In this document: in pieces, positions 1 to 64,000 of the stretch
How the letters are laid out: each line of letters opens with the position of its first letter
Position numbering within the stretch: the stretch's first letter is position 1
NCBI GenBank assembly: GCA_036338595.1
Contig: JAYZBV010000113.1
Location: 43,216-107,215 of the forward strand
Reading direction: 5' to 3'
Length of the DNA: 64,000 nt
DNA from: Planctomycetota bacterium
GTDB taxonomy: Bacteria > Planctomycetota > UBA8108 > UBA1146
Made by a program: the position numbers and the translations under genes
The notes under the pieces: model-generated
Told to the model about the DNA's origin: nothing
The model's input: the letters and a program-made list of their open reading frames with translations, nothing else
The model's database searches: none

Positions 1-220
1 AAATCCAACCTCTGAAAGAGATGGCTTCTCGGAAACGATCACGAGATTTCCAGATCCTGAGAAATACATCCTGTGCGACATCCTCTGCACCTGCGAGATC
101 CTTGACATACCGTCTGGCCTGGCGAACCACTGCATCGAGGTTCCGTTCGACGAGCATGTCGAACGCGGAGGTATCTCCCCCCTGGAAGCGACGCATCAAT
201 TCTTCATCGTCTACTTCCAT
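1..220 (-). CDS. ECF-type RNA polymerase sigma-70 factor, N-terminal part only (gene runs off the left edge)
   Basis: My own translation of the minus strand from the ATG at 220 gives MEVDDEELMRRFQGGDTSAFDMLVERNLDAVVRQARRYVKDLAGAEDVAQDVFLRIWKSRDRFREAISFRGW. This is a typical sigma-70 region 2 / ECF pattern. An in-frame stop lies just upstream at 239-241. The gene is absent from the ORF track because it is truncated. Confidence 0.75.
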   Translation of the reverse strand, partial: MEVDDEELMRRFQGGDTSAFDMLVERNLDAVVRQARRYVKDLAGAEDVAQDVFLRIWKSRDRFREAISFRGWI

Positions 221-329
221 GCGGTGGGCGCTCCGACTTCATCATGACAACCCCGGGAATACCCCCAGGTCGCCTGGAAAAGGTGTATTCTGGCCTTGAG
301 GGCCCGATTTTCCCAGGTAGGAGCCTCAA

Positions 330-1421
330 TTGCCCAGTAGACCTCAAGAATCAAGGCCTATCGACTTCCGGCCCACGGGGGAGCCGGTTCCATCGGTTTG
401 CCTCTCCGCGGTCGATGACGCGGCCAGCATCATCGATGTGAGGTCGCCAGGGGAATTTGAAATCGATCATATTCCAGAATCGAACAATGTTCCGCTGCTC
501 GATGATGAGGAGCGAAGCACAGCCGGGTCCATCTACCGCAGCGAGGGCCAGGAGACGGCCCAGCAATGGGCGCTCCTGAGACTCTCATCTCGCCTCGAGA
601 ACTTTTTTTGCGCGCTGAAACAACAGGTCGGTGCCAGGACCCATCCGGTGATCTGCTGTGCACGAGGAGGCGCACGATCCGCTCATGTGGTCCAGTTCCT
701 GATCGGTCGCGGAATCGAGGCGAGGCAACTCGAAGGGGGCTACCGATCTTTCAGGCAGGGGGTCCGAGAAAACCTATCGACCTGTACCCTGGCGAATCTG
801 TTTGTTCTCGATGGGTACACGGGTGTCGGCAAGACGCGACTGTTACAGCGCATCGATGCCAGTCATCCTGGCCGGGTACTCGACCTGGAACAATACGCAG
901 GCCATCGCTCATCTGTACTGGGAGACATCGGATTGAATCCGACCAGTCAAAAGTGCTTCGAGAGCCATCTGGTGGCCGCTCTCGTTGGACTCGATCCAGA
1001 ATCACCCTGGTACCTGATCGAGGGCGAGAGTCGCAAGGTCGGCGACCGTCAGATTCCCCAGGCGCTCTGGGATCGGATGAGTCAAGCTCCCAGGATCGAG
1101 TTGATGGCAGGTCTCGAGAGGCGTGCTCGGATGTTGGTCGAGGACTACACGACCGATGCTGGTTGGCAGCCGGTCATCGATCGGATCGAGACACTGCGCG
1201 GTTACGACAAGTTGGGAATCGGTGGTGTCGAGCGTGTGCAGGAGCTGCTGAGGGGGGGCCAGGCCATCGAAGCGGCAACCTATCTGCTGCAACACCATTA
1301 CGACCCGAGGTACCGACATGGCGGCCAGCAGAAGCAGTTCCTGTTCGCCATCGAGAACCTGGAGACAGCGGCAGCGGCGCAGGAACTGGTGAACCGGTTG
1401 GACCAGATGGTGGCCAGCTAG
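330..1421 (+). CDS. selU: tRNA 2-selenouridine synthase (rhodanese domain + P-loop)
   Basis: 363 aa. Rhodanese-like N-terminus (IIDVRSPGEFEIDHIP ... ICCARGGARS with the active-site Cys). P-loop GYTGVGKT followed by LDLEQYAGHRSSVLG, colinear with E. coli SelU/YbbB. TTG start at 330 preceded by AGGTAGGAG. Confidence 0.85.
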   Translation: MPSRPQESRPIDFRPTGEPVPSVCLSAVDDAASIIDVRSPGEFEIDHIPESNNVPLLDDEERSTAGSIYRSEGQETAQQWALLRLSSRLENFFCALKQQVGARTHPVICCARGGARSAHVVQFLIGRGIEARQLEGGYRSFRQGVRENLSTCTLANLFVLDGYTGVGKTRLLQRIDASHPGRVLDLEQYAGHRSSVLGDIGLNPTSQKCFESHLVAALVGLDPESPWYLIEGESRKVGDRQIPQALWDRMSQAPRIELMAGLERRARMLVEDYTTDAGWQPVIDRIETLRGYDKLGIGGVERVQELLRGGQAIEAATYLLQHHYDPRYRHGGQQKQFLFAIENLETAAAAQELVNRLDQMVAS

Positions 1422-1422
1422 A

Positions 1423-2172
1423 TCAGTCTGGGCGCGGCGCATCTGGCGAGAATTGACCATGGATCAGGAAGTGAATGATCTCCTGCTGTGTTCTCGCCCT
1501 CCAGAACACGAACGTGTGAGACCCTGGAAGTACGATCCGGTCCATCGCTCCCGCCAGTTCCGTACTCTCGATGGGCACCATGGCATCGCTTTTTGCTGCA
1601 ATCACACCGGTTTGAGCCCCTGGCACATTTCCCGCCGGAATCGGGCCGCCGTCTCGATTTGAGAGTTCCTCGAGCGAGAGGATCCAGGGGCCCACCAGGC
1701 CCTCAAAGGCCTTCGCTACGGGTGAGCCGCGATTGGGGGGGGAAATCTGGACGACTCTTCCTATTCCTGGAATCGCCGGGCTGGTGGCCTTGACGGCAAT
1801 CACGGCCCCGAGACTGTGGCCGATGACATGAAGGGGTACATCGGGTTCCTGATCGACCTGCTCCAGCAGGTATTCTCGCAACTCCGTGGCCAGCGTTTCT
1901 ACCGTCTGTTGAGTCGATGTATAGCGGTACTCGATCACATCGAAGCCAGCATTCCGGAGTGCCGGATGTAAGGGGCGCATCGCTCGCTGGGTGCGAAACA
2001 GGCCGTGAACCACCAGTACTCGCTGTCTGCTCGAAACTTCCAGCATCGTATCCTCCACGAGGTCCGGCAAACTGTTACACCCGGACACGATCACCAGCAG
2101 CCATAATACACAACTGGCGAGGGTCAACCGAAGATGATTGCTGTACCGATGTGACACTGGAATTGGCGTCAT
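1423..2172 (-). CDS. alpha/beta-hydrolase (lipase/esterase-like) lipoprotein
   Basis: Nucleophile elbow GHSLG (HVIGHSLGAVIAV). Lipobox-like LLVIVSGC after the internal ATG at 2172. The ORF could extend to 2244. Confidence 0.7.
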   Translation of the reverse strand: MTPIPVSHRYSNHLRLTLASCVLWLLVIVSGCNSLPDLVEDTMLEVSSRQRVLVVHGLFRTQRAMRPLHPALRNAGFDVIEYRYTSTQQTVETLATELREYLLEQVDQEPDVPLHVIGHSLGAVIAVKATSPAIPGIGRVVQISPPNRGSPVAKAFEGLVGPWILSLEELSNRDGGPIPAGNVPGAQTGVIAAKSDAMVPIESTELAGAMDRIVLPGSHTFVFWRARTQQEIIHFLIHGQFSPDAPRPD

Positions 2173-2311
2173 AGTCCTCCGGATAACCAGCATCCCCGCA
2201 TGGCACTCTCTCAACAAGTGGCGATCCGATTGAGGGGCACACATCGAGTGCTTCCGTCCCTTGAATGAAGTGAGGGGTGCTCGAACAGAGTTCGGGCACC
2301 CCTGGAAATTC

Positions 2312-2387
2312 TGGTGGACCTGAGGGGGATCGAACCCCTGACCTCTGCATTGCGAACGCAGCGCTCTCCCATCTGAGCTACAGGCCC
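2312..2387 (-). tRNA. tRNA-Ala (anticodon CGC), CCA encoded
   Basis: Folded by hand. Acceptor GGGCCTG/CAGGTCC contains the G3:U70 alanine identity pair. Anticodon stem CTGCG/TGCAG with loop TTCGCAA. T-loop GGTTCGATCCC. 76 nt ending in ACCA. Confidence 0.93.
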
Positions 2388-2422
2388 ATTTTCTGTATTG
2401 TGCAAGCGCCCACTCGCCATCG

Positions 2423-2506
2423 TGCCGATAGGCTAGGACTCCCTGCCGATAGGCTAGGACTCCCTGCCGATAGGCTAGGACTCCCTGCCGATAGGCTAGG
2501 ACTCCC
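2423..2506. repeat. perfect tandem repeat, 4 x 21 bp (TGCCGATAGGCTAGGACTCCC)
   Basis: Four identical head-to-tail copies at 2423-2443, 2444-2464, 2465-2485 and 2486-2506. The array lies in the intergenic gap between the lpxD stop (2555) and the tRNA-Ala 5' end (2387). Confidence 0.97.
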
Positions 2507-2554
2507 AGACGGGCCCTTCACCTTATAGAGAGGAGGCGCGTCGACCTCAAGAGA

Positions 2555-3598
2555 TTACGAGGATGTCGATGAGTCGGTTTGCTGTTTCAACTGATGTTCC
2601 AGGTCACGGATCCGCTGACGCAATTCAGGCAATTGAGACATGATTCCGAAGATCTTGCGCATCTGTCGTGCGTCGTCAGCGGGGATCCCCATCAGCAGTT
2701 GCTGTCCATCAAAACTGCGCATGATGGCAGATTTGGCTGCGACCCGGGTCCTGTCTCCGACCTCGATGTGTCCGATCATTCCACTCTGGCCACCGAACTC
2801 ACAGCCGTCACCGATCGTGGAAGAGCCAGCAATACCGACCTGAGCTGCGAAGTAGCATCCGGATCCCACATCTACATTGTGAGCGATATGTACCAGGTTA
2901 TCGATCTTGCTTCCTTCTCCGATGGAAGTGTCCTCGAGCGCACCGCGATCGATGGTGCAGTTGCAGCCAATCTCGACATCTCGTCCGATCACGACACCTC
3001 CCCGGTGGGGGATCTTTCTGGGTCCGTCCTCGCCGGAAGCGTATCCGAAACCATCTCCGCCGATCACGCTGCCGGCGTGAATCGTTGTGCCGTCACCGAT
3101 GGTTGTGCCCGCATAGATGACAACATTGGAATGCAGCACGACACCCGCACCGATACTGGAGGGGCCGAGGATCACGACACCGGGGTGAATCACAGCTTCC
3201 GCACTGATCTCCACGGCAGCATCGATGAATGCACCAGGAGCGATCGAGACTTCTCCTTCGATGGTGGCATCTGCATGGATCTGAGCATTGTCGCTGATGC
3301 CAGAAAAGGGTGGATCAGGTTCCGGATGCAGCAACAAGATGGCCCTGGCAAAAGCACTGTTGGAATTGTCATGTCGGATGATGGCTGGAACATCGCCCAG
3401 ATGTTCTGAAGTTCTCTGCGCCCCGACGATGACAGCCGAGGCGGCGATTCCGTCAGGAATCGGGCGGTCATCGGCGATCCAGGCCAGATCACCATCTCCG
3501 GCGCTTTCTGGCGGCTGGACCCGATGGAGCACGATGTCCGGCTGGCCTTCGAGTTCGCCGCCGATCCTGTCGGCAATCTCCTGCGCTTCCATCGTCAT
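2555..3598 (-). CDS. lpxD: UDP-3-O-acylglucosamine N-acyltransferase
   Basis: 347 aa. LpxD-type N-terminal domain ([12 protein letters not shown]...AWIADDR...ASAVIVG) followed by a long left-handed beta-helix of hexapeptide repeats and a C-terminal helical tail. Confidence 0.9.
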
Positions 3599-4647
3599 CA
3601 GTTGCTCCGTATCCGAATCACGCCGAGTAGGTCGACCACAAGAGGCTCGCTCTCACCGGTATCGAGAGTCAGACTCAACTTACCATAGATACCACCAGCA
3701 GTTGTTGGGAATGGATCTGCGATGTAAGCGCGTATCTCGACACTTCCATCCTCCTGCGGTTTGGTCGAGAAGGAAATGTCCAGGCCAGCTGGATTTCGGG
3801 TCAGTTCGAGCTGGGACCCGAGAACCTTCAGCGGTTTCCCATCCGCTCTTCGCAACTTCAATGTGCTTTCGGCGAATCCACTCTGACTGACCTGATTCAG
3901 GTTCCATGACTGAGGTTGGTGAACAATCAGCCCGAAGGCACGTCCTCGAATGGGCATGACGAAGGGCAGACCATTGCAAAGGCCCTCGATCTGGCCCACG
4001 AAGCGCCCTCGTGCAATTCCCGCTGTGGCGGTCACTTCGATGCGCGCCCGACTTCCCTTCGGCTCGAGGAGCCTGACTTTGAAGTGCTGGGCGCTGCTCT
4101 TCAGATTCTCTATCGATGGGGGCTCGGTCGTGCCGCTCTGCGTCAGTTCAAGGATCCGAGAGGACTCTGCAATCGGGCCAGCGGTGGAGGTCGCCAGCAC
4201 GAGATCGCGACTCGAGGGCCTCACAGATGGGTGGAAGTTTGCCTGTACAGGTAGCCGTACCACCGGCAGGTTCCCTACCAGCACCTCGACCTTCTTGGAG
4301 AAGTCGCCCCAGCCCCGTCCAAGACTCAGGTCGAACTGGAAGTTGCGCTTTTCCCCGGGACCCAGCGGTGTACGGACATCGTGAGGGCGCATCTTGATAC
4401 AGCCACAACTGGGACGGATCGAAGAGATCTTGACGGGCTCCTTGGTCATGTTGACGATCTGGAACTCCAGCAATCGCTTGCCGCCATGTCCGACCCTGCC
4501 CAGGTCGATGCTGGTCGGTTGGAGTGCGAGACTACTACTGGACGATTGAGCCTCGAGGATCGAGCCCAGAGGTACCAGCAAGACGAGCATCGTGGCGAGG
4601 ATCCAGTTCCGTGCGGATCCGGGTTGACGGGTCGAGTTGCATCGCAT
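3598..4647 (-). CDS. secreted DUF1573-like (Ig-fold, CGC motif) protein
   Basis: Signal peptide after the ATG at 4647 (GGAG upstream). [18 protein letters not shown] resembles the DUF1573 signature. Its stop overlaps the lpxD start (TGATG). The ORF could extend to 4722. Confidence 0.6.
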
Positions 4648-4779
4648 CGCTGGGATCTCCTTGATCACATTGTAACCGCCACGAAGTTCCTGTGGTGGGG
4701 ATCTGGTGCTGGCTGCTGGCATGATCTATTTTCGGGGAAAATTGCAATGCACAGCGGTTGAGAGCGAGTAGGGGGAGAA

Positions 4780-5418
4780 ATGGCAGCCAGCACCATCGAG
4801 CAAGTCTGGGGGATTCCGCGCGAGGCGATGCTCCAGCAGGTCGGAGATTTCCAGGGATTCAGGGCGGATCCCGCGGATTTGCTGGCGCGTTGTCGTGATC
4901 TGGAGCCGCACGGGTCGTTTCGTCCACGCGATCAGGTCGAAGATGATCCGCACTGGAAACAGGTGATTCCGTACCTCGTGCTACGCCATCGAGACCGGGT
5001 GCTTCGTCTGCGTCGCCTTTCGACCCAGGGAGAGTCTCGGCTGCATCACCGGATTTCCATCGGTGTGGGAGGTCATGTCAATCCCGAGCCGGCGGGTCCA
5101 GAACCGCTCCTGATGCGCGGCATGAGGAGAGAACTGGCAGAGGAGGTTCGGCTGCTTCGCGCTCCCGGCCAGTTTCGATTGCTCGGCTGGATCAATGACG
5201 ATGCGACAGATGTAGGACAGGTTCACCTGGGCCTGGCGATCGAGGCGACACTGGACCACCCGGCGCAGATCAGAGAGACGGACCGGATGGAGGGCCTGTG
5301 GCTGCCTCTGACGCAACTCTGTGCCACGGATCCTGCCTGGGAATCCTGGTCAGCACTGCTGATCCCCGTACTGGAACCCCATGAGCATGATCCGGCGGGT
5401 TCCAAAGCTTTGTCCTGA
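4780..5418 (+). CDS. NUDIX-family hydrolase-like protein
   Basis: 212 aa. Nudix-box-like segment GGHVNPE...RGMRRELAEEVRL. GGGGGAG RBS before the ATG at 4780. Confidence 0.5.
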   Translation: MAASTIEQVWGIPREAMLQQVGDFQGFRADPADLLARCRDLEPHGSFRPRDQVEDDPHWKQVIPYLVLRHRDRVLRLRRLSTQGESRLHHRISIGVGGHVNPEPAGPEPLLMRGMRRELAEEVRLLRAPGQFRLLGWINDDATDVGQVHLGLAIEATLDHPAQIRETDRMEGLWLPLTQLCATDPAWESWSALLIPVLEPHEHDPAGSKALS

Positions 5419-5434
5419 AACCACTCCGGCTCGA

Positions 5435-5464
5435 TTGACGCTCCATCCGGTGCGGGGCTAGAAT
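5435..5464 (+). promoter_or_regulatory. sigma-70-like promoter candidate for tRNA-Gln (and possibly glmU-prs)
   Basis: TTGACG (5435-5440), 18-nt spacer, TAGAAT (5459-5464), about 65 nt upstream of the tRNA-Gln 5' end. Confidence 0.4.
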
Positions 5465-5529
5465 CAACCAGCGACGAGCAGGCGACCCTTCGTTGGAGGG
5501 AAGTCCTCGTTCAGGGTAACGACTGTTGC

Positions 5530-5604
5530 TACCCGGTGGTGTAATTGGCAACACAACTGGTTTTGGTCCAGTCATTCGAGGTTCGAGTCCTCGCCGGGTA
5601 GCCA
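5530..5604 (+). tRNA. tRNA-Gln (anticodon UUG), CCA encoded
   Basis: Acceptor TACCCGG/CCGGGTA with the U1:A72 pair typical of bacterial tRNA-Gln. Anticodon stem ACTGG/CCAGT with loop TTTTGGT. T-arm CGAGG-TTCGAGT-CCTCG. Ends GCCA. Confidence 0.92.
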
Positions 5605-5692
5605 TTCTTAGTCACGACCAGTGGGCGCACGTATCGCAATAAAATCTGCACCCATCACCAGCCGGATGGTGCAGCAGGACAGGAATGCTTCG

Positions 5693-7012
5693 ATGGACCC
5701 CAATTTCTCCGCCATCCTCCTGGCCGCGGGACGAGGGTCGCGAATGAAGTCACAGCGCCCCAAAGTTCTCCATGAAATCCTTGGTGTCCCGATGATCGAG
5801 GTGGTCACGAGAAATGTGCGCGATTCCGGTGCCGTTGACCTGGTAGTGGTCCTTGGGCATGGAGCGGAAGAAGTTCGTGGATGCCTTGACGATGGCAAGG
5901 CTCGCATTGCGATTCAGGAGAAACAACTCGGCACCGCCGACGCATTGCTGGCCGCACTTCAACAGCAGCCTCCCGCTCATCCGCAGGTACTGGTCGTCAA
6001 TGGGGATCTGCCTGATCTGGACCCGACTCTGCTGTCTTCATTTGTAAGTGACCATCGGAACAGTTCATCGGCGTTTTCAGTGGCGACCGCAACAGTGGCG
6101 GATCCGGCTGGCATGGGTCGCATTGTTCGCGATCAGACGGGTGGGTTCATTTCCATCGTGGAAGAGGAGCAAGCCTCCGAGCTCGAACGCGCCATACACG
6201 AGGTCAATCTTGGTCTGTACGTACTCGACGCCGAGATGGTGACACCAGTGATCGCTGAGATGGTGACGGAGGATCTGTCCAGCGGGGATCCCCCCGGAGA
6301 GAGCTACCTGACCCACCTGGTCGAGGTGCTGGTCAAGAGATCCATGCCCGTAGCTGCGATCGGTGTCGGAGTTGACCAGCAGTTCCTCCAGGTCAATGAT
6401 CGGGTAGGACTGGCTCGAGTTTCCAGAAATATTCAGGACCGGTTGCAGCAGCAGTTTCTGGCGCAGGGCGTGACGATTGTCGATCCGGCCACGACCTGGA
6501 TCGAATTCGAGGTATCGATCGGCCAGGATACCGTGATCCATCCCCAGACGATCGTGCGGCGAAATGTCCGGGTCGGGGCGAATTGTGAGATCGGCCCCTT
6601 CGCACATCTCAGAAGCGGCACCGTGATCGGTGACGATGTGAAGGTGGGCGACTTCGTGGAGATCAACAGGAGCGAGCTTGCCGATGGAGTTCGAGCCAAG
6701 CATCTCGCATACCTCGGCGATACAAAGGTCGAACGGGGAGCCAATATCGGAGCGGGAGCCGTTGTGGCAAATTACGACGGTGTCAAAAAATCTCCGACGA
6801 CCATCGGCGAGGACGCATTCATCGGCAGTGGCTCGGTCATCGTGGCGCCGGGCAATATCGGTGCTGGTGCAGTGGTCGCCGCAGGAGCCGTGGTTCCTCC
6901 CGGTAGGGAGGTGCGCCCAGGGACGACTGTCCTCGGTGTTCCTGCACGAGAGAGAAATTCGCAACAGGACCAAACAGGTGATGTTCGTGAGGATGAAAGA
7001 GAGATCCGATGA
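5693..7012 (+). CDS. glmU: bifunctional UDP-N-acetylglucosamine pyrophosphorylase / glucosamine-1-phosphate N-acetyltransferase
   Basis: N-terminal LLAAGRGSRMKSQRPKVLH nucleotidyltransferase motif and C-terminal hexapeptide beta-helix. The start at 5693 (MDPNFSAILLAAG) fits the family; upstream in-frame ATGs at 5621 and 5666 abut the tRNA. Confidence 0.92.
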   Translation: MDPNFSAILLAAGRGSRMKSQRPKVLHEILGVPMIEVVTRNVRDSGAVDLVVVLGHGAEEVRGCLDDGKARIAIQEKQLGTADALLAALQQQPPAHPQVLVVNGDLPDLDPTLLSSFVSDHRNSSSAFSVATATVADPAGMGRIVRDQTGGFISIVEEEQASELERAIHEVNLGLYVLDAEMVTPVIAEMVTEDLSSGDPPGESYLTHLVEVLVKRSMPVAAIGVGVDQQFLQVNDRVGLARVSRNIQDRLQQQFLAQGVTIVDPATTWIEFEVSIGQDTVIHPQTIVRRNVRVGANCEIGPFAHLRSGTVIGDDVKVGDFVEINRSELADGVRAKHLAYLGDTKVERGANIGAGAVVANYDGVKKSPTTIGEDAFIGSGSVIVAPGNIGAGAVVAAGAVVPPGREVRPGTTVLGVPARERNSQQDQTGDVREDEREIR

Positions 7013-7962
7013 GCCAGGAACTATCAGACCGCATGGTGGTCATCAGTGGAAACTCGAACCGAGCCCTGGCGAACAAGATCTGTTCAGAACTGGGGCTCGA
7101 AAGTGGCCATGCCAAGGTCACCCGGTTTCCAGATGGTGAGATCTCCGTGACTCTTGAGGAAGATGTCCGAGGTAAGGATGTGTTCGTGGTTCAATCCACA
7201 TGTCCTCCGGTCAATGAGAACCTGATGGAACTGTTGGTGATGATCGACTGTGTCAAACGATCGTCCGCTGCGCGAATCACGGCAGTGATCCCATACTTTG
7301 GCTATGCCCGTCAAGACAGGCGTGAGCAGGGCGCACGGGTTCCGATCACCGCCAAACTGGTCGCCAACTTGATCGTCGCTTCAGGAGCAGATCGTGTCGT
7401 GACGATGGATCTGCATTGTGAACAAATTCAGGGATTCTTTGATATCCCGGTAGATCATGTCTACGCCGGTTCGATCATCATCGACCACTACGCTGAGAAG
7501 AAGATGACGGACCTTGTTGTGGTGAGTCCGGATGTCGGGGCCATCAAGATGGCTCGCGCCTATAGCCGAGGACTCGGAGCGAGACTGGCTACCGTCGATA
7601 AGCGTCGAGTGAGCGGAGAAGAGACCGAGATCGGTTTCATCATCGGAGAAGTCGCAGGGCTTCACGCGATCCTCGCTGACGATGTCATCGCCACGGGTGG
7701 TTCGATCACCAAGGCCGCCGATCTGATCCTTCAAAAAGGTGCGAAATCGGTATTTCTCGCCTGTACACATCCGGTGCTGTGTGGGCCTGCCGTGGAGCGG
7801 CTCCAGGCCAGCCCTGCGAAGGAGTTTGCAGTTGTCGATACCATTCCCGTGGACGGAAAGATATTCGATGATAGGGTAACGCTACTGTCGTGTGCCCCGG
7901 CCTTCGCCAATTCGATCCGGCAAATTCACAAGTCAGCTTCGATTGGTCGAAACATTTTATAA
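7009..7962 (+). CDS. prs: ribose-phosphate pyrophosphokinase
   Basis: 317 aa. VIPYFGYARQDR and the PRPP-binding loop AILADDVIATGGS. Its ATG overlaps the glmU stop (ATGA). Confidence 0.95.
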   Translation: MSQELSDRMVVISGNSNRALANKICSELGLESGHAKVTRFPDGEISVTLEEDVRGKDVFVVQSTCPPVNENLMELLVMIDCVKRSSAARITAVIPYFGYARQDRREQGARVPITAKLVANLIVASGADRVVTMDLHCEQIQGFFDIPVDHVYAGSIIIDHYAEKKMTDLVVVSPDVGAIKMARAYSRGLGARLATVDKRRVSGEETEIGFIIGEVAGLHAILADDVIATGGSITKAADLILQKGAKSVFLACTHPVLCGPAVERLQASPAKEFAVVDTIPVDGKIFDDRVTLLSCAPAFANSIRQIHKSASIGRNIL

Positions 7963-8005
7963 GTGACACGTCCAGGTTGCCTGGACGCTGAAAGGCGACG
8001 AGACG

Positions 8006-8563
8006 ATGGACAAGTTCGTGATGGAGGGCAAGGTCAGAGATTCCTCCGACAAGGGGAGCCGTTCTGCGAGGAGCCTGAGAGCATCTGGCCAGATGCCGGT
8101 CAATGTTTACGGATCAGGGCAGGCCAATTCGATGCTGGCTGTCGATTCGACGGCCTTTTACCAGGCACTGGAAAATAGCCACAGATTGTTCCAGATCGAT
8201 TGTGATGGCCACTCGGAACTGGGCCTGATCAAGGAAGTGCAATACGACACCTTCGGTGATCATACCATTCATGCGGATCTGGCCAGGGTGAAGATGGACG
8301 ATGTGGTCGAGACCACGATCCATATCCAGACGATTGGTATCGCCAAGGGGACTAGCGCCGGGGGAACTCTTGATATCGCTTACCACCATATGCCAGTTCG
8401 AGGAAAGTTGAGCGATCTGACCAACAAGATGGTGGTCAATATCGAGAATATTGCTGCGGATGAATCCATCCGAGTGCGCGATCTCGACTTACCCGACGGT
8501 GTCGAGTCGACACTTCCAGCGGAAACACCCATCATCATGGTTCATGGGCGCCGCGGAGGCTGA
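8006..8563 (+). CDS. rplY: 50S ribosomal protein L25 / general stress protein Ctc
   Basis: 185 aa. The N-terminal RSLRASGQMPVNVYG motif and the two-domain length fit the Ctc form. Conserved prs-ctc-pth gene order. Confidence 0.85.
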   Translation: MDKFVMEGKVRDSSDKGSRSARSLRASGQMPVNVYGSGQANSMLAVDSTAFYQALENSHRLFQIDCDGHSELGLIKEVQYDTFGDHTIHADLARVKMDDVVETTIHIQTIGIAKGTSAGGTLDIAYHHMPVRGKLSDLTNKMVVNIENIAADESIRVRDLDLPDGVESTLPAETPIIMVHGRRGG

Positions 8564-8595
8564 TTCCTCCCGGCTTCTGGTGAGGAAGGGCGCCG

Positions 8596-9234
8596 ATGAG
8601 ACGGACTGGACCAGATCGGTCGCAACCCCTTGCCGTCATCGGCCTTGGCAATCCTGGTGATGAGTACATCGGAAGCCGTCACAATGTCGGTTTTGCGGTT
8701 GCTGATCTGGTCGCGGATCACCTCAGAAAACCGGAAGCAGGTCGCGCCACCGGAGCCCAATTGTGGTCCGGGTCGTGGAAGTGGCGCAAGGCTCATGTCC
8801 TCAAGCCGATGCGGTTCATGAATCTCAGTGGCGAACCGGTGCGTCTGTTTCTCGAGTCGATGTCGATGAGTCCGGAACAGTGCCTGGTCGTCATCGACGA
8901 TCTGGATCTGGACAGCGGTTCGATCAGAATCCGTGCGGGAGGCTCTTCGGGCGGGCACAAGGGGCTAGAAGATATCATCTCGGCCCTGGGAACCACGAAG
9001 ATACCCCGATGCCGCATCGGAATCGGCCATCCCGGCACCTCGAGGGAGGTCGTGGACCACGTGCTGGATCGCCCGGTAGGAGCGGAGGGGGCGCTATTTG
9101 AACGGTCCCTGAAAAGAGCGTCCGAATCTGCACTTTGCTGGCTGGTTGAGGGTGTCACGAATGCGGCTCGTCGCTACAATGGGCCGCTTCCTGAACAGGC
9201 AGGCGAGATCCCTGATGGGGTCGAGGACAGTTGA
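8596..9234 (+). CDS. pth: peptidyl-tRNA hydrolase
   Basis: LAVIGLGNPGDEYIGSRHNVGF and the GHKGLEDI motif. GAGGAAGGG RBS. Confidence 0.93.
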   Translation: MRRTGPDRSQPLAVIGLGNPGDEYIGSRHNVGFAVADLVADHLRKPEAGRATGAQLWSGSWKWRKAHVLKPMRFMNLSGEPVRLFLESMSMSPEQCLVVIDDLDLDSGSIRIRAGGSSGGHKGLEDIISALGTTKIPRCRIGIGHPGTSREVVDHVLDRPVGAEGALFERSLKRASESALCWLVEGVTNAARRYNGPLPEQAGEIPDGVEDS

Positions 9235-9324
9235 ACGAGTAATCATAGGGTGCGGCACTCGCAGAGATTCCCTGGCGGTCACCGGGGGAGCGGGGCTGCG
9301 GATCCAGATCTTAAGGAGATCATC

Positions 9325-10089
9325 TTGACCGAACGACTTTACGAGGGACTCTTCCTCGTCGATGCAGCAGTTGCTGCGACAGATTGGGCCGACATCGAAA
9401 AGCAGATTTCTGGCTTGATTGAACAGCAGGGCGCAACCATCGAATATTCAGAAAGGTGGCCGGAGCAACGGCTTGCCTATCCGGTAAAGGGTATCAAGCG
9501 AGGTGTTTACTTCCTCGCCTACTTTACCTCCAACACCGACGCTATCGCTGCGATTCGCAGTGATGGCCAGCTCAACGAGAATGTCCTGAGGATGTTGATC
9601 GTCCAGGAGGAATTTCTCGGTGTGGAGATGGCCAAGCGCAAGGAAGCCGCTGCACGCGCAGCCGCCGTGCCAGTTGCTGAGCCGGAAACGCAACCTGAAT
9701 CGAAACCTGAATCGAAATCTGAATCGGACTCTGAATCGAAATCTGAATCCGATTCTGAATCGGATTCTGGTTCCGAAGGAGAGGGTGTTGTCGAGGATGC
9801 GATGGCTGCCAGTGAAGGTGACTCGCTCGATGCATCCCCCCCGGAAGCAGATGCGGACAGCGACGGCGAGGTCGCAGTCGAAACAGAGGCAGTCGAAACA
9901 GAGGCAGTCGAAACCGAGGCAGTCGAAACCGAGGCCGTTGACGCTGCGGCAGTTGACGCTGCGGAGTCCGAGCCCGAGGTTTCCGAATCAGAGGTTCCGG
10001 AGGAGGTCGCGACAGCAGAAGGCGACGAGGAGACACCGGTTGGTGATTCCGTTGAAGAAGTCGCCAACACCGAGGAAGAAATCAACTGA
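9325..10089 (+). CDS. rpsF: 30S ribosomal protein S6 with a long acidic repeat-containing C-terminal extension
   Basis: S6 core (LYEGLFLVD...RLAYPVKGIKRGVYFLAYF...VLRMLIV). The likely TTG start at 9325 follows AAGGAG (9313-9318); the ORF track starts at 9250. After about 110 aa the protein continues as a roughly 145-aa Glu/Asp/Ser/Ala-rich tail. Confidence 0.88.
   Translation: MTERLYEGLFLVDAAVAATDWADIEKQISGLIEQQGATIEYSERWPEQRLAYPVKGIKRGVYFLAYFTSNTDAIAAIRSDGQLNENVLRMLIVQEEFLGVEMAKRKEAAARAAAVPVAEPETQPESKPESKSESDSESKSESDSESDSGSEGEGVVEDAMAASEGDSLDASPPEADADSDGEVAVETEAVETEAVETEAVETEAVDAAAVDAAESEPEVSESEVPEEVATAEGDEETPVGDSVEEVANTEEEIN
9694..9777 (+). repeat. imperfect 12-bp coding tandem repeat (7 units, CCTGAATCGAAA-like) inside the rpsF tail
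   Basis: Encodes PESKPESKSESDSESKSESDSESDSGSE; the units differ only at a few positions. Confidence 0.85.
9874..9963 (+). repeat. 15-bp coding tandem repeat (4 units GCAGTCGAAAC[A/C]GAG + 2 diverged units) inside the rpsF tail
   Basis: Encodes AVETE x4 followed by AVDAA x2. Confidence 0.9.
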
Positions 10090-10105
10090 ACGAGAAGAGG
10101 TCGTC

Positions 10106-10567
10106 ATGGAGATCAACAGGGTATTTATCGCTGGCAATCTGACCCGGGATCCAGAGTTGAGAATGACTCCGGGTGGCACGGCGGTCTGTGACCTCGGACT
10201 CGCATCCAATCGACGGTACCGCAAACAAGGCGATGAACAGCTTCAGGAAGAGACCTGCTTCGTGACCGTCACCGTATGGGGTCGGCAGGCAGAAAATTGC
10301 AATCAATATCTATCCAAGGGGAAGCAGGTCGTGGTCGAAGGGCGACTCAAGTACGACCAGTGGACCGACAAGGATAGTGGCAAGAATCGAAACAAGCTGA
10401 CAGTGGTCGCGGATCGTGTCCACTTCATGCCACGCTCCAGCGAGGGTGGATCGCCACAGGGTGGATCCACGCAGGGCGGCTACTCCGCAACGGGCGAGCA
10501 AAGTTCTGGAGGACAAACCGAAGGTTTTCCACAGGGCCAACCTTTCAATGATGAGGTGCCCTTCTAG
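10106..10567 (+). CDS. ssb: single-stranded DNA-binding protein
   Basis: MEINRVFIAGNLTRDPELRMTPGG OB-fold, a Gly/Gln-rich linker and an acidic tip ending NDEVPF. ATG at 10106, inside the longer shadow ORF 9620-10567. Confidence 0.93.
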   Translation: MEINRVFIAGNLTRDPELRMTPGGTAVCDLGLASNRRYRKQGDEQLQEETCFVTVTVWGRQAENCNQYLSKGKQVVVEGRLKYDQWTDKDSGKNRNKLTVVADRVHFMPRSSEGGSPQGGSTQGGYSATGEQSSGGQTEGFPQGQPFNDEVPF

Positions 10568-10584
10568 GGCTGAAAGAGATAGCA

Positions 10585-10791
10585 ATGTTTGGACGCAGAG
10601 ATAAGAAGTCCGTGGTCGCTGATATGGAATACATCGACTACAAGAATGTTGATTTACTTCACAAGGTCTTGACCGGCGGAGGGAAACTGACCTCCCGGCG
10701 CCAGATCGGTTGTGATTCCCGGATGCAGCACCGCATCAAGCGTGCGGTGCACCAGGCCAGGTTCATGGCACTGCTACCCTACGGTCAGTGA
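10585..10791 (+). CDS. rpsR: 30S ribosomal protein S18
   Basis: 68 aa. IDYKNVDLLHKVLTGGGKLTSRR...RIKRAVHQARFMALLPY. Confidence 0.93.
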   Translation: MFGRRDKKSVVADMEYIDYKNVDLLHKVLTGGGKLTSRRQIGCDSRMQHRIKRAVHQARFMALLPYGQ

Positions 10792-10858
10792 ACACGTAAT
10801 CAGTCGAAAATGAAGGAGTCGTCCAGTCGACAGACGGACGGCAAATGGAGACAAATCG

Positions 10859-11392
10859 ATGAAATTGTTTCTCAAGAAGACCGTCAGCGAGCTTGGCGAG
10901 ATCGGTGACGTGATCGACGTCAAACCGGGATACGCTCGTAATTACCTGATACCCCAGGGCATCGGTGTCGAAGTGGGGCAGGCTAACCTGCAATGGATTG
11001 ATGCTCAAAAGCGTCGTCTTGAGCAGGAAGAGACGGAACGCAACATGGAGATGCGCTCACTCGCAGAGAAGATCGATGGAGCATCCTGCACGGTCATCGC
11101 CCGGGCCACCGAAGAGGGACATCTGTTCGGGTCAGTTACGGTGCAGACCATCTCCGATCAACTCGCTGCCGATGGTGTCGAGTTCGACCCGGACCTGATC
11201 GACCTCGAAAAGCCGATCAAGGAACTTGGTATTTATAACCTGACAGTACGAGTGCATCCGGAATTCGAAACTTCGATCAAGGTGTGGGTCGTCAAGGCAG
11301 ATGAAGACGATATCGAAGATGATGCCCCAGCAGATGAGCAGGGGGAGGACGAAGATGATGGCGGTGGGTCCATTTCGTCCGATTCTGACTGA
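10859..11392 (+). CDS. rplI: 50S ribosomal protein L9 (with acidic C-terminal tail)
   Basis: MKLFLKKTVSELGEIGDVIDVKPGYARNYLIPQG. The tail is ADEDDIEDDAPADEQGEDEDDGGGSISSDSD. Confidence 0.92.
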   Translation: MKLFLKKTVSELGEIGDVIDVKPGYARNYLIPQGIGVEVGQANLQWIDAQKRRLEQEETERNMEMRSLAEKIDGASCTVIARATEEGHLFGSVTVQTISDQLAADGVEFDPDLIDLEKPIKELGIYNLTVRVHPEFETSIKVWVVKADEDDIEDDAPADEQGEDEDDGGGSISSDSD

Positions 11393-11542
11393 GACGGCAT
11401 CGAGTACGACCATGTCACTGAATTATCCCCAAGCCTTGCTCACAACGCGAGTTTGGTCCTCCTCTTTCGCGCTGGGCTCGGCTCCGGTAGGGTCAAGCGC
11501 TCGGCCCTTCGAGGGCCAGCGCACTGCTTCTGACAACAGAGC

Positions 11543-12934
11543 ATGTCGTCTTCGTCGCCGATCAATCAGCGGGATGAAATCGAGTATCAGATGAACAAAG
11601 AGACGCCTGCGCAGCCCAGTTTACCTCACAATGTGGAAGCCGAAGTCAGTCTTCTCGGTTCCCTGTTACTCGGAGGAGCGAAGAGCCACTCGGTACTGGA
11701 GATGGTCAAGGCCCAGGACTTCTACCTGTCCAGGCACAGGGTGATCTTTGATGAGTTGCTCTTGCTGTGGGCAGACGACGGTGTCACTGACGCGCTGATC
11801 CTGATCGATCGCCTGCGCGCTTCCGGGAAGTTGGCAGCAGCGGGTGGCGAAGAATATCTGGTAGATCTCACGAGCCAGATCCGGACCAGTTCCAATGCCA
11901 TCGAGTATGCAAAGATCATTCGCCAGGAAGCACAGAGGCGTCGACTGATAGAAACCTGCCAGGATCTCGAATCGAGAGCTCGATCAGGAACAGGGCGAGT
12001 GCGTGACCTGATTGATGATGCGGGTGCTCAGATACTCACTCTTGCAGAGGATGATGCCAGCCAGGGAGTTCATGGAATCAAGGAAAGTATCGATCAGGCG
12101 ATCACAAACATCGAGGAGTGGGAAAAGGGCGTTGTTGGCGTCATGACCGGATTCAGGGAACTCGATGAGATGACCAATGGCCTTCAACCAGCCGACCTCA
12201 TCGTGGCGGCGGGTCGTCCCTCGATGGGGAAGACCACATTTGCCCTGAATATTGCGCTTCATGCTGCGCTTACCAACAATACTCCAGTGGCCATATTCAG
12301 CCTCGAGATGGCCTATGATCAACTGGCGCTGAACCTCTTGAGCATGTCCTCGGGGGTCAGTGCCACGAAACTCAGAAAAGCTTCTCTCGATGATGCGGAC
12401 TGGAAGAAGATCATCGCCCGCTGCGAGACGCTCAGGGACGCCCCGATTTACATCGACGATGCCCCCGGCTTGAACGCGATGTCGATCCGGGCTCGCGCCA
12501 GGCGACTGCACCACCAGAAAAAGCTGGGTTTGATCGTCGTCGATTATCTTCAGCTGCTGGATATGGGGGGCCGTTCGGAAAATCGCCAGCAGGAGATCTC
12601 TCAGATCTCCCGATCGCTCAAACAACTGGCAAGAGAACTCCAGGTCCCGATCTTGACCATCTCCCAGCTGTCCCGGGCAGTCGAATCTCGTGAAGGAAAC
12701 AGGCCCAGGATGTCTGACCTCCGAGAATCGGGAGCCATCGAGCAGGATGCTGATGTGGTGCTGTTGCTGTATCGTGAGGAGTACTACAAACCAGATGACG
12801 AGGACGCCAAGGGCAAGGCCGAAATTATCGTTGCGAAACAGAGAAAAGGACGGACAGGTTCAGTGAAGCTTGCATTCATTGCCGACCAGTTGAAGTTTGG
12901 TGATCTGGCCTACGACCCGTTCTCCATCACTTGA
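11543..12934 (+). CDS. dnaB: replicative DNA helicase
   Basis: 463 aa. N-terminal LPHNVEAEVSLLGSLLL, Walker A AGRPSMGKTTF, DYLQLL and SQLSR motifs. An alternative start is at 11591. Confidence 0.95.
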   Translation: MSSSSPINQRDEIEYQMNKETPAQPSLPHNVEAEVSLLGSLLLGGAKSHSVLEMVKAQDFYLSRHRVIFDELLLLWADDGVTDALILIDRLRASGKLAAAGGEEYLVDLTSQIRTSSNAIEYAKIIRQEAQRRRLIETCQDLESRARSGTGRVRDLIDDAGAQILTLAEDDASQGVHGIKESIDQAITNIEEWEKGVVGVMTGFRELDEMTNGLQPADLIVAAGRPSMGKTTFALNIALHAALTNNTPVAIFSLEMAYDQLALNLLSMSSGVSATKLRKASLDDADWKKIIARCETLRDAPIYIDDAPGLNAMSIRARARRLHHQKKLGLIVVDYLQLLDMGGRSENRQQEISQISRSLKQLARELQVPILTISQLSRAVESREGNRPRMSDLRESGAIEQDADVVLLLYREEYYKPDDEDAKGKAEIIVAKQRKGRTGSVKLAFIADQLKFGDLAYDPFSIT

Positions 12935-12944
12935 AAGAAGCGAA

Positions 12945-13535
12945 ATGACAGATCATCAGCATCGATACCACATCGTTCCAAAGTTGTTCGGACTGGCTCT
13001 GTGCGGAGCAGTCCTGACTCTGGTGCTGCAGGCTTCTCTGTCGGCAGTCGGAGTTCAGCTGGAATCACACCGTGTTGGCGTTTGCGATGTCCAGGTAGTT
13101 CTCGATCAAATACCGCAGGGCAAGCAGATCACCGTCGAATTCAATCAACTGAAGGTGTCGATGGAGCAGGAGATTCGAGACCGCGAAACTACATTGAGGC
13201 AGATTCAGCAGGAGGCGGAGCAGTTGCTCCCGGGTACCGATGGTCGCCGAGAAGTGGAAAAGCGCTTTACCCTCGCCAAGGCTGAACTGGCCTGGATGCA
13301 GGAGGATCTCGAGCGAGAGTTCACCACACGCTTCAAGGAACGGCGTGATGGCCTGATCAAACTGGTCAGAGCTGCCATCGAGGAAGTTGCCGGAGAAAGA
13401 GAACTGGACCTGGTCCTCAACAATGTCGCCAGGGCCAGTGATTTCAAGGTCTACGTGAGTGTCTGGGCAAAGCCAGAACTCGACATCACGGTAGATGTCA
13501 TCTCGAGGGTTTCTGCCAAGGATGGTGATAATTGA
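12945..13535 (+). CDS. OmpH/Skp-like periplasmic chaperone
   Basis: N-terminal hydrophobic signal/anchor, then VGVCDVQVVLDQIPQGK and a long coiled-coil. It sits directly upstream of, and overlaps, lpxC/fabZ, as skp does in lipid A clusters. Confidence 0.6.
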   Translation: MTDHQHRYHIVPKLFGLALCGAVLTLVLQASLSAVGVQLESHRVGVCDVQVVLDQIPQGKQITVEFNQLKVSMEQEIRDRETTLRQIQQEAEQLLPGTDGRREVEKRFTLAKAELAWMQEDLEREFTTRFKERRDGLIKLVRAAIEEVAGERELDLVLNNVARASDFKVYVSVWAKPELDITVDVISRVSAKDGDN

Positions 13536-14836
13536 CTTCGGTGACCCAGCAAACTATCAGCGGGGAGACTGTGCTCAGCGGGTGTGGACTCCATCTCGGA
13601 GAGGAAGCGACGCTTCGGTTGCTTCCAGCCGACACCGATTCTGGAATCATCTTCATCCGGACCGATATCGATCCTGAACTGCAAATTCCGGTAGGTCTCG
13701 ACACGCTGAGAAAGCAGCCCCGACGCACCAGTTTTGGAGTAGGCAATGTCGAGGTTCATACCTGCGAGCATCTGCTTTCAGTGCTGCATGTGCTTGGAAT
13801 AGAGAACTTGATCTGCGAGATCGATGGCCCCGAGATTCCAGGGATGGATGGCTCTGCCCTTCCCTTTCTCGAGGCGATCGGCGAGACAGGCCTCGCCGAT
13901 CAAGGAGCTCGCGGACGCACACTGGCTGTCACCAAACCGGTTGCAGCAGAGGAAGGGGATGCCAGTGTCGTGGCCTTGCCTTCCGAAAAACTACGAATCA
14001 CCTACACACTTCAGTACAACGGAGATCCAGGATTCAGCCAGACGGTCGACCTGGAAATCGATGAGGATAGTTTTCGGGAACAGATTGCGCCCGCCCGTAC
14101 CTTTGTGCTCGAGAGTGAGGTCAAGGACCTTCAGGCAAGAGGACTCGGGAAGGGAGCCAATGAGAGCAATACACTTCTGATCGATGAACGCGGGCTGGCC
14201 GCCAAATTCAGACTTCCCGACGAACCCGCCAGGCACAAGATCCTGGACCTGATCGGCGATGTCTATCTGTTACGGTGTGCTATCTCCGGACATATCATCG
14301 CTCACCGCAGTGGTCATGGCCTCAATGCAGATCTTGCATCGCGGATCGCCGAGGCTCATGTGAGGGAGAGAGAACTGGAAGATGTTCTGATCAAGGCGCC
14401 GCATGGCCTGGAGATCCGTGACATCCAGAAGTTGCTACCTCACCGCTATCCCTTCCTGCTCGTGGACAGGGTTCTCGAGGTGGAGCAGGGAGTCCGGGCC
14501 GTTGGTCTAAAAAATGTTTCCTTCAACGAGGAGTACTTCCAGGGCCATTTCCCGGGGCAGCCTGTGATGCCTGGAGTGCTTCAACTGGAAGCTCTGGCGC
14601 AACTTTCCGGGGTTCTATTACTCAGGAGTAGTGCCGATTCCAATCGCATCGCCTATATTCTCGGGATCGACGATGTCAAATTTCGAAAGACGGTGGTTCC
14701 TGGCGACCAGTTGATCCTGGAGGCCGAACTGAAACGGTTTCGTGAGCGTACTGCTCAGGTCCAGGTCAAGGCGACCGTGGATGGAAAACCCGTTACTGAA
14801 GCGACCATCAGATTCATGATAGTGGATGCAGGCTGA
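13532..14836 (+). CDS. lpxC: bifunctional UDP-3-O-acyl-GlcNAc deacetylase / 3-hydroxyacyl-ACP dehydratase (LpxC-FabZ fusion)
   Basis: 434 aa. The N-terminal two-thirds is LpxC (HTCEHLLSVLHVLGIENL, HKILDLIGD, GHGLN). The C-terminal third is FabZ (LPHRYPFLLVDRV, FFQGHFPGQPVMPGVL). TTG start overlaps the skp-like stop. Confidence 0.92.
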   Translation: MTSVTQQTISGETVLSGCGLHLGEEATLRLLPADTDSGIIFIRTDIDPELQIPVGLDTLRKQPRRTSFGVGNVEVHTCEHLLSVLHVLGIENLICEIDGPEIPGMDGSALPFLEAIGETGLADQGARGRTLAVTKPVAAEEGDASVVALPSEKLRITYTLQYNGDPGFSQTVDLEIDEDSFREQIAPARTFVLESEVKDLQARGLGKGANESNTLLIDERGLAAKFRLPDEPARHKILDLIGDVYLLRCAISGHIIAHRSGHGLNADLASRIAEAHVRERELEDVLIKAPHGLEIRDIQKLLPHRYPFLLVDRVLEVEQGVRAVGLKNVSFNEEYFQGHFPGQPVMPGVLQLEALAQLSGVLLLRSSADSNRIAYILGIDDVKFRKTVVPGDQLILEAELKRFRERTAQVQVKATVDGKPVTEATIRFMIVDAG

Positions 14837-14848
14837 GGAGATGAACCG

Positions 14849-15634
14849 TTGATCCATCCAACCGCCCATATTGATCCAACTGCCGAGATCGGACCCGATG
14901 TGACCATCGGCCCTGGAGTTTTCATCGGGCCTCAGGTGACGATTGGAACTGGCTGCGTATTCCATCACCATTCTTCCGTGGTCTGCAACACACGGATCGG
15001 TGATCGTTGCGTGGTCCATCCTGGAGCAGTACTTGGCGGCGATCCACAGGACAAGAAGTGGAAGGGTGAGGAAACCTGGGCCGAGATCGGATCTGACAAC
15101 CTGTTCCGTGAGCACTGCACGATCAACAGGGGTACCGCCCAGGGTGGAGGAGTCACCAGACTGGGAAACGGCTGCTTGATTCTGGCCAGTTCACACGTCG
15201 CTCACGATTGCATCGTTGGCAATGAAATCATCATGGCGAATGGAGTGCTGCTCGGGGGGCATGTGGTTGTCGAGGATCAGGCTGGCTTCGGCGGATTGGC
15301 TGCTGTTCATCACTACGCCACCGTTGGCAGGTTGGCGTTCATCGGCGGCATGACCAGAGTCACAACCGATGCACCTCCCTATCTGATCACGGAGGGCAAC
15401 CCTTCCAGGGTCCGGGCCATCAACTCGGTGGGCATGAAAAGAGCCGGGATCAGCGAGGAAGTGTGTGCCTGGCTCAAGGAAGCTCAGCGGCTCCTGTACA
15501 ACAACAACATGATTCGGAGAGAGGCGTTCGAATTGCTCGAACGTCGTGGGCACGTCCCCGAGGAGGGAATCCACCTCAGGTCGTTCCTGCGGTCCACAGA
15601 AGGTGGTCGCCAGGGCCGTGCTCGTCAACCGTAG
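14849..15634 (+). CDS. lpxA: acyl-ACP--UDP-N-acetylglucosamine O-acyltransferase
   Basis: 261 aa. IHPTAHIDPTAEIGPDVTIGPGVFIG hexapeptide helix plus the LpxA C-terminal helical domain (GLKRRGFS-like VGMKRAGIS). TTG start. Confidence 0.9.
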   Translation: MIHPTAHIDPTAEIGPDVTIGPGVFIGPQVTIGTGCVFHHHSSVVCNTRIGDRCVVHPGAVLGGDPQDKKWKGEETWAEIGSDNLFREHCTINRGTAQGGGVTRLGNGCLILASSHVAHDCIVGNEIIMANGVLLGGHVVVEDQAGFGGLAAVHHYATVGRLAFIGGMTRVTTDAPPYLITEGNPSRVRAINSVGMKRAGISEEVCAWLKEAQRLLYNNNMIRREAFELLERRGHVPEEGIHLRSFLRSTEGGRQGRARQP

Positions 15635-15647
15635 GAGGATGGGCCGT

Positions 15648-16652
15648 ATGCGTGTTGCAGTTGTTGGAGTCGGGCATCTCGGCAGTGCTCATGCAAGGAT
15701 CTGGAACGAAATTCCGGATGCTGACCTTGTCGGAGTCGTTGATATCGATGGCGAAAGGGCGAATGAAATCGCCCAACTTCACGGGTGCGGATCTTTTTCG
15801 GACATCTCGCAAATCATCGACCAGGTCGATGCAGTCAGCATTGTTACACCAACGCCATTCCATCTCGAAACAGCCAGGCCATTTCTCGAGGCAGGGATTG
15901 CTGTTCTCGTCGAAAAGCCGCTCGCAGCAACCCTCGAAGAGGCAGATCAGATCTGTGATCTTGCCTCGACTTCTGGATCCGTACTCCAGGTGGGCCACAT
16001 CGAGCGATTCAATCCTCTGATCAGATCTGCCATCGGCGTGATCGACCAACCACTATTCATCGAATGCGATAGAATCCATCCATTTACGCTTCGGTCCACC
16101 GAGATCAGCGTCGTTCACGATCTGATGATTCATGACATCGATATCGCCCTTCATCTGATCGATGACGACCTCTCATCCGTGGATGCACATGGCTGCGCAG
16201 TGCTATCGCCGACCGAGGATCTTGCCCACGCCAGACTCAGTTTTTGCAAGGGTGCTACCGCTTTCGTCAAGACCAGCAGGGTCGCATTGAATCGATCCAG
16301 AAAGATTCGAATCTTTGGCCACAGGCAGTACGTCAGCCTCGATCTGGTTCATCGGGAGGGATTTCGCGTGTCACTGGATGATTCCTACGATCCGGCCAAA
16401 TTTCTCGATTCGCTGGGCCGCGTCGAGGCACCCGCAGGTGTGGAAGACTTTCTGTCCCGGCACCTGGATCAGGAACCGTTGACTTTTGCCGAGGAGGAGC
16501 CCCTCCGGGCAGAACTCGATTCCTTCCTCGAGGCCGCCAGAGGGAACTGCGATCCGGCCGTTACCGGTTCTCAGGGGCGCAGGGCAATGGAGGCGGCCTC
16601 CCAGGTCATCGAGAGCCTTCGAGGCCGCGGGCAGGCCCTGGAGAACGCCTGA
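15648..16652 (+). CDS. Gfo/Idh/MocA-family NAD(P)-dependent oxidoreductase
   Basis: MRVAVVGVGHLGSAH Rossmann N-terminus and the EKP motif (VLVEKPLA). ATG at 15648 lies 9 nt after GGAGG. Immediately downstream of lpxA. Confidence 0.8.
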   Translation: MRVAVVGVGHLGSAHARIWNEIPDADLVGVVDIDGERANEIAQLHGCGSFSDISQIIDQVDAVSIVTPTPFHLETARPFLEAGIAVLVEKPLAATLEEADQICDLASTSGSVLQVGHIERFNPLIRSAIGVIDQPLFIECDRIHPFTLRSTEISVVHDLMIHDIDIALHLIDDDLSSVDAHGCAVLSPTEDLAHARLSFCKGATAFVKTSRVALNRSRKIRIFGHRQYVSLDLVHREGFRVSLDDSYDPAKFLDSLGRVEAPAGVEDFLSRHLDQEPLTFAEEEPLRAELDSFLEAARGNCDPAVTGSQGRRAMEAASQVIESLRGRGQALENA

Positions 16653-16876
16653 GACGAGAGCCTGGGGCTTCTCGAATCGATTGATGGTCCCGTGCTGAAA
16701 CGATACCTTGAGCGACTGTCGAGGTTCTCCCGGTGGGGAGCCGATACTTCTCCATCCGAGTCTCTGATTTCTACCGGACCTGCGCTGCGGGTCCTCGAAT
16801 CAGCGGAGTGAAACACGTTTTCCGCGGGATACCTGTCGAGAGGCCCCCTGTGCGGAACAACGAAAGGAAGCCGGAT

Positions 16877-17764
16877 ATGTCCGGAATGCAGATCAAGGAA
16901 CTGATCGAGGCTGGAGTCCATTTCGGCCATCGCTCTAGCCGTTGGCACCCCGCCATGGCTCCATACATTCACCAGAAGCATAACAAGAACCATGTCATCG
17001 ACCTGCGTCAAACGGTTCGTGGAATCGTTCGCGCAAAGCACTTCCTCGAGCACATCGTGGAGGCGGGACATGACGTTGTTTTCGTCGGAACCAAATCCCA
17101 GGCTCGGGAGGTGGTCCGGGAACAATCGGGTCGCTGCGGAATGCACTTCTGCGTCCACAGATGGCTGGGCGGAACGCTGACCAACTACCAGACGATTCGA
17201 AGCCGACTGCGTCGTCTCGAAGAACTCGAGAAGGATCTTGCCGACGAATCGGCCGTACGAACCAAGAAAGAGCTTTCCAGGATGGAGAGGGAGCGCAGAA
17301 AGATATTCCGCAACCTCGAAGGTGTTCGAAACATGACTCGTCTGCCTGGGGCGCTGATTGCTGTGGATATTCGACGCGACGAGATCGCCGTCAAGGAAGC
17401 TCGGGGATTGAACATTCCCATCATCTCGATAGTGGATACCGATTGTGATCCCAATCTTGTGGATCTCCCGATACCCGGAAATGACGATGCATATCGCAGT
17501 ATCGAGGTGATACTCAGCCAGCTCGCAGATTCGATCATCGCTGGTAAGGATAAGTTGCAAGCACGCCAGCAGGAGGAGGCCGCCAAGAAGGCCGCCGATG
17601 AGGATAGGGTGAAAAAGAAGGAGAAGGAGCGGACGGTGAGCCCGGAGGAGGCTCGGTCCAAACCCTACACACCTCCACAGCCCGCCCCTGGTGTAGACCA
17701 GGCTGAGGAAGCCAAATCCAAACCGAAGATCGTCGTCACTCCCGACAAGAAGAAAGATAGTTAG
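16877..17764 (+). CDS. rpsB: 30S ribosomal protein S2 (with Lys/Glu-rich C-terminal extension)
   Basis: MSGMQIKELIEAGVHFGHRSSRWHP... ATG at 16877 follows AAAGGAAG; the ORF track begins upstream at 16733. The C-terminal roughly 70 aa are K/E/A/P-rich. Confidence 0.93.
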   Translation: MSGMQIKELIEAGVHFGHRSSRWHPAMAPYIHQKHNKNHVIDLRQTVRGIVRAKHFLEHIVEAGHDVVFVGTKSQAREVVREQSGRCGMHFCVHRWLGGTLTNYQTIRSRLRRLEELEKDLADESAVRTKKELSRMERERRKIFRNLEGVRNMTRLPGALIAVDIRRDEIAVKEARGLNIPIISIVDTDCDPNLVDLPIPGNDDAYRSIEVILSQLADSIIAGKDKLQARQQEEAAKKAADEDRVKKKEKERTVSPEEARSKPYTPPQPAPGVDQAEEAKSKPKIVVTPDKKKDS

Positions 17765-17765
17765 T

Positions 17766-18356
17766 ATGAGTCAGATCAGCGCCAAGACCGTAGCAGAACT
17801 GAGGAAGAAAACCGGAGTCGGCATGATGGAGTGCAAGAAGGCACTCGGCGAAACCGATGGCGATATCGAGGGGGCCGTAGATTTGCTGCGAATGCGTGGA
17901 GCCCGGATGGCTGCGCAGAAGGCGGATCGCGCCACTAGCCAGGGGTGGATCGGGTCGTACATCCACTCCAATGGTCGAATCGGAGTTGTCGTGGAAGTAC
18001 TCTGCGAGACTGACTTCGTGGCAAAGAATGAACATTTCCAGGTTCTCATCAAAGATATTGCAATGCACATCGCAGCGATGAATCCACTGGCAGTGTCATC
18101 CGATCAGCTCGATCAATCCGATGTCGAGCGCGAGAGAGCCGTTTTTGAAGAACAGGTAAAAGACAAGCCCGAGAATATTCAGGGCAACATTGTCGAGGGT
18201 AAGTTGCAGAAGTACTACAGCGAGGTTTGCTTGCTCAATCAGGCCTTCATCAAGGATGACAAGAAGAGTATCGAGCAGGTGATTCAGGATGCCATCGCGT
18301 TGATTGGCGAGAACATCCAGTTGACTCGCTTCCACCGGCTAGAGATCGGCCAGTAG
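17766..18356 (+). CDS. tsf: elongation factor Ts (short form)
   Basis: 196 aa. SAKTVAELRKKTGVGMMECKKALGETDGDIEGAVDLLR (UBA-like N-terminus). Confidence 0.93.
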   Translation: MSQISAKTVAELRKKTGVGMMECKKALGETDGDIEGAVDLLRMRGARMAAQKADRATSQGWIGSYIHSNGRIGVVVEVLCETDFVAKNEHFQVLIKDIAMHIAAMNPLAVSSDQLDQSDVERERAVFEEQVKDKPENIQGNIVEGKLQKYYSEVCLLNQAFIKDDKKSIEQVIQDAIALIGENIQLTRFHRLEIGQ

Positions 18357-18398
18357 GCACCCGCGTTCCATGGCTCGGTCCGGAATGGACAGGATTTC

Positions 18399-19127
18399 AT
18401 GGCAATAGATGTGGTCAGGCGGGTATTGCTGAAATTGAGTGGTGAGGCGCTCGGCGGTCCCTCAGGCACCGGGCTAGACCACCTGGCATTGACGGCCATT
18501 TCCTCCCAGATCGCCAAAGCCTCAGGATCCGTCGAACTTGCCATCGTTGTCGGAGCGGGCAACATCTGCAGGGGAGCCGACTGGGATTCGGAAAGTTTCC
18601 ACAGGACCGACGCCGATGCCATCGGTATGGCGGCCACCCATGTCAACGCACTGGCTCTCAGTGCCCATCTCGGATTCGCTGGACTCGATACGATGGTGAT
18701 GGGCGCTGGTTCCCCGGTTCCCCAGGTCCGCCCCTTCGATTCGGGCCTCGCCAGGGAGGCGCTGGCTGCAGGGACAACCGTGGTACTTTCAGGCGGCACC
18801 GGAAATCCATTTTTCACCACGGATACCTGTGCTGCACTTCGGGCTGCGGAACTGAACTGTACTGAACTTCTCAAGGGGACAAAGCATGACGGCATCTATG
18901 ATCGAGATCCTGCCGAGCACCCGGATGCTCGAAGACTGGATAGCACAACCTTTGACCACGTCCTGGAGCAGGGGCTCGAGGCGATGGATGCCTCCGCATT
19001 CGCCCTTTGCCGAGATCAGCAGATTTCGCTTCGTATCTTTGACATGACCCGTGAGAATGCAATCCATGAGGCCCTGCGCGGCGAGCCCGTGGGGTCCTTG
19101 ATCAGTCAGAAATCAGCAACATCATAG
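18399..19127 (+). CDS. pyrH: UMP kinase
   Basis: RVLLKLSGEALGG, VVGAGNICRG and GGTGNPFFTTD motifs. Confidence 0.93.
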   Translation: MAIDVVRRVLLKLSGEALGGPSGTGLDHLALTAISSQIAKASGSVELAIVVGAGNICRGADWDSESFHRTDADAIGMAATHVNALALSAHLGFAGLDTMVMGAGSPVPQVRPFDSGLAREALAAGTTVVLSGGTGNPFFTTDTCAALRAAELNCTELLKGTKHDGIYDRDPAEHPDARRLDSTTFDHVLEQGLEAMDASAFALCRDQQISLRIFDMTRENAIHEALRGEPVGSLISQKSATS

Positions 19128-19141
19128 CGTGGAGGTTCAAG

Positions 19142-19696
19142 GTGGAGGAAGTCATCATCGATGCCGAGGAGCGCATGACCAAGGCGCTGGATCATCTCCG
19201 TGTGGAGATGAGAAGCATGCGTACCGGCAGGGCACACCCCGGATTGGTCGAGTCAATCAGAGTCGATTACTACGGTACACAAACCCCATTGAAACAACTG
19301 GCCAACATCTCTGTCCCGGAACCCGACCAGATCGTCGTAAAACCATTCGATGCCAGCGCGATTGCAGACATCGAGAAGGGGATCCTCACTTCGGATCTGG
19401 GGATAACGCCACAGAATGATGGGAAGTTGCTCCGTTTGAAGGTTCCTCCCCTGTCGGAAGAGCGGCGCAAACAGCTCGTCTCCAGGGCGAAAGAGGTCGC
19501 GGAGGAGTCCAGGGTATCGATGCGCAACATCCGCAGGGATGCCAACAAGCACATCGATACCTCCAAGAAGGACGGGGATCTCTCTGAAGATGATCAGGCG
19601 AGGTTCAAGGATCAGATCCAGGAAGTCCTCAAATCAGTAGAGAAACAGGTCGATGAGGACCTGAAGCGAAAGACAGAAGAGTTGATGGAGATCTGA
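19142..19696 (+). CDS. frr: ribosome recycling factor
   Basis: 184 aa. MTKALDHLRVEMRSMRTGRAHPGLVESIRVDYYG...LSEERRKQLV. GTG start. Confidence 0.93.
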   Translation: MEEVIIDAEERMTKALDHLRVEMRSMRTGRAHPGLVESIRVDYYGTQTPLKQLANISVPEPDQIVVKPFDASAIADIEKGILTSDLGITPQNDGKLLRLKVPPLSEERRKQLVSRAKEVAEESRVSMRNIRRDANKHIDTSKKDGDLSEDDQARFKDQIQEVLKSVEKQVDEDLKRKTEELMEI

Positions 19697-19714
19697 TCAG
19701 AGAGAGGGAAGACA

Positions 19715-19743
19715 TTGACGGACCCAACGTGGGTCGGTACATT
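19715..19743 (+). promoter_or_regulatory. sigma-70-like promoter candidate for the tRNA-Lys/tRNA-Glu pair
   Basis: TTGACG (19715-19720), 17-nt spacer, TACATT (19738-19743), ending 12 nt before the tRNA-Lys 5' end. Confidence 0.5.
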
Positions 19744-19755
19744 TCGTCGCTGCAC

Positions 19756-19828
19756 GGGAGCATAGCTCAGTCGGTAGAGCAACGCCCTTTTAAGGCGTCG
19801 GTCGTTGGTTCGAGCCCAACTGCTCTCA
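19756..19828 (+). tRNA. tRNA-Lys (anticodon UUU), CCA not encoded
   Basis: Acceptor GGGAGCA/TGCTCTC. D-arm GCTC-AGTCGGTA-GAGC. Anticodon stem ACGCC/GGCGT with loop CTTTTAA. T-arm GTTGG-TTCGAGC-CCAAC. Confidence 0.92.
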
Positions 19829-19839
19829 CTTGAAATCGA

Positions 19840-19914
19840 GGCCCCATCGTCTAGTCAGGTCTAGGACATCAGGTTTTCATCCTGAGAACAGGGGTTCGAA
19901 TCCCCTTGGGGTCA
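19840..19914 (+). tRNA. tRNA-Glu (anticodon UUC), CCA not encoded
   Basis: Acceptor GGCCCCA/TGGGGTC. Anticodon stem TCAGG/CCTGA with loop TTTTCAT. T-arm AGGGG-TTCGAAT-CCCCT. Confidence 0.92.
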
Positions 19915-20150
19915 AAAATGGAGGGGGTCGATGTTGTCCTGCATCGGCCCCTGTTTCTTTGCCGGAGCCACCCACGAGGCGAAAAATCTGCTTCCCTGGC
20001 CGCTTCTATCGCGCTGCCTTCGCCAGGAGACGGTCGGATGCTCCACGGGCCCCAGGAATCAATTCTCGCGGAACCTATCCCTGTGTACCATCCAGATCCA
20101 CGGGTCGAGAACCGCGTGGCAATTCGTCCAGTTATGGAGAGGGATATCCA

Positions 20151-21317
20151 ATGGAGCCTTTCGAGGGGTCTGACTTCTACAACCTGGATGATCTGTTCAC
20201 GGAGGAGCAGCGCCTCATCCGGGATACGGTCCGTGACTTTGTCGAAGATCAGGTGATCCCCGTGATCGAGGATTGTTTCATGGAGGATCGCTTTCCAGAT
20301 CAGGTCATTCCTGCCCTGGGCGAACTGGGCTTGCTCGGTGCCAATCTCCAGGGCTATGAGTGTGCTGGATTGGATAACATCTCCTACGGATTGATCATGC
20401 AGGAACTCGAAAGAGGTGATAGTGGCTTGCGTTCCTTCGTGAGCGTTCAGGGTGGTCTCGTGATGTATCCCATCCATCGATATGGAAGTGATGAACAGAA
20501 ACAGAAGTTCCTCCCCGAACTGGCTGCCGGGCGAATGATTGGTTGTTTCGGCCTGACAGAGCCGGACCACGGCTCCGATCCCAGCGGCATGATCACCCAC
20601 GCTGTGCTGGATGGGGATGAGTACATTCTGAACGGCAACAAGATGTGGATTACCAACGGGTGCGTCAGTGACGTTGCCGTTGTCTGGGCCAAATTGGATG
20701 GCCGTATTCGTGGCTTTCTGGTCGAAAAAGGCACGGAGGGTTTTTCGACGACGAAGCAGGGCAAGAAGTTCTCACTGAGGGCATCGACAACATCGGAGCT
20801 GCACTTTCAGGATTGCCGAATTCCAGCGGAAAACCTGCTGCCTGGTGCCGACGGACTCGGCGGACCGCTCTCATGCTTGACGCAGGCGCGCTACGGAATC
20901 GCCTGGGGCGTGGTCGGATCCGCAATGGCTTCATTTGATGCTGCCAGGAAATACTCTCTGAGTCGCATCCAGTTTGATAAACCCATCGGCAGTTTCCAGC
21001 TGGTACAGGCAAAGTTAGCCGAGATGCTCTCGGAGATCACCAAGGCTCAGCTGCTGTGCCTTCGTCTTGCCCAGTTGAAGGACTCCGGGAAGATGACCGC
21101 CCAGCACGTCTCATTGTCGAAACGTAACAATGTTTACTGGGCGCTAGAGATCGCTCGTTCTGCCAGAGATCTTCTCGGTGCAAATGGGGTCACGCATGAA
21201 TACCCGGTGGGTAGGCACATGCTCAACCTCGAATCGGTGAAGACCTACGAGGGCACTCACGACATTCATACCCTGATCCTCGGGCACGAGATCACGGGAA
21301 TACCCGCATACAAGTAG
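20151..21317 (+). CDS. gcdH: glutaryl-CoA dehydrogenase (acyl-CoA dehydrogenase family)
   Basis: 388 aa from the ATG at 20151. Colinear with GCDH (LTEEQRLIRDTVRDF, CFGLTEPDHGSDP, KMWITNG, YEGTHDIHTLILG). The ORF-track start at 19830 runs through tRNA-Glu and is an artefact. Confidence 0.88.
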   Translation: MEPFEGSDFYNLDDLFTEEQRLIRDTVRDFVEDQVIPVIEDCFMEDRFPDQVIPALGELGLLGANLQGYECAGLDNISYGLIMQELERGDSGLRSFVSVQGGLVMYPIHRYGSDEQKQKFLPELAAGRMIGCFGLTEPDHGSDPSGMITHAVLDGDEYILNGNKMWITNGCVSDVAVVWAKLDGRIRGFLVEKGTEGFSTTKQGKKFSLRASTTSELHFQDCRIPAENLLPGADGLGGPLSCLTQARYGIAWGVVGSAMASFDAARKYSLSRIQFDKPIGSFQLVQAKLAEMLSEITKAQLLCLRLAQLKDSGKMTAQHVSLSKRNNVYWALEIARSARDLLGANGVTHEYPVGRHMLNLESVKTYEGTHDIHTLILGHEITGIPAYK

Positions 21318-21416
21318 TTCGAACGCACTGGTGGGTGTGACCTCTGAGTTGGATTCGGGTATCATTCTGGTATACCCGATCAGCGATCTGGTATTGCCCA
21401 GAGGAAGCGGGGAAGA

Positions 21417-23660
21417 GTGAGCGCAGCATCTGATTTCATCAGTAAATTTCGACATACGTCTCTGGATAGATTCGAGGCCAGGCATCGGCTGCGAAGTGTC
21501 ACAGGTTTCATCGAGGATTTTCTATCGAGTCCGTATCCCTATCTGAGAAATTCTCCCCGATACCTCTGTGACATGTTCGAGTATTACGGAACTGAGGAGG
21601 TTCAACGGGTCGGAATGATCGACCGTCGGTGGAAACTCTTCAATCTTGGCTTCTCTCGAGCAGAGGAGTCGCTCGTTGCGCAGGAAAGGGTCCAGAATTC
21701 GATCTATCTGAAGTTGCGACAGTTCGCCAGAAATGGGATCGCGGATCGGTTGATCTTGCTTCACGGGCCCAATGGATCCGCCAAATCAACGACCATCCAG
21801 TCGATCATGCACGCCATGACTCACTACAGCACCCTTCTCGAGGGTTCGATGTACAGATTCAACTGGATCTTTCCGCTCAAATCGAGCGAGGCGGGCAAGA
21901 TCGGATTTGAAGAGGATGAAGGTTCAGAAAGCGGCACCTACGCTTTCCTCAAGGCCGAGGATATCGGGTCCATCATTCGCTGCGAGTTGAAAGACTCGCC
22001 ATTGTTCCTCATTCCAAGACAGGAGCGAAAGGAACTGATTGACCGAGCCATGGCTGCTCACCCTGAAATCGCCGAGATGGATCAATTCAATTACGATTGG
22101 GCCATTCATGGTGACCTGAGTCAGAAGAGCAAATGGATCTACGAAGCGTTGCTGGCTGCGAATCAAGGCGACTGGAGCAAGGTGATGCGCCACATCCAGG
22201 TCGAACGTTTCTTCCACTCAAAACGATACCGGCTTGGATGTATCAGCATTGAACCCCAGGGGAATATTGATGCCCAGACACGATTGATGGCATACGAAGG
22301 CAATGCTTTACCCGGCGTGCTTCATGGAATGCCCCTCTACGAGCTGGAGGGGGAACTGGTCGACTCCAATCGGGGACTGTGTGAATACTCTGATTTCCTC
22401 AAGCGTCCTCCCGAGACCAATAAATACCTGCTCACCACATCAGAAAAGGGCACGATCCAACTACCCAATTACAGGGCACATCTCGACATCGTACTGACCG
22501 GCACTGCCAACGAGAAACAACTCAATCTGTTCAAGAGAACTCCAGATTTCTCATCCTTCAAGGGAAGACTCAGCTTTGTCAGGGTTCCATACCTGTTGCA
22601 GTACTCCAGAGAAGCGGAACTGTACCAGCGTAATATTCAGACACATGCGATCGGAAAATCCGTAGCGCCCCATACCGCAGAAATGACTGCACTGTGGGCC
22701 GTCCTGACCAGACTCAAGAGACCGTCTCCGAAGAATCACCACCCTGATCTGGCTCCGGTTGTCGCGCGACTGACGCCGATGCAAAAGGCACTCCTCTATG
22801 ACCACGGCGAGACCCCATCCGAGTTCAAGGCCGATGATCAAAAATTGCTCAGTCAGAACATTCGTGCATTGCGAGAAGAACACGAGGAGGCAGAGGGGGA
22901 GTTTGAAGGAATTTACGGTTCTGAATACGAGGGGCGTAGAGGAGTTTCTCCTCGAGAGATGATCACCATGATAGCACTGGCGGCTGAGGACAGTACTCGA
23001 TCATGTCTATCTCCGCTGACCATGTTCGAGGAGATCGAGAGTTTCATCAAAGAATCTAGCGTTCACGACTTTCTCAGGTTGCCAGTTGATAACGGATATA
23101 ACGATTGTGCCCAGTTCATCGACCAAGTTCGCTCACACTATCTTGAAATCGTAAGACACGAGATATTTGATAGCATCGGACTGGTAGACGAAGCTGAGTT
23201 TGACAGGATCTTCGGTGATTACTTCAAGCACATCAAAGCGTTTGATACCGGCACCACGATCTATCATGAGTCTACTGGTGAGCATGTCACAGCTTCTACA
23301 GATCTGATGAAGCGGGTAGAAGAGATGCTCGACATCCAGGTGAGTGTCCCCGAATTCCGCTCGGGGTTGTTGAGCAAAATAGGTGCCTATGCAACGGACA
23401 ATCCTGATGTCGAGTTGAAGTTCAAGATGGTATTTCCGGATCTCTTCACCAAGCTCAAGAGCTCGATCTGGAATGAACGATCTTCGACAATGCTACGGAT
23501 TCAACGCGATGTACTGAGGTACTTCACGGATGAGCGCAGCGCTCTGACCGAAGAAGAGATTGTCACTGCAGAGTCGGTGTTGCGGCGACTTCAAGAGCGT
23601 CACGGATACGACGAAGAGAGCGCCAAGGACATCATCGGGTTCGTGGCTACCAGCAGCTGA
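21417..23660 (+). CDS. prkA: PrkA/YeaG-family AAA-type putative serine protein kinase
   Basis: 747 aa. Walker A LLHGPNGSAKST. The central block CEYSDFLKRPPETNKYLLTTSEKGTIQL...FVRVPYLLQYSREAELY is colinear with E. coli YeaG as I recall it. GTG start. Confidence 0.8.
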   Translation: MSAASDFISKFRHTSLDRFEARHRLRSVTGFIEDFLSSPYPYLRNSPRYLCDMFEYYGTEEVQRVGMIDRRWKLFNLGFSRAEESLVAQERVQNSIYLKLRQFARNGIADRLILLHGPNGSAKSTTIQSIMHAMTHYSTLLEGSMYRFNWIFPLKSSEAGKIGFEEDEGSESGTYAFLKAEDIGSIIRCELKDSPLFLIPRQERKELIDRAMAAHPEIAEMDQFNYDWAIHGDLSQKSKWIYEALLAANQGDWSKVMRHIQVERFFHSKRYRLGCISIEPQGNIDAQTRLMAYEGNALPGVLHGMPLYELEGELVDSNRGLCEYSDFLKRPPETNKYLLTTSEKGTIQLPNYRAHLDIVLTGTANEKQLNLFKRTPDFSSFKGRLSFVRVPYLLQYSREAELYQRNIQTHAIGKSVAPHTAEMTALWAVLTRLKRPSPKNHHPDLAPVVARLTPMQKALLYDHGETPSEFKADDQKLLSQNIRALREEHEEAEGEFEGIYGSEYEGRRGVSPREMITMIALAAEDSTRSCLSPLTMFEEIESFIKESSVHDFLRLPVDNGYNDCAQFIDQVRSHYLEIVRHEIFDSIGLVDEAEFDRIFGDYFKHIKAFDTGTTIYHESTGEHVTASTDLMKRVEEMLDIQVSVPEFRSGLLSKIGAYATDNPDVELKFKMVFPDLFTKLKSSIWNERSSTMLRIQRDVLRYFTDERSALTEEEIVTAESVLRRLQERHGYDEESAKDIIGFVATSS

Positions 23661-23677
23661 GGGATATCTCAGTCGAT

Positions 23678-24757
23678 CTACTTGACCGCCTTGAAGTCTG
23701 GAGTTGTATCCGACAACTTCTCGAGCCATCTGCGTAAGAAGCCCAGTTCTCGAGATTCAATCCCTGGCATATCTCCATCGAGATCGCCGATCGATTCTCT
23801 CACCCGCTGGATGACGTCATCCTGGGTCAAGCCCTCTGCATCCGCGTGCACGCTGAGCACGATACGGTGACGTAGTGACGGCAGGATCACCTCGTCCAGG
23901 TCTTCAGCGATCACCGTGTTTCTACCTCGCAATGCAGCCAGTGCCCTTGAAGTGGTGAGCATCGTCTGGATTCCTCGTGGGCCTGCACCATGAGACAGCA
24001 ACTCCCTGGCCACATCGCTGCCGTCTTCTTCACCGGGGCGAGTGGCTCGCACCAGCCGTATCGCCCTGAGTAGAACCCAGTCCGGGATCTCAACCTTGCG
24101 GATCTCTTCGATCGCTTCCGTGATCCAGGATCCCGGAATCACCGGCTGAAGTGGTTCCTCGATGCGTGCAGTCGTGCTGGATACCACATCCAGTTCCTCA
24201 GATGCGTCGGGGTAATCCAGCATCACCTGGAAGGCAAATCGGTCCAGCTGGGTCGATGGAAGCGCATAGGTGCCTTCCTGATCGAGCGGATTCTGTGTTG
24301 CCATGACGAAAAAAGGTACGGGCAGTTTGTGTCTACGGCCCATCACAGTGACCTGTCCCTCTTCCATCGCTTCCAGTAATGCGGCCTGAGTCTTGGGAGG
24401 TGTACGGTTGATTTCGTCGCCCAGCATCAAGTTGGCGAAGAGTGGCCCTTTCCTGAAACGAAAGCCCCGGTCCGATCCAGCGGAGTCTGCAGTCAGGATC
24501 GAAGTTCCGGTGATGTCCTGAGGCATCAGGTCAGGAGTGAATTGCACCCTGCTAAATTGCAAATCCAGAAGTTCAGAAAGTGACCGGATCATCAGGGTCT
24601 TGGCCAGACCTGGAACGCCAATCACGAGAATGTGTCCTCCGGCAAAGAATGCGGTGAGAATCTGCTGAATTGCGGAATCCTGGCCGATGATCCTCGTCGA
24701 CAGTCCTTCCCGGATGCGCTGCTGGACCGCAGCCAGTCCGCCGTAATCAGCGTCCAT
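23678..24757 (-). CDS. MoxR-family AAA+ ATPase
   Basis: HILVIGVPGLAKTLMIRSLSELLDLQFSRVQFTPDLMPQDITGT, Walker B LGDEINR, and ATQNPLDQEGTYALP. The ATG at 24757 overlaps the mazG stop by 11 nt; the ORF track extends to 24943. Confidence 0.88.
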   Translation of the reverse strand: MDADYGGLAAVQQRIREGLSTRIIGQDSAIQQILTAFFAGGHILVIGVPGLAKTLMIRSLSELLDLQFSRVQFTPDLMPQDITGTSILTADSAGSDRGFRFRKGPLFANLMLGDEINRTPPKTQAALLEAMEEGQVTVMGRRHKLPVPFFVMATQNPLDQEGTYALPSTQLDRFAFQVMLDYPDASEELDVVSSTTARIEEPLQPVIPGSWITEAIEEIRKVEIPDWVLLRAIRLVRATRPGEEDGSDVARELLSHGAGPRGIQTMLTTSRALAALRGRNTVIAEDLDEVILPSLRHRIVLSVHADAEGLTQDDVIQRVRESIGDLDGDMPGIESRELGFLRRWLEKLSDTTPDFKAVK

Positions 24758-25565
24758 CGGTTTCCTCTTCCTCGCGTGCTTTTCCCTGCTGATACCATTC
24801 TTCCAACTGGTCAAGATCTGCGCTGATGTCGCCCCCGAGTTGTTCATCGATGTAAGAAAACCGATGACGAAAGCGCTCGAGGGAGTCGTTGAGCGCCTGC
24901 TCGGGATCGATATCCAGTTTTCTGGAGATACTGGAGGCCGCAAATAGCAGGTCTCCTATCTCATGGTGAATCGCACTCTGGTTCGCATCTCTCACCGCTT
25001 CCGTCAACTCTGCCACCTCTTCCGTCAACTTATCCAGTGCGCCACCCAGTGCAGGCCAGTCGAAACCGACCTCTGCCGCCATCTTGCCGACCCTGTCTGC
25101 TCGCGCCAGAGCGGGCAAGGAGGCGGGCAGGGTTCTGATTGTCGGAGAGTGTTGGTTCACCTCTCCCTTTTCCTGGCTCTTGATCTGATCCCAGTTCCTA
25201 CGGACCGCATCGGGATCGTCGGCTACCCCATCCGCAAAAACATGAGGATGTCTTCGAATTAACTTTTCGGAAATTCCATGTGCAATATTTTCCAGCGTGA
25301 ACTCGCCGCTTTCTTCGCCAATACGCGCTTGTAGGTGGATGTTCATCAGAAGATCACCCAGTTCCTCGCAGATCCGTTCCGGGTCTCCCGAATGTATCGC
25401 CTCTGCCGCTTCGTGGGCCTCCTCCAGCAGGAATGGCTTCAGGCTCTCGGCGGTCTGCGCAAGATCCCATGGGCATCCTCCAGGAGATCGGAGCCGATCG
25501 ATGATCCCCTTGAGTCGAGCCATCTCGAGCATCGGGGAAGGCTTCGGAAGATCTCTGGAGGTCAT
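24747..25565 (-). CDS. mazG: nucleoside triphosphate pyrophosphohydrolase MazG
   Basis: Tandem MazG domains (GCPWDLAQTAESLKPFLLEEAHEAAEAI...ELGDLLMN and EEVAELTEAV...EIGDLLFA). The start is uncertain: 25565, 25532 or the ORF limit at 25652. Confidence 0.88.
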   Translation of the reverse strand: MTSRDLPKPSPMLEMARLKGIIDRLRSPGGCPWDLAQTAESLKPFLLEEAHEAAEAIHSGDPERICEELGDLLMNIHLQARIGEESGEFTLENIAHGISEKLIRRHPHVFADGVADDPDAVRRNWDQIKSQEKGEVNQHSPTIRTLPASLPALARADRVGKMAAEVGFDWPALGGALDKLTEEVAELTEAVRDANQSAIHHEIGDLLFAASSISRKLDIDPEQALNDSLERFRHRFSYIDEQLGGDISADLDQLEEWYQQGKAREEEETDGR

Positions 25566-25995
25566 GAGAAGACGCCTTTCCATTGCTGACCAGACCCGGA
25601 CCCCGGACGACCAGTGTCCGGATGACTTTCCAGGATCGTACAGCAGCAGCACAGCATCAAGTCAACACGGGCACTGTATCGCGAGGTGCTGGACACGAAG
25701 GTAGCGGCATGGCGCTTGCAATCATTTCGTTGATCTCCGGGTGCACCGGGCACCGGAGGCGGTAACGGTTCCAGTCCTCACGGGGTGAAGGAAGAGGCGG
25801 GGAGGCGTCTCACGGTGTCATCTGGCACCACAGATCAGCTGTCCGGGGAGACGGGGAAGGAAGTGGTCCAACCCCGATGTCAGTAGAAGAGGGGATCGTC
25901 TCGCCAGTGGATCCACTCTCCCCGGTCACAGCTGCCCTGGATCTGGAGAGCCGAGAATCGCGTAGGAAGGGGCCCGCCGCTGATGCTAGTGCAGT

Positions 25996-26322
25996 TCACT
26001 CACGATCGATCACGATCGCTCTGGGAGGGACCTTGCCGCCTCTGAGGTCGACCAGCCGGATCTTCTTGTCGGTACCCTGAAATACCAGCGTGTAGTTGCC
26101 CGATGTCCCGTTTGCATGCACCAGTTCCCCGAACTCGGTGGGGATCGTGCCTGCGTTGGTGAAATTCCAACGAGGAGCTTTTTTTGACTGTGCTGCTGCC
26201 GTGCCCTGATTCCGGGAGGAAAGGCCCATCGGGAGGAGCCAGATCACGGCCACAGCCAGTATCAGTGTCGTTCTCAGTAACAGTGCCGAGGAGCCGCCTG
26301 GACCCCTTTTGTGCTCTTGCAT
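25996..26322 (-). CDS. small secreted hypothetical protein
   Basis: 108 aa from the ATG at 26322 (AGGAAAGGA upstream). N-terminal hydrophobic signal (LLLRTTLILAVAVIWLLP). No recognisable domain. Confidence 0.5.
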   Translation of the reverse strand: MQEHKRGPGGSSALLLRTTLILAVAVIWLLPMGLSSRNQGTAAAQSKKAPRWNFTNAGTIPTEFGELVHANGTSGNYTLVFQGTDKKIRLVDLRGGKVPPRAIVIDRE

Positions 26323-26460
26323 CTCGTATCCTTTCCTGCAGAAATCGCTCAATTCAGCAACGAGAGGGACTCCTCCGTCGGGAGCGTTTGATCCGCGTCC
26401 TATCTCCACTATAAAATGTGTCGGAGAGCAGACGTACAAATTTCTCGGTGGGAGGGTAGA

Positions 26461-28194
26461 TTGCGCCAATTCAGGCAACAGATCGGTGACAGGGTCGCAT
26501 CCATCCTGGATCTGACGAGCACCGATCTGGCAGACTCCATGACCGATCCACCATCACAGGATCTGGGAGACCTATCTCTTCCGTGCTTTCAACTCGCCAA
26601 GCAGTTGAAAAAATCTCCCCCTGAGATTGCTACACAACTGGCCCAGGCGACATGGGATCTTCCCTGGTTGCAATCCGTGGACACCGCGGGGCCGTATCTG
26701 AATTTCAGGGTGAATCGTTCCGAGTTCGCACGATTGGCCATCGAACGAGTGTTGAAAGCGGGAGAAGGGTGGGGAAGCGGGGATAGTGGCGAGGACCAGA
26801 CTGTCATCGTTGAGTACTCATCTCCCAACATTGCCAAGCAACTAGCAGTGCACCACCTTCGTTCGACGATGCTGGGTCAGGCGATGGCAAATTTGCTACG
26901 TTGCGCCGGCCACACCGTCATCAGCTGGAATCACCTTGGTGATTGGGGCACGGGGTTCGGGATGTTGCTGGCGGCATGGGAAAAATACAGGTCAACAGAT
27001 GATCTTGATTCTCCACCGCTCGAGGAGCGTGAAGACCCGGTTGCCGATCTGAATCAACACTATGTCAGCTTCCATCAGGCCTGCAAGGAGGAGGAGGGGC
27101 TGGACGCGACTGCGAGAGAATGGTTTCGAAAGCTGGAAGCTGGAGATCCGCTCGCAGTTTCTCGTTGGAAACGTATTCGGGCCGTGTCACTCCACAAGTT
27201 CGATTCCATCTATGAACGCCTCGGAGTCCGTTTCGACGAGACGATCGGAGAATCTCACTACGAGCAGGGAATGGAATCGGTGATCTCTCAGCTGCAGGAG
27301 AAGGGACTGCTCGTGGAAAGTGACGGGGCAGAGGTGGTTCATGTGACGGACCAGATGCCCCCGATGCTCATCCGCAAGAATGACGGAGCCACTCTGTACG
27401 GTACGCGGGACCTCGCCAGTGCCATGGAACGGCACCGGTTGTACCCATTCGACCGCTGCCTCTATGTCGTCGATGCGGGACAGGGTCTCCATTTCAAACA
27501 GGTATTCGGGGTCCTGAAATTGCTCGGCAATGAGTGGGCAAGCCATCTCGAGCATGCTGAGTTCGGCGTGATGCGACTCAAGGTCGATGGTGGCTGGAAG
27601 AAGGGCAAGACTCGCGGAGGTCAGGTCGTGCTTCTCGAGGAAGTTCTCGATCAGGCGGTTCAACTCGCCACGACCACTGTGCGGGAAAAGAATCCGGATC
27701 TGGATCCTCAGCAGATCGAGGAGATTTCAGAAGCTGTCGGAGTCGGTGCCGTGATCTTCAGTGACATGAAAGCGGCGAGAAGGAAAGATGTGAACTTCGA
27801 GCTGGAAAAAATCCTCGCCTTCGATGGGGAAACAGGCCCATATCTGCAATATACACATGTGCGATTCTGCAGCATTTTGAGAAAAGCGGCTTCTCAGGAT
27901 CTCGCTGCTGGTGACGGTCGACTTCTCGAAGAATCTGAAGAACTGGTACTGCTCAAGAGGATACTTCGGTTCCCCGAGGTGGTGGCCAGAGCCGCTCGTG
28001 ATGCGGAGCCCTCACATCTGGCGCAGTACCTGCTTGAACTGGCCAGCGACTTCAACACCTATTACGCTCAACATCGGGTGCTGGGAGATGACTCATCCCT
28101 GAGTTCGGATCGGCTGGTACTGGTGGAGGCGTTGAAAAACACTCTGGGCAGGGGTTTGCGACTGCTCTGTATCCAGCCGCTGGAGCGAATGTAG
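26461..28194 (+). CDS. argS: arginine--tRNA ligase
   Basis: SSPNIAKQLAVHHLRS (HIGH-type motif), an anticodon-binding C-terminus (YLLELASDFNTYY) and a terminal M. The likely TTG start at 26461 follows GGGAGGG; the ORF track starts at 26416. Confidence 0.92.
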   Translation: MRQFRQQIGDRVASILDLTSTDLADSMTDPPSQDLGDLSLPCFQLAKQLKKSPPEIATQLAQATWDLPWLQSVDTAGPYLNFRVNRSEFARLAIERVLKAGEGWGSGDSGEDQTVIVEYSSPNIAKQLAVHHLRSTMLGQAMANLLRCAGHTVISWNHLGDWGTGFGMLLAAWEKYRSTDDLDSPPLEEREDPVADLNQHYVSFHQACKEEEGLDATAREWFRKLEAGDPLAVSRWKRIRAVSLHKFDSIYERLGVRFDETIGESHYEQGMESVISQLQEKGLLVESDGAEVVHVTDQMPPMLIRKNDGATLYGTRDLASAMERHRLYPFDRCLYVVDAGQGLHFKQVFGVLKLLGNEWASHLEHAEFGVMRLKVDGGWKKGKTRGGQVVLLEEVLDQAVQLATTTVREKNPDLDPQQIEEISEAVGVGAVIFSDMKAARRKDVNFELEKILAFDGETGPYLQYTHVRFCSILRKAASQDLAAGDGRLLEESEELVLLKRILRFPEVVARAARDAEPSHLAQYLLELASDFNTYYAQHRVLGDDSSLSSDRLVLVEALKNTLGRGLRLLCIQPLERM

Positions 28195-28200
28195 ATCCGT

Positions 28201-28572
28201 TCAGAGCAATTCCAGCAGTTGCAGGTTGATCCAGGCGAGGCGCCCATAGAGTTGAATCAGGTTCATTCCCTCGTTGATGTTCCAGATCCAGTTCCAGCAT
28301 TCATCCTGCAAGGAGGCCTCATTGGGCTTCTCTGCCTCGATCGACGCAACCAGCTGCCCGAAGCGTTTCAGGACCTGTTCAGGCGCAGGACGCGTCCCTT
28401 CCTGGACGATGCGATCCAGGCATTCTCGCTCCAGTTCGATGGTCTCCCTCATGAACTGGATCAATCTTTCCTCGGTGAGCACTGACAAGGGGGCCTCCTT
28501 CTGGTCCCCGGTATAGGGAGAGTAGCCCGTCAGGTCAACGGTCACTCCAGTCTTCTTGCCTCCCGGGGGCAA
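28201..28572 (-). CDS. hypothetical protein (weakly supported)
   Basis: The ORF has only a TTG at 28572 or an internal ATG at 28452. It has no recognisable domain and is convergent with argS. The composition looks coding. Confidence 0.35.
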   Translation of the reverse strand: MPPGGKKTGVTVDLTGYSPYTGDQKEAPLSVLTEERLIQFMRETIELERECLDRIVQEGTRPAPEQVLKRFGQLVASIEAEKPNEASLQDECWNWIWNINEGMNLIQLYGRLAWINLQLLELL

Positions 28573-28657
28573 GGTTTCTAGGATGTCCAGGCAAGAAAGC
28601 GCAGTGGATCAACACCGAACCGTTGGAGGCCAATTGAGCAACGATGACCTGGGAGTC

Positions 28658-30262
28658 ATGCAAAAGATCGTATCGCTTTGCAAACGACGCGGGTTCCTTT
28701 TTCAATCCAGCGAGATCTATGGCGGCATGAATGGCTGTTGGGATTACGGGCCACTTGGCGTGGAACTCAAACGCAATGTAAAAGATGCCTGGTGGGCAGA
28801 CATGGTCACTCACCATGATGATAGTTCCACTCCAGATGGCGCTTCCGAGGCGTTCGAGATGACGGGCCTCGACTGTTCAATTCTGATGCATCCTCAGGTA
28901 TGGAAATGTTCCGGCCATCATGATCTTTTCCATGACATGATGATCGACTGCAAGGAATCCAAGCGCAGGTATCGTCACGATCAGGTGCGTGGTCGATGGG
29001 CACTTCGTGGCGATCACCGGATATTCGTAACCGCCGTCTGTGAACCGGAAGAAGAGCAAGAGGTGCTGACCGCCAGGGCTCAGAAGCATTTTGGATTGCG
29101 CGCCAAGGACAGGGACCAGATCAGCTGGGACGGGGATGTTGTTTCGCTTGAGACGGTCTCGGATTTTTCGGAGGTTTTCGGCCCGGACGCCAAGGAGCCG
29201 GGAACCCTCACCGAGCCGCGAGAGTTCAATTTGATGTTCAAGACCCACATGGGTGCACTTTTCGATGAGGACAGCGTCGCTTACCTGCGCCCCGAGACTG
29301 CTCAGGGGATCTTCGTCAATTTCAAGAATGTGGTCGATTCCTCCAGGGTCAGGATTCCTTTTGGAATCGCTCAGATAGGCAAGAGCTTTCGCAATGAGAT
29401 CACACCCAGGAATTTCACATTCAGAGTTCGCGAGTTCGAGCAGATGGAGGTCGAGTTCTTCTGCCATCCTGATTCGTCAAAGCAGTGGTATGGCTACTGG
29501 AGAGATCGGCGCATGAAGTGGTATCAGGAACTGGGCCTATCGAGCGATAACCTGATTCTCAGAGAACATGATGACGATGAACTGAGCCATTACTCCACCG
29601 GAACGGCAGACATCGAGTATGCATTCCCGTTCCTGCCGGACGGCGAATTCGGAGAACTCGAGGGAGTGGCTCACAGGGGAGATTTTGATCTCAGAAGCCA
29701 CATGGAAGGGAAATTGAATCCCGCCACCAAACCGCTCGAAGTTGAACTCGGTGAAGATGGAAAGCCCGTCCATCGAGGCAGCGGAAAGGATCTTTCCTAT
29801 CGCGATCCTGTGACCAACGAGAAGTACATTCCACATGTCATCGAGCCTTCTGCGGGTGCGGATCGAGCGGCACTTGCATTCCTCTGTGAGGCATATACAG
29901 AGGATATGGCTCCCGATGAAAATGGAAAGATGCAGGGCCGAGTGCTACTGAAATTCCATCCTCGTATCGCTCCGATCAAGGCTGCTGTATTGCCGCTGGT
30001 CAAGAAGGACGGCATGCCAGAGTGTGCCCAGGAGATCTATCGAGATCTCAAGCGAGAGCTGCCAGTATTTTATGACAGCAAGGGGGCCGTTGGCCGTCGA
30101 TATCGCAGGATGGACGAAGCAGGAACACCCTATTGTCTCACCATCGATGGCCAGACCCTCGATGATGGAACGGTGACACTCAGGGAACGAGATTCGATGG
30201 AACAAACGCGGCTTCCAGTGGCTGAAGCGGCTCAGGCCATCCGGGAAGCGGTGCGATCTTGA
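28658..30262 (+). CDS. glyQS: glycine--tRNA ligase (homodimeric GlyQS type)
   Basis: MQKIVSLCKRRGFLFQSSEIYGG, class II motifs FRNEITPRNFTFRVREFEQMEVEFF and IEPSAGADR. An alternative upstream ATG is at 28583. Confidence 0.92.
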   Translation: MQKIVSLCKRRGFLFQSSEIYGGMNGCWDYGPLGVELKRNVKDAWWADMVTHHDDSSTPDGASEAFEMTGLDCSILMHPQVWKCSGHHDLFHDMMIDCKESKRRYRHDQVRGRWALRGDHRIFVTAVCEPEEEQEVLTARAQKHFGLRAKDRDQISWDGDVVSLETVSDFSEVFGPDAKEPGTLTEPREFNLMFKTHMGALFDEDSVAYLRPETAQGIFVNFKNVVDSSRVRIPFGIAQIGKSFRNEITPRNFTFRVREFEQMEVEFFCHPDSSKQWYGYWRDRRMKWYQELGLSSDNLILREHDDDELSHYSTGTADIEYAFPFLPDGEFGELEGVAHRGDFDLRSHMEGKLNPATKPLEVELGEDGKPVHRGSGKDLSYRDPVTNEKYIPHVIEPSAGADRAALAFLCEAYTEDMAPDENGKMQGRVLLKFHPRIAPIKAAVLPLVKKDGMPECAQEIYRDLKRELPVFYDSKGAVGRRYRRMDEAGTPYCLTIDGQTLDDGTVTLRERDSMEQTRLPVAEAAQAIREAVRS

Positions 30263-31605
30263 TTCCGCTCCTATTTCTTGTTCTCGCCATGCCCGTCGCA
30301 GGTGACCGTGTGCTGGACCAGGCCATTGCTGACAGGGACACGTCTGCAGTGATGGTGAGGATCCAGGAGATTGCTCGTGAGCAGGGCGTCTCATCGATCT
30401 CGGTGCTCGCTTCCGCGGTGGCCCGTGTCGAGGAGGTGGCGGAGGGTCAGTGGCATTACTTTGATCGCCATCGGATTTTCGTGACGGCCATCCGGGCCGT
30501 GCCATTTGTGCCTGCAGAAGCTGCAGCCAAGGAATTCCAGGCACTCATCCGTAAGAGCAAGAAATGGCCCGCAAGGTTATTTTTACTGGAAGCATCTCTG
30601 CAGTCAGCCTCGATCGATTCGATCCAGTTGGCGCTGGCCACCATCGATGACAAGGCTCCCCAGGTTGTTGCGGTCGCTGCCAGGATTCTTGGACGCAGTC
30701 AGGAAATCCTTGCGCTGGATCCTCTCGTACTCGCGATGTCCAGGTGGGAGGACTCCAAAACAGTCGATAAGGCAGTCCATGGAGGGCGAGAAGAACTGAG
30801 TCAGCTGCCTCAAGATCGCACCTGGTTGGCCTGCAGGGATGCTCTGCATCGTCTCACGGGACTTTCTCTTCACGGTTCTGATCAGTATAGAAACTGGATC
30901 GCGACTCACCGCGATGAAATCGACCCGAGCCGTACTGGCGACATCAAACCCAATCAGCCGGTGACGGGAACCGGTTTGTTTGGCCTGGATATCACGGGTA
31001 AGAACATCGTATTTCTTGTCGACATTTCAGGCTCGATGATGGCGACCGATCCACCATCCGAGGAGGCGATAGAGAAAGCTCGAAGAAGTACAGGAGTTGG
31101 TGAAACTGTCGAAGAGAAACTCCGGGAATTGATGGAGCATCGCAGAAGGATCTTGAGGGCACGCACTCAGGTCAGTAGAGCCATTCAAGGTCTGGGGGAG
31201 GACCGGCGGTTCACGGTCATCTCGTACTCGTCTGCCGTGACGGCCTGGAGTGGAGTTCTGCTTCCTGCCACGAAAAAGAATCGAGCCTCAGCGTCCCGGT
31301 TTGTCAGCGATTTCAAGGCCAGTGGAATCACCGTGACCGACGAGGCGCTCCACATGGCACTGACCGATCCAACGGTAGATACGATTTACCTGATCACGGA
31401 TGGAGCACCCACCCATATCGGCAGCCAGGGCAATCAATTGCCCGTGGACTCGCGGCGATTGATGAAACAGATTCTGGAAGAGACCAGGGCCAGAAACTAC
31501 CTGCGTGGTATTCGAGTTTTCACGCTCGGTTTCATCGATGCAGAGGAAGAGTTCCTCCAGCAACTGGCGCAGGAAAATCTCGGGAAATATGTCAGGATTC
31601 GCTGA
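30259..31605 (+). CDS. von Willebrand factor A (VWA) domain protein with helical-repeat N-terminal region
   Basis: Signal-like N-terminus. VWA/MIDAS block IVFLVDISGSM...TVISYSS...IYLITDGAPT. TTG start overlaps the glyQS stop. Confidence 0.75.
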   Translation: MIPLLFLVLAMPVAGDRVLDQAIADRDTSAVMVRIQEIAREQGVSSISVLASAVARVEEVAEGQWHYFDRHRIFVTAIRAVPFVPAEAAAKEFQALIRKSKKWPARLFLLEASLQSASIDSIQLALATIDDKAPQVVAVAARILGRSQEILALDPLVLAMSRWEDSKTVDKAVHGGREELSQLPQDRTWLACRDALHRLTGLSLHGSDQYRNWIATHRDEIDPSRTGDIKPNQPVTGTGLFGLDITGKNIVFLVDISGSMMATDPPSEEAIEKARRSTGVGETVEEKLRELMEHRRRILRARTQVSRAIQGLGEDRRFTVISYSSAVTAWSGVLLPATKKNRASASRFVSDFKASGITVTDEALHMALTDPTVDTIYLITDGAPTHIGSQGNQLPVDSRRLMKQILEETRARNYLRGIRVFTLGFIDAEEEFLQQLAQENLGKYVRIR

Positions 31606-31622
31606 TCCAGAAGGGGAATGAT

Positions 31623-32909
31623 TTGGCCAGGGAAGTAGTGATCGTCGATGGATCCCGCACTCCTTTTGTTCGTGCAGGGGAGGTGTTCAGGGATGTTCCC
31701 GTCGATGAACTGGCTCGCAGTTGCACCCGCGACCTTCTGGACCGCGTTGCCATCGATCCGGGAATTATCGACGAGTTGATCCTGGGATGCGTGGCACAGC
31801 CCCCCGATTGTGCGAACCCGGCCAGAGTTGTCGCCCTTCGCTCCGGACTCCCGCAGAGCACACCTGCGCAGACGGTTGCACGCAACTGCGCCAGTGGAAT
31901 GCAGGCGGTGTCGGATGCCTTTGATCGCATTCGTTCCGGGGCATCCGATACGGTGCTTGCCGGTGGATCCGAGTCGATGAGCAGGATCCCGATACTGTTC
32001 CCGCTTTCATTCGGCTTCAAACTGGCATCGCTCTCTCGCGCTCGCTCGATCACCGAAAAACTTGCAGGGATCTTTCACTTCCGTCCCAGAGACCTCAAAC
32101 CTCGAATCGGGTTGCTGGAAGGTTTGAGGGATCCGTTCAGTGGTGACATGATGGGAGACACGGCCGAACGCCTTGCGCGAGAGTGGGGGGTCAGTAGAGA
32201 TGACCAGGATCAGTATGCGCTGGATAGTCATCGCAAGGCAGTCTCGGCACGAGACGCTCTTTCCGAGGAGATCAGCGCCCTGGCGATTCCGCCACGGTTC
32301 GATGATGTGGTCAGGGAGGATATCGGACCCAGACCCGATGCTAAATTCGAAAAGATGAACCGGATGAAACCCTATTTCGACCGGAAACTCGGGTCGGTCA
32401 CCATCGCCAATTCATGTGGAATCACCGATGGAGCATCGATGTTGCTCTTGATGGATTCTGAACGCGCTCATCAACTTGGCCTTTCGCCCATCGCCAGAAT
32501 CCTCGGAACCACCTTCGTTGGATGCGATCCGCTACGGATGGGCCTCGGCCCTGTCTTCGCCATCTCGTCCGTCCTTGCCGGTTCTGGCCTCGAATTGAAG
32601 GATCTTGAACTGGTCGAGTTGAATGAAGCGTTTGCGGCTCAGGTGATCGCTTGCCAGCGAGCACTGGCCAGCGACAGTTTCAGCAGTGAGGCCGGTTTTT
32701 CATCGATTCCCGGCGAAATCGATCCTGAGCGCCTGAATGTACAGGGTGGTGCGATCGCACTGGGGCACCCTGTCGGTGCATCCGGTGCCCGGTTGATCTT
32801 CTCACTCGCACGGCAGTTGCAGCGTCGTGGCGGTGGTCATGGTATTGCAACGATGTGCGTCGGAGGTGGGCAAGGTGGGGCGGTGCTGCTGGAAGGGATC
32901 GCCTCATGA
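31623..32909 (+). CDS. fadA: acetyl-CoA C-acyltransferase (3-ketoacyl-CoA thiolase)
   Basis: REVVIVDGSRTPF, active-site RNCASGMQAV, NEAFAAQV, GGAIALGHPVGASGARL and CVGGGQGGA. TTG start. Confidence 0.9.
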   Translation: MAREVVIVDGSRTPFVRAGEVFRDVPVDELARSCTRDLLDRVAIDPGIIDELILGCVAQPPDCANPARVVALRSGLPQSTPAQTVARNCASGMQAVSDAFDRIRSGASDTVLAGGSESMSRIPILFPLSFGFKLASLSRARSITEKLAGIFHFRPRDLKPRIGLLEGLRDPFSGDMMGDTAERLAREWGVSRDDQDQYALDSHRKAVSARDALSEEISALAIPPRFDDVVREDIGPRPDAKFEKMNRMKPYFDRKLGSVTIANSCGITDGASMLLLMDSERAHQLGLSPIARILGTTFVGCDPLRMGLGPVFAISSVLAGSGLELKDLELVELNEAFAAQVIACQRALASDSFSSEAGFSSIPGEIDPERLNVQGGAIALGHPVGASGARLIFSLARQLQRRGGGHGIATMCVGGGQGGAVLLEGIAS

Positions 32910-35074
32910 GTCAATGGAAGTTGATCCGCTCATCCGGATGGTCTGCAGCAATACCTGCTCCTGATCCAAAGGGTCGTTGGTTGCACCTGGTCATCGATGC
33001 AGAGACCAGCGCCAATGTACTGAGCGAGGCGGTGTTGACGGATCTATCCCGGCAGATCGATGACATCGAAAGCCATCAGGGCGTGGACGCCGTGATCGTG
33101 TCCAGCGCCAAGAAAGATCATTTCATCGCCGGTGCAGATGTCAACGCCATAGGATCTGCAACAAATGTTGATCAGGTTGTGGATGCCTGTCGGAAAGCCC
33201 AGGACCTGTTCGGCAGATTGAGTTCTCTTTCCGTTCCGACGATCGCGGTCATCAGAGGAACATGTCTCGGAGGCGGCCTCGAGTTATCGTTGGGATGTAC
33301 GGCTCGCATCGGAGTGTCCGATGCCAGGACCCGCATCGGCTTTCCAGAGGTCAATCTTGGAATCATTCCCGGATTTGGCGGCACTGTACGCGCGACCAGG
33401 TTGCTGGGCCTGCGCGCTGCTCTCGGCTGGATACTGCCGGCCAGCAGGCTTCCCGCCCAGGTGGCCCATCGCAAGGGATTGCTCGATGCCACCGTGCCCC
33501 CTGAAGGGTTTCGTCAGCTCTCACTACAGTTGATCGAGCAGATGGTCTCCGATGGTTTTCGGACGGTTCGCGCTCGCCGAAAGAAACGACGGAAGGGAAT
33601 CATTTCATTCCTTCTCGATGAGACGACCCTGGGTCGTTCCATCGTTTGCAAGAAGGCGATCAAAACCGTACGTGCTCGTACTCTGGGACACATGCCCGCT
33701 CCTGAGAAGGCCATCGAAGTGGCCAGGCTTTCTGCTCACATGGATGAGCGCCATTGCCTGGAGCAGGAGGCGATCGCCGTATCTCATCTGGCCACGGGAC
33801 CGGTCTGCAGGAATCTGGTATCGATTTTTCAGGATTCCGAGCGGGTCAGGCGCGGCACCGATGGCGACCCCGACGGGCAGTGGCCAGAGCAGAGAAGCCT
33901 CGTGATTCTCGGTGCAGGAGTCATGGGCTCCGGGGTGGCTACACTCGCCATAGAGAAATCCATCCCCGTCAGGCTGCGTGACATCTCTCTGGAGTCGCTG
34001 GATCGAGCTCTGAAGATCATCGGTTCTGCGATAGATCAGAAGAGAAAAAAGCGTCGTATCACCAGGTATCAACAGGCAGAGATTCTGTCCAGGCTCGGAC
34101 ATGGAAAAGAACTCGACGGTCTGAGTCGTTGTGCGGGAGTACTGGAAGCTGTTGTCGAACGCCTGGATGTGAAACGATCCGTTCTTGCCGAAGTAGCACC
34201 ACTGCTCGGTGCTGAGTCGATCTTTGCAACGAATACTTCTGCACTGAGCGTCACGGAGATCCAGGATGGAAGTCCGATCGCCTCCAGGGTGGTGGGTTTG
34301 CACTTTTTCAATCCAGTTCCGAGGATGCCTCTGGTCGAGGTGATTCCTGGACAGCAAACAGCTCCTGAAACGGTCGGGATCGCCCTGGCACTCGCCAGGA
34401 AGCTTGGCAAGTATCCCGTACTCGTGAAGGACTCTCCCGGATTCCTTGTCAACAGACTGCTTCTTCCCTATCTGGATGCAGCTTCTCGATTATTGCTCGA
34501 TGGACTCAGCGGGTCCCATATCGATGCTGTCGCTCGAGGACATGGATTACCGATGGGTCCCTTTCGCCTGATGGATGAAGTGGGGCTCGATATCGGAGTT
34601 GAGGTTCAGGAAACCCTCCACGCTTCCTTCGGAGAGAGAGCAGCGGCTTCACCGATGCTACATAAAATGGTCGAGAAGGGCTGGCTCGGGAAGAAGGCAG
34701 GAATCGGATTTTACCTGCACAGGGGCAGTAGTTTGACCTGGAATCACCAGGTCAAATCGATGATCAAGGCGTCTTCTCGAACGATGTCGTCCGTCGAGAT
34801 CATCTCTGCCTTGCTCGACCCGATGGTCGATGAAGCCGCTCGCTGTCTTGAAGAGAAAGTTGTTCAAGACGCTGGGATTCTCGACCTGGCGATGGTGATG
34901 GGGACGGGATACCCACCTCACCTTGGAGGACCACTTCGTGCGGCGGATGCAGAGGGTTTGCCGGCAATTGAAAAAAGGCTTCGTGCCGCCCATGAAGCCG
35001 GGTCAGCACGAAGCCCCTGTGGTCTTCTCGTGGAACTCGCCAGCAAGGGTGCCGGCTTTCATTCCGTCAAGTAA
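32906..35074 (+). CDS. fadB: fatty-acid oxidation complex alpha subunit (enoyl-CoA hydratase / 3-hydroxyacyl-CoA dehydrogenase)
   Basis: Crotonase fold (FIAGADV...GTCLGGGLELSLGC) followed by the NAD-binding segment ILGAGVMGSGVA and the HFFNPV motif. Its ATG overlaps the fadA stop (ATGA). Confidence 0.9.
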   Translation: MSQWKLIRSSGWSAAIPAPDPKGRWLHLVIDAETSANVLSEAVLTDLSRQIDDIESHQGVDAVIVSSAKKDHFIAGADVNAIGSATNVDQVVDACRKAQDLFGRLSSLSVPTIAVIRGTCLGGGLELSLGCTARIGVSDARTRIGFPEVNLGIIPGFGGTVRATRLLGLRAALGWILPASRLPAQVAHRKGLLDATVPPEGFRQLSLQLIEQMVSDGFRTVRARRKKRRKGIISFLLDETTLGRSIVCKKAIKTVRARTLGHMPAPEKAIEVARLSAHMDERHCLEQEAIAVSHLATGPVCRNLVSIFQDSERVRRGTDGDPDGQWPEQRSLVILGAGVMGSGVATLAIEKSIPVRLRDISLESLDRALKIIGSAIDQKRKKRRITRYQQAEILSRLGHGKELDGLSRCAGVLEAVVERLDVKRSVLAEVAPLLGAESIFATNTSALSVTEIQDGSPIASRVVGLHFFNPVPRMPLVEVIPGQQTAPETVGIALALARKLGKYPVLVKDSPGFLVNRLLLPYLDAASRLLLDGLSGSHIDAVARGHGLPMGPFRLMDEVGLDIGVEVQETLHASFGERAAASPMLHKMVEKGWLGKKAGIGFYLHRGSSLTWNHQVKSMIKASSRTMSSVEIISALLDPMVDEAARCLEEKVVQDAGILDLAMVMGTGYPPHLGGPLRAADAEGLPAIEKRLRAAHEAGSARSPCGLLVELASKGAGFHSVK

Positions 35075-35080
35075 GGGTGA

Positions 35081-37906
35081 TCAGATTTCACATGAACCGC
35101 AGTTGGTCACTGGAGCAGAGTCGGGACCGCCTCCAAACAAGAACATCAACTGATGGACCACGTCGCCGAGATTCAACATTTGATCTCCATTTACATCTCC
35201 AGATTTCGGACAGGGAAGGGCTCCACCTGTTCCGAACAGGTAGAGAACCAGGGTGATGGGATCAGAGGTGTCCTCCGATCCATCGGCATTGACGTCTCCC
35301 ATCGACAGCACCTTGACCTCGTTGTTTCTTGTCATCGTCGAGACGGTTCCGCAGGTTCCGTATGCATCCAGCGTCACGCTGAAGAAACCCGGTGAATCGT
35401 AATTGAACGAGGCGTTTCCGTTATTCTGAACGGTGGCTCCGTCTCCAAAATCCCAGAGCAGGTGATCGATGGTTCCACTCGACAGGTTCTGGAATTCGGC
35501 GCAATAGGGAGCGATACCGATCCAACTGGACAGATCGAAATCCGCAACTGGTGCTTCACAGACGATCACGGATAGCTGAGAAAATGCAGTTCCGCACGGG
35601 TTCTCCACCGTCAAGCGTACATCGTAGGTACCGGGGAGCGCGTACAGGTGCACAGCATTCAGGTCTGGAGACCCGGTGCCATCGCCGAAGTCCCAGTACA
35701 GAAGGTCAGCAGCGCTGCCGCCCAGTGTTCCAGAGAATGCGATCGGAAACGGGATATCGGTAACCAGTGAAGAACTGGTCGCGATCACGGTGGGGGCCAC
35801 ACAGGGCGCATCATCACCATGGATGACCAGACCCACATCGGTCAGCCAACCCTGGTTACTGGCGAGATTGTCCTGAACCCTCAGGGTCCAGATTCCCTGC
35901 ATCGATTCACCGATGAACGCCTCGAGCAAGCCTGCGGGTTGCATTCGGAGTCCATCTGCAACGAGCGTCTCGTCGTAGGCAATACCGCTGATGTCATAAA
36001 CAGAGTCGATCGCTGTACCGGCATATCCTCCGAAGCCCTCAAGAATCGCAATGGATCCCTGTGGCGAAATCAAAGTGACATGGATCTGATCGATCGATGG
36101 ATGGGTCAGTTGTAACTCAACCTCGATGTCGGTAATCGCGATGTTCTCCTGAACTTCGATGCTGAACTCCATCGGATTTCCACCTGAGTTGAGGAGAACA
36201 GGTTCCAGTAGGTCCAGACTCCAGCTCTGAAGAATGCCGTCGTCGCTGGTCACGCTATCGTCCACCTGAAGAGTCCAGTTTCCGTCGATGGCTTCTCCCA
36301 GGAAATCGTTCAGCGCCCCTGGACCTTGAGGAGCCATCTGTTGCCCGGTGGGTAGATTCTCGGTGGCAAACGGGATTCCCTGGTGATCAAAGGTAGTGTG
36401 AATCTCTCCAGCAGTAGCCGGCCCCTGTCCCAGCAAGGTCACCTCTGTACCCAGCGGGCTGGCGATTTTGATGGCCAGGTCCGATAGAAATCCATGGATC
36501 AGGTCAATTCCGACATCCAGGTCGATGGCACTGAAGGTGTCAGAGATGGCGATCGCATCCAGGATCGGAATCGACTGACTGACCGCCTGATTCTGTGTTC
36601 CCTGGGCATGGAGCACCGAAAAGACCCCGCGGTGGATGCGCTTCGTTGCTTCATCGATTCTGACGCACCAGTTCGAGAGAGTTCCATCGGAACCAGGGTA
36701 AGGGTCGGCGACCGTCAGGATCCAGTTGCCTTGAATCTCCTGGCCATCGAAATCATCCAGCGATCCGGGGCCATCTGGTTGGATCCCCTGGCCGTCCGAG
36801 TCAAAAACCAGCCCCCACAAACTTCCGCTGTACTGTGTTTCTGTGAGCAGGCTTACCGTGGTTCCTGCAGGACTGGTGATGTTGACGGTGATATCCGCAG
36901 GAAAATCATGATCCATCTCGATGTAGACGTCTACATCACGCACCGTTCCGTAGTGGTCAAAGTGGACCATCTCCAGAATCAGGGAGGTGTCATTGATGGG
37001 GTTCAAGCCAACTGGCCCACAGATTTCGAACTCATGTTGTCCACTGAGTTGAGGGGCAGGACACGCAGGTTGAGATTCCAGTTCATAGATACGATTGAGA
37101 GATGCGTCGACAAGGAACACCGATGGAACTGCCTGAGAGCCACTTGAAACGTGGGCGATCCCGTTGATGAATCCTCCAAGCGAAGAGATATCCGTCTCGG
37201 CTCTGATCACTCCTGACGAATCCATTGTGCTGATGGCGCTGACACTGGTAGCACCGGGTACATTATGCGGAACAAGCAGCAGGTTGCAGTCATTGCGATA
37301 AGCGATGCTGTTGCCAGCGCCGCTACCAGCAGGATGACCAATTATCGATCCAGAAAATTCACCCGTGAGTAGGTGGCTGCTGTACTGATCATTTGTGACA
37401 TCCACAGCCCACATCGTTTGATCCGAAGTGATGCAGATGTCTCCGACGATGCCTCCCCCTGGAAGAGCCAGGTTCCCGACAATTTCCGGATTGGTTCCGT
37501 CCTTGAGGGATCTCCAGAGATTTGGCGATGATCCTGGAATAGCCCAGTAGATGTGCTGACCCGAGATGGCGATTCCATTTGTCGAGACATTGCCGGCAGG
37601 ATTGGGAATTGTGGAAACCACCCCAGCTGACAGGTCGTCGATGCTGTAGAGATGCGTGGTGCCGCTGAAGAGATCGCAGACATAGAGAAGTCGTTGAGGT
37701 TCATCCACACAAATTCCCAGTGGATTGCTGCCGCCATGTCCTACAGACTGGATGACATCTCCCGGAATCATGGGGGCGGATGTGGATCCAGCAGGGGGTG
37801 CCAGTGCCCCTGAGGTCTGCGATACGGAGCCAGGAGTCTGAGACTGCGCCTCGACCTGAGAGCAACACAGGAGCAGCATGAGGGTCGGAATGAGTTTCGA
37901 ATGCAT
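35081..37906 (-). CDS. large secreted multidomain protein: beta-propeller-like region, three proprotein-convertase P-domains, two PKD domains, C-terminal dockerin-like module
   Basis: 941 aa from the ATG at 37906 (GGAGG upstream), with a signal peptide. Three P-domain-like repeats end in GNWILTVADPYPGSDGTLSNWCVRI, GNWTLQVDDSVTSDDGILQSWSLDL and GIWTLRVQDNLASNQGWLTDVGLVI. Two WDFGDG PKD motifs. The tail is GDVNADGSEDTSD...GDVNGDQMLNLGD (paired Ca-binding dockerin loops). Confidence 0.8.
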   Translation of the reverse strand: MHSKLIPTLMLLLCCSQVEAQSQTPGSVSQTSGALAPPAGSTSAPMIPGDVIQSVGHGGSNPLGICVDEPQRLLYVCDLFSGTTHLYSIDDLSAGVVSTIPNPAGNVSTNGIAISGQHIYWAIPGSSPNLWRSLKDGTNPEIVGNLALPGGGIVGDICITSDQTMWAVDVTNDQYSSHLLTGEFSGSIIGHPAGSGAGNSIAYRNDCNLLLVPHNVPGATSVSAISTMDSSGVIRAETDISSLGGFINGIAHVSSGSQAVPSVFLVDASLNRIYELESQPACPAPQLSGQHEFEICGPVGLNPINDTSLILEMVHFDHYGTVRDVDVYIEMDHDFPADITVNITSPAGTTVSLLTETQYSGSLWGLVFDSDGQGIQPDGPGSLDDFDGQEIQGNWILTVADPYPGSDGTLSNWCVRIDEATKRIHRGVFSVLHAQGTQNQAVSQSIPILDAIAISDTFSAIDLDVGIDLIHGFLSDLAIKIASPLGTEVTLLGQGPATAGEIHTTFDHQGIPFATENLPTGQQMAPQGPGALNDFLGEAIDGNWTLQVDDSVTSDDGILQSWSLDLLEPVLLNSGGNPMEFSIEVQENIAITDIEVELQLTHPSIDQIHVTLISPQGSIAILEGFGGYAGTAIDSVYDISGIAYDETLVADGLRMQPAGLLEAFIGESMQGIWTLRVQDNLASNQGWLTDVGLVIHGDDAPCVAPTVIATSSSLVTDIPFPIAFSGTLGGSAADLLYWDFGDGTGSPDLNAVHLYALPGTYDVRLTVENPCGTAFSQLSVIVCEAPVADFDLSSWIGIAPYCAEFQNLSSGTIDHLLWDFGDGATVQNNGNASFNYDSPGFFSVTLDAYGTCGTVSTMTRNNEVKVLSMGDVNADGSEDTSDPITLVLYLFGTGGALPCPKSGDVNGDQMLNLGDVVHQLMFLFGGGPDSAPVTNCGSCEI

Positions 37907-38086
37907 CGAAAACCTCCGGGAATTATCGAGTGAAAGGTGCGAAAATGACAGGTGAGGGCAGGGACCCTTCCTGACTAACAAAGGTAACTATCTGTCTATT
38001 GTAAACCTTGTAAGGTCCGCGTCTACCCATCCAGTGGTTGGGAGACGGCGGCATTGACCTGTAATCTGGCGCCAGGAAGGGCTCTC

Positions 38087-39517
38087 ATGTTGTTCCAGCG
38101 AGGTACTTTTCTACTGATCGCCGCGGTATTGGTGTTCGGCGCGCCTCTCGCCGGGGATGAACCCGGAAAAATTGACCGACAACGAGCAGATCTTCTCCGC
38201 GACCTGCAGGCTTCCGAGCCTCCCACTCACAAGCGTGCGATGGAGCAAATTCTGCTCAACCGGGATGCAGCGCTACTCCCTGAGCTGGAGAAACTACTCA
38301 CCCTGAAAGATTCTTCCCTTCGCAGACGAATCACGATGCTGGTGCTACGAGCTTTTCCCGACCAAGCGTTCGACTTCTTCGGGCGCTGCCTCGCCGCCGA
38401 CAATGTCCATAGCCAGGAGGCTGCTGCACACGGTTTCGGCTTCATTTCGGATCTACGTGTCGCGGCGATTCTCGAGCCACTCCTCGGGAGCACCAATCGG
38501 GTTCTGAAAATCGCAGCCTTGCGCGGATTTCAATCCCAGATCATGCCTCTTGCTCAAAGCGCTTTCCGCCGCGTCGCCGGCGGGGAAGCGCAGGACACTG
38601 CCAAGATGATCGAGTGTAGTAATGCGGCACTCGCCGCCATCGAGCGGGCCCACCAGTCCAAACCTGCGGATGGAGATCTCTCCAGGATGCGACTGCGGCT
38701 GCTCGATTCGAAAAATAGTTCCAGCGCCAGGGAAAGTTGGCTCTCTGCAACTGCTGAAACTGGCAAGGACGTTGCCGGTTTCAAGAAATTATTCAGTGCT
38801 AATGATTCCTGGATCGGTCGAGCACGGCCACCTGCACGGCTCGACTACAACTTTTCGATGGTGAATTTTGCTTCCGATTCCAACAAGGAGATTGAGATCC
38901 ACTCCACGGTAGAGGATATGGAATCGCTCCGGATGATGGGCTACGACCTGGATCGTGTCATTCACCTTCGAACGGCATCAGACCTGCTGTTTTGCACCCC
39001 TTCCGGAACTCAGCCCGAGATGGTTTCGGAATCCGGTTCCGCCAACGGTGTGATTCGCCTGCAGATCTCCAGCTTCCCATTTCGTCATGCAGGGATCGGG
39101 CTTCTGAATATCTCCTACTGGGAAGGGACCATCCGTGGCGCCGACCATGCCCACATCCAGTTCGATCTCGATTCTGGTCGAATCATCGAAGAGTCCATCT
39201 TTGATGAATCTGGAAAACTGCTGTGGAAACTGGTAGTGCAGTCCTGGCTTCCGGGTCACCGCTATCCGGCTCAACTGCTTCTCGACATGCCAGGCGGGAG
39301 AAGTGGGGCTCGTGCTGCACATCTACGTTTCGAGTTGACCTATCAACTCGCCAAGGAAGCGTGGGTCCTCAAGGAAGGGACCACGAGCGAGGTCGTTGAC
39401 GCTGTGGCTGAGATCCGCGCTCACGGTGAGGTTGCGCTCTTGCCCGCTCCAGAAGCGGTGGAGTCTGCTGAGGATTCTTCGGGCCAGGGTTCGGATGCTG
39501 CGACTCCCCGGGAGTAA
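38087..39517 (+). CDS. secreted HEAT-repeat-containing hypothetical protein
   Basis: Signal peptide after the ATG at 38087 (AGGAAGG upstream). N-terminal HEAT/PBS-lyase-like repeats (LLPELEKLLTLKDSSLRRRITMLVL..., ILEPLLGSTNRVLKIAALRGF). The C-terminal half is unassigned. Confidence 0.6.
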   Translation: MLFQRGTFLLIAAVLVFGAPLAGDEPGKIDRQRADLLRDLQASEPPTHKRAMEQILLNRDAALLPELEKLLTLKDSSLRRRITMLVLRAFPDQAFDFFGRCLAADNVHSQEAAAHGFGFISDLRVAAILEPLLGSTNRVLKIAALRGFQSQIMPLAQSAFRRVAGGEAQDTAKMIECSNAALAAIERAHQSKPADGDLSRMRLRLLDSKNSSSARESWLSATAETGKDVAGFKKLFSANDSWIGRARPPARLDYNFSMVNFASDSNKEIEIHSTVEDMESLRMMGYDLDRVIHLRTASDLLFCTPSGTQPEMVSESGSANGVIRLQISSFPFRHAGIGLLNISYWEGTIRGADHAHIQFDLDSGRIIEESIFDESGKLLWKLVVQSWLPGHRYPAQLLLDMPGGRSGARAAHLRFELTYQLAKEAWVLKEGTTSEVVDAVAEIRAHGEVALLPAPEAVESAEDSSGQGSDAATPRE

Positions 39518-41025
39518 AGGGTCCGGTTGCCGCTGAGTCGGCTGGCTATGTCATTGCGATCCGCGCTGCGAGCCGCCTCCAGTGCTGCGTCTTGCCACTG
39601 GATCGCTTCCTGGAAGTTTCCCTGTGCTGCGAGCAACATCGCCTTGGTCTCTACCAGTTCGAGCGTGGTTTGAACCTGCAGCAGTGCCTCGATCTGGGCC
39701 AGATAGGAGACCAGTTGCTCGCTCGCAGGGTCTGGATCGGTGGCTGCCAGTCGTGCCGCCAGGCTGATCAATCGGGCGTCATTTCCGGTGGCGATTCGGC
39801 CAGCGAGACAGGCTTTGAGAGCAGCATCCCTGTCCCCGATTCGCAGGTGACAAACCGCTTCTGCAAGCCAGGCAGTGGCGTTGCCCGGGCGAAGTGTGCG
39901 AACCTTCTTCATCTCCATCGCTGCTTCCCAGAAGTGCCCCAGCCTGCGCAGGGCGTTTGCTCTGTTGAATCGAGCTTCAGTATTGTCAGGATGGATGAGC
40001 AGTGCCTGGTCGTAACAACGAATCGCCTCCGACTCCTGATTCTGCGCGGCATGAAGTACACCCAGATCAAACCACGCGATCGTCGAGGCCGGGTCGAGCA
40101 GAATCGCTTCTTCGTATTCTTCAATCGCTTCTGAAATTCGTTTCAACTTGGCCAGCGCAGAACCCAGGTTGAGGTGTGCCGTGGCGGATTCAGGCGCAAC
40201 GGAGCACGCCTTCGCAAACTGCTCCCGGGCCTGCTCAAAAAGGCCCTCCTGGAAGAGCGTGGTTCCCCGATTGAGAGCGATCCTGGCCCCGACTGGACGG
40301 TTCTTCACCTCGTCTAGCCAGGGGTCTGCGACTCTGGGATAGGCATCTCCGCGCGCTTTCATCTGTACCATGGCGCGAGCGTTGTGACCGAGATCGCGAA
40401 GAGCCAGACCCAGGGGGTAACGCAATCCGGAAGCAGCGGGCGAGAGAGTCAGAGCATGCTCGAGGTATTCGAGGGCGAGTTGTGGTTGCTTTTCCTCCAG
40501 TGCAATCTTCCCCAGGGCTGCCAGTGCGGGCGCACTGTTGGGCTGAAGATCCAGCAACTTCATGTAGTAGGTTCTGGATATTTCAGGTTCACCGAGTTCA
40601 AGGTAGAGGTCTCCCAGGGCAGCCAGTGATGGTGGATGAGCTGGAATCAATTCCAGCACCTCCACAAGTAGCCGGGAGGCCTCGGCCTCCATCCCCAGTT
40701 GCACCTGGATCATCGCCCGCAGGTACTTCCACTGAGCAGAATCGGCATCCAGATCCAACGCCCGCTGATAGCAGGAGTGTGCGGCAATCGGTAAATCATA
40801 GGCATGATAGGTGATGGCAGCATCGCCGTAGGCCGCCGCCAGTTCTACCCCCTCAAGACTCTCGTGTGCCTGCTCAAGTGTCTCGTGGGTTTGATCCAGA
40901 TGCTCGACGACCCCTGCCTCCAGCCCAACCAGGTCTGGTGGCTCGGGAGGCTGAATGCTCGAATCGCATCCAGCCAGCGATAGCCCGGCCGTCATCAGTA
41001 ATGTGCGAGGCAAACTCGATCTCAT
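39421..41025 (-). CDS. TPR-repeat lipoprotein
   Basis: Lipobox LSLAGC, then about 12 TPR units (for example AIRCYDQALLIHPDNTEARFNRANALRRLGHFWEA). Its start overlaps the stop of the upstream ASPIC gene. Confidence 0.85.
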   Translation of the reverse strand: MRSSLPRTLLMTAGLSLAGCDSSIQPPEPPDLVGLEAGVVEHLDQTHETLEQAHESLEGVELAAAYGDAAITYHAYDLPIAAHSCYQRALDLDADSAQWKYLRAMIQVQLGMEAEASRLLVEVLELIPAHPPSLAALGDLYLELGEPEISRTYYMKLLDLQPNSAPALAALGKIALEEKQPQLALEYLEHALTLSPAASGLRYPLGLALRDLGHNARAMVQMKARGDAYPRVADPWLDEVKNRPVGARIALNRGTTLFQEGLFEQAREQFAKACSVAPESATAHLNLGSALAKLKRISEAIEEYEEAILLDPASTIAWFDLGVLHAAQNQESEAIRCYDQALLIHPDNTEARFNRANALRRLGHFWEAAMEMKKVRTLRPGNATAWLAEAVCHLRIGDRDAALKACLAGRIATGNDARLISLAARLAATDPDPASEQLVSYLAQIEALLQVQTTLELVETKAMLLAAQGNFQEAIQWQDAALEAARSADRNDIASRLSGNRTLYSRGVAASEPWPEESSADSTASGAGKSATSP

Positions 41026-42797
41026 CGTCGAGGAATCCCTTCGCCACGGCGCAGCGTGTGATACCGGCGCAGTGCCAGATCATCGAAGACCTCAATCAAG
41101 CCGTCGAACCAAAAAACTGTGACTTCGCAGTTTTCCGTCCCTTCTCCCAGGCCCACCGAAATTCGTGGATCATTACTGCACAGATAAGATCCTCCCCGCC
41201 TGGATCGACGCGAGATTACCGTTCTCTCGCCCTGTCGGATCTCACACCTGATCCCTGCCTCGACCCTTCCTTCAGCCTTGCGGACATCGAGACCGATCCA
41301 GGAACTGCTGGAGCCGATCCTGTTCTGAAGAAGACGGACAGTCCCACAGTTATTACTGACCAGAATATCAATGTCTCCATCGTTGTCGATGTCCCCAAAT
41401 GCTGCACCTCGACCGACCGCTTCCTCCTGCAGCACCGTTGCTCTGGCAGCATCGAGTTCTTCGAAGTGAGTTCCGTCCCGATTGATGAACAGCTGATCGG
41501 GTTGATCCAGTGGATAGGGATCGCCCGCAGCAACTCGTTCTTCCATCCGCTTCACCGCTCCGTTGGTCACGAACAGGTCGAGAAACCCATCATTCTGCAG
41601 ATCAAACCACGCCGTCCCGAATCCAGTCCAGCGGCGACTGGGAACGCCGAGTCCCGACTGTGCAGACTCATCATCGAATACACCCTTACCGTTGTTGGTG
41701 TAAAGGGTGTTGGTTTCTCCGGTCAGATGTGTGACAAAGATATCATCGTCTCCATCCCCATCGAAATCAGCAAGGTCTGCTCCCATCGATGCCTCCGGGC
41801 GGCCATCCCTGTTGTATGCGCAACCAGCAAGTAGGGCTGTATCCTCGAATACGAAGGGGGCGACCTGCCGCCACAGCCGATTGGCCATGCCATCGTTGGC
41901 GACATAGAGGTCCAGCCTTCCGTCTGCATCGAGATCTGAACTGACAACGCCGAGGCCTGCACCCGGGTGCGCTCCAATGCCACTGGGTGAAGTCATGTCG
42001 TCAAAGGTTCCGTCTCCACGGTTTCGGTAGATGCGATCAGGCAACGGGGGATAGGAACTGGGCCCGCAGTACTCAACAGCACTGCTGTCGGAGAAGCAGG
42101 GCTTATGATTCTTCAGCGTGAAATCGATGTAGGAGCAAACATACAGATCATCATCTCCATCGGCGTCGATGTCGATGAAGAGGGCGCTGGTAGTCCAACG
42201 AGCATCTCCCAGGCCCGCCGCCTCGGTTCCATCGATGAATGTGCCGTCACCTTGATTGACCCACAACTGATCGTCGCCGAATTGTGTCAGGTATAGATCG
42301 AGATCGCCATCACCCTCGATATCACCCACTGCGCACCCCATACCGTAGCCCTTCGCTTCGATCCTGGATGAGCGGGTCACATCGATGAATTGTGGGATCC
42401 CCACATCATCCACTCCCTCGTTTCGATACAATCTGGCGCCCGTCGGCTGCCCAGCAGGGGGAGAAAAGATCCGGTTCGAATCGTGCTTGGTGTCTCCCAG
42501 CAATCTCCCCTGGGCGAGAAAGATATCGAGATCCCCGTCACCATCAAAATCCAGGAACGCTGAGCCTGGGCCGACCGTCTCACAGAAGTAGAGCTCCCCG
42601 GTCATGCCATTGTCATGCCAGAACTGGATCCCGGATTCATCCGTGATATCCACCAGAACCTGTGGTGTCGACGACGCAGCAACACACCCCGACAGAGCCA
42701 GGCAGAGAAATGCCACCGGCAGAGACAACTGCCGATCTGGAGCGCAACGCAGCACCCTCGGAGGGGTTAGATCGATGGGGTCGGGGCAGCAGGACAT
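41022..42797 (-). CDS. FG-GAP/VCBS-repeat protein with ASPIC/UnbV C-terminal domain (CRTAC1-like) lipoprotein
   Basis: Repeated Ca-binding loops (DFDGDGDLDIF, DIEGDGDLDLY, DIDADGDDDLY, DLDADGRLDLY, DFDGDGDDDIF, DIDNDGDIDIL) and a C-terminal GGSYLCSNDPRISVGLG motif. Lipobox LALSGC. Confidence 0.85.
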   Translation of the reverse strand: MSCCPDPIDLTPPRVLRCAPDRQLSLPVAFLCLALSGCVAASSTPQVLVDITDESGIQFWHDNGMTGELYFCETVGPGSAFLDFDGDGDLDIFLAQGRLLGDTKHDSNRIFSPPAGQPTGARLYRNEGVDDVGIPQFIDVTRSSRIEAKGYGMGCAVGDIEGDGDLDLYLTQFGDDQLWVNQGDGTFIDGTEAAGLGDARWTTSALFIDIDADGDDDLYVCSYIDFTLKNHKPCFSDSSAVEYCGPSSYPPLPDRIYRNRGDGTFDDMTSPSGIGAHPGAGLGVVSSDLDADGRLDLYVANDGMANRLWRQVAPFVFEDTALLAGCAYNRDGRPEASMGADLADFDGDGDDDIFVTHLTGETNTLYTNNGKGVFDDESAQSGLGVPSRRWTGFGTAWFDLQNDGFLDLFVTNGAVKRMEERVAAGDPYPLDQPDQLFINRDGTHFEELDAARATVLQEEAVGRGAAFGDIDNDGDIDILVSNNCGTVRLLQNRIGSSSSWIGLDVRKAEGRVEAGIRCEIRQGERTVISRRSRRGGSYLCSNDPRISVGLGEGTENCEVTVFWFDGLIEVFDDLALRRYHTLRRGEGIPRR

Positions 42798-42913
42798 ACG
42801 CTGTGGCCTTCACTCTCCCTGGCTGGGGGCCCTCCAGTTGGGAAATCCACTGGTAACTTCAGTTGCCAGGGGGAGAATCAGTCTGGCGCCTGTTCGTGGA
42901 AGGATACCCGCTC

Positions 42914-43969
42914 ATGAGCCAATCATCAGCAGCACAACTCACCACTCCTTCCAGAGGAGTGCGCATCCTGGCGATGGCGCTGGGAGTGTTGCTGACATTG
43001 TCTCCTGTCGAGGTGGGTTTTGCCGACATCTTCCATCTCAAGGACGGCCGGGTCATCGATGGGGCCGTACTGAGAGAGATCGGAGACCTGATCAGCATCC
43101 GATCGAGCGATGGAGCAGTGATTACCATCGATCGGAGCGAGATCGTCAAGACAGAGAAACAGTTGACTCCCATCGACCAGTATCGCACCCGGCTCGACCA
43201 GTTGGATCCCTCAAGTCTTGCAGATCAACTGAGCCTGGCTCGCTGGTGTGACTCGGTCAATCTCACTCCTCAGGCGATGAAGCACTGGAAGAGAGTGATT
43301 CAGATCGATCCCGATCACGATCAAGCCCGTTCCGTTCTGGGATATGTTTGGATCGGTGGTGACTGGTTTCTTCGAGGGTCCGATGATGCGAAGAAGCGAC
43401 GGGCTGAACTCGAGCTCGATCCGGCTACTCCCGCAAAGGTGATCCCGGAAGAATTGAGACTTCCCGAGTGGGAACGACCTGACTCCGGTGTCATCCCTGA
43501 GTTGCCCCCCTTGCCCACCCTGGGAGTGGATCGCGTGGTCGTGACGATGGACGAGAAACTTGGGAGATCCGGGCCAGAGCGTTCTGGAATGACTTATCAC
43601 CTCCGTCGAATGGGTGGAAAACTCCAGTTCGTGGAAGGCAAAGATGATGGAAAAGTACCGGTAGTCCTGAAGATCAGGATTCGTTGCTACTTCGTCAGGC
43701 TCGAAACGTTTTATGGAGCCCCCATCGCCAATATTTTTCAGGGCGAAGCCAGGGCGCAGTTCTTCGAGCGAAATTCAAAGGGTGACATGGTGCTTCGAAA
43801 GACCACAAAGATGCGTATTCCCTTCTCCTCCAGTGCACAGCGGCCAAAGGAGCAGGCGTTACAGTACACCTACTATGTCACTCTCGAGACAATCGCCGCC
43901 AGGATCTCCCGCTGGAGTTGGATGAAGCAACGGGGATCCAGATCGTTGCCGATGCCGGACTCTCCTTGA
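42914..43969 (+). CDS. secreted hypothetical protein
   Basis: Signal peptide after the ATG at 42914. No recognised catalytic motif. The ORF track starts at 42863. Confidence 0.55.
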   Translation: MSQSSAAQLTTPSRGVRILAMALGVLLTLSPVEVGFADIFHLKDGRVIDGAVLREIGDLISIRSSDGAVITIDRSEIVKTEKQLTPIDQYRTRLDQLDPSSLADQLSLARWCDSVNLTPQAMKHWKRVIQIDPDHDQARSVLGYVWIGGDWFLRGSDDAKKRRAELELDPATPAKVIPEELRLPEWERPDSGVIPELPPLPTLGVDRVVVTMDEKLGRSGPERSGMTYHLRRMGGKLQFVEGKDDGKVPVVLKIRIRCYFVRLETFYGAPIANIFQGEARAQFFERNSKGDMVLRKTTKMRIPFSSSAQRPKEQALQYTYYVTLETIAARISRWSWMKQRGSRSLPMPDSP

Positions 43970-44199
43970 TGACTTCCGAGGGGTTCTCCGCTGCCACAAA
44001 TACGCCGGCTGGGCTGCCTGAAGCCGGGACAGAGGCAAAGCGGATCGTCATGTGGCAACTGCTCTCAGGCCTTGCTCAGGGGCTGATCGGAATGCTGAGA
44101 TTCCCGGTCTTCTTGCTTCGACGTCATGCCATCTCTGCCAACATCGCAAGAATCATTCAGGATGAATCCGAGTCATCGATGAAGAGTGAACTCGAGTAG
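43969..44199 (+). CDS. small hypothetical protein with one hydrophobic helix (tentative)
   Basis: 76 aa. Its ATG overlaps the TGA of the upstream gene by one nt (TGATG), which suggests translational coupling. Hydrophobic core WQLLSGLAQGLIGMLRFPVFLL. Confidence 0.35.
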   Translation: MTSEGFSAATNTPAGLPEAGTEAKRIVMWQLLSGLAQGLIGMLRFPVFLLRRHAISANIARIIQDESESSMKSELE

Positions 44200-44384
44200 A
44201 TTTGCCGGCAGTAGTGTCCCCCTGACGGGAACTCTCAGAGCCTGGCCATGACCTTGCTCCACCCCGACAACAGGCTCTCGACAAGGTGCCGTACTGGATC
44301 GAGAATCGAGGCCCTTTCCTGGTGCGGTGCTGGTTGCTAACCTTCGCCAACAAGAATTCATCGTCTGCTGAAGGGCGGTCGAGG

Positions 44385-45578
44385 TTGCGTTCCATTGCCG
44401 AGTTATTGCCACTGCTGGCACCTGGTGACCCGGTGTTGCTGCGTGCCGATCTGAATGTTCCCATCGATTCGGGGACCATCACCGATAGCAATCGAATCGA
44501 GGCACTGCTGCCTTCCCTCAAGGCGTTGCAGGTGGCTGGTGCCAGGATCGTGCTGGTCTCACATCTGGGACGGCCAGCGGCTGTCGATCCGGCATTTTCC
44601 ACCGCAGTGGTGGCCACTTCCCTGCAACAGCATCTGGAAACCGAAGTGGTTCATGTCTCCGAGATTCCTGCTGGTGCCGTGGCAGCACGAGAACTGGAAT
44701 CGCTAGCTCCTGGTGGCGTCATGATGCTGGAAAATCTCCGCTTCGATCCCGGTGAAAAATCCAACGATGCTGACTTTGCCCGTTCACTGGTGACTGGTTG
44801 CCAGTATTTCGTCAACGACGCGTTCGGGTGCTGCCATCGTGCGCATGCTTCCGTCGATGCAGTGGCGGATCTACTTCCATCCTACGCAGGCTATCTTGTC
44901 GAGCGAGAAGTCGCCGTACTGACTCGACTCCGTATGGATGCGCAGCGTCCCTTCTGGATCATCGCAGGTGGCGCCAAGGTGCGTGACAAGATCGGTGTTC
45001 TCGCTCACCTCTCTGGCCAGCTCGATGGCATCATCTGTGGCGGTGGACTCGCCAATACCTTGCTGGAAGGAGAGGGCGTGGATGTGGGGGCCTCGGCGAC
45101 CGAACCTGAAGCGCTATCGAAGGTCAAGGATGTGCTGCTCGGGGGGCCAGAACTGGTGCTTCCCGTCGACTTCATTGCAGGTGACCAGCTCGCAAGACCG
45201 ACCAGGACCGAGATCGTGGCAGCGGGAACCTCTCCCGATGAGGGAATGATGTTTCTGGATATCGGTCCGGAGACCGCTCAACTCTTCTGTCAGAGACTCG
45301 AAGATGCCAGGACCATCTTCTGGAATGGCCCGCTCGGGGTCTTCGAGACGCCTGAGTTTCGAAGTGGGACCGCCTGCATCGCATCCTTTCTTGCAGCGCA
45401 TCCGGGACTGGTCGTTGTGGGAGGGGGGGACAGCGCTGCTGCTGCCCGCCAGTTCGGCATCGCGGATCGTGTCCATCATGTATCTACAGGTGGCGGCGCT
45501 GCTCTGCAGTTCCTGGAGGGCACAGAACTGCCAGGAATCGCTGCTCTCGAGCGCTCTGCAGGTGGGGAAGTGACTTGA
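44385..45578 (+). CDS. pgk: phosphoglycerate kinase
   Basis: VLLRADLNVPI, SHLGRP and GGGDSAAA motifs. A TTG at 44385 gives a family-typical length of about 397 aa; the ORF track starts at 44286. Confidence 0.92.
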   Translation: MRSIAELLPLLAPGDPVLLRADLNVPIDSGTITDSNRIEALLPSLKALQVAGARIVLVSHLGRPAAVDPAFSTAVVATSLQQHLETEVVHVSEIPAGAVAARELESLAPGGVMMLENLRFDPGEKSNDADFARSLVTGCQYFVNDAFGCCHRAHASVDAVADLLPSYAGYLVEREVAVLTRLRMDAQRPFWIIAGGAKVRDKIGVLAHLSGQLDGIICGGGLANTLLEGEGVDVGASATEPEALSKVKDVLLGGPELVLPVDFIAGDQLARPTRTEIVAAGTSPDEGMMFLDIGPETAQLFCQRLEDARTIFWNGPLGVFETPEFRSGTACIASFLAAHPGLVVVGGGDSAAAARQFGIADRVHHVSTGGGAALQFLEGTELPGIAALERSAGGEVT

Positions 45579-46333
45579 GTAGCGCAGACGAACTCGAACC
45601 TCGCCGAGAATTCGGACAGCGGATGATTGCCATCCTTTCTCGGCTGGTCGTGGACAGATTCAAGGATGGGTTGCCTGCAGACATCGAATCTGAACAACTC
45701 TTTCGGGACCAGCTCTGCGCTACATTTCCGGATGATCTGGTCGCCGGTGAGGAACTGGGAATGGACGCGGGAGCCGATCAGCAGGGCTGGCTGATTGATC
45801 CACTCGATGGCTCGACCAATCACGGCCATGGGATTCCCCTGTTTGCCGTTTCCATCGCCTACATACGCAACGGGACGGTGATTCTGGGGTGGGTCGCTGA
45901 CCCGGTCAGAGGAGAGTGGTTCGAGGCGTGGCGCGGCCACGGAATCCAACTCGGGGGGCCGAGTCCCTCACTCGCCAGTTCGATCGAGGTACCGATGCTG
46001 TCGCTGTCCGATCACTGGAGGAGACGCTATCCCGACTGGCGGTCACAGTTTCCCCCATCGATCAAGGCCAGATCGATCGGATCGATCGCTCTGGAGATGG
46101 CCTGGATCGCCTCCGGTAGGCTTCAGGGGGGCGCCTGGTACAGGACCCAGCCATGGGATGTGGCGGCGGGCGAGTTGTTGATCAGCGAGTCCGGTGGGAC
46201 AGTGACGGTGGTCCCGGACGGCGGGCCCGGGGAGCGATTCGCCCTCTCCTCGGCATCCAGTTCCCTGCTGCCCTGCTTTGAAGCGGCGCTGGCTGGACAC
46301 GGGATGGATGCACATCAAATCGATCCCGATTAG
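45575..46333 (+). CDS. inositol monophosphatase-family protein
   Basis: WLIDPLDGSTNHGHGIPLFAVSIA and WDVAAGELLISESGG motifs. Its start overlaps the pgk stop. Confidence 0.85.
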   Translation: MSSADELEPRREFGQRMIAILSRLVVDRFKDGLPADIESEQLFRDQLCATFPDDLVAGEELGMDAGADQQGWLIDPLDGSTNHGHGIPLFAVSIAYIRNGTVILGWVADPVRGEWFEAWRGHGIQLGGPSPSLASSIEVPMLSLSDHWRRRYPDWRSQFPPSIKARSIGSIALEMAWIASGRLQGGAWYRTQPWDVAAGELLISESGGTVTVVPDGGPGERFALSSASSSLLPCFEAALAGHGMDAHQIDPD

Positions 46334-46372
46334 AATCCTGGAGCGAGTGACTGAACCCGACGAGAGGCGACG

Positions 46373-46873
46373 ATGACAGAACACATCATCGAGGTGGCGA
46401 TCGATAAATTGATCGGGGTTTCCCCGGAAGGAGCCGCTGTATTCCTCAGATGCTCCGAAAAGACCTTCGTCATCTTCATCGGACCTACCGAGGGGGAAGC
46501 GTTGGCACGCGCTCTTCAAGAACAGGACACTCCGCGGCCCCTGACTCACGACCTCTTGCGATCGATCCTGATTGGATTCGATCTCAAGATCACGAAGATG
46601 GTCATCTCCGAGATCCTCGATAGCGCCTTCTGTGCCACCCTGGTCCTGGTTCACGAGGGAACCGACAAGGATGAAATGAGAGCAGAGGTGCGTATCGACT
46701 CGAGGCCCAGTGACGCATTCGTTCTTTCAGCCAGAATAGGCTTCCCGATATTTGTATCGAAAAAGGTACTCGATCAGGTCAACGATGTGACCGATCTGAG
46801 GATCTCCGATATCCCCTTGCCAGACTTCCCACCGATGTCTGAAATGGATCCCTCGGAAGATGAGGAAAACTGA
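46373..46873 (+). CDS. bifunctional nuclease (BFN/DUF151) family protein
   Basis: FVIFIGPTEGEALARALQEQDTPRPLTHDLL...IDSRPSDAFVLSARIGFPIFV. Confidence 0.8.
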   Translation: MTEHIIEVAIDKLIGVSPEGAAVFLRCSEKTFVIFIGPTEGEALARALQEQDTPRPLTHDLLRSILIGFDLKITKMVISEILDSAFCATLVLVHEGTDKDEMRAEVRIDSRPSDAFVLSARIGFPIFVSKKVLDQVNDVTDLRISDIPLPDFPPMSEMDPSEDEEN

Positions 46874-46875
46874 CG

Positions 46876-47343
46876 ATGGCGAGGACGACCGCCCGATCGA
46901 GTGCGCTTTGCTGCATCTACCTGCTGTTTGGTGGGTGTTGCCATGTCCCTGACGTGGATCGCCACTTCAGCACCGACGGTCCCTATGAGACGGTTCGTTA
47001 CTTCCGGTACGCCATCGATGCGGGGCAATACCCGGCTGCCTATCGTTGTCTAACTGGCACGAGTCAGGATCGAGTTTCTGCGCTCGCCTTCGAGGCGATG
47101 TTGCGATTCGCGGATGTACCACAACTGGGGGACATTCCCCTGAAGGAACTGCTGGTCTATTCCAGCATCGATCCTGTCACTGAACCGATCTCGGCTGGTG
47201 AGCCCGATCAGTGGGTCACTCTGATCTGGTCTTCCGAGGAGCAACTCATCGAGTACTCCTTGCTGCTTCAACCCGACTCCACAGGCCAGTGGCAGATTGA
47301 TCTGCTCCTGACCCGAGGTGTCGATCTCGGTGGAGCGATGTGA
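46876..47343 (+). CDS. hypothetical lipoprotein
   Basis: 155 aa. N-terminal LLFGGC lipobox-like signal. No recognisable domain. Tightly packed between neighbouring genes. Confidence 0.5.
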   Translation: MARTTARSSALCCIYLLFGGCCHVPDVDRHFSTDGPYETVRYFRYAIDAGQYPAAYRCLTGTSQDRVSALAFEAMLRFADVPQLGDIPLKELLVYSSIDPVTEPISAGEPDQWVTLIWSSEEQLIEYSLLLQPDSTGQWQIDLLLTRGVDLGGAM

Positions 47344-48482
47344 TGGACTCGGTCTATCTCGATTTCAATGCAACGACACCCATCCATGCTGAGATTGCTC
47401 ACCAGATGTCCGGTTGGCTCCTTGCCGGGGAACCATCCAACCCATCCAGTTTGCACAGTCACGGCAGGGAAGCGCGTCGGTTTCTCGAGGAAGCGCGCCA
47501 GCGACTTGCTACCTATCTGCGTGTGGATCCTGCAGAACTACACTTCACCAGTGGTGGCACCGAATCCAACAACCTGGCGATGTTCGGGCTGGCACCTACC
47601 GATGCTCCGCTTCATGTCGGCGCCACCGAACACCCTTCGATTCTCGAACCTGCGAAACAGCAGTGGCAGAAGGGCCGCCCCGGAGGCTTGCTCGAGGTGG
47701 ATCGCTTCGGGCGCATCCAGGAATTCGAGGTGGTGGAGGGCGCCCTCTACTCGATTCAATGGGTCAATAACGAGACCGGGATCACTCAGGACATTTCAGC
47801 CCTGGCGACACGTATTCATGATGGTGGGGGCCGGTTACACATCGACGGGGCTCAGGGATTTTTCCGCCTCGACCCGACGCTGGCTGAACTCGGCGTCGAC
47901 TCCGCATCGATCACAGCGCACAAATCCTTTGGTCCGATCGGTGTCGGCGCACTCTGGGTCAGAAGCGGAATGCTCATCGAACCGGTGATCCGAGGGGGAC
48001 CCCAAGAGAAGAAGATCAGACCCGGTACCGAGAACCTTCCAGCCATTCGAGGACTTGGACTGCTCGCAGAAATCGCCGGGCGAACTCCCCTCTGGAGTCT
48101 TGACCAGCTGAGGGATTCCAGAGCCGCTCTGGTCGCCAACCTGGAGTCGGTTCCCGACACACGCATCGTCGAGCACCAACCACAGGACTGGCCCGGCTGT
48201 CTGCACATCGGATTTCTTGGCATCCATGCCGAAACACTACTGGTCAGGCTCGATATGGCAGGGATATCCGCTTCCAGCGGTTCTGCATGCTCATCCGGAG
48301 CAAGGGAGCCGAGCCATGTACTGGCGGCGATGGGTGTCGAGCACGAATGGATCCGTGGCTCCATTCGCCTGTCGCTGGGGCCGACCTGCAGTGTTGACCG
48401 GATGGCCAGTGTGGGATCCCAGCTGGCACGAATTGTTTCAGAGCTGCGTCAAAGAGATCTCCAGTCTCCTCCCATCGCATAA
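47340..48482 (+). CDS. cysteine desulfurase (NifS/IscS-like class V aminotransferase)
   Basis: VYLDFNATTP, PLP-lysine region SITAHKSFGPIGVGAL, and catalytic loop SSGSACSSG. Confidence 0.88.
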   Translation: MMDSVYLDFNATTPIHAEIAHQMSGWLLAGEPSNPSSLHSHGREARRFLEEARQRLATYLRVDPAELHFTSGGTESNNLAMFGLAPTDAPLHVGATEHPSILEPAKQQWQKGRPGGLLEVDRFGRIQEFEVVEGALYSIQWVNNETGITQDISALATRIHDGGGRLHIDGAQGFFRLDPTLAELGVDSASITAHKSFGPIGVGALWVRSGMLIEPVIRGGPQEKKIRPGTENLPAIRGLGLLAEIAGRTPLWSLDQLRDSRAALVANLESVPDTRIVEHQPQDWPGCLHIGFLGIHAETLLVRLDMAGISASSGSACSSGAREPSHVLAAMGVEHEWIRGSIRLSLGPTCSVDRMASVGSQLARIVSELRQRDLQSPPIA

Positions 48483-48518
48483 AAAATACACCGGGGTCTC
48501 GACGTATCGAGACCCCGG
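48481..48518 (-). terminator. intrinsic terminator of the MamK-like operon (possibly bidirectional)
   Basis: Perfect 12-bp stem CCGGGGTCTCGA/TCGAGACCCCGG (48491-48518) with a 4-nt loop. On the minus strand it is followed by TGTATTTTTT (48481-48490). Confidence 0.8.
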
Positions 48519-48552
48519 CAGAGAAGGGGGGGAGTGCATTGGAATCTTCGGA

Positions 48553-49650
48553 TCACTTTCTCATCTGGCTCCAGTACTCTTCTGGCATCTCCTGGGCCAG
48601 TTTCAGTGCACCTTGCGCACCTGCGTAAACCGGATCGTCGACAATCATGACTCGGCCTCCGCCGAGTGCTTCCAGTCCCTGTTCGAGGGCTTCCTGGAGG
48701 CCAAAGACTTGCGATCCTCCGCCGCTGACGATGATCCTGTTGCGGATACGATGCTGGAATTCTGGATCGAAGGAGGCTACCAGGGATTGAATCCCTTGTG
48801 TAATCCACGGGACCAGTTCCTCGACGGCACTTCGTAGTTGCGGAGTGATGTCGATCTTGGTTGGGCAACCGGCCACGGGAAAGGTCACCAGAGCGCGATT
48901 TTCGGTATCGACCACGCTGCTGAAACGCTCCTTGGCGGTCTTGATCATGTTCGTTGTGAATTGAACCTGGGGGTGGGCCTCACGTATCAATTCTGCGAGC
49001 CGTTGATCGACATAATTTCCGGCCCGAAATACGGTGACCTGGTCTTCTACTCCGGGCAGGCTGCCTGCCATCCGGCACAGGTCGATGGTGCCAGCACCGA
49101 TGTCGATGACGATGGCATTCTCCAGAGCACCGACGGCGTATGCGACGGAAAAGGGTTCTGATACCACCATCACACCATCGATGCCTGCGTCCCTGGCCAG
49201 ATCCACGATCGCCTGCTTGTTCGCGCGTGTGGCTTCGGCTGGCGCACCGATCACGGCACAAACCGCCTGATCGGGCCTCGGATTACTGGCCTTTCGCAAC
49301 TGGGCCAGAAGCGTGACACCCGCCTTTCGCGACGCTTCCCTTTCGTTACCGCTCAACTCGGTGAACGCAAGATTTCCTGCGCTCAATGGGTAACAGGTAT
49401 TGAGTGCCAGCCGATTTTCCAGCACAGCGTCGCCCACAACGATGCTGGCGCCCAGTACCCTGGCAGATACCGAGTCCTTGGGCCAACCGACCAGGCTCGC
49501 CATCACTTCACGGGCACCATTGGAACTGGCGATGGCGCTTCGGCTCGTCCCCAGATCGATTCCAACATGCAAGATACTCGTCTTGCTGCTGACCCATGGG
49601 GCGGCCACATCTTTGTCACTGTCTTGTTGCATCTTGTTTTCCGGGGTCAT
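48553..49650 (-). CDS. actin-like ATPase, MamK-like (second actin homolog besides MreB)
   Basis: 365 aa. Phosphate-1 GIDLGTS, phosphate-2 DIGAGTIDL, adenosine motif VSGGGSQ. The blocks VGWPKD, VCAVIGAPAEATRANKQA, VVSEPFSVAYA, FRAGNYVDQRL and the C-terminal GALKLAQEMPEEYW resemble MamK as I recall it. GAAGGAAGG RBS. Confidence 0.75.
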   Translation of the reverse strand: MTPENKMQQDSDKDVAAPWVSSKTSILHVGIDLGTSRSAIASSNGAREVMASLVGWPKDSVSARVLGASIVVGDAVLENRLALNTCYPLSAGNLAFTELSGNEREASRKAGVTLLAQLRKASNPRPDQAVCAVIGAPAEATRANKQAIVDLARDAGIDGVMVVSEPFSVAYAVGALENAIVIDIGAGTIDLCRMAGSLPGVEDQVTVFRAGNYVDQRLAELIREAHPQVQFTTNMIKTAKERFSSVVDTENRALVTFPVAGCPTKIDITPQLRSAVEELVPWITQGIQSLVASFDPEFQHRIRNRIIVSGGGSQVFGLQEALEQGLEALGGGRVMIVDDPVYAGAQGALKLAQEMPEEYWSQMRK

Positions 49651-49652
49651 GA

Positions 49653-50354
49653 CTACCTTCCTTCTCGGTCCTGTGATCGTGTTTCTCCGGTTGCTGAGTC
49701 TTCTGCAAGGGATCGAAGAGCCACATTTGCCTGAAACAGTTGATCCAGGAGTTCTGATTTCTTGTTGTCAAAGGGGGACTTCACTTCTAACTCGTCGATC
49801 GCTGGATCGCCCTCGCTGGCGAGAGCGTGATCGGTCGCCTGAAGTGCAAGCGTCAATTCTTCGATCCTCATTTCGAGCCTTTCGACCTGAGTGCGTTGGG
49901 AATCTCTTACCGTGGCCAGCTCGGATCTCCAGTCGCGCGCAATCAGCCGCGACAGTTGCACGAGCAGCGCCTTCTCTCTCTGTCCAAGCGCTCCAGTGGA
50001 GGCACCTGTCGAGGGCCGTGGTTGCTGTGCTTGCGGCGCCTCGGTGGGCGCAGCAATTTCTCTCGATGGGACGGCCACTTCCGGCAGATCCGCAGGAGGC
50101 GGCGGGGGGCTGGTGGGGGGAGCCATCAGATAGCTCTGGGCTCGATCCAGCAACAGTTCCCGTTCCTCGACACTGATCTGGATCTCTTCTAGCAACTCGG
50201 TCAGCGCTCTCGCGAGTGCTTTCCTGGCCGTGTCTCGCAACTGGCTCGCAGAGACGACTCGCAACTTGTGGATGCCCTTCTTCTGAAGGTCTTGCAGTTC
50301 GTGCATGGAACTGGCTCGAAGCGACCAGGGGCTATCACTGGCTTCAGGAGTCAT
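49653..50354 (-). CDS. proline-rich coiled-coil protein, partner of the MamK-like actin (unknown family)
   Basis: 233 aa from the ATG at 50354. Helical/heptad-like segments flank a PPTSPPPPPADLP...APTEAPQAQQPRP linker. Its TAG stop lies 2 nt before the actin ATG. Confidence 0.6.
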   Translation of the reverse strand: MTPEASDSPWSLRASSMHELQDLQKKGIHKLRVVSASQLRDTARKALARALTELLEEIQISVEERELLLDRAQSYLMAPPTSPPPPPADLPEVAVPSREIAAPTEAPQAQQPRPSTGASTGALGQREKALLVQLSRLIARDWRSELATVRDSQRTQVERLEMRIEELTLALQATDHALASEGDPAIDELEVKSPFDNKKSELLDQLFQANVALRSLAEDSATGETRSQDREGR

Positions 50355-50753
50355 CTCGGTCCTTTCTGCTGCAGCCGCGGGAGTACCGCAGTGCTGGTGG
50401 AGGGGAGGCAAACGGCGTGCCCGCAACCGATCGAGGTTCCCGGCAGGATCGCCGCACCTCCCGACCCCAACTCCGTACCGATGGCGACCCGTGTGTCCCG
50501 GTTGTTGACAATCGGCAGCCTGTGTCCTATCCGAGGTGAGGGGGGGGGTGCCGAAAAGAGGGATCGGGTGCTACAATAGGACCATCTGACACGGATTCCG
50601 CGCTGGAACGGTCGTCAGTGCGAGGATGCGGTGAGTCCCGATTCGGGTCCCTCGCCACCAAACGGGCCTATAATCAGTCCCGGTGCCATCCTCTGGATCG
50701 AGTTACCAGTCGATCCTCGCCCAGGATGTGCGCGCCCGAACAGGAGTCTACTC

Positions 50754-52073
50754 ATGGTTCACCTTCGTACCCCGGTGCTTTTCATCGGCCTGCTCTTGCT
50801 GATGGTCATCTCGACACCACTCGCAGCACAGAATCCTGATTACATCTTTCATTTTGATACCAGTAGTTCAGGTCCTTCCGGTGCTGTCGTCACCACCCGA
50901 GCGTTGATCGATAACAACGGTGGAAATCTTGCAGGCTGGTCGATCGCCATCTGTCACGATTCCGCAATGGAGGTGATCGAGGCGGTCAGTGGATCCGCAC
51001 CCAATACAGCCAACGCCGGCAGCCCAGCAGATTTCGATGAGCTGAGCCTGTTTCCCGGTTTTGGAGTGCGGCAGGGTGTTGTGATCAATTTTGTCGGACA
51101 AAATGATCTTCCCATCAACACGGACCATGAGGCGATCGTGATGCAGGCACAGTTGCTGGGACCGGACGACACCTTTGCAGCCATCGATTACTGCACTGCG
51201 ATTTTTCCAGGTGACTCTTCAGAATCGGAAAATCTGGCAGTGGCTCCCGGTGGAGTGGCCATCGAACCGACGACCATCGATGGACTCATCGAGATCGGAG
51301 GATTGCTTCCTTTCGAACTGAGCGCCTCGCCCTCAGCGAGTAGCGTCGAGCAGGGACTCGATGTGGATGTCCAGATGCTGCTGGATGCTCCCGTTGAGAA
51401 TTACGGATTTTCCTTTGGCTTCGCCCACTCTGGCGAGGCGTTGATCCTACTGTCTGCCGAGGCTGGTGCCGCCCTCACAGCTCTCAATGGTGGCGACGGA
51501 CCGGAATTCCTGGCCCTGGATATCGATCCGGTGGGAGCAGACGGCCTGATCGCCGCTTGTCTCTACTCGGTCTCCGATCTGACGACGCTCCCTGCGGGCA
51601 ATGGCCAGGAGTTGATCATCGGCCACTATCAGGTTGCCGACACGGCACCGATCGGCAGCACCGCTCTTGATTTCACCGATACCCTGGTGCCGCAGGTTTC
51701 TTCACCTCCGACAGCCATCGTGGTTTCGCTCGGCCTGTCCGGATCCGTTGTCCAGACATCGGGCACCAGTATCGAGATCCTCGAGGGGGTCGTCGGTGTC
51801 CAGTTCATGCGCGGCGATTTTGATGGAAACGGCGCTCTCAACCTGGGCGATCCGGTGAATCTGCTCGATTACATGTTCAGCGGCGGAGCCGCCTCCGCTT
51901 GCGAGAAGAATGGCGATATCGATGACAGTGGCAGCATCGTGCTGGGAGATCCGGTCCTGCTGCTGACCTACATGTTCTCGGGAGGAGAGCCTCCTGCTGC
52001 GCCATTTGACGAATGTGGAATCGATCCCACCGAGGATGATCTCACCTGCGAGCAGTTTGACGCCTGTCCCTGA
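50754..52073 (+). CDS. secreted protein with two cohesin-like modules (tentative) and a C-terminal dockerin-like module
   Basis: 439 aa from the ATG at 50754 (CAGGAG upstream), with a signal peptide. The C-terminus GDFDGNGALNLGDPVNLLDYMF...GDIDDSGSIVLGDPVLLLTYMF is a duplicated dockerin Ca-loop/helix. Confidence 0.7.
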   Translation: MVHLRTPVLFIGLLLLMVISTPLAAQNPDYIFHFDTSSSGPSGAVVTTRALIDNNGGNLAGWSIAICHDSAMEVIEAVSGSAPNTANAGSPADFDELSLFPGFGVRQGVVINFVGQNDLPINTDHEAIVMQAQLLGPDDTFAAIDYCTAIFPGDSSESENLAVAPGGVAIEPTTIDGLIEIGGLLPFELSASPSASSVEQGLDVDVQMLLDAPVENYGFSFGFAHSGEALILLSAEAGAALTALNGGDGPEFLALDIDPVGADGLIAACLYSVSDLTTLPAGNGQELIIGHYQVADTAPIGSTALDFTDTLVPQVSSPPTAIVVSLGLSGSVVQTSGTSIEILEGVVGVQFMRGDFDGNGALNLGDPVNLLDYMFSGGAASACEKNGDIDDSGSIVLGDPVLLLTYMFSGGEPPAAPFDECGIDPTEDDLTCEQFDACP

Positions 52074-52137
52074 GGCGACCGGGACTTTCCAGCGCATGTG
52101 GTGTCTTCTAGGATAACTGCGAGAGGGGCACGCGCAG

Positions 52138-52515
52138 GTGGTGGAGCCGGGAGCAATCGCGATCCAATTTCCTGAGGGGGCTCGACCCGCCTCCGCACAG
52201 ACGGTGCGGGAGGCCCCTCGGGATTCTCAAACCGCCACCCGGATTCCAGCGCCGGGGTCCGTCATATCTTCAGATCCTTCTCAGGACGCCGCTGAGGTCC
52301 CCACGGTAGCGACCTTGATGCAATGGCGAGTGCGTGCGGGAGATACCGTCGAGGAGGGCCAGGAGTTGCTGCTGGTGGCTCTCGGAGATCAACTCCACGC
52401 GGTTCCCTCTCCGGTGGCGGGTATCCTTCTCGTTCACTGGTCAGAAGCGGGCGATCCGATCGGCTCCGGGGAAACCCTGGGCTGGATCCGACCGCGGCTG
52501 GCGATCCAGGACTGA
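52138..52515 (+). CDS. hypothetical protein with lipoyl/biotinyl-like barrel lacking the modifiable lysine (tentative)
   Basis: The C-terminal roughly 65 aa (WRVRAGDTVEEGQELLLVALGDQLHAVPSPVAGILL...GDPIGSGETLGWI) follow the lipoyl-domain pattern, but LGD stands where the E-x-D/M-K lysine is expected. GTG start. Confidence 0.35.
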   Translation: MVEPGAIAIQFPEGARPASAQTVREAPRDSQTATRIPAPGSVISSDPSQDAAEVPTVATLMQWRVRAGDTVEEGQELLLVALGDQLHAVPSPVAGILLVHWSEAGDPIGSGETLGWIRPRLAIQD

Positions 52516-52930
52516 ACACGTGAGGGAGCAGTGGTGGGTGGTTTCTATCCACAATTGCCGAGATGCCGGGTGCCATCGGACAATTTCCAACCGCAGTCGT
52601 AATCCCTGACTTCTTAGCACCTTAGAGTCTTGGTCCTGGACCCCATGCGAGACACTGGCCAGTATCTGATCACTCCGTCCATCTCCTGCCTCGCCCACGG
52701 TTTCCGCTAAATCGTCCTAAACTCGTTCCAAGAAGTGGCTTGGGGTGTCGTGGATGGGGAGTCGTCCGATTGGCACGGACAATGCTTATTGCTGGTGGGC
52801 TCTTTGGGACAGGGGAGCTGGAGAGATCACTCTTTACGGAGACCTCTCGTGCAAGGCCACCCACCTGCAAAGGTTCGGTGTACCTCCCCGGGGCAGCGTA
52901 GCTGCCTTCCTTGCTTCATTTCTTTCCGAG

Positions 52931-52965
52931 GAGGCGCCATTTCCCCGATGGCGCCTCTTTTTTTT
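52931..52965 (+). terminator. strong plus-strand intrinsic terminator with no adjacent plus-strand gene
   Basis: 10-bp perfect stem GAGGCGCCAT/ATGGCGCCTC, 7-nt loop, then T8 (52958-52965). Confidence 0.8.
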
Positions 52966-52997
52966 CATCTGTCATCGACCGGCGCACCGTGGACAGC

Positions 52998-54206
52998 TCA
53001 AGCCTGTTGCCTGGAGATCCTGGCGCGGGTCGATCTGTGTTGCACCGGAGAGACACCCTTCTGCAGACCATCGGGGTGGACCACCTCTACCGGCTTGCGA
53101 GCGATGGAGATGACGATCCCGATCGCCAGCAGTGTCACCACGATCGAGGTACCGCCGTAGGAGATGAGAGGCAGTGGCAGTCCGGTCACGGGTACCAGAC
53201 CCACCGTCATCGCCTGGTTGATGGCTGCCTGGCTGCCGATCTGTGCTGCCAGTCCGACGGAAACCAGTCGCCCGAAGGGGTCGCGACAATTCCAGGCGAC
53301 TCCCAGCATCGTCAGGATCAGCACGAGCGTCCCGATCAGAACCGAGATGGTCCCCACCAATCCCCATTCCTCACCGATCACGGAAAAAATGAAATCATTA
53401 TGGTCTTCCGGCAAGTACCCGAGATCGTGGTGGCTACCGAGATGCAATCCCTTTCCCGTCGGCCCACCGCTTCCCATCGCGATGATCGATTGAGCCACCT
53501 GGTAGCCACCGGCAGATTCCACCGCCACGGCACCCACTCCAAGATAGGAGAGAATGCGTTGCTGCTGGTAGTTGTGCATCGTCGGCCATGAAAAACCAGC
53601 AAGCACGATCAAGATCATGGCGAGGGTTGCCAGTTTCTTCCATTCGATCCCCGCTACCCAGAGCATCGCCGCCACCGTAGGAACCAGGATCAGGGCAGTA
53701 CCCAGGTCGGGTTGAGAGGCGATCAGGGCAAAAGGAATGACCGCCATCAGGGTGATCTTGAAGAGGTCGCTCCATCGCTCCAACTGCTTGCCCGGTCTCA
53801 GGGCAGTTGCGATGACCATCACGGTGGAGATCTTTGCCAGTTCCGATGGTTGCAATCCAAAACCACCGATGCGGATCCAGCGCACCACACCGCCCTCGAA
53901 CCCCTTCCACACCAGCAGAAGGAGGAGCAGCGCCAGGGTTCCACCGTAGAAGAGACTCGAGAAGTTCTCGAGTCGTCTCGGAGGAACCATCGAGACCAAC
54001 AGCAACCCGAAGATTCCGACCAGGATCTTTTTCATGTGGCTTGCCGAATAGGCACCAGGAAATCCACCCTCGGAACCATCCGCTGAGCTGTAGACGAAGA
54101 TGGTGCCGATCAGCAAGAGCCACAAGCTGGCCAGAATCAGCAATGTTGCCGGGCCGGCCCAGCCAGTCTTCCAGTCTCGAAGCCCGTTTCCGATGTCAGG
54201 GATCAT
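52998..54206 (-). CDS. rodA: rod shape-determining SEDS glycosyltransferase RodA
   Basis: Polytopic membrane protein with HNDFIFSVIGEEWGLVG and LPLPLISYGGTSIV motifs. The ATG at 54206 overlaps the mrdA stop (ATGA). Confidence 0.9.
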   Translation of the reverse strand: MIPDIGNGLRDWKTGWAGPATLLILASLWLLLIGTIFVYSSADGSEGGFPGAYSASHMKKILVGIFGLLLVSMVPPRRLENFSSLFYGGTLALLLLLLVWKGFEGGVVRWIRIGGFGLQPSELAKISTVMVIATALRPGKQLERWSDLFKITLMAVIPFALIASQPDLGTALILVPTVAAMLWVAGIEWKKLATLAMILIVLAGFSWPTMHNYQQQRILSYLGVGAVAVESAGGYQVAQSIIAMGSGGPTGKGLHLGSHHDLGYLPEDHNDFIFSVIGEEWGLVGTISVLIGTLVLILTMLGVAWNCRDPFGRLVSVGLAAQIGSQAAINQAMTVGLVPVTGLPLPLISYGGTSIVVTLLAIGIVISIARKPVEVVHPDGLQKGVSPVQHRSTRARISRQQA

Positions 54207-56374
54207 CGTCGCAGCTCCAGGCCGCGGTGTTGTTCGAGCCATTGCAGGATGTCGGCGAGCAACGGTGCACAAGCTTCACCGCCGCCGGAATCAACACCCT
54301 GGGCAGAGATGGCGAAGGCGATCTCTGGATCGACCACCGGCGAAAATCCGATGAGCCAGGCATTATACGATCGAGAACCAGGGATCCTGGCGGTTCCCGT
54401 CTTCACGGCGAGATCAAAATCGGAGAGTCGATAGTGGCTACGGGATGCCGTACCTCCCCTGTCTCGGACTGCGGAAACCATGCCATCGATCACGGTTTCA
54501 TAGTGTCGAATCTCGAAGGAAGGTTGCAATACAGTGCCGGATTCTCCCGCGATCAACTGTATGCCAGGAGTCTCACCACGCTTCGCGATCGACAGTGCCA
54601 CTCGAGCCATCTGCAGAGGAGTGGTTGTGAAGCCGCGTCCGATGGCGGTTCCAACCGGATTAGTGGTGGGGCGTATGCCGACCGATTCCGATGGGATGGA
54701 ACAGCCGCTGCCTCTCCACAGACCCAGTTGCGCCGCTCCCTCGACCAGGGCATCGAGTCCCAGTCGCTGTCCCATCTTGTAGAAATAGACATTGCAGGAG
54801 CGAGAGAGTGCACTGGTCATGTTCATCTCGAGTCCATACGGATGATTCGCACAGCGGTTCCGGTCCGGTCTCCGTGGATCGAGTAGGCCGTCACAGACGA
54901 TGATTTCCTGGGGATCGACGACGCCAGCTTGCAGGGCAGTCAGTGCGACGACCGTCTTGAAGGTCGAACCGGGATCGATGGCCCAGCCACTGACGCGATC
55001 ATGGAACCAACCGTCTGGAGACTCGGATCTATTTCTGTACAGATCTCGATCTCGATAGACCTCCATCCCCTGCCGGGGCAGCGAGGCCCAGCCCATCGCC
55101 CTGCCGTCGGAGACATCCAGAACGACGACCGCGCCCTGTTCGATCTGCCTCGACAGCAACACCTGTGCACACCAGCGGCTCATCTCAACATCCAGAGCCA
55201 GCACCACATCCTTTCCGGCGACCGCCTGAGCAACCTCGAGGGGTGCGCCGACCGAGCGGCGCCGGTGATCCATGATCCGAACCTCAGCTCCAGGAATCCC
55301 GCTCAAGCGCTCTTCGAGCATCGATTCCAGGCCGCTGCGTCCGACTCGATCGGCACTGTGATGGGCGAAGGGGCGCAGCGCCTTGAATACTCGAAGATCA
55401 CGCAGGACCAGTCGGTCGATGATGGGCTCCTGGCGCAACTTCCAGCCCTCGACGATCTCAGCTGTGGGCAATCCAGTGTGTCCCATCAACTGACCCAGAA
55501 ATGGATCCTGCGGATGCTCACGATCGTGAGCCTCCTCCAGGTGTATTCCAGGCCACCGTTGCGGATGGGAACTGATTTCGACGACCAGCTGCGAGGGGAT
55601 CTTCTCGTGAAGCGGGTGACGCTGGCGTCTGAAGATCCACTCTCGCTCCTGGACATCGATGGATGAATCCTGGACACGTTCGTAGGCCTCCTCGACCCGA
55701 GCCCACAGTTTGCCGGGATCCAGTAACAGTCGCTTCTCCAGCTGGCGAATCGCGATTTCACCTGCAAAGAGAACATCCGGATCGACCAGTACCGTGTACT
55801 CGTCCCCGGATCGCACTGCAGTGATCCCCGGAAAGTCCTCTGGCCTTTTTGCTACTGCCCTCGCCACCTTGCTTCCAGAGTCCTGATCCAGGCGACTCAG
55901 CCACGGATGCGGAGGAAGGTCTGACTCGCTTCCGAAGTGGGGGCGCAACCTGGCCCTGGCCAGTTGAAGCGACTTCCAGAGTTCCATCTCTTGCCAGGGA
56001 AAATCCTTGTCACTTCCGCGCAGGATGTGAGCCAGGCGACGAGCGACCCAGCGAACGGGTTCCAGTTCTGAAAGCAGAAAGGTGGCTCGAATCACCGGGG
56101 TATCCCTCGCCAGTTCTACGCCGAGGGTATCCACGATCCGTCCTCGAGGAGCAGCCGCATATCGAATGGAGCGGTGAACACTGGAGGCCCGAAGCGCGTG
56201 TTCACGCCACTCCACGCCTTGCAACTGAACCAGCCGCCAGCCGATGCCGACCGTCATCAGGATCAGCACCAGGGCCAATGTCAGGATCCTCGAGCGTTGC
56301 ATCCTTCTACTCTCCAGACCACCACTGGTCCCATCTTCACCGAACAAGCACACATCAGAGGGGGTATCTGGCAC
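54203..56374 (-). CDS. mrdA: penicillin-binding protein 2 (elongasome transpeptidase)
   Basis: N-terminal TM helix, PBP dimerisation domain and SxxK motif STFKTVVALTAL. An alternative start is at 56302. Confidence 0.9.
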   Translation of the reverse strand: MPDTPSDVCLFGEDGTSGGLESRRMQRSRILTLALVLILMTVGIGWRLVQLQGVEWREHALRASSVHRSIRYAAAPRGRIVDTLGVELARDTPVIRATFLLSELEPVRWVARRLAHILRGSDKDFPWQEMELWKSLQLARARLRPHFGSESDLPPHPWLSRLDQDSGSKVARAVAKRPEDFPGITAVRSGDEYTVLVDPDVLFAGEIAIRQLEKRLLLDPGKLWARVEEAYERVQDSSIDVQEREWIFRRQRHPLHEKIPSQLVVEISSHPQRWPGIHLEEAHDREHPQDPFLGQLMGHTGLPTAEIVEGWKLRQEPIIDRLVLRDLRVFKALRPFAHHSADRVGRSGLESMLEERLSGIPGAEVRIMDHRRRSVGAPLEVAQAVAGKDVVLALDVEMSRWCAQVLLSRQIEQGAVVVLDVSDGRAMGWASLPRQGMEVYRDRDLYRNRSESPDGWFHDRVSGWAIDPGSTFKTVVALTALQAGVVDPQEIIVCDGLLDPRRPDRNRCANHPYGLEMNMTSALSRSCNVYFYKMGQRLGLDALVEGAAQLGLWRGSGCSIPSESVGIRPTTNPVGTAIGRGFTTTPLQMARVALSIAKRGETPGIQLIAGESGTVLQPSFEIRHYETVIDGMVSAVRDRGGTASRSHYRLSDFDLAVKTGTARIPGSRSYNAWLIGFSPVVDPEIAFAISAQGVDSGGGEACAPLLADILQWLEQHRGLELRR

Positions 56375-56834
56375 TCCTGAGCAAGGGGGCGGCCAGATCC
56401 AGAACAGGCAACATCAATGCCGTGAACAGTATCGAAAGCCAGCAACCATGTACCAGGAAGATCAGTCCTGGAACGACCCCCGCCAGCAGCCACTCCTGGA
56501 CCATCGATGCGATCAGCAGGGCGGGAATCAGGATTTGAAGCCTCTTCCAGCGGTGGTGGGGATCGAGAAGTTGACGAAACCATCGAACCGAGAGGATCAG
56601 TGCAGCCACCGGGAAGACCACTTCAACCGCGCTGGAAATGCCACCCAGGGATCTGTAGATACAGATCACGAAACCGACAATCAGCAATCTGGGCCAGCGA
56701 TCGACCAGCGCCAACCAGGCCAGAAAGATCAGTGCAGGATCAGCGACGCCTCCCGATTCGACCACGAACGGGCGGTAGGCTCCCACGGTAAATATCGATA
56801 GCAGGGTGAGTGTGATCAGCCAACCGAGTCTCAT
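56355..56834 (-). CDS. mreD: rod shape-determining protein MreD
   Basis: 159-aa polytopic membrane protein between mreC and mrdA. Its start overlaps the mreC stop. Confidence 0.8.
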   Translation of the reverse strand: MRLGWLITLTLLSIFTVGAYRPFVVESGGVADPALIFLAWLALVDRWPRLLIVGFVICIYRSLGGISSAVEVVFPVAALILSVRWFRQLLDPHHRWKRLQILIPALLIASMVQEWLLAGVVPGLIFLVHGCWLSILFTALMLPVLDLAAPLLRSARYPL

Positions 56835-57541
56835 CGATGGCTCGCATTCAGGAGGGGAGACAGCACCAGAATTTCCTGGCTGCTATGAAGTGCCCGAGAC
56901 AGCTGGATCCTGGAATCACTGACAGGAATTCTCGAATCGGAAACGACACCCAGGATCAGTCCCTCGGGGAAAATGCCCCCTCCGCCGTGTGTTCTGAGGA
57001 CCAGGGCATCCGTGATCTGAATCGGATCGATCCGTAGTCGAGGGTGTCCGTATCCAGTGCTGGGTCCGCCAGCGAAAATCCCCGCATGACCGACGTCATC
57101 GACGAAGGGAATCACGAACGCAGGATCATCGGCAAGTTGTACTCGACTCCAGCCCTCTCCGACTGCGGCGATCTTTCCCACCACTCCGGAAGCACCGATC
57201 ACTCCCATTCCGATCTCCAGGCCAGCCTCGGTGCCACGGTCGAGCCTGGCCGAGGATCTTCTGGGCGCCGGGTCCAGTAACGGAGTCAAACGAGCAGGAA
57301 TCAGCAAAAAACTGGAACCCGCAAAACTGGCTGAAAGGTAACGGTCCAGGAGACGCTGGCGGTCGAAGATCGCAGAATTTTCAGAATCGATCAGCAAGGA
57401 GTGTTGCAGTGCCTGCTCCAGCAGTATCTGGCGCTCATCATCCCCACGAAATGAAGCGACGAGGGGTTGAAGCCCGTAGCCCAGCAAGGCCAGGACCAAC
57501 CAGCAACTGATCGCCCAGTAAGCGCTCTGGGTGCGCTTCAC
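56831..57541 (-). CDS. mreC: rod shape-determining protein MreC
   Basis: N-terminal TM helix, then beta-rich domains (GVIGASGVVGKIAAVG...VQL). Located directly downstream of mreB. GTG start. Confidence 0.8.
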   Translation of the reverse strand: MKRTQSAYWAISCWLVLALLGYGLQPLVASFRGDDERQILLEQALQHSLLIDSENSAIFDRQRLLDRYLSASFAGSSFLLIPARLTPLLDPAPRRSSARLDRGTEAGLEIGMGVIGASGVVGKIAAVGEGWSRVQLADDPAFVIPFVDDVGHAGIFAGGPSTGYGHPRLRIDPIQITDALVLRTHGGGGIFPEGLILGVVSDSRIPVSDSRIQLSRALHSSQEILVLSPLLNASHR

Positions 57542-57573
57542 ATGACTCCCGTTCGAATCGGACGAGAAGGCCC

Positions 57574-58647
57574 CTAGAAATCATCCTCGATGGAGTCGAG
57601 GACCGAAGAATATTGATCCAGTTTTTCAAGAAAAATGGCCGTTCCACGAGCCACGCAGGTGAGAGGGTCATCGGCGACGCGGACTGGCAATCCCGTGACC
57701 TTGCGGATCATCTCATCGAGTCCCCTCAGCAATACTCCTCCGCCACAGAGGACGATGCCTCGCTCGACCAGATCTGCGCACAGTTCCGGATCGGTCTGCT
57801 CCAGCGTGGCCTTGATTCCCTCGATAATCTTCTCGACGGGAGGCTGAAGTGCATCACGAATCTCATCACTCGTGATCATGACACTTCGCGGCAAGTTGCC
57901 GATCAGATCGCGCCCCTTGACCTCCATCTCGAGTTCATCTTCGAGCGGAAATGCGGACCCGATTTTGATCTTGATCTGTTCTGCGGTAAGAGGACCGACC
58001 AGGATGTTATAGGTGTCCTTCATGTACTTGATGATCGCTTCATCCATGTCGTCTCCGGCGATACGCAACGAGACACTGGTCACAACATCTGCCAGCGAGA
58101 GAACCGCTATCTCTGTAGTACCACCGCCGACATCGACCACCATACTCGCGATGGGCTCCTCGATCGGGAGTCCTGCACCGAGTCCTGCAGCACGAGGTTC
58201 TTCAACCAGGTATACCTTCCTGGCTCCAGCTCTCTCGGCAGAGTTGTAGACCGCTCGTTTCTCGACTGCAGTGATGCCGCTGGGTACAGCGATGACCACA
58301 CGTGGGCTGAAGAAGCGAGATCGCTTCTGAACCTTGGTGATGAAGTACTTCAACATCGCTTCCGTGATCTCGAAATCGGCGATCACCCCGTCTCTGAGAG
58401 GACGTACTGCCTCGATGGAAGTGGGGGTTCGGCCCATCATTTCCTTTGCGACACTACCGACAGCTCGACCATCGAGGAGAACCTGGTTGGTACCAGCTTT
58501 CACTGCGACTACGGACGGCTCACTGATCACGATGCCTCGACCCCTGACACAGACGAGAGTATTCGCCGTGCCCAGATCGATTCCAAGGTCGGTGGAGAAC
58601 CTCCCGACCACGGAGTTGATCCAGTTGTGTGCTATTCGGAAAAGCAA
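57574..58647 (-). CDS. mreB: rod shape-determining actin homolog MreB
   Basis: FSTDLGIDLGTANTLV, VVDVGGGTTEIAVLS and LCGGGVLLRGLDEMI. The likely TTG start at 58647 lies 8 nt after GGGGAG. The ORF-track ATG at 58809 would add a non-homologous 54-aa extension. Confidence 0.93.
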   Translation of the reverse strand: MLFRIAHNWINSVVGRFSTDLGIDLGTANTLVCVRGRGIVISEPSVVAVKAGTNQVLLDGRAVGSVAKEMMGRTPTSIEAVRPLRDGVIADFEITEAMLKYFITKVQKRSRFFSPRVVIAVPSGITAVEKRAVYNSAERAGARKVYLVEEPRAAGLGAGLPIEEPIASMVVDVGGGTTEIAVLSLADVVTSVSLRIAGDDMDEAIIKYMKDTYNILVGPLTAEQIKIKIGSAFPLEDELEMEVKGRDLIGNLPRSVMITSDEIRDALQPPVEKIIEGIKATLEQTDPELCADLVERGIVLCGGGVLLRGLDEMIRKVTGLPVRVADDPLTCVARGTAIFLEKLDQYSSVLDSIEDDF

Positions 58648-58896
58648 GATAGATACTCCCCGCCCGATCAGGGGGCAGTGGTGTAACACTACCCTTCGAT
58701 CGGATCCCCGAGGGCCGTTGGCCCTCATTCCCACTTCGGGCTTTCGCAACCTACTGGCCCCATCATCTCTGACAGGTCTCCCGCGGTATTGCACCGCGGA
58801 CGAAAGCACCCCATCGCCGCGCCCTGGATTCTAGGTGAGGAATCATGCAGAGGCGAGGGGGAGCAAGAAAAGATCCATGCCCTGGGCTTTGTTCGG

Positions 58897-58936
58897 CCAA
58901 CAGAAAAGCCTGCCCCCCGGATCGGGAGGCAGGCTT
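58897..58936 (-). terminator. intrinsic terminator downstream of the coiled-coil/small-TM gene pair
   Basis: On the minus strand: AAGCCUGCC - loop - GGCAGGCUU followed by UUCUGUU. It separates that gene pair from the mreB operon. Confidence 0.65.
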
Positions 58937-58976
58937 CAATGTTACAGATGAACAGTCAAACGCATGACGCTGCTAG

Positions 58977-59222
58977 CTAACCCTCGTCAGTATCCATATC
59001 GACGTCAGCAAACAGTTTCTTGGCATCCTGCGTGACCCTGCGGAGACCATCGGCTTCCCACTTCTCGGCACTCGTGGTCGGAGAATTGCCCTTGTAGGTC
59101 AACTCCTTGAGGCGCATGCCCAGAAGCGTCGAGGCGACGATCAGACAGACCACCGAGATGGCCAGCAAACTGGTCGCCAGGGGGCTTGAATCTTTACGTT
59201 CAACGATGGGCTGATCGTACAT
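58977..59222 (-). CDS. small single-pass membrane protein
   Basis: 81 aa. TM helix LATSLLAISVVCLIVASTLLG. GAAGGGGG RBS. It starts 12 nt after the stop of the upstream gene. Confidence 0.55.
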   Translation of the reverse strand: MYDQPIVERKDSSPLATSLLAISVVCLIVASTLLGMRLKELTYKGNSPTTSAEKWEADGLRRVTQDAKKLFADVDMDTDEG

Positions 59223-59234
59223 TTGAACCCCCTT

Positions 59235-60086
59235 CTAGCTGGACAGCCGTGTCGAGGCTTTGTGCCCCTCACGAATACCGGAATCCTCCTGGAACAGGAT
59301 GGTGCAGCCGGACATATCGTCGAGGACCTTGGTCACCTGGACTTTGCCGATGAATCGGTTGCCGTCGTAGATGGTGAACTCGTAGCCGATCTCAACATTG
59401 TCATCCTTGCCGACAGAAAGCACCACGACACCTTCCTGGACACCGACGACCATGCCGTCGATGGGTGGGGCGGTGGTCACACCGATATCGGGAAGTCGGA
59501 CGCCAGAGTCCACGATCCTGGAGATCAGCAACTGCTGGTCATCGTAGTCTTCCCTGAGTGCGGTCAATTCCTTGTTGAGGGCTTCCGTCTGTTGAGCCAG
59601 CTGCTCCTTGTCGAGCAATGCTCGGTTGCGCAGCCGTTCCGCCAGTTTCTTGGCGTCTCCCGCCTCGTCAATCTCCGAACTCAGTCGTGTGATTTCTTCC
59701 TCGAGGCGGGCGATGTTGGAATCCTTGTCCTGGATATGCTCGTCCTTCTGGGCAATCCGGGAATCAAGATCATCGATCTTGGTGCCCAGCTGGGCGACGC
59801 TCTTTCTCAGATCTCCGTTGGAGTTCTGGAGGACCAAGATCGAGGAACCCAGTTGTTCCTTTTCTCTCGTCAGGGATTCGTTATTTCTGGTCTTCTCATC
59901 GACGACGCCTTGCAGCGTTTCCTTCATCTTCTCCGCCATGGCGACCGTCTCTTCTGCATTCTCCACGGCTGATTCGGCAGCGCCTTTCCAGTCCTTCTGG
60001 GACTGGAACAACGTTGCACTAACACCGAGGAAGAAGAGTGCCAGGACGAGATTGATCACCACGAAAAACTTGGCGAGCCCACTCAT
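59235..60086 (-). CDS. membrane-anchored coiled-coil protein with C-terminal beta-rich domain
   Basis: 283 aa. N-terminal TM helix (FFVVINLVLALFFLGVSATLF), about 170 aa of heptad-rich coiled coil, then GMVVGVQEGVVVLSVGKDDNVEIGYEFTIYDGNRFIGKVQV. GGAAGGA/GGAG RBS. Confidence 0.65.
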   Translation of the reverse strand: MSGLAKFFVVINLVLALFFLGVSATLFQSQKDWKGAAESAVENAEETVAMAEKMKETLQGVVDEKTRNNESLTREKEQLGSSILVLQNSNGDLRKSVAQLGTKIDDLDSRIAQKDEHIQDKDSNIARLEEEITRLSSEIDEAGDAKKLAERLRNRALLDKEQLAQQTEALNKELTALREDYDDQQLLISRIVDSGVRLPDIGVTTAPPIDGMVVGVQEGVVVLSVGKDDNVEIGYEFTIYDGNRFIGKVQVTKVLDDMSGCTILFQEDSGIREGHKASTRLSS

Positions 60087-60618
60087 CTCCAGTTCCTTCC
60101 GTTCGGGTGGATCCCCAGCGCTTCGAAAACACTTCGAAGTCGTCGCTGAAGCAGCGGCCTTGCCGCCTACCCGTGCATCATCTCCTCGGTCACTGACCCG
60201 TCTCCCCGGGACGTTGGATGATCATCCGACCATCCCATTGCAACCGATTCGAACTCCTTTGATTGACGAGTTCCTCATGGTTGGCCACTCGTTGACCATC
60301 CGTTGACCACAAGGTTCTCCAGAACGAGGCAGGGCCCTTGTCGCCCTGCTCGGGATATCGTCCCACTCGAAGTCTGACCTCCTCCGGGAGAGAGGGGTCG
60401 TCGACGGCTCAACACGGGGAAGAGTCCCGTCACCCGACATCGACAGGTTCGATTCCAAGTGGCACATATTATCTGCCCTGCGAGAGGGGGTCAAGTTCCC
60501 CTGAAACACGCATCTGGGCTCTGGCGGCTCCTGGACGTGGAGGAACAGGCACCCCTGGTGCGGTTCGGTGGCGACGAAGCGGTTGCTGCCGTAGCATCCC
60601 CTCGAGGCAGGAGGCCCC

Positions 60619-61242
60619 TTGTTCACTGGCATCGTCGAGCGCTGTGCCCGCATCGTGGAAACTTCCGCAAACGCCTCAGGAGTGCGTTTCAGCGTCTCTT
60701 CAGGCGCATTGTCCTCCATCGACGGCAATCTCGATCCCTGGACGGACCTGGAAGCAGGGGAGAGCATCAGCGTGGATGGGGTCTGTTTGACTCTCCTCCG
60801 CGGAGATGGAGATCTCCGTTTTGACGTGGTCGAGGAGACGCTGCGTCGATCGGTTCTCGGCGACCGTGCAGTGGGATCTCCTGTCAACCTCGAGCGAGCT
60901 CTGAGGGTGGGAGATCGTCTCGGGGGCCATTATGTCACCGGTCATGTCGATACGGTGGGAACCATCCGATCGATCGAGAGCAGCGGTGAAACCCTCTGGG
61001 TCATCGAGTACGAACCCGAAGCAGACTTTCGAACCATCGAGAAGGGTTCCGTGACCGTCGACGGGGTCAGCCTGACCGTCGTTTCCCGTACCGTCGACTC
61101 CTTTTGCGTGGCATTGATTCCCCATACTCTGGATGTCACATCCCTGGGTAGCCGCTCGGTGGGGGATTCACTCAACCTGGAGATGGATCACTTCGGTCGC
61201 TGGGTTGCTGAACTGAGTTCGCCTCGACAAGGAGAGATCTGA
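60619..61242 (+). CDS. ribE: riboflavin synthase alpha chain
   Basis: MFTGIVE..., GESISVDGVCLT and a second-half SVTVDGVSLTV (duplicated lumazine-binding barrel). TTG start after GGCAGGAGG. Confidence 0.9.
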   Translation: MFTGIVERCARIVETSANASGVRFSVSSGALSSIDGNLDPWTDLEAGESISVDGVCLTLLRGDGDLRFDVVEETLRRSVLGDRAVGSPVNLERALRVGDRLGGHYVTGHVDTVGTIRSIESSGETLWVIEYEPEADFRTIEKGSVTVDGVSLTVVSRTVDSFCVALIPHTLDVTSLGSRSVGDSLNLEMDHFGRWVAELSSPRQGEI

Positions 61243-62699
61243 TGAGTTCCACTCCGGTTCGTGTCCGGATTGCGCCCAGCCCCACAGGTGATCCTCATGT
61301 AGGCACTGCCTATGTCGCCCTCTTCAATCGCACGCATGCCCGACAATCTGCTGGCCAGTTCCTGCTCAGGATCGACGACACTGACCGCACCCGTTATCAG
61401 GCCACCAGCGAGGAGAAGATCTTCGAGGCACTCGGGTGGCTCGGGCTGGACTGGGACGAAGGGCCGGACTGCGGTGGACCCTGTGCTCCCTACCGACAGA
61501 GCGAGCGCAATCAGATCTATCGCTCCCACACGGATTTGCTCCTCGAGAGGGGTGCGGCATATCGGTGTTTCTGCAGCCCCGAGAGACTCGCCGAAGTGAG
61601 ACAGGGACAGAAGCAGCGCAAGGAAAGGTTCGGTTATGACGGAGCCTGTCGAGACTTGGACGCCGGTGATTCGCAGAAAAGGGCTTCAGCGGGGGATCCG
61701 CATGTGATTCGACTTCGGGTCCCTGAAACGGGAGAAACCCGCTTCATCGATCAGATCCGGGGGGAGATCGTCGTTCAAAACGCCGAGATCGACGATCAAG
61801 TGCTGATCAAGTCCGATGGCTTTCCGACCTACCACCTCGCCAATGTCGTCGACGACATCGAGTTTGGCATCACGGATGTGCTGCGTGCCGAGGAATGGCT
61901 GATATCGACACCAAAACATGTACTGATCTACCAGGCGCTGGAGCAGCCGCTGCCGCGCTTCTTTCATGTTCCGCTGCTGAGAAACGCCGATCAGTCGAAA
62001 ATCTCCAAACGCAAGAACCCTGTCAGTCTCGACTGGTTCCGGGAGCAGGGCTACCTCAAGGAAGCATTGCTCAACTTTCTGGCCCTGATGGGCTGGTCTC
62101 CTCCCGATGAAGAAGAGGTCTTCGACCTCGATCGTTTCCAGCAAGAATTTCGCATCGAGGACATCTCCACCGGAGCCCCCGTCTTCGACCTCACCAAACT
62201 CGACTGGCTCAATGGAATGCACATCCGGAAACTGGATCTCGAGCAACTGCTTCAACGAATTGCCGATGAGGGATTCCTGCCGCAAGGGGTGACTCCCTCG
62301 CAGGCTGCCGCAGTACTGCCACTGGTCGTGGAGCGGATGGTGCGGCTGGCTGATTTCGAGACAAAGACCACCTGGTTCTTCTCTCAACCAGAGCCTCCTA
62401 CTGCGGAAGACCTGGTGCCTCGCAAGGGAAGCCCCGAGCAATCGCTGGAAGCGCTTCAGGCGACCTCAGGGCTGTTGAACTCCGATCTCCCTTTTCAGGG
62501 AGAGGCGATCGCCGAGGCTCTCGATGGATTGCTGGCCGAAAAGCAGTGGAAGAAACCGTTGCTCTTCATGCCATTGAGATTCGCACTGACCTCTCGCAGC
62601 GACTCACCTGATCTGATCGAGGTGATGGTTGTGCTGGGGAGGGATCGTGTGATCGAGCGGATTGAACGGGCCATCGAGATCTTGAAGAGTGCACCCTGA
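61242..62699 (+). CDS. gltX: glutamate--tRNA ligase
   Basis: RVRIAPSPTGDPHVGTAY (HIGH region) and KISKRK (KMSKS). Its ATG overlaps the ribE stop. Confidence 0.93.
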   Translation: MSSTPVRVRIAPSPTGDPHVGTAYVALFNRTHARQSAGQFLLRIDDTDRTRYQATSEEKIFEALGWLGLDWDEGPDCGGPCAPYRQSERNQIYRSHTDLLLERGAAYRCFCSPERLAEVRQGQKQRKERFGYDGACRDLDAGDSQKRASAGDPHVIRLRVPETGETRFIDQIRGEIVVQNAEIDDQVLIKSDGFPTYHLANVVDDIEFGITDVLRAEEWLISTPKHVLIYQALEQPLPRFFHVPLLRNADQSKISKRKNPVSLDWFREQGYLKEALLNFLALMGWSPPDEEEVFDLDRFQQEFRIEDISTGAPVFDLTKLDWLNGMHIRKLDLEQLLQRIADEGFLPQGVTPSQAAAVLPLVVERMVRLADFETKTTWFFSQPEPPTAEDLVPRKGSPEQSLEALQATSGLLNSDLPFQGEAIAEALDGLLAEKQWKKPLLFMPLRFALTSRSDSPDLIEVMVVLGRDRVIERIERAIEILKSAP

Positions 62700-63505
62700 T
62701 GATTCCTGCTCGCGTCGACCTTCATCTGCACACCCGGTGTAGCGATGGAATGCTCTCTCCTGCAGAGGTCCTGGAGCGAGCCCACGGTGTGCTCTCCTGT
62801 ATTTCCATCTGTGATCACGACACCTTGGCTGCCTACAGCGGTCTGGTCGTACCGGATGGGCTCAGGGTTCTCGCCGGAGTAGAGATGACCTGTCGTGCAG
62901 AAGCACACAATCTCCACCTGCTCGCCTATTTCCCCGAGGGTCTCGACAGTGACATCGAGGAGTGGATTCTGAAACTGGAAACGGATCGTAGAGAGAGAGT
63001 CATGGCCGGGGTGATGCGGCTGCGTGACGACGGGATTCCTCTCGCCATCGCCGACCTCGAACAGGAGTTGCAGGGGGGAGTCCCCTGTCGTTCTCATGTG
63101 GCCAGGGCACTGGTGCGTGGAGGGCTGTCCGCCACGACCAGGCCGCTCTACAAGCGGTGGCTCGGCGAAGAGCGATTTGCCAGACCTCGCCTGGAAGCCA
63201 CCGAGGCGATTGAACGGGTCCATCAATTTTCAGGGTTGGTGTTCTGGGCCCATCCTGCAGCAGTTCAACTCAAGCAGGTGGGTAGATGTCTCGCCGATGC
63301 GGGTCTCGATGGCGTCGAGTGCCTGTCACGGAACTTGAGTCCAAAGAACCGCGCAACTGCCAGAGCATTCGCAGAGGAGCACCAGCTGGGCAGTTGTGGT
63401 GGATCCGATCTCCATGGCGAAACCGCACGCTCACGTGTAGGGACATACGGAGTCCAGGAAGAATTGATCGATCCAAGATTGATGCAGTTCGAAAGAAAAC
63501 GCTGA
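62699..63505 (+). CDS. PHP-domain metal-dependent phosphoesterase (TrpH/YciV-like)
   Basis: VDLHLHTRCSDG, ISICDHDT, WAHP and GGSDLHG motifs. Its ATG overlaps the gltX stop. Confidence 0.85.
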   Translation: MIPARVDLHLHTRCSDGMLSPAEVLERAHGVLSCISICDHDTLAAYSGLVVPDGLRVLAGVEMTCRAEAHNLHLLAYFPEGLDSDIEEWILKLETDRRERVMAGVMRLRDDGIPLAIADLEQELQGGVPCRSHVARALVRGGLSATTRPLYKRWLGEERFARPRLEATEAIERVHQFSGLVFWAHPAAVQLKQVGRCLADAGLDGVECLSRNLSPKNRATARAFAEEHQLGSCGGSDLHGETARSRVGTYGVQEELIDPRLMQFERKR

Positions 63506-64000
63506 TCAACCGCCGAGAGAGTGCAGAAACTCCTCGTTGTCCTCGAAGGACCCCACGCGCTGAGTGAGAAGTTCCATACCCTCGATGGGATTGACACTGG
63601 TCAGTACTCTTCTCAGTTTCCAGATCTGATCGATCTCTTCGGGCGTATAGAGTTTCTCTTCCTTACGAGTTCCTGAAAGGGTGACATCGATGGCGGGGAA
63701 AACCCTCTGGTCCGCAAGTTTTCTGGAGAGTACCAGTTCCATGTTTCCGGTTCCCTTGAACTCCTCGAAGATCACCTCGTCCATGCGGCTGCCTGTCTCG
63801 ATGAGCGCTGTTGCAATGATGGTGAGGCTGCCGCCATCCTCGACATTTCTGGCTGCACCAAAAATAGCCTTCGGTTTTTCCAGTGTTTTCGCGTCAACAC
63901 CTCCAGAGAGGGTTCGACCACTGTGTGCTGTCTCCAGGTTGTATGCTCGTCCCAGTCGAGTCAGGGAATCGAGCAGGAGCACCACATCGCACTTCGCCTC
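63506..64000 (-). CDS. rho: transcription termination factor Rho, C-terminal part (gene continues past the right edge)
   Basis: [14 protein letters not shown]...[20 protein letters not shown]...[40 protein letters not shown]. The reading frame stays open to position 64000. Confidence 0.92.

Follow-up and report, generated by a model that had tools for sequence, protein, structure and literature searches.

The locus under study raises the question of what a MamK-type actin, together with the protein encoded directly upstream of it, does in a stretch of chromosome where magnetosome genes are not detectable. The whole stretch of DNA that was analysed (64 kb; hereafter, the window) holds two actins, MreB at 57574-58809 and the MamK-type actin at 48553-49650 on the (-) strand. 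A precedent comes from the non-magnetotactic Saltatorellota, which are relatives of the Planctomycetes that change shape and lack FtsZ (10.1101/817700). Their MamK-like actin, saltatorellin, branches near MamK (Wiegand et al., bioRxiv 10.1101/817700) and assembles into filaments when produced in E. coli or M. gryphiswaldense (10.1101/817700).

The gene at 48553-49650 (-) encodes an actin-fold ATPase of 365 aa, as the initial annotation had described, and residues 1 to ~21 are disordered. When compared to curated models, the protein scored 392.7 bits on NCBIfam MamK (NF040964), below the cut-off of 400; the scores for NCBIfam BeeR (NF053558; 165.2 bits, cut-off 530), NCBIfam MreB (NF010539; 70.8 bits, cut-off 293), TIGR00904 (MreB; 58.9 bits, cut-off 365.75), and NCBIfam ParM (23.6 bits, cut-off 417) were likewise below their thresholds. 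A phmmer search of the PDB returned MamK at E 3e-82 and MreB at E 1.5e-11, and the identity to M. magneticum AMB-1 MamK is 42% over the full length. The AF2 model (pLDDT 88.6) was compared to solved structures with Foldseek, and the first match was the MamK filament 5ljv_A (E 8.9e-38, TM 0.97, rmsd 1.2 A); BeeR and MreB were second and third structurally, with MreB matches at ~1e-21. BeeR, the tubular actin of Verrucomicrobiota (PDB 8r2n), shares the actin fold but is only 28% identical to MamK-family members. The phosphate 1 (DLGTS), SEPF Glu, phosphate 2 (DIGAGT), and adenosine (GGGS) motifs are kept and aligned with MamK, the nucleotide-binding and hydrolysis motifs are invariant in 16 homologues, and the blocks previously singled out as MamK-like align with solved MamK. 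The distinction from the housekeeping MreB also holds, as the latter lies ~8 kb away and scored 466 bits on Pfam MreB_Mbl versus 79.7 bits for the actin studied here. By sequence, profile searches, and predicted fold, this actin is a member of the MamK family, outside MreB, ParM, FtsA, and Hsp70. A weak match to a PHROGs 'partition protein' was also recorded for it.

The partner gene, 49653-50354 (-), was delimited by its ORF, its homologues, and an AF2 model, and encodes an acidic protein of 233 aa with a net charge of -9 (-1 in the N-terminal domain). The ATG at 50354 is favoured as the start because homologues begin there; a longer, TTG-extended ORF would contain the promoter element described below. 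Three parts can be told apart in the protein: residues 1-76 form a small helical domain, residues 77-124 are a disordered linker rich in Pro and Ala (27% Pro), and residues 125-219 make up the C-terminal module. The AF2 model, which is of only moderate confidence (pLDDT 67.8, pTM 0.22), predicts helices at 17-25, 36-57, 62-76, 125-180, and 197-219 with residues 77-124 disordered, and at its N-terminus a strand-like segment precedes two helices. The protein had been described as a helical, heptad-bearing coiled coil; the helical character was upheld, but the heptad pattern is short, spanning about four heptads from V157 to L178, and the coiled-coil label is thus a modest one. Consistent with the earlier failure to recognise a domain in this ORF, no known family or fold was found: searches of Pfam, NCBIfam, PDB profiles, PADLOC, and PHROGs identified no family (best matches, TraP at E 0.017 and TrmH at E 0.74), and the best Foldseek match had an E of 0.68, with mostly ribosomal helices returned, a result that is meaningless since the query was a helical model of low pTM.

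The conserved C-terminal module (partner residues 125-219; 49698-49982 on the (-) strand) is the sole part of the protein that is kept across distant partners. Its long helix contains a short heptad stretch (..QVERLEMRIEELTLAL..) and leads into an amphipathic helix, KKSELLDQLFQANVALR; the module is proposed as the actin-binding handle. A module HMM found exactly one ORF per locus, always beside the actin, and none other among 5575 ORFs. The module matches no library family; a homology search with the module alignment returned mainly short fragments and zero named proteins, and an exhaustive profile search for the partner yielded no more than 39 representatives, nearly all of them about 70-290 aa long. 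The N-terminal domains attached to the module vary by lineage and may be small and helical, a degenerate GGDEF domain (found N-terminal to the module in L032 and L034), or PAS (found in fragments).

The two genes are closely arranged. The partner stop codon TAG (49655-49653) is followed by the two bases TC and then by the actin ATG (49650-49648), which is the 2-nt spacing reported earlier for the 233-aa ORF, and a Shine-Dalgarno-like GAGAAGGAAGG (GAAGGAAGG; 49656-49666, (-) strand) lies at the 3' end of the partner ORF, 5-13 nt ahead of that start codon. This arrangement is typical of translational coupling, and the two proteins are probably co-translated. An intrinsic terminator was located by sequence at 48479-48520 (-), where the actin gene and the class-V aminotransferase gene converge. 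The initial annotation was correct that a terminator is present; its stem is 14 bp rather than 12 bp and its span is slightly wider than the 48481-48518 first given. The hairpin reads TGCCGGGGTCTCGA-TACG-TCGAGACCCCGGTG followed by TATTTTTTAT, with 9 G-C pairs in the stem, a 4-nt loop, and a T-run.

Upstream of the partner lies an intergenic region that measures 399 nt (50355-50753), in line with the approximately 400 nt claimed before. It carries a candidate sigma-54-type -24/-12 promoter element, GGCACGCCGTTTGC, at 50408-50421 (-), assigned by consensus and conservation. The element sits 54 nt upstream of the partner ATG, and the predicted transcription start is near 50396. The pattern occurs twice in the 64-kb window versus 0.30 matches expected. 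The form GG[CT]A[CT][GA]-N4-TTGC was present on the operon strand at the same position in 23 of 24 loci, these being the loci with an actin at least 69% identical and enough upstream DNA; it was unique on both strands in those loci except in L011, which has a second match. The GG and TTGC are fixed and the N4 spacer is variable, and variant elements occur in L003, L018, L007, and L005. This element had been missed by the initial annotation. Comparison of nine aligned relatives also brought out a conserved non-coding block, GTCAGATGGTCCTATTGTAGCAC (50568-50590, (-) strand), which lies ~170 nt upstream of the -24 element. Its sequence is near-invariant whereas its flanks average 62% column identity, it occurs in L018 too, and it is a candidate enhancer (activator-binding) site. 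No sigma-70 consensus promoter was found in the upstream region, and neither rpoN nor an activator gene is present in the 64-kb window. The reported lack of centromere-like iterons also proved correct, as the 399-nt region has none and a repeat scan of 50300-50800 gave only chance-level 12-13-nt two-copy matches.

The pair is set among housekeeping genes, in a synteny that is conserved in many marine MAGs, and its neighbours encode a class-V aminotransferase, a BFN-domain protein, PGK, the mreBCD-mrdA-rodA operon, and TPR and FG-GAP proteins. The gene at 50754-52073 had been called a dockerin, a label that rests on two EF-hand-like repeats seen by eye and that is not borne out by any Pfam or NCBIfam match. 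Rfam searches of the window returned four tRNAs only and nothing at the operon, and composition gave no GC anomaly pointing to recent transfer. As stated previously, magnetosome genes (mamB/M, mamE/O/P, mamI/L/Q etc.) were not detected among the window ORFs searched or read by eye.

Co-occurrence and adjacency of the two genes were assessed in related genomes and in metagenomes. A scan of a genome collection with exact peptide patterns, which for that reason reached close relatives only, identified 23 partner-bearing species genomes, and the actin was directly downstream in 23/23, with one copy cut by a contig end. Across these genomes, actin identities run from 58 to 93%, against 32-71% for the corresponding partners. 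More distant actins (45-50% identity) were found in five different neighbourhoods, all with an upstream gene on the same strand that shares the module only. Among assessable independent metagenome loci, the module was upstream of the actin in 38/64 and downstream in 3/64, and 10 of the 38 upstream matches were weak (E 1e-2 to 1e-5); where the actin scored at least 300 bits, the module was present in 38 of 40 assessable loci. These data indicate that the pairing is conserved well past close relatives and across unrelated neighbourhoods. The relatives of the source are Planctomycetota MAGs, and cluster look-ups for ten related actins returned MAGs only and no cultured organisms. A ParA-like gene in L033 was considered as a partition marker and set aside; by eye it looks closer to a BY-kinase/AAA_31-type ATPase, and such genes were seen in six loci only.

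A neighbour-joining tree, which includes one cultured-organism MamK and has modest node support, grouped nearly all module-linked actins in one clade (n=88, bootstrap 66). Its sister clade (n=16, bootstrap 87) is amidase-linked: in 17 loci of this group a peptidoglycan amidase gene (Pfam Amidase_3) overlaps the actin start. The clade formed by environmental and Planctomycetota actins (bootstrap 82) does not include AMB-1 MamK. The genuine magnetosome loci L073, L092, and L093 form their own small, tight sub-clade (bootstrap 100); their actins scored 461-469 bits on the NCBIfam MamK model, and MamP and MamM genes adjoin them (in L073, a MamP-like gene and MamM beside MamK). The amidase-linked actin of L095, which is clearly non-magnetosome, scored 423.5 bits on the same model, and the model is therefore not function-specific. 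A small protein is encoded directly upstream of mamK, on the same strand, in the magnetosome loci L073, L076, L092, and L093. An hhalign comparison matches its C-terminus to the partner module (probability 48%, E 1.9e-4), and the two have ..ERLxxIEE.. and K-x-x-LL-x-x-I-x-x-[DE]-N-h-x-L in common; however, the small protein is only ~145-157 aa, has another N-terminus (with an EYSGLVxYSxxKR motif), and lies inside a genuine MamP/MamM cluster. The alignment is suggestive of homology.

Could the gene be a mamK paralogue of the ordinary kind, in a magnetotactic bacterium whose magnetosome cluster lies elsewhere in the genome and whose magnetosomes this actin helps to align? The score of 392.7 bits and the solved MamK structures as best matches by sequence and fold are in keeping with this. 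Compared to AMB-1 MamK (PDB 5jyg, 5ljv, 5ljw), the nucleotide-binding motifs and the C-terminal ..P-x-x-YW.. tail are the same, and the partner is not MamJ. M. magneticum has an extra MamK-like gene outside its main island, as cited in PMC12748827, and magnetotactic Planctomycetota exist (PMC7602337, PMC10653835). However, the score is just under the curated cut-off of a model that also accepts an amidase-linked actin, the genuine magnetosome loci form a separate clade with MamP and MamM adjoining, and the window has no such cluster nearby. Furthermore, the pair is kept in housekeeping synteny in many marine MAGs, and actins of the module-linked clade abound in soil, freshwater, and marine metagenomes. 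This reading is considered extremely improbable.

Chromosomal type II DNA segregation, similar to ParMRC, AlfAB, or Alp7AR, would cast the partner as a centromere-binding adaptor, with a ribbon-helix-helix-like domain at the N-terminus and a tail at the C-terminus that binds actin; the role of driving DNA apart would fall to the actin. The two-gene actin-plus-small-adaptor cassette is indeed that of ParM/ParR, AlfA/AlfB, and Alp7A/Alp7R, and the modelled strand-like segment and two helices at the partner N-terminus would fit. The tail of ParR binds ParM, and the conserved extreme C-terminal helix of the partner may recall it by analogy. In addition, the weak PHROGs match and the ParA/AAA_31-type ATPase gene that precedes the partner in six related loci favour this view. 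On the other hand, no DNA-binding family, domain, or fold was detected in the partner. In addition, the protein is acidic, the 399 nt upstream of it hold neither iterons nor centromere repeats nor any other repeat of significance, and relatives carry GGDEF or PAS in place of the N-terminal domain, which together make a ParR-like DNA-binding role unlikely. Dissimilar from ParM/ParR-type systems, the adaptor gene precedes the actin gene, the context is chromosomal and housekeeping rather than plasmid or phage, and the ParM score is 23.6 bits against a cut-off of 417. Segregation is accordingly held to be very unlikely. A third reading makes the partner an actin regulator (a polymerisation inhibitor, nucleator, or signal-responsive switch) rather than a cargo adaptor, with N-terminal sensor-type domains tuning assembly and the filament scaffolding envelope or peptidoglycan remodelling. 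The GGDEF-like and PAS domains of homologues suggest signal input, the sigma-54-type promoter would imply conditional expression, the Amidase_3 gene of the sister clade (17 loci) ties the wider family to wall remodelling, and the Saltatorellota, with a similar actin, change shape without FtsZ (10.1101/817700). The partner in the window has no recognisable sensor domain, though, and the amidase link belongs to another clade; this reading is judged rather unlikely. It overlaps with the favoured explanation, which allows for an adaptor or a regulator.

That favoured explanation, which is judged moderately probable, is a self-contained two-gene cytoskeletal module made of a polymerising MamK-type actin ATPase and an adaptor or regulator dedicated to it. 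That the two proteins interact is suggested by the adjacency of their genes and by the modular domains of the partner. The actin would form MamK-like double-stranded filaments; the partner would dimerise via its short heptad stretch, and its C-terminal amphipathic helix (K-x-E-L-L-x-x-L-F-x-A-N-x-x-L) would bind the filament or the monomer. The variable N-terminal domain may link the filament to a lineage-specific target or signal, an enhancer-binding activator would make expression conditional, and the cargo would be something other than a magnetosome. Dedicated non-enzymatic partners, helical or acidic and encoded nearby, are also found with the MamK-family filaments of magnetotactic bacteria, such as MamJ of Magnetospirillum and the coiled-coil Mad20/23/25/26 proteins, which interact with MamK in a network with MamK and Mad28 in Desulfovibrio magneticus RS-1 (PMC12748827). 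Those proteins, however, belong to magnetosome clusters and organise magnetosomes, whereas the window partner matches no catalogued family. The parallel with mamJ-mamK drawn by the initial annotation survives as a functional analogy only; no homology to MamJ was detected, and the partner has no Pfam or NCBIfam match.

The window resembles the case of saltatorellin in holding a second actin beside MreB in a Planctomycetes-related, non-magnetotactic setting, but it comes from another, marine MAG lineage, and an adjacent partner gene is not mentioned for saltatorellin in 10.1101/817700. The C-terminal peptide of saltatorellin inferred from a published primer, YWEQLK, equals the C-terminus of several module-linked-clade actins and differs from the YWSQMRK of the window actin, a comparison of primer-encoded termini alone. 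The literature yielded no description of the partner module or of the conserved pairing. Since the pairing recurs in most related loci sampled and no magnetosome genes are nearby, the pair would seem to be an undescribed actin-plus-adaptor module; what looks new is the module and its conserved pairing, as MamK-like actins without magnetotaxis are already known from saltatorellin.

For the family, these data mean that a 'MamK family' annotation does not imply magnetotaxis: magnetosome-linked MamKs are a small minority of the 64 assessable loci, and the others are paired with the module or with a peptidoglycan amidase. This matters for how mamK is used as a marker of magnetotactic bacteria, and for the evolutionary origin of the magnetoskeleton. 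A bolder reading, regarded as rather unlikely, is that all MamK-family actins ancestrally had this module as their filament-binding handle, and that the pair is a general-purpose cytomotive system, widespread among Planctomycetota and uncultured bacteria related to them. Magnetotactic lineages would have recruited it as a pair to organise magnetosomes, which would account for a module-like protein being encoded upstream of mamK in the deep-branching clusters. In FtsZ-less planctomycetes its task would be division, segregation, or shape change, and the exchangeable N-terminal domain would set the target. For the organism, the likeliest guess, and a speculative one, is that the pair serves cell shape, division, or positioning in bacteria that reportedly lack FtsZ. 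On how Planctomycetes and their relatives divide and organise the cell without FtsZ, the filaments of saltatorellin have been the sole clue from that protein so far. The conserved partner module would offer a concrete handle on it: it predicts a binding interface, the finding points to conditional, sigma-54-dependent expression, and the variable N-terminal domain may name the target or signal.

Against Pfam, the 365-aa actin matched MreB_Mbl alone, and weakly (79.7 bits), and against NCBIfam it scored 392.7 bits for MamK, slightly below the curated cut-off of 400, 165 bits for BeeR (cut-off 530) and 71 bits for MreB (cut-off 293). The top PDB sequence matches were three MamK entries (E ~3e-82, residues 26-363), followed later by BeeR (5e-27) and MreB (1e-11), and identity to the MamK of M. 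magneticum AMB-1 was 42%. When an AlphaFold model (pLDDT 88.6, pTM 0.84; alignment of 16 homologues) was searched with Foldseek, a MamK filament ranked first (E 8.9e-38, TM 0.97, rmsd 1.2 A, 330 columns), with BeeR (5e-28) and MreB (~1e-21) at further ranks. The initial annotation had placed this protein in the MamK branch and not with MreB, ParM or FtsA, and it was correct in this, as NCBIfam, PDB and Foldseek all favour MamK. The phosphate-1, SEPF, phosphate-2 and GGGS motifs are kept; by sequence and predicted fold the protein is an actin of the MamK type, and its ATPase motifs are intact. Many close relatives carry the NCBI name 'MamK family actin-like protein'; the actin is a new member of an already known family. 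The window's own MreB (57574-58809; MreB_Mbl, 466 bits) lies in an mreBCD-mrdA-rodA arrangement that is also present in a related locus, L001. The gene just upstream of the mreB operon, 59235-60086(-), is found ahead of mreB in L001 too; its product (283 aa) has a hydrophobic segment at the N-terminus and a long coiled-coil stretch, and gave weak SMC/Rad50-type matches only.

The actin gene (48553-49650, minus strand) directly follows the gene for its partner (49653-50354, minus strand; 233 aa counted from the ATG). Two bases separate the partner TAG (49655-49653) from the actin ATG at 49650, and an SD-like GAAGGAAGG lies 5-13 nt 5' of this ATG, within the end of the partner ORF. The two ORFs, their sizes and their spacing were therefore confirmed in the sequence as first described. 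A hairpin with a T-run was found at 48520-48479 on the operon strand (minus), between the actin gene and a convergent class-V aminotransferase gene (Pfam Aminotran_5, 152.6 bits); a terminator had been predicted here, although its stem has 14 pairs, 9 of them G-C, and not 12 bp. Upstream of the partner lie 399 nt of intergenic DNA (50355-50753), in agreement with the approximately 400 nt claimed, and GC content over the locus showed nothing unusual. These data indicate that the partner is co-transcribed with the actin and probably translationally coupled to it.

The upstream regions of nine relatives were aligned (mean column identity 62%), and several invariant blocks stood out. The sigma-54 consensus is TGGCACG-N4-TTGCW, and the conserved -24/-12 element, GGGCACGCC[AG]TTTGCCT, agrees with it. 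In the window this sigma-54-type element, GGCACGCCGTTTGC, is located at 50408-50421 (minus strand), 54 nt before the partner ATG. Were the partner ORF extended to the TTG start, it would include the element, which supports the ATG at 50354 as the true start. Two matches to the -24/-12 pattern were found in the whole window, against 0.30 expected; the second (GGCATGGCGCTTGC, 25706-25719, plus strand) lies in the gap before an arginyl-tRNA synthetase-like gene at 26416. Among 24 loci of 7-21 kb whose actin is at least 69% identical and which have enough upstream DNA, GG[CT]A[CT][GA]-N4-TTGC was present at the same position in 23, and the pattern was unique on both strands of these loci except in L011, which has a second match. 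The -24 and -12 bases are fixed, in contrast to the N4 spacer, which varies. More distant members have the variants GGCCCG or GGTCCG-N4-TTGC, and the element is absent from the distant loci L006 and L031-L034. No sigma-70 consensus was found in the upstream region. Altogether, the operon has a conserved, predicted sigma-54-type promoter element and a predicted terminator.

In some relatives, a giant protein of 1597-1683 aa with Ser/Thr kinase, sigma-54 activator AAA+ and HTH_8 domains is encoded within ~3-5 kb upstream of the pair (L004:1-2345, L005:1-1647, L007:1-4367); it is not found in the window. Its presence in relatives indicates use of sigma-54 in this lineage, and the promoter has in it a candidate activator. 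A further conserved block, GTCAGATGGTCCTATTGTAGCAC (50590-50568, minus strand), is a candidate activator site. The divergent gene 50754-52073(+) has a conserved TATAAT, probably its -10 box, 80 nt upstream on the plus strand (50669-50674). This gene, whose position is kept in L001, L003, L005 and L007, encodes a secreted-looking 439-aa protein with two C-terminal EF-hand/dockerin-like repeats, which matched no Pfam or NCBIfam family. Of the two flanking genes in the initial annotation, the one named a cysteine desulfurase is the class-V aminotransferase gene, and the name 'dockerin' for the other comes from these two repeats, seen by eye.

Elsewhere in the window, a perfect tandem repeat of 4 x 21 nt (TGCCGATAGGCTAGGACTCCC) at 2423-2506 lies beside a tRNA gene (2315-2387, minus strand). 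At 9695-9964, upstream of an ssb-like gene, there are several arrays of short tandem repeats with periods of 12, 15, 24 and 36, which give rise to odd NLNRNLNR and QSKQRQSK repeats in a long ORF (9620-10567), the 5' part of which is probably non-coding.

No match to the partner was obtained in Pfam, NCBIfam, PADLOC, PHROGs or PDB sequences, upholding the earlier remark that it holds no recognisable domain. Its AlphaFold model (pLDDT 67.8, pTM 0.22) is all helix or disorder, with N-terminal helices at residues 17-25, 36-57 and 62-76, a disordered Pro/Ala-rich linker at residues 77-124 (27% Pro), a long helix at residues 125-180 (pLDDT near 90) and a final helix at residues 197-219; Foldseek found nothing with this model (best E 0.68). 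The protein is acidic, with a net charge of -9 overall and -1 in the N-terminal domain, and clean heptads are confined to V157-L178. Homologues are scarce: a set of 5.8 billion proteins yielded 31 clusters, and 1.84 billion proteins, searched exhaustively by profile, yielded 39 representatives; all those with names come from Planctomycetota MAGs.

A scan of one genome per species recovered the partner in 23 genomes, one copy being cut by a contig end, and the actin gene lay directly downstream in every one; the two genes thus co-occur and stay adjacent in related genomes, a point on which the initial annotation had advised a check. These genomes are marine Planctomycetota MAGs (e.g., UBA1146, TMED53) and one labelled Bacillota. 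The latter holds the closest relative of the locus (L008, QNYK01000062.1; actin 93% and partner 71% identical), was deposited as 'Bacillota bacterium', and is probably a mislabelled bin, since the other relatives are all Planctomycetota. Across the 23 genomes the actins are 58-93% identical and the partners 32-71%, indicating that the partner evolves faster. In five unrelated neighbourhoods (L006, L031-L034) with actins 45-50% identical to that of the window, a same-strand gene ends 39-72 nt upstream, and its product shares with the partner the C-terminal ~95 residues alone (the module; residues 125-219 of the partner). The module has a helix of the pattern ..R-R-I-x-K-L-x-x-x-L-x-x-[ST]-E.. 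and a terminal helix of the pattern K-x-E-[LM]-[LM]-x-x-[IL]-F-x-A-N-[LVI]-x-L. The N-terminal part varies with the lineage: in the window, L006, L031 and L033 it is small and helical and contains a G-I-x-K-x-R-V-V segment, in L032 (42.5 bits) and L034 (marginal) it is a degenerate GGDEF domain, and in some fragments it is PAS.

A module HMM had a single matching ORF in 35 of 36 sources, always the neighbour of the actin, and nothing else matched among 5575 ORFs. As an independent test, 80 metagenome loci were retrieved with the actin alone, and the 64 with enough flanking DNA were assessed. A module gene was found upstream on the same strand in 38 of the 64 (10 of these matches being weak, E 1e-2 to 1e-5) and downstream of the actin in three; 17 had a different upstream gene and six had neither. 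Where the actin scored at least 300 bits against that of the window, the module was upstream in 38 of 40 assessable loci. These data demonstrate that the presence of the module tracks the actin clade across unrelated neighbourhoods, and that the remainder of the partner changes. In L096 (3914-5302), L101 and L102 (5110-6516), the module is instead the C-terminal end of an Arg/Pro-rich protein of 462-468 aa whose gene lies downstream of the actin gene. Six module-linked loci (L033, at 6375-7157; L057, L058, L059, L063 and L078) have a three-gene arrangement, with a P-loop ATPase gene directly upstream of the partner on the same strand; its product has Pfam matches to AAA_31, ParA and CbiA and looks BY-kinase-like by eye.

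In a neighbour-joining tree of 104 actins, in which AMB-1 MamK was the sole MamK from a cultured organism, a group of 88 (bootstrap 66) contained nearly all module-linked actins, and its sister was an amidase-linked clade of 16 (bootstrap 87); neither contained AMB-1 MamK or BeeR. A smaller neighbour-joining tree kept AMB-1 MamK apart from the environmental and Planctomycetota actins (bootstrap 82). The sister-clade actins are 40-46% identical to that of the window and are always preceded by a peptidoglycan amidase gene that overlaps the actin start (for example, L095:2842-3996 upstream of the actin at 3980-5008) and encodes 355-405 aa (Pfam Amidase_3, 150-160 bits) with an N-terminal hydrophobic segment resembling a membrane anchor. 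Amidase-linked loci are L087, L090, L091, L094, L095, L097, L099, L100, L104-L110, L112 and L115. This arrangement suggests that the actin-amidase pair acts in wall remodelling or cell separation. One amidase-linked actin (L095) scored 423.5 bits for NCBIfam MamK, above the cut-off, so this model does not single out actins with a magnetosome function.

The sample also includes genuine magnetosome loci. L073, L092 and L093, three of the loci with neither the module nor the amidase as partner, form a tight sub-clade with L076, L080 and L103 (bootstrap 100). In L073 (3467-8056), a MamK of 460.7 bits is followed ~1-2 kb downstream by genes for a MamP-like protein (magnetochrome and PDZ; 218 bits, Pfam PF18509) and MamM (413 bits, cut-off 350); in L092 (734-5059), FeoB and an iron-dependent repressor/FeoA-domain protein are encoded upstream of a MamK of 469 bits. 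L073, L076, L092 and L093 are genuine environmental magnetosome clusters; such MamKs are a small minority of the sample, told by their context, and the window is unlike them. Pfam was used for ten neighbouring genes in the window and NCBIfam for ten further ORFs, and the others were read by eye. None resembled a magnetosome gene, so that the reported lack of such genes nearby holds within the 64 kb; the genes are housekeeping (lpxD, glmU, prs, dnaB, rpsB-tsf-pyrH-frr, aminoacyl-tRNA synthetases, fatty-acid oxidation genes, pgk and mreBCD-mrdA-rodA). A hidden magnetosome system is very unlikely. The partner-actin pair is classed here as a variant of the actin-plus-adaptor theme, and a ParMRC-like role in DNA segregation is unlikely for it; the actin scored 24 bits for NCBIfam ParM (cut-off 417), and no repeats above chance were found in the upstream intergenic region (50355-50753), consistent with the claimed absence of iterons.

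A functional precedent for MamK-type actins outside magnetotactic bacteria is saltatorellin, the MamK-like actin of the non-magnetotactic Saltatorellota; in both E. coli and M. gryphiswaldense, saltatorellin assembles into filaments (10.1101/817700). By analogy, the actin of the window would polymerise like MamK. The module would be the actin-contacting part of the partner, with the terminal amphipathic helix as the best candidate, the short heptad stretch may dimerise the partner, and the N-terminal domain may couple filaments to a target or signal; expression of the operon would be conditional. A role in the envelope, shape or division is plausible, given the amidase link of the sister clade, the shape change of Saltatorellota (10.1101/817700) and the reported absence of FtsZ in Planctomycetes. 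The saltatorellin preprint makes no mention of a gene neighbouring its actin (10.1101/817700), and no description of the partner family or its C-terminal module, of a pairing that is nearly universal in a large clade of actins, or of exchangeable N-terminal domains and sigma-54 control was found in open-access papers and bioRxiv.

A protein of ~145-157 aa is encoded immediately upstream of mamK in each of the magnetosome clusters L073, L076, L092 and L093. The four proteins are mutually homologous, with an N-terminal EYSGLVxYSxxKR motif, and their C-termini resemble the module (..ERLxxIEE.. and K-x-x-LL-x-x-I-x-x-[DE]-N-h-x-L). Their E-values against the module HMM were 1.7e-7 (L076), 3e-5 (L093) and 0.025 (L073). 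Profile-profile comparison (hhalign) gave a probability of 48% and E 1.9e-4, and the 59 aligned columns keep the same C-terminal register; coiled-coil composition can inflate scores of this kind. This likeness is suggestive of a relationship to the module and, if it is real, the actin-adaptor pairing reaches magnetosome MamK too.
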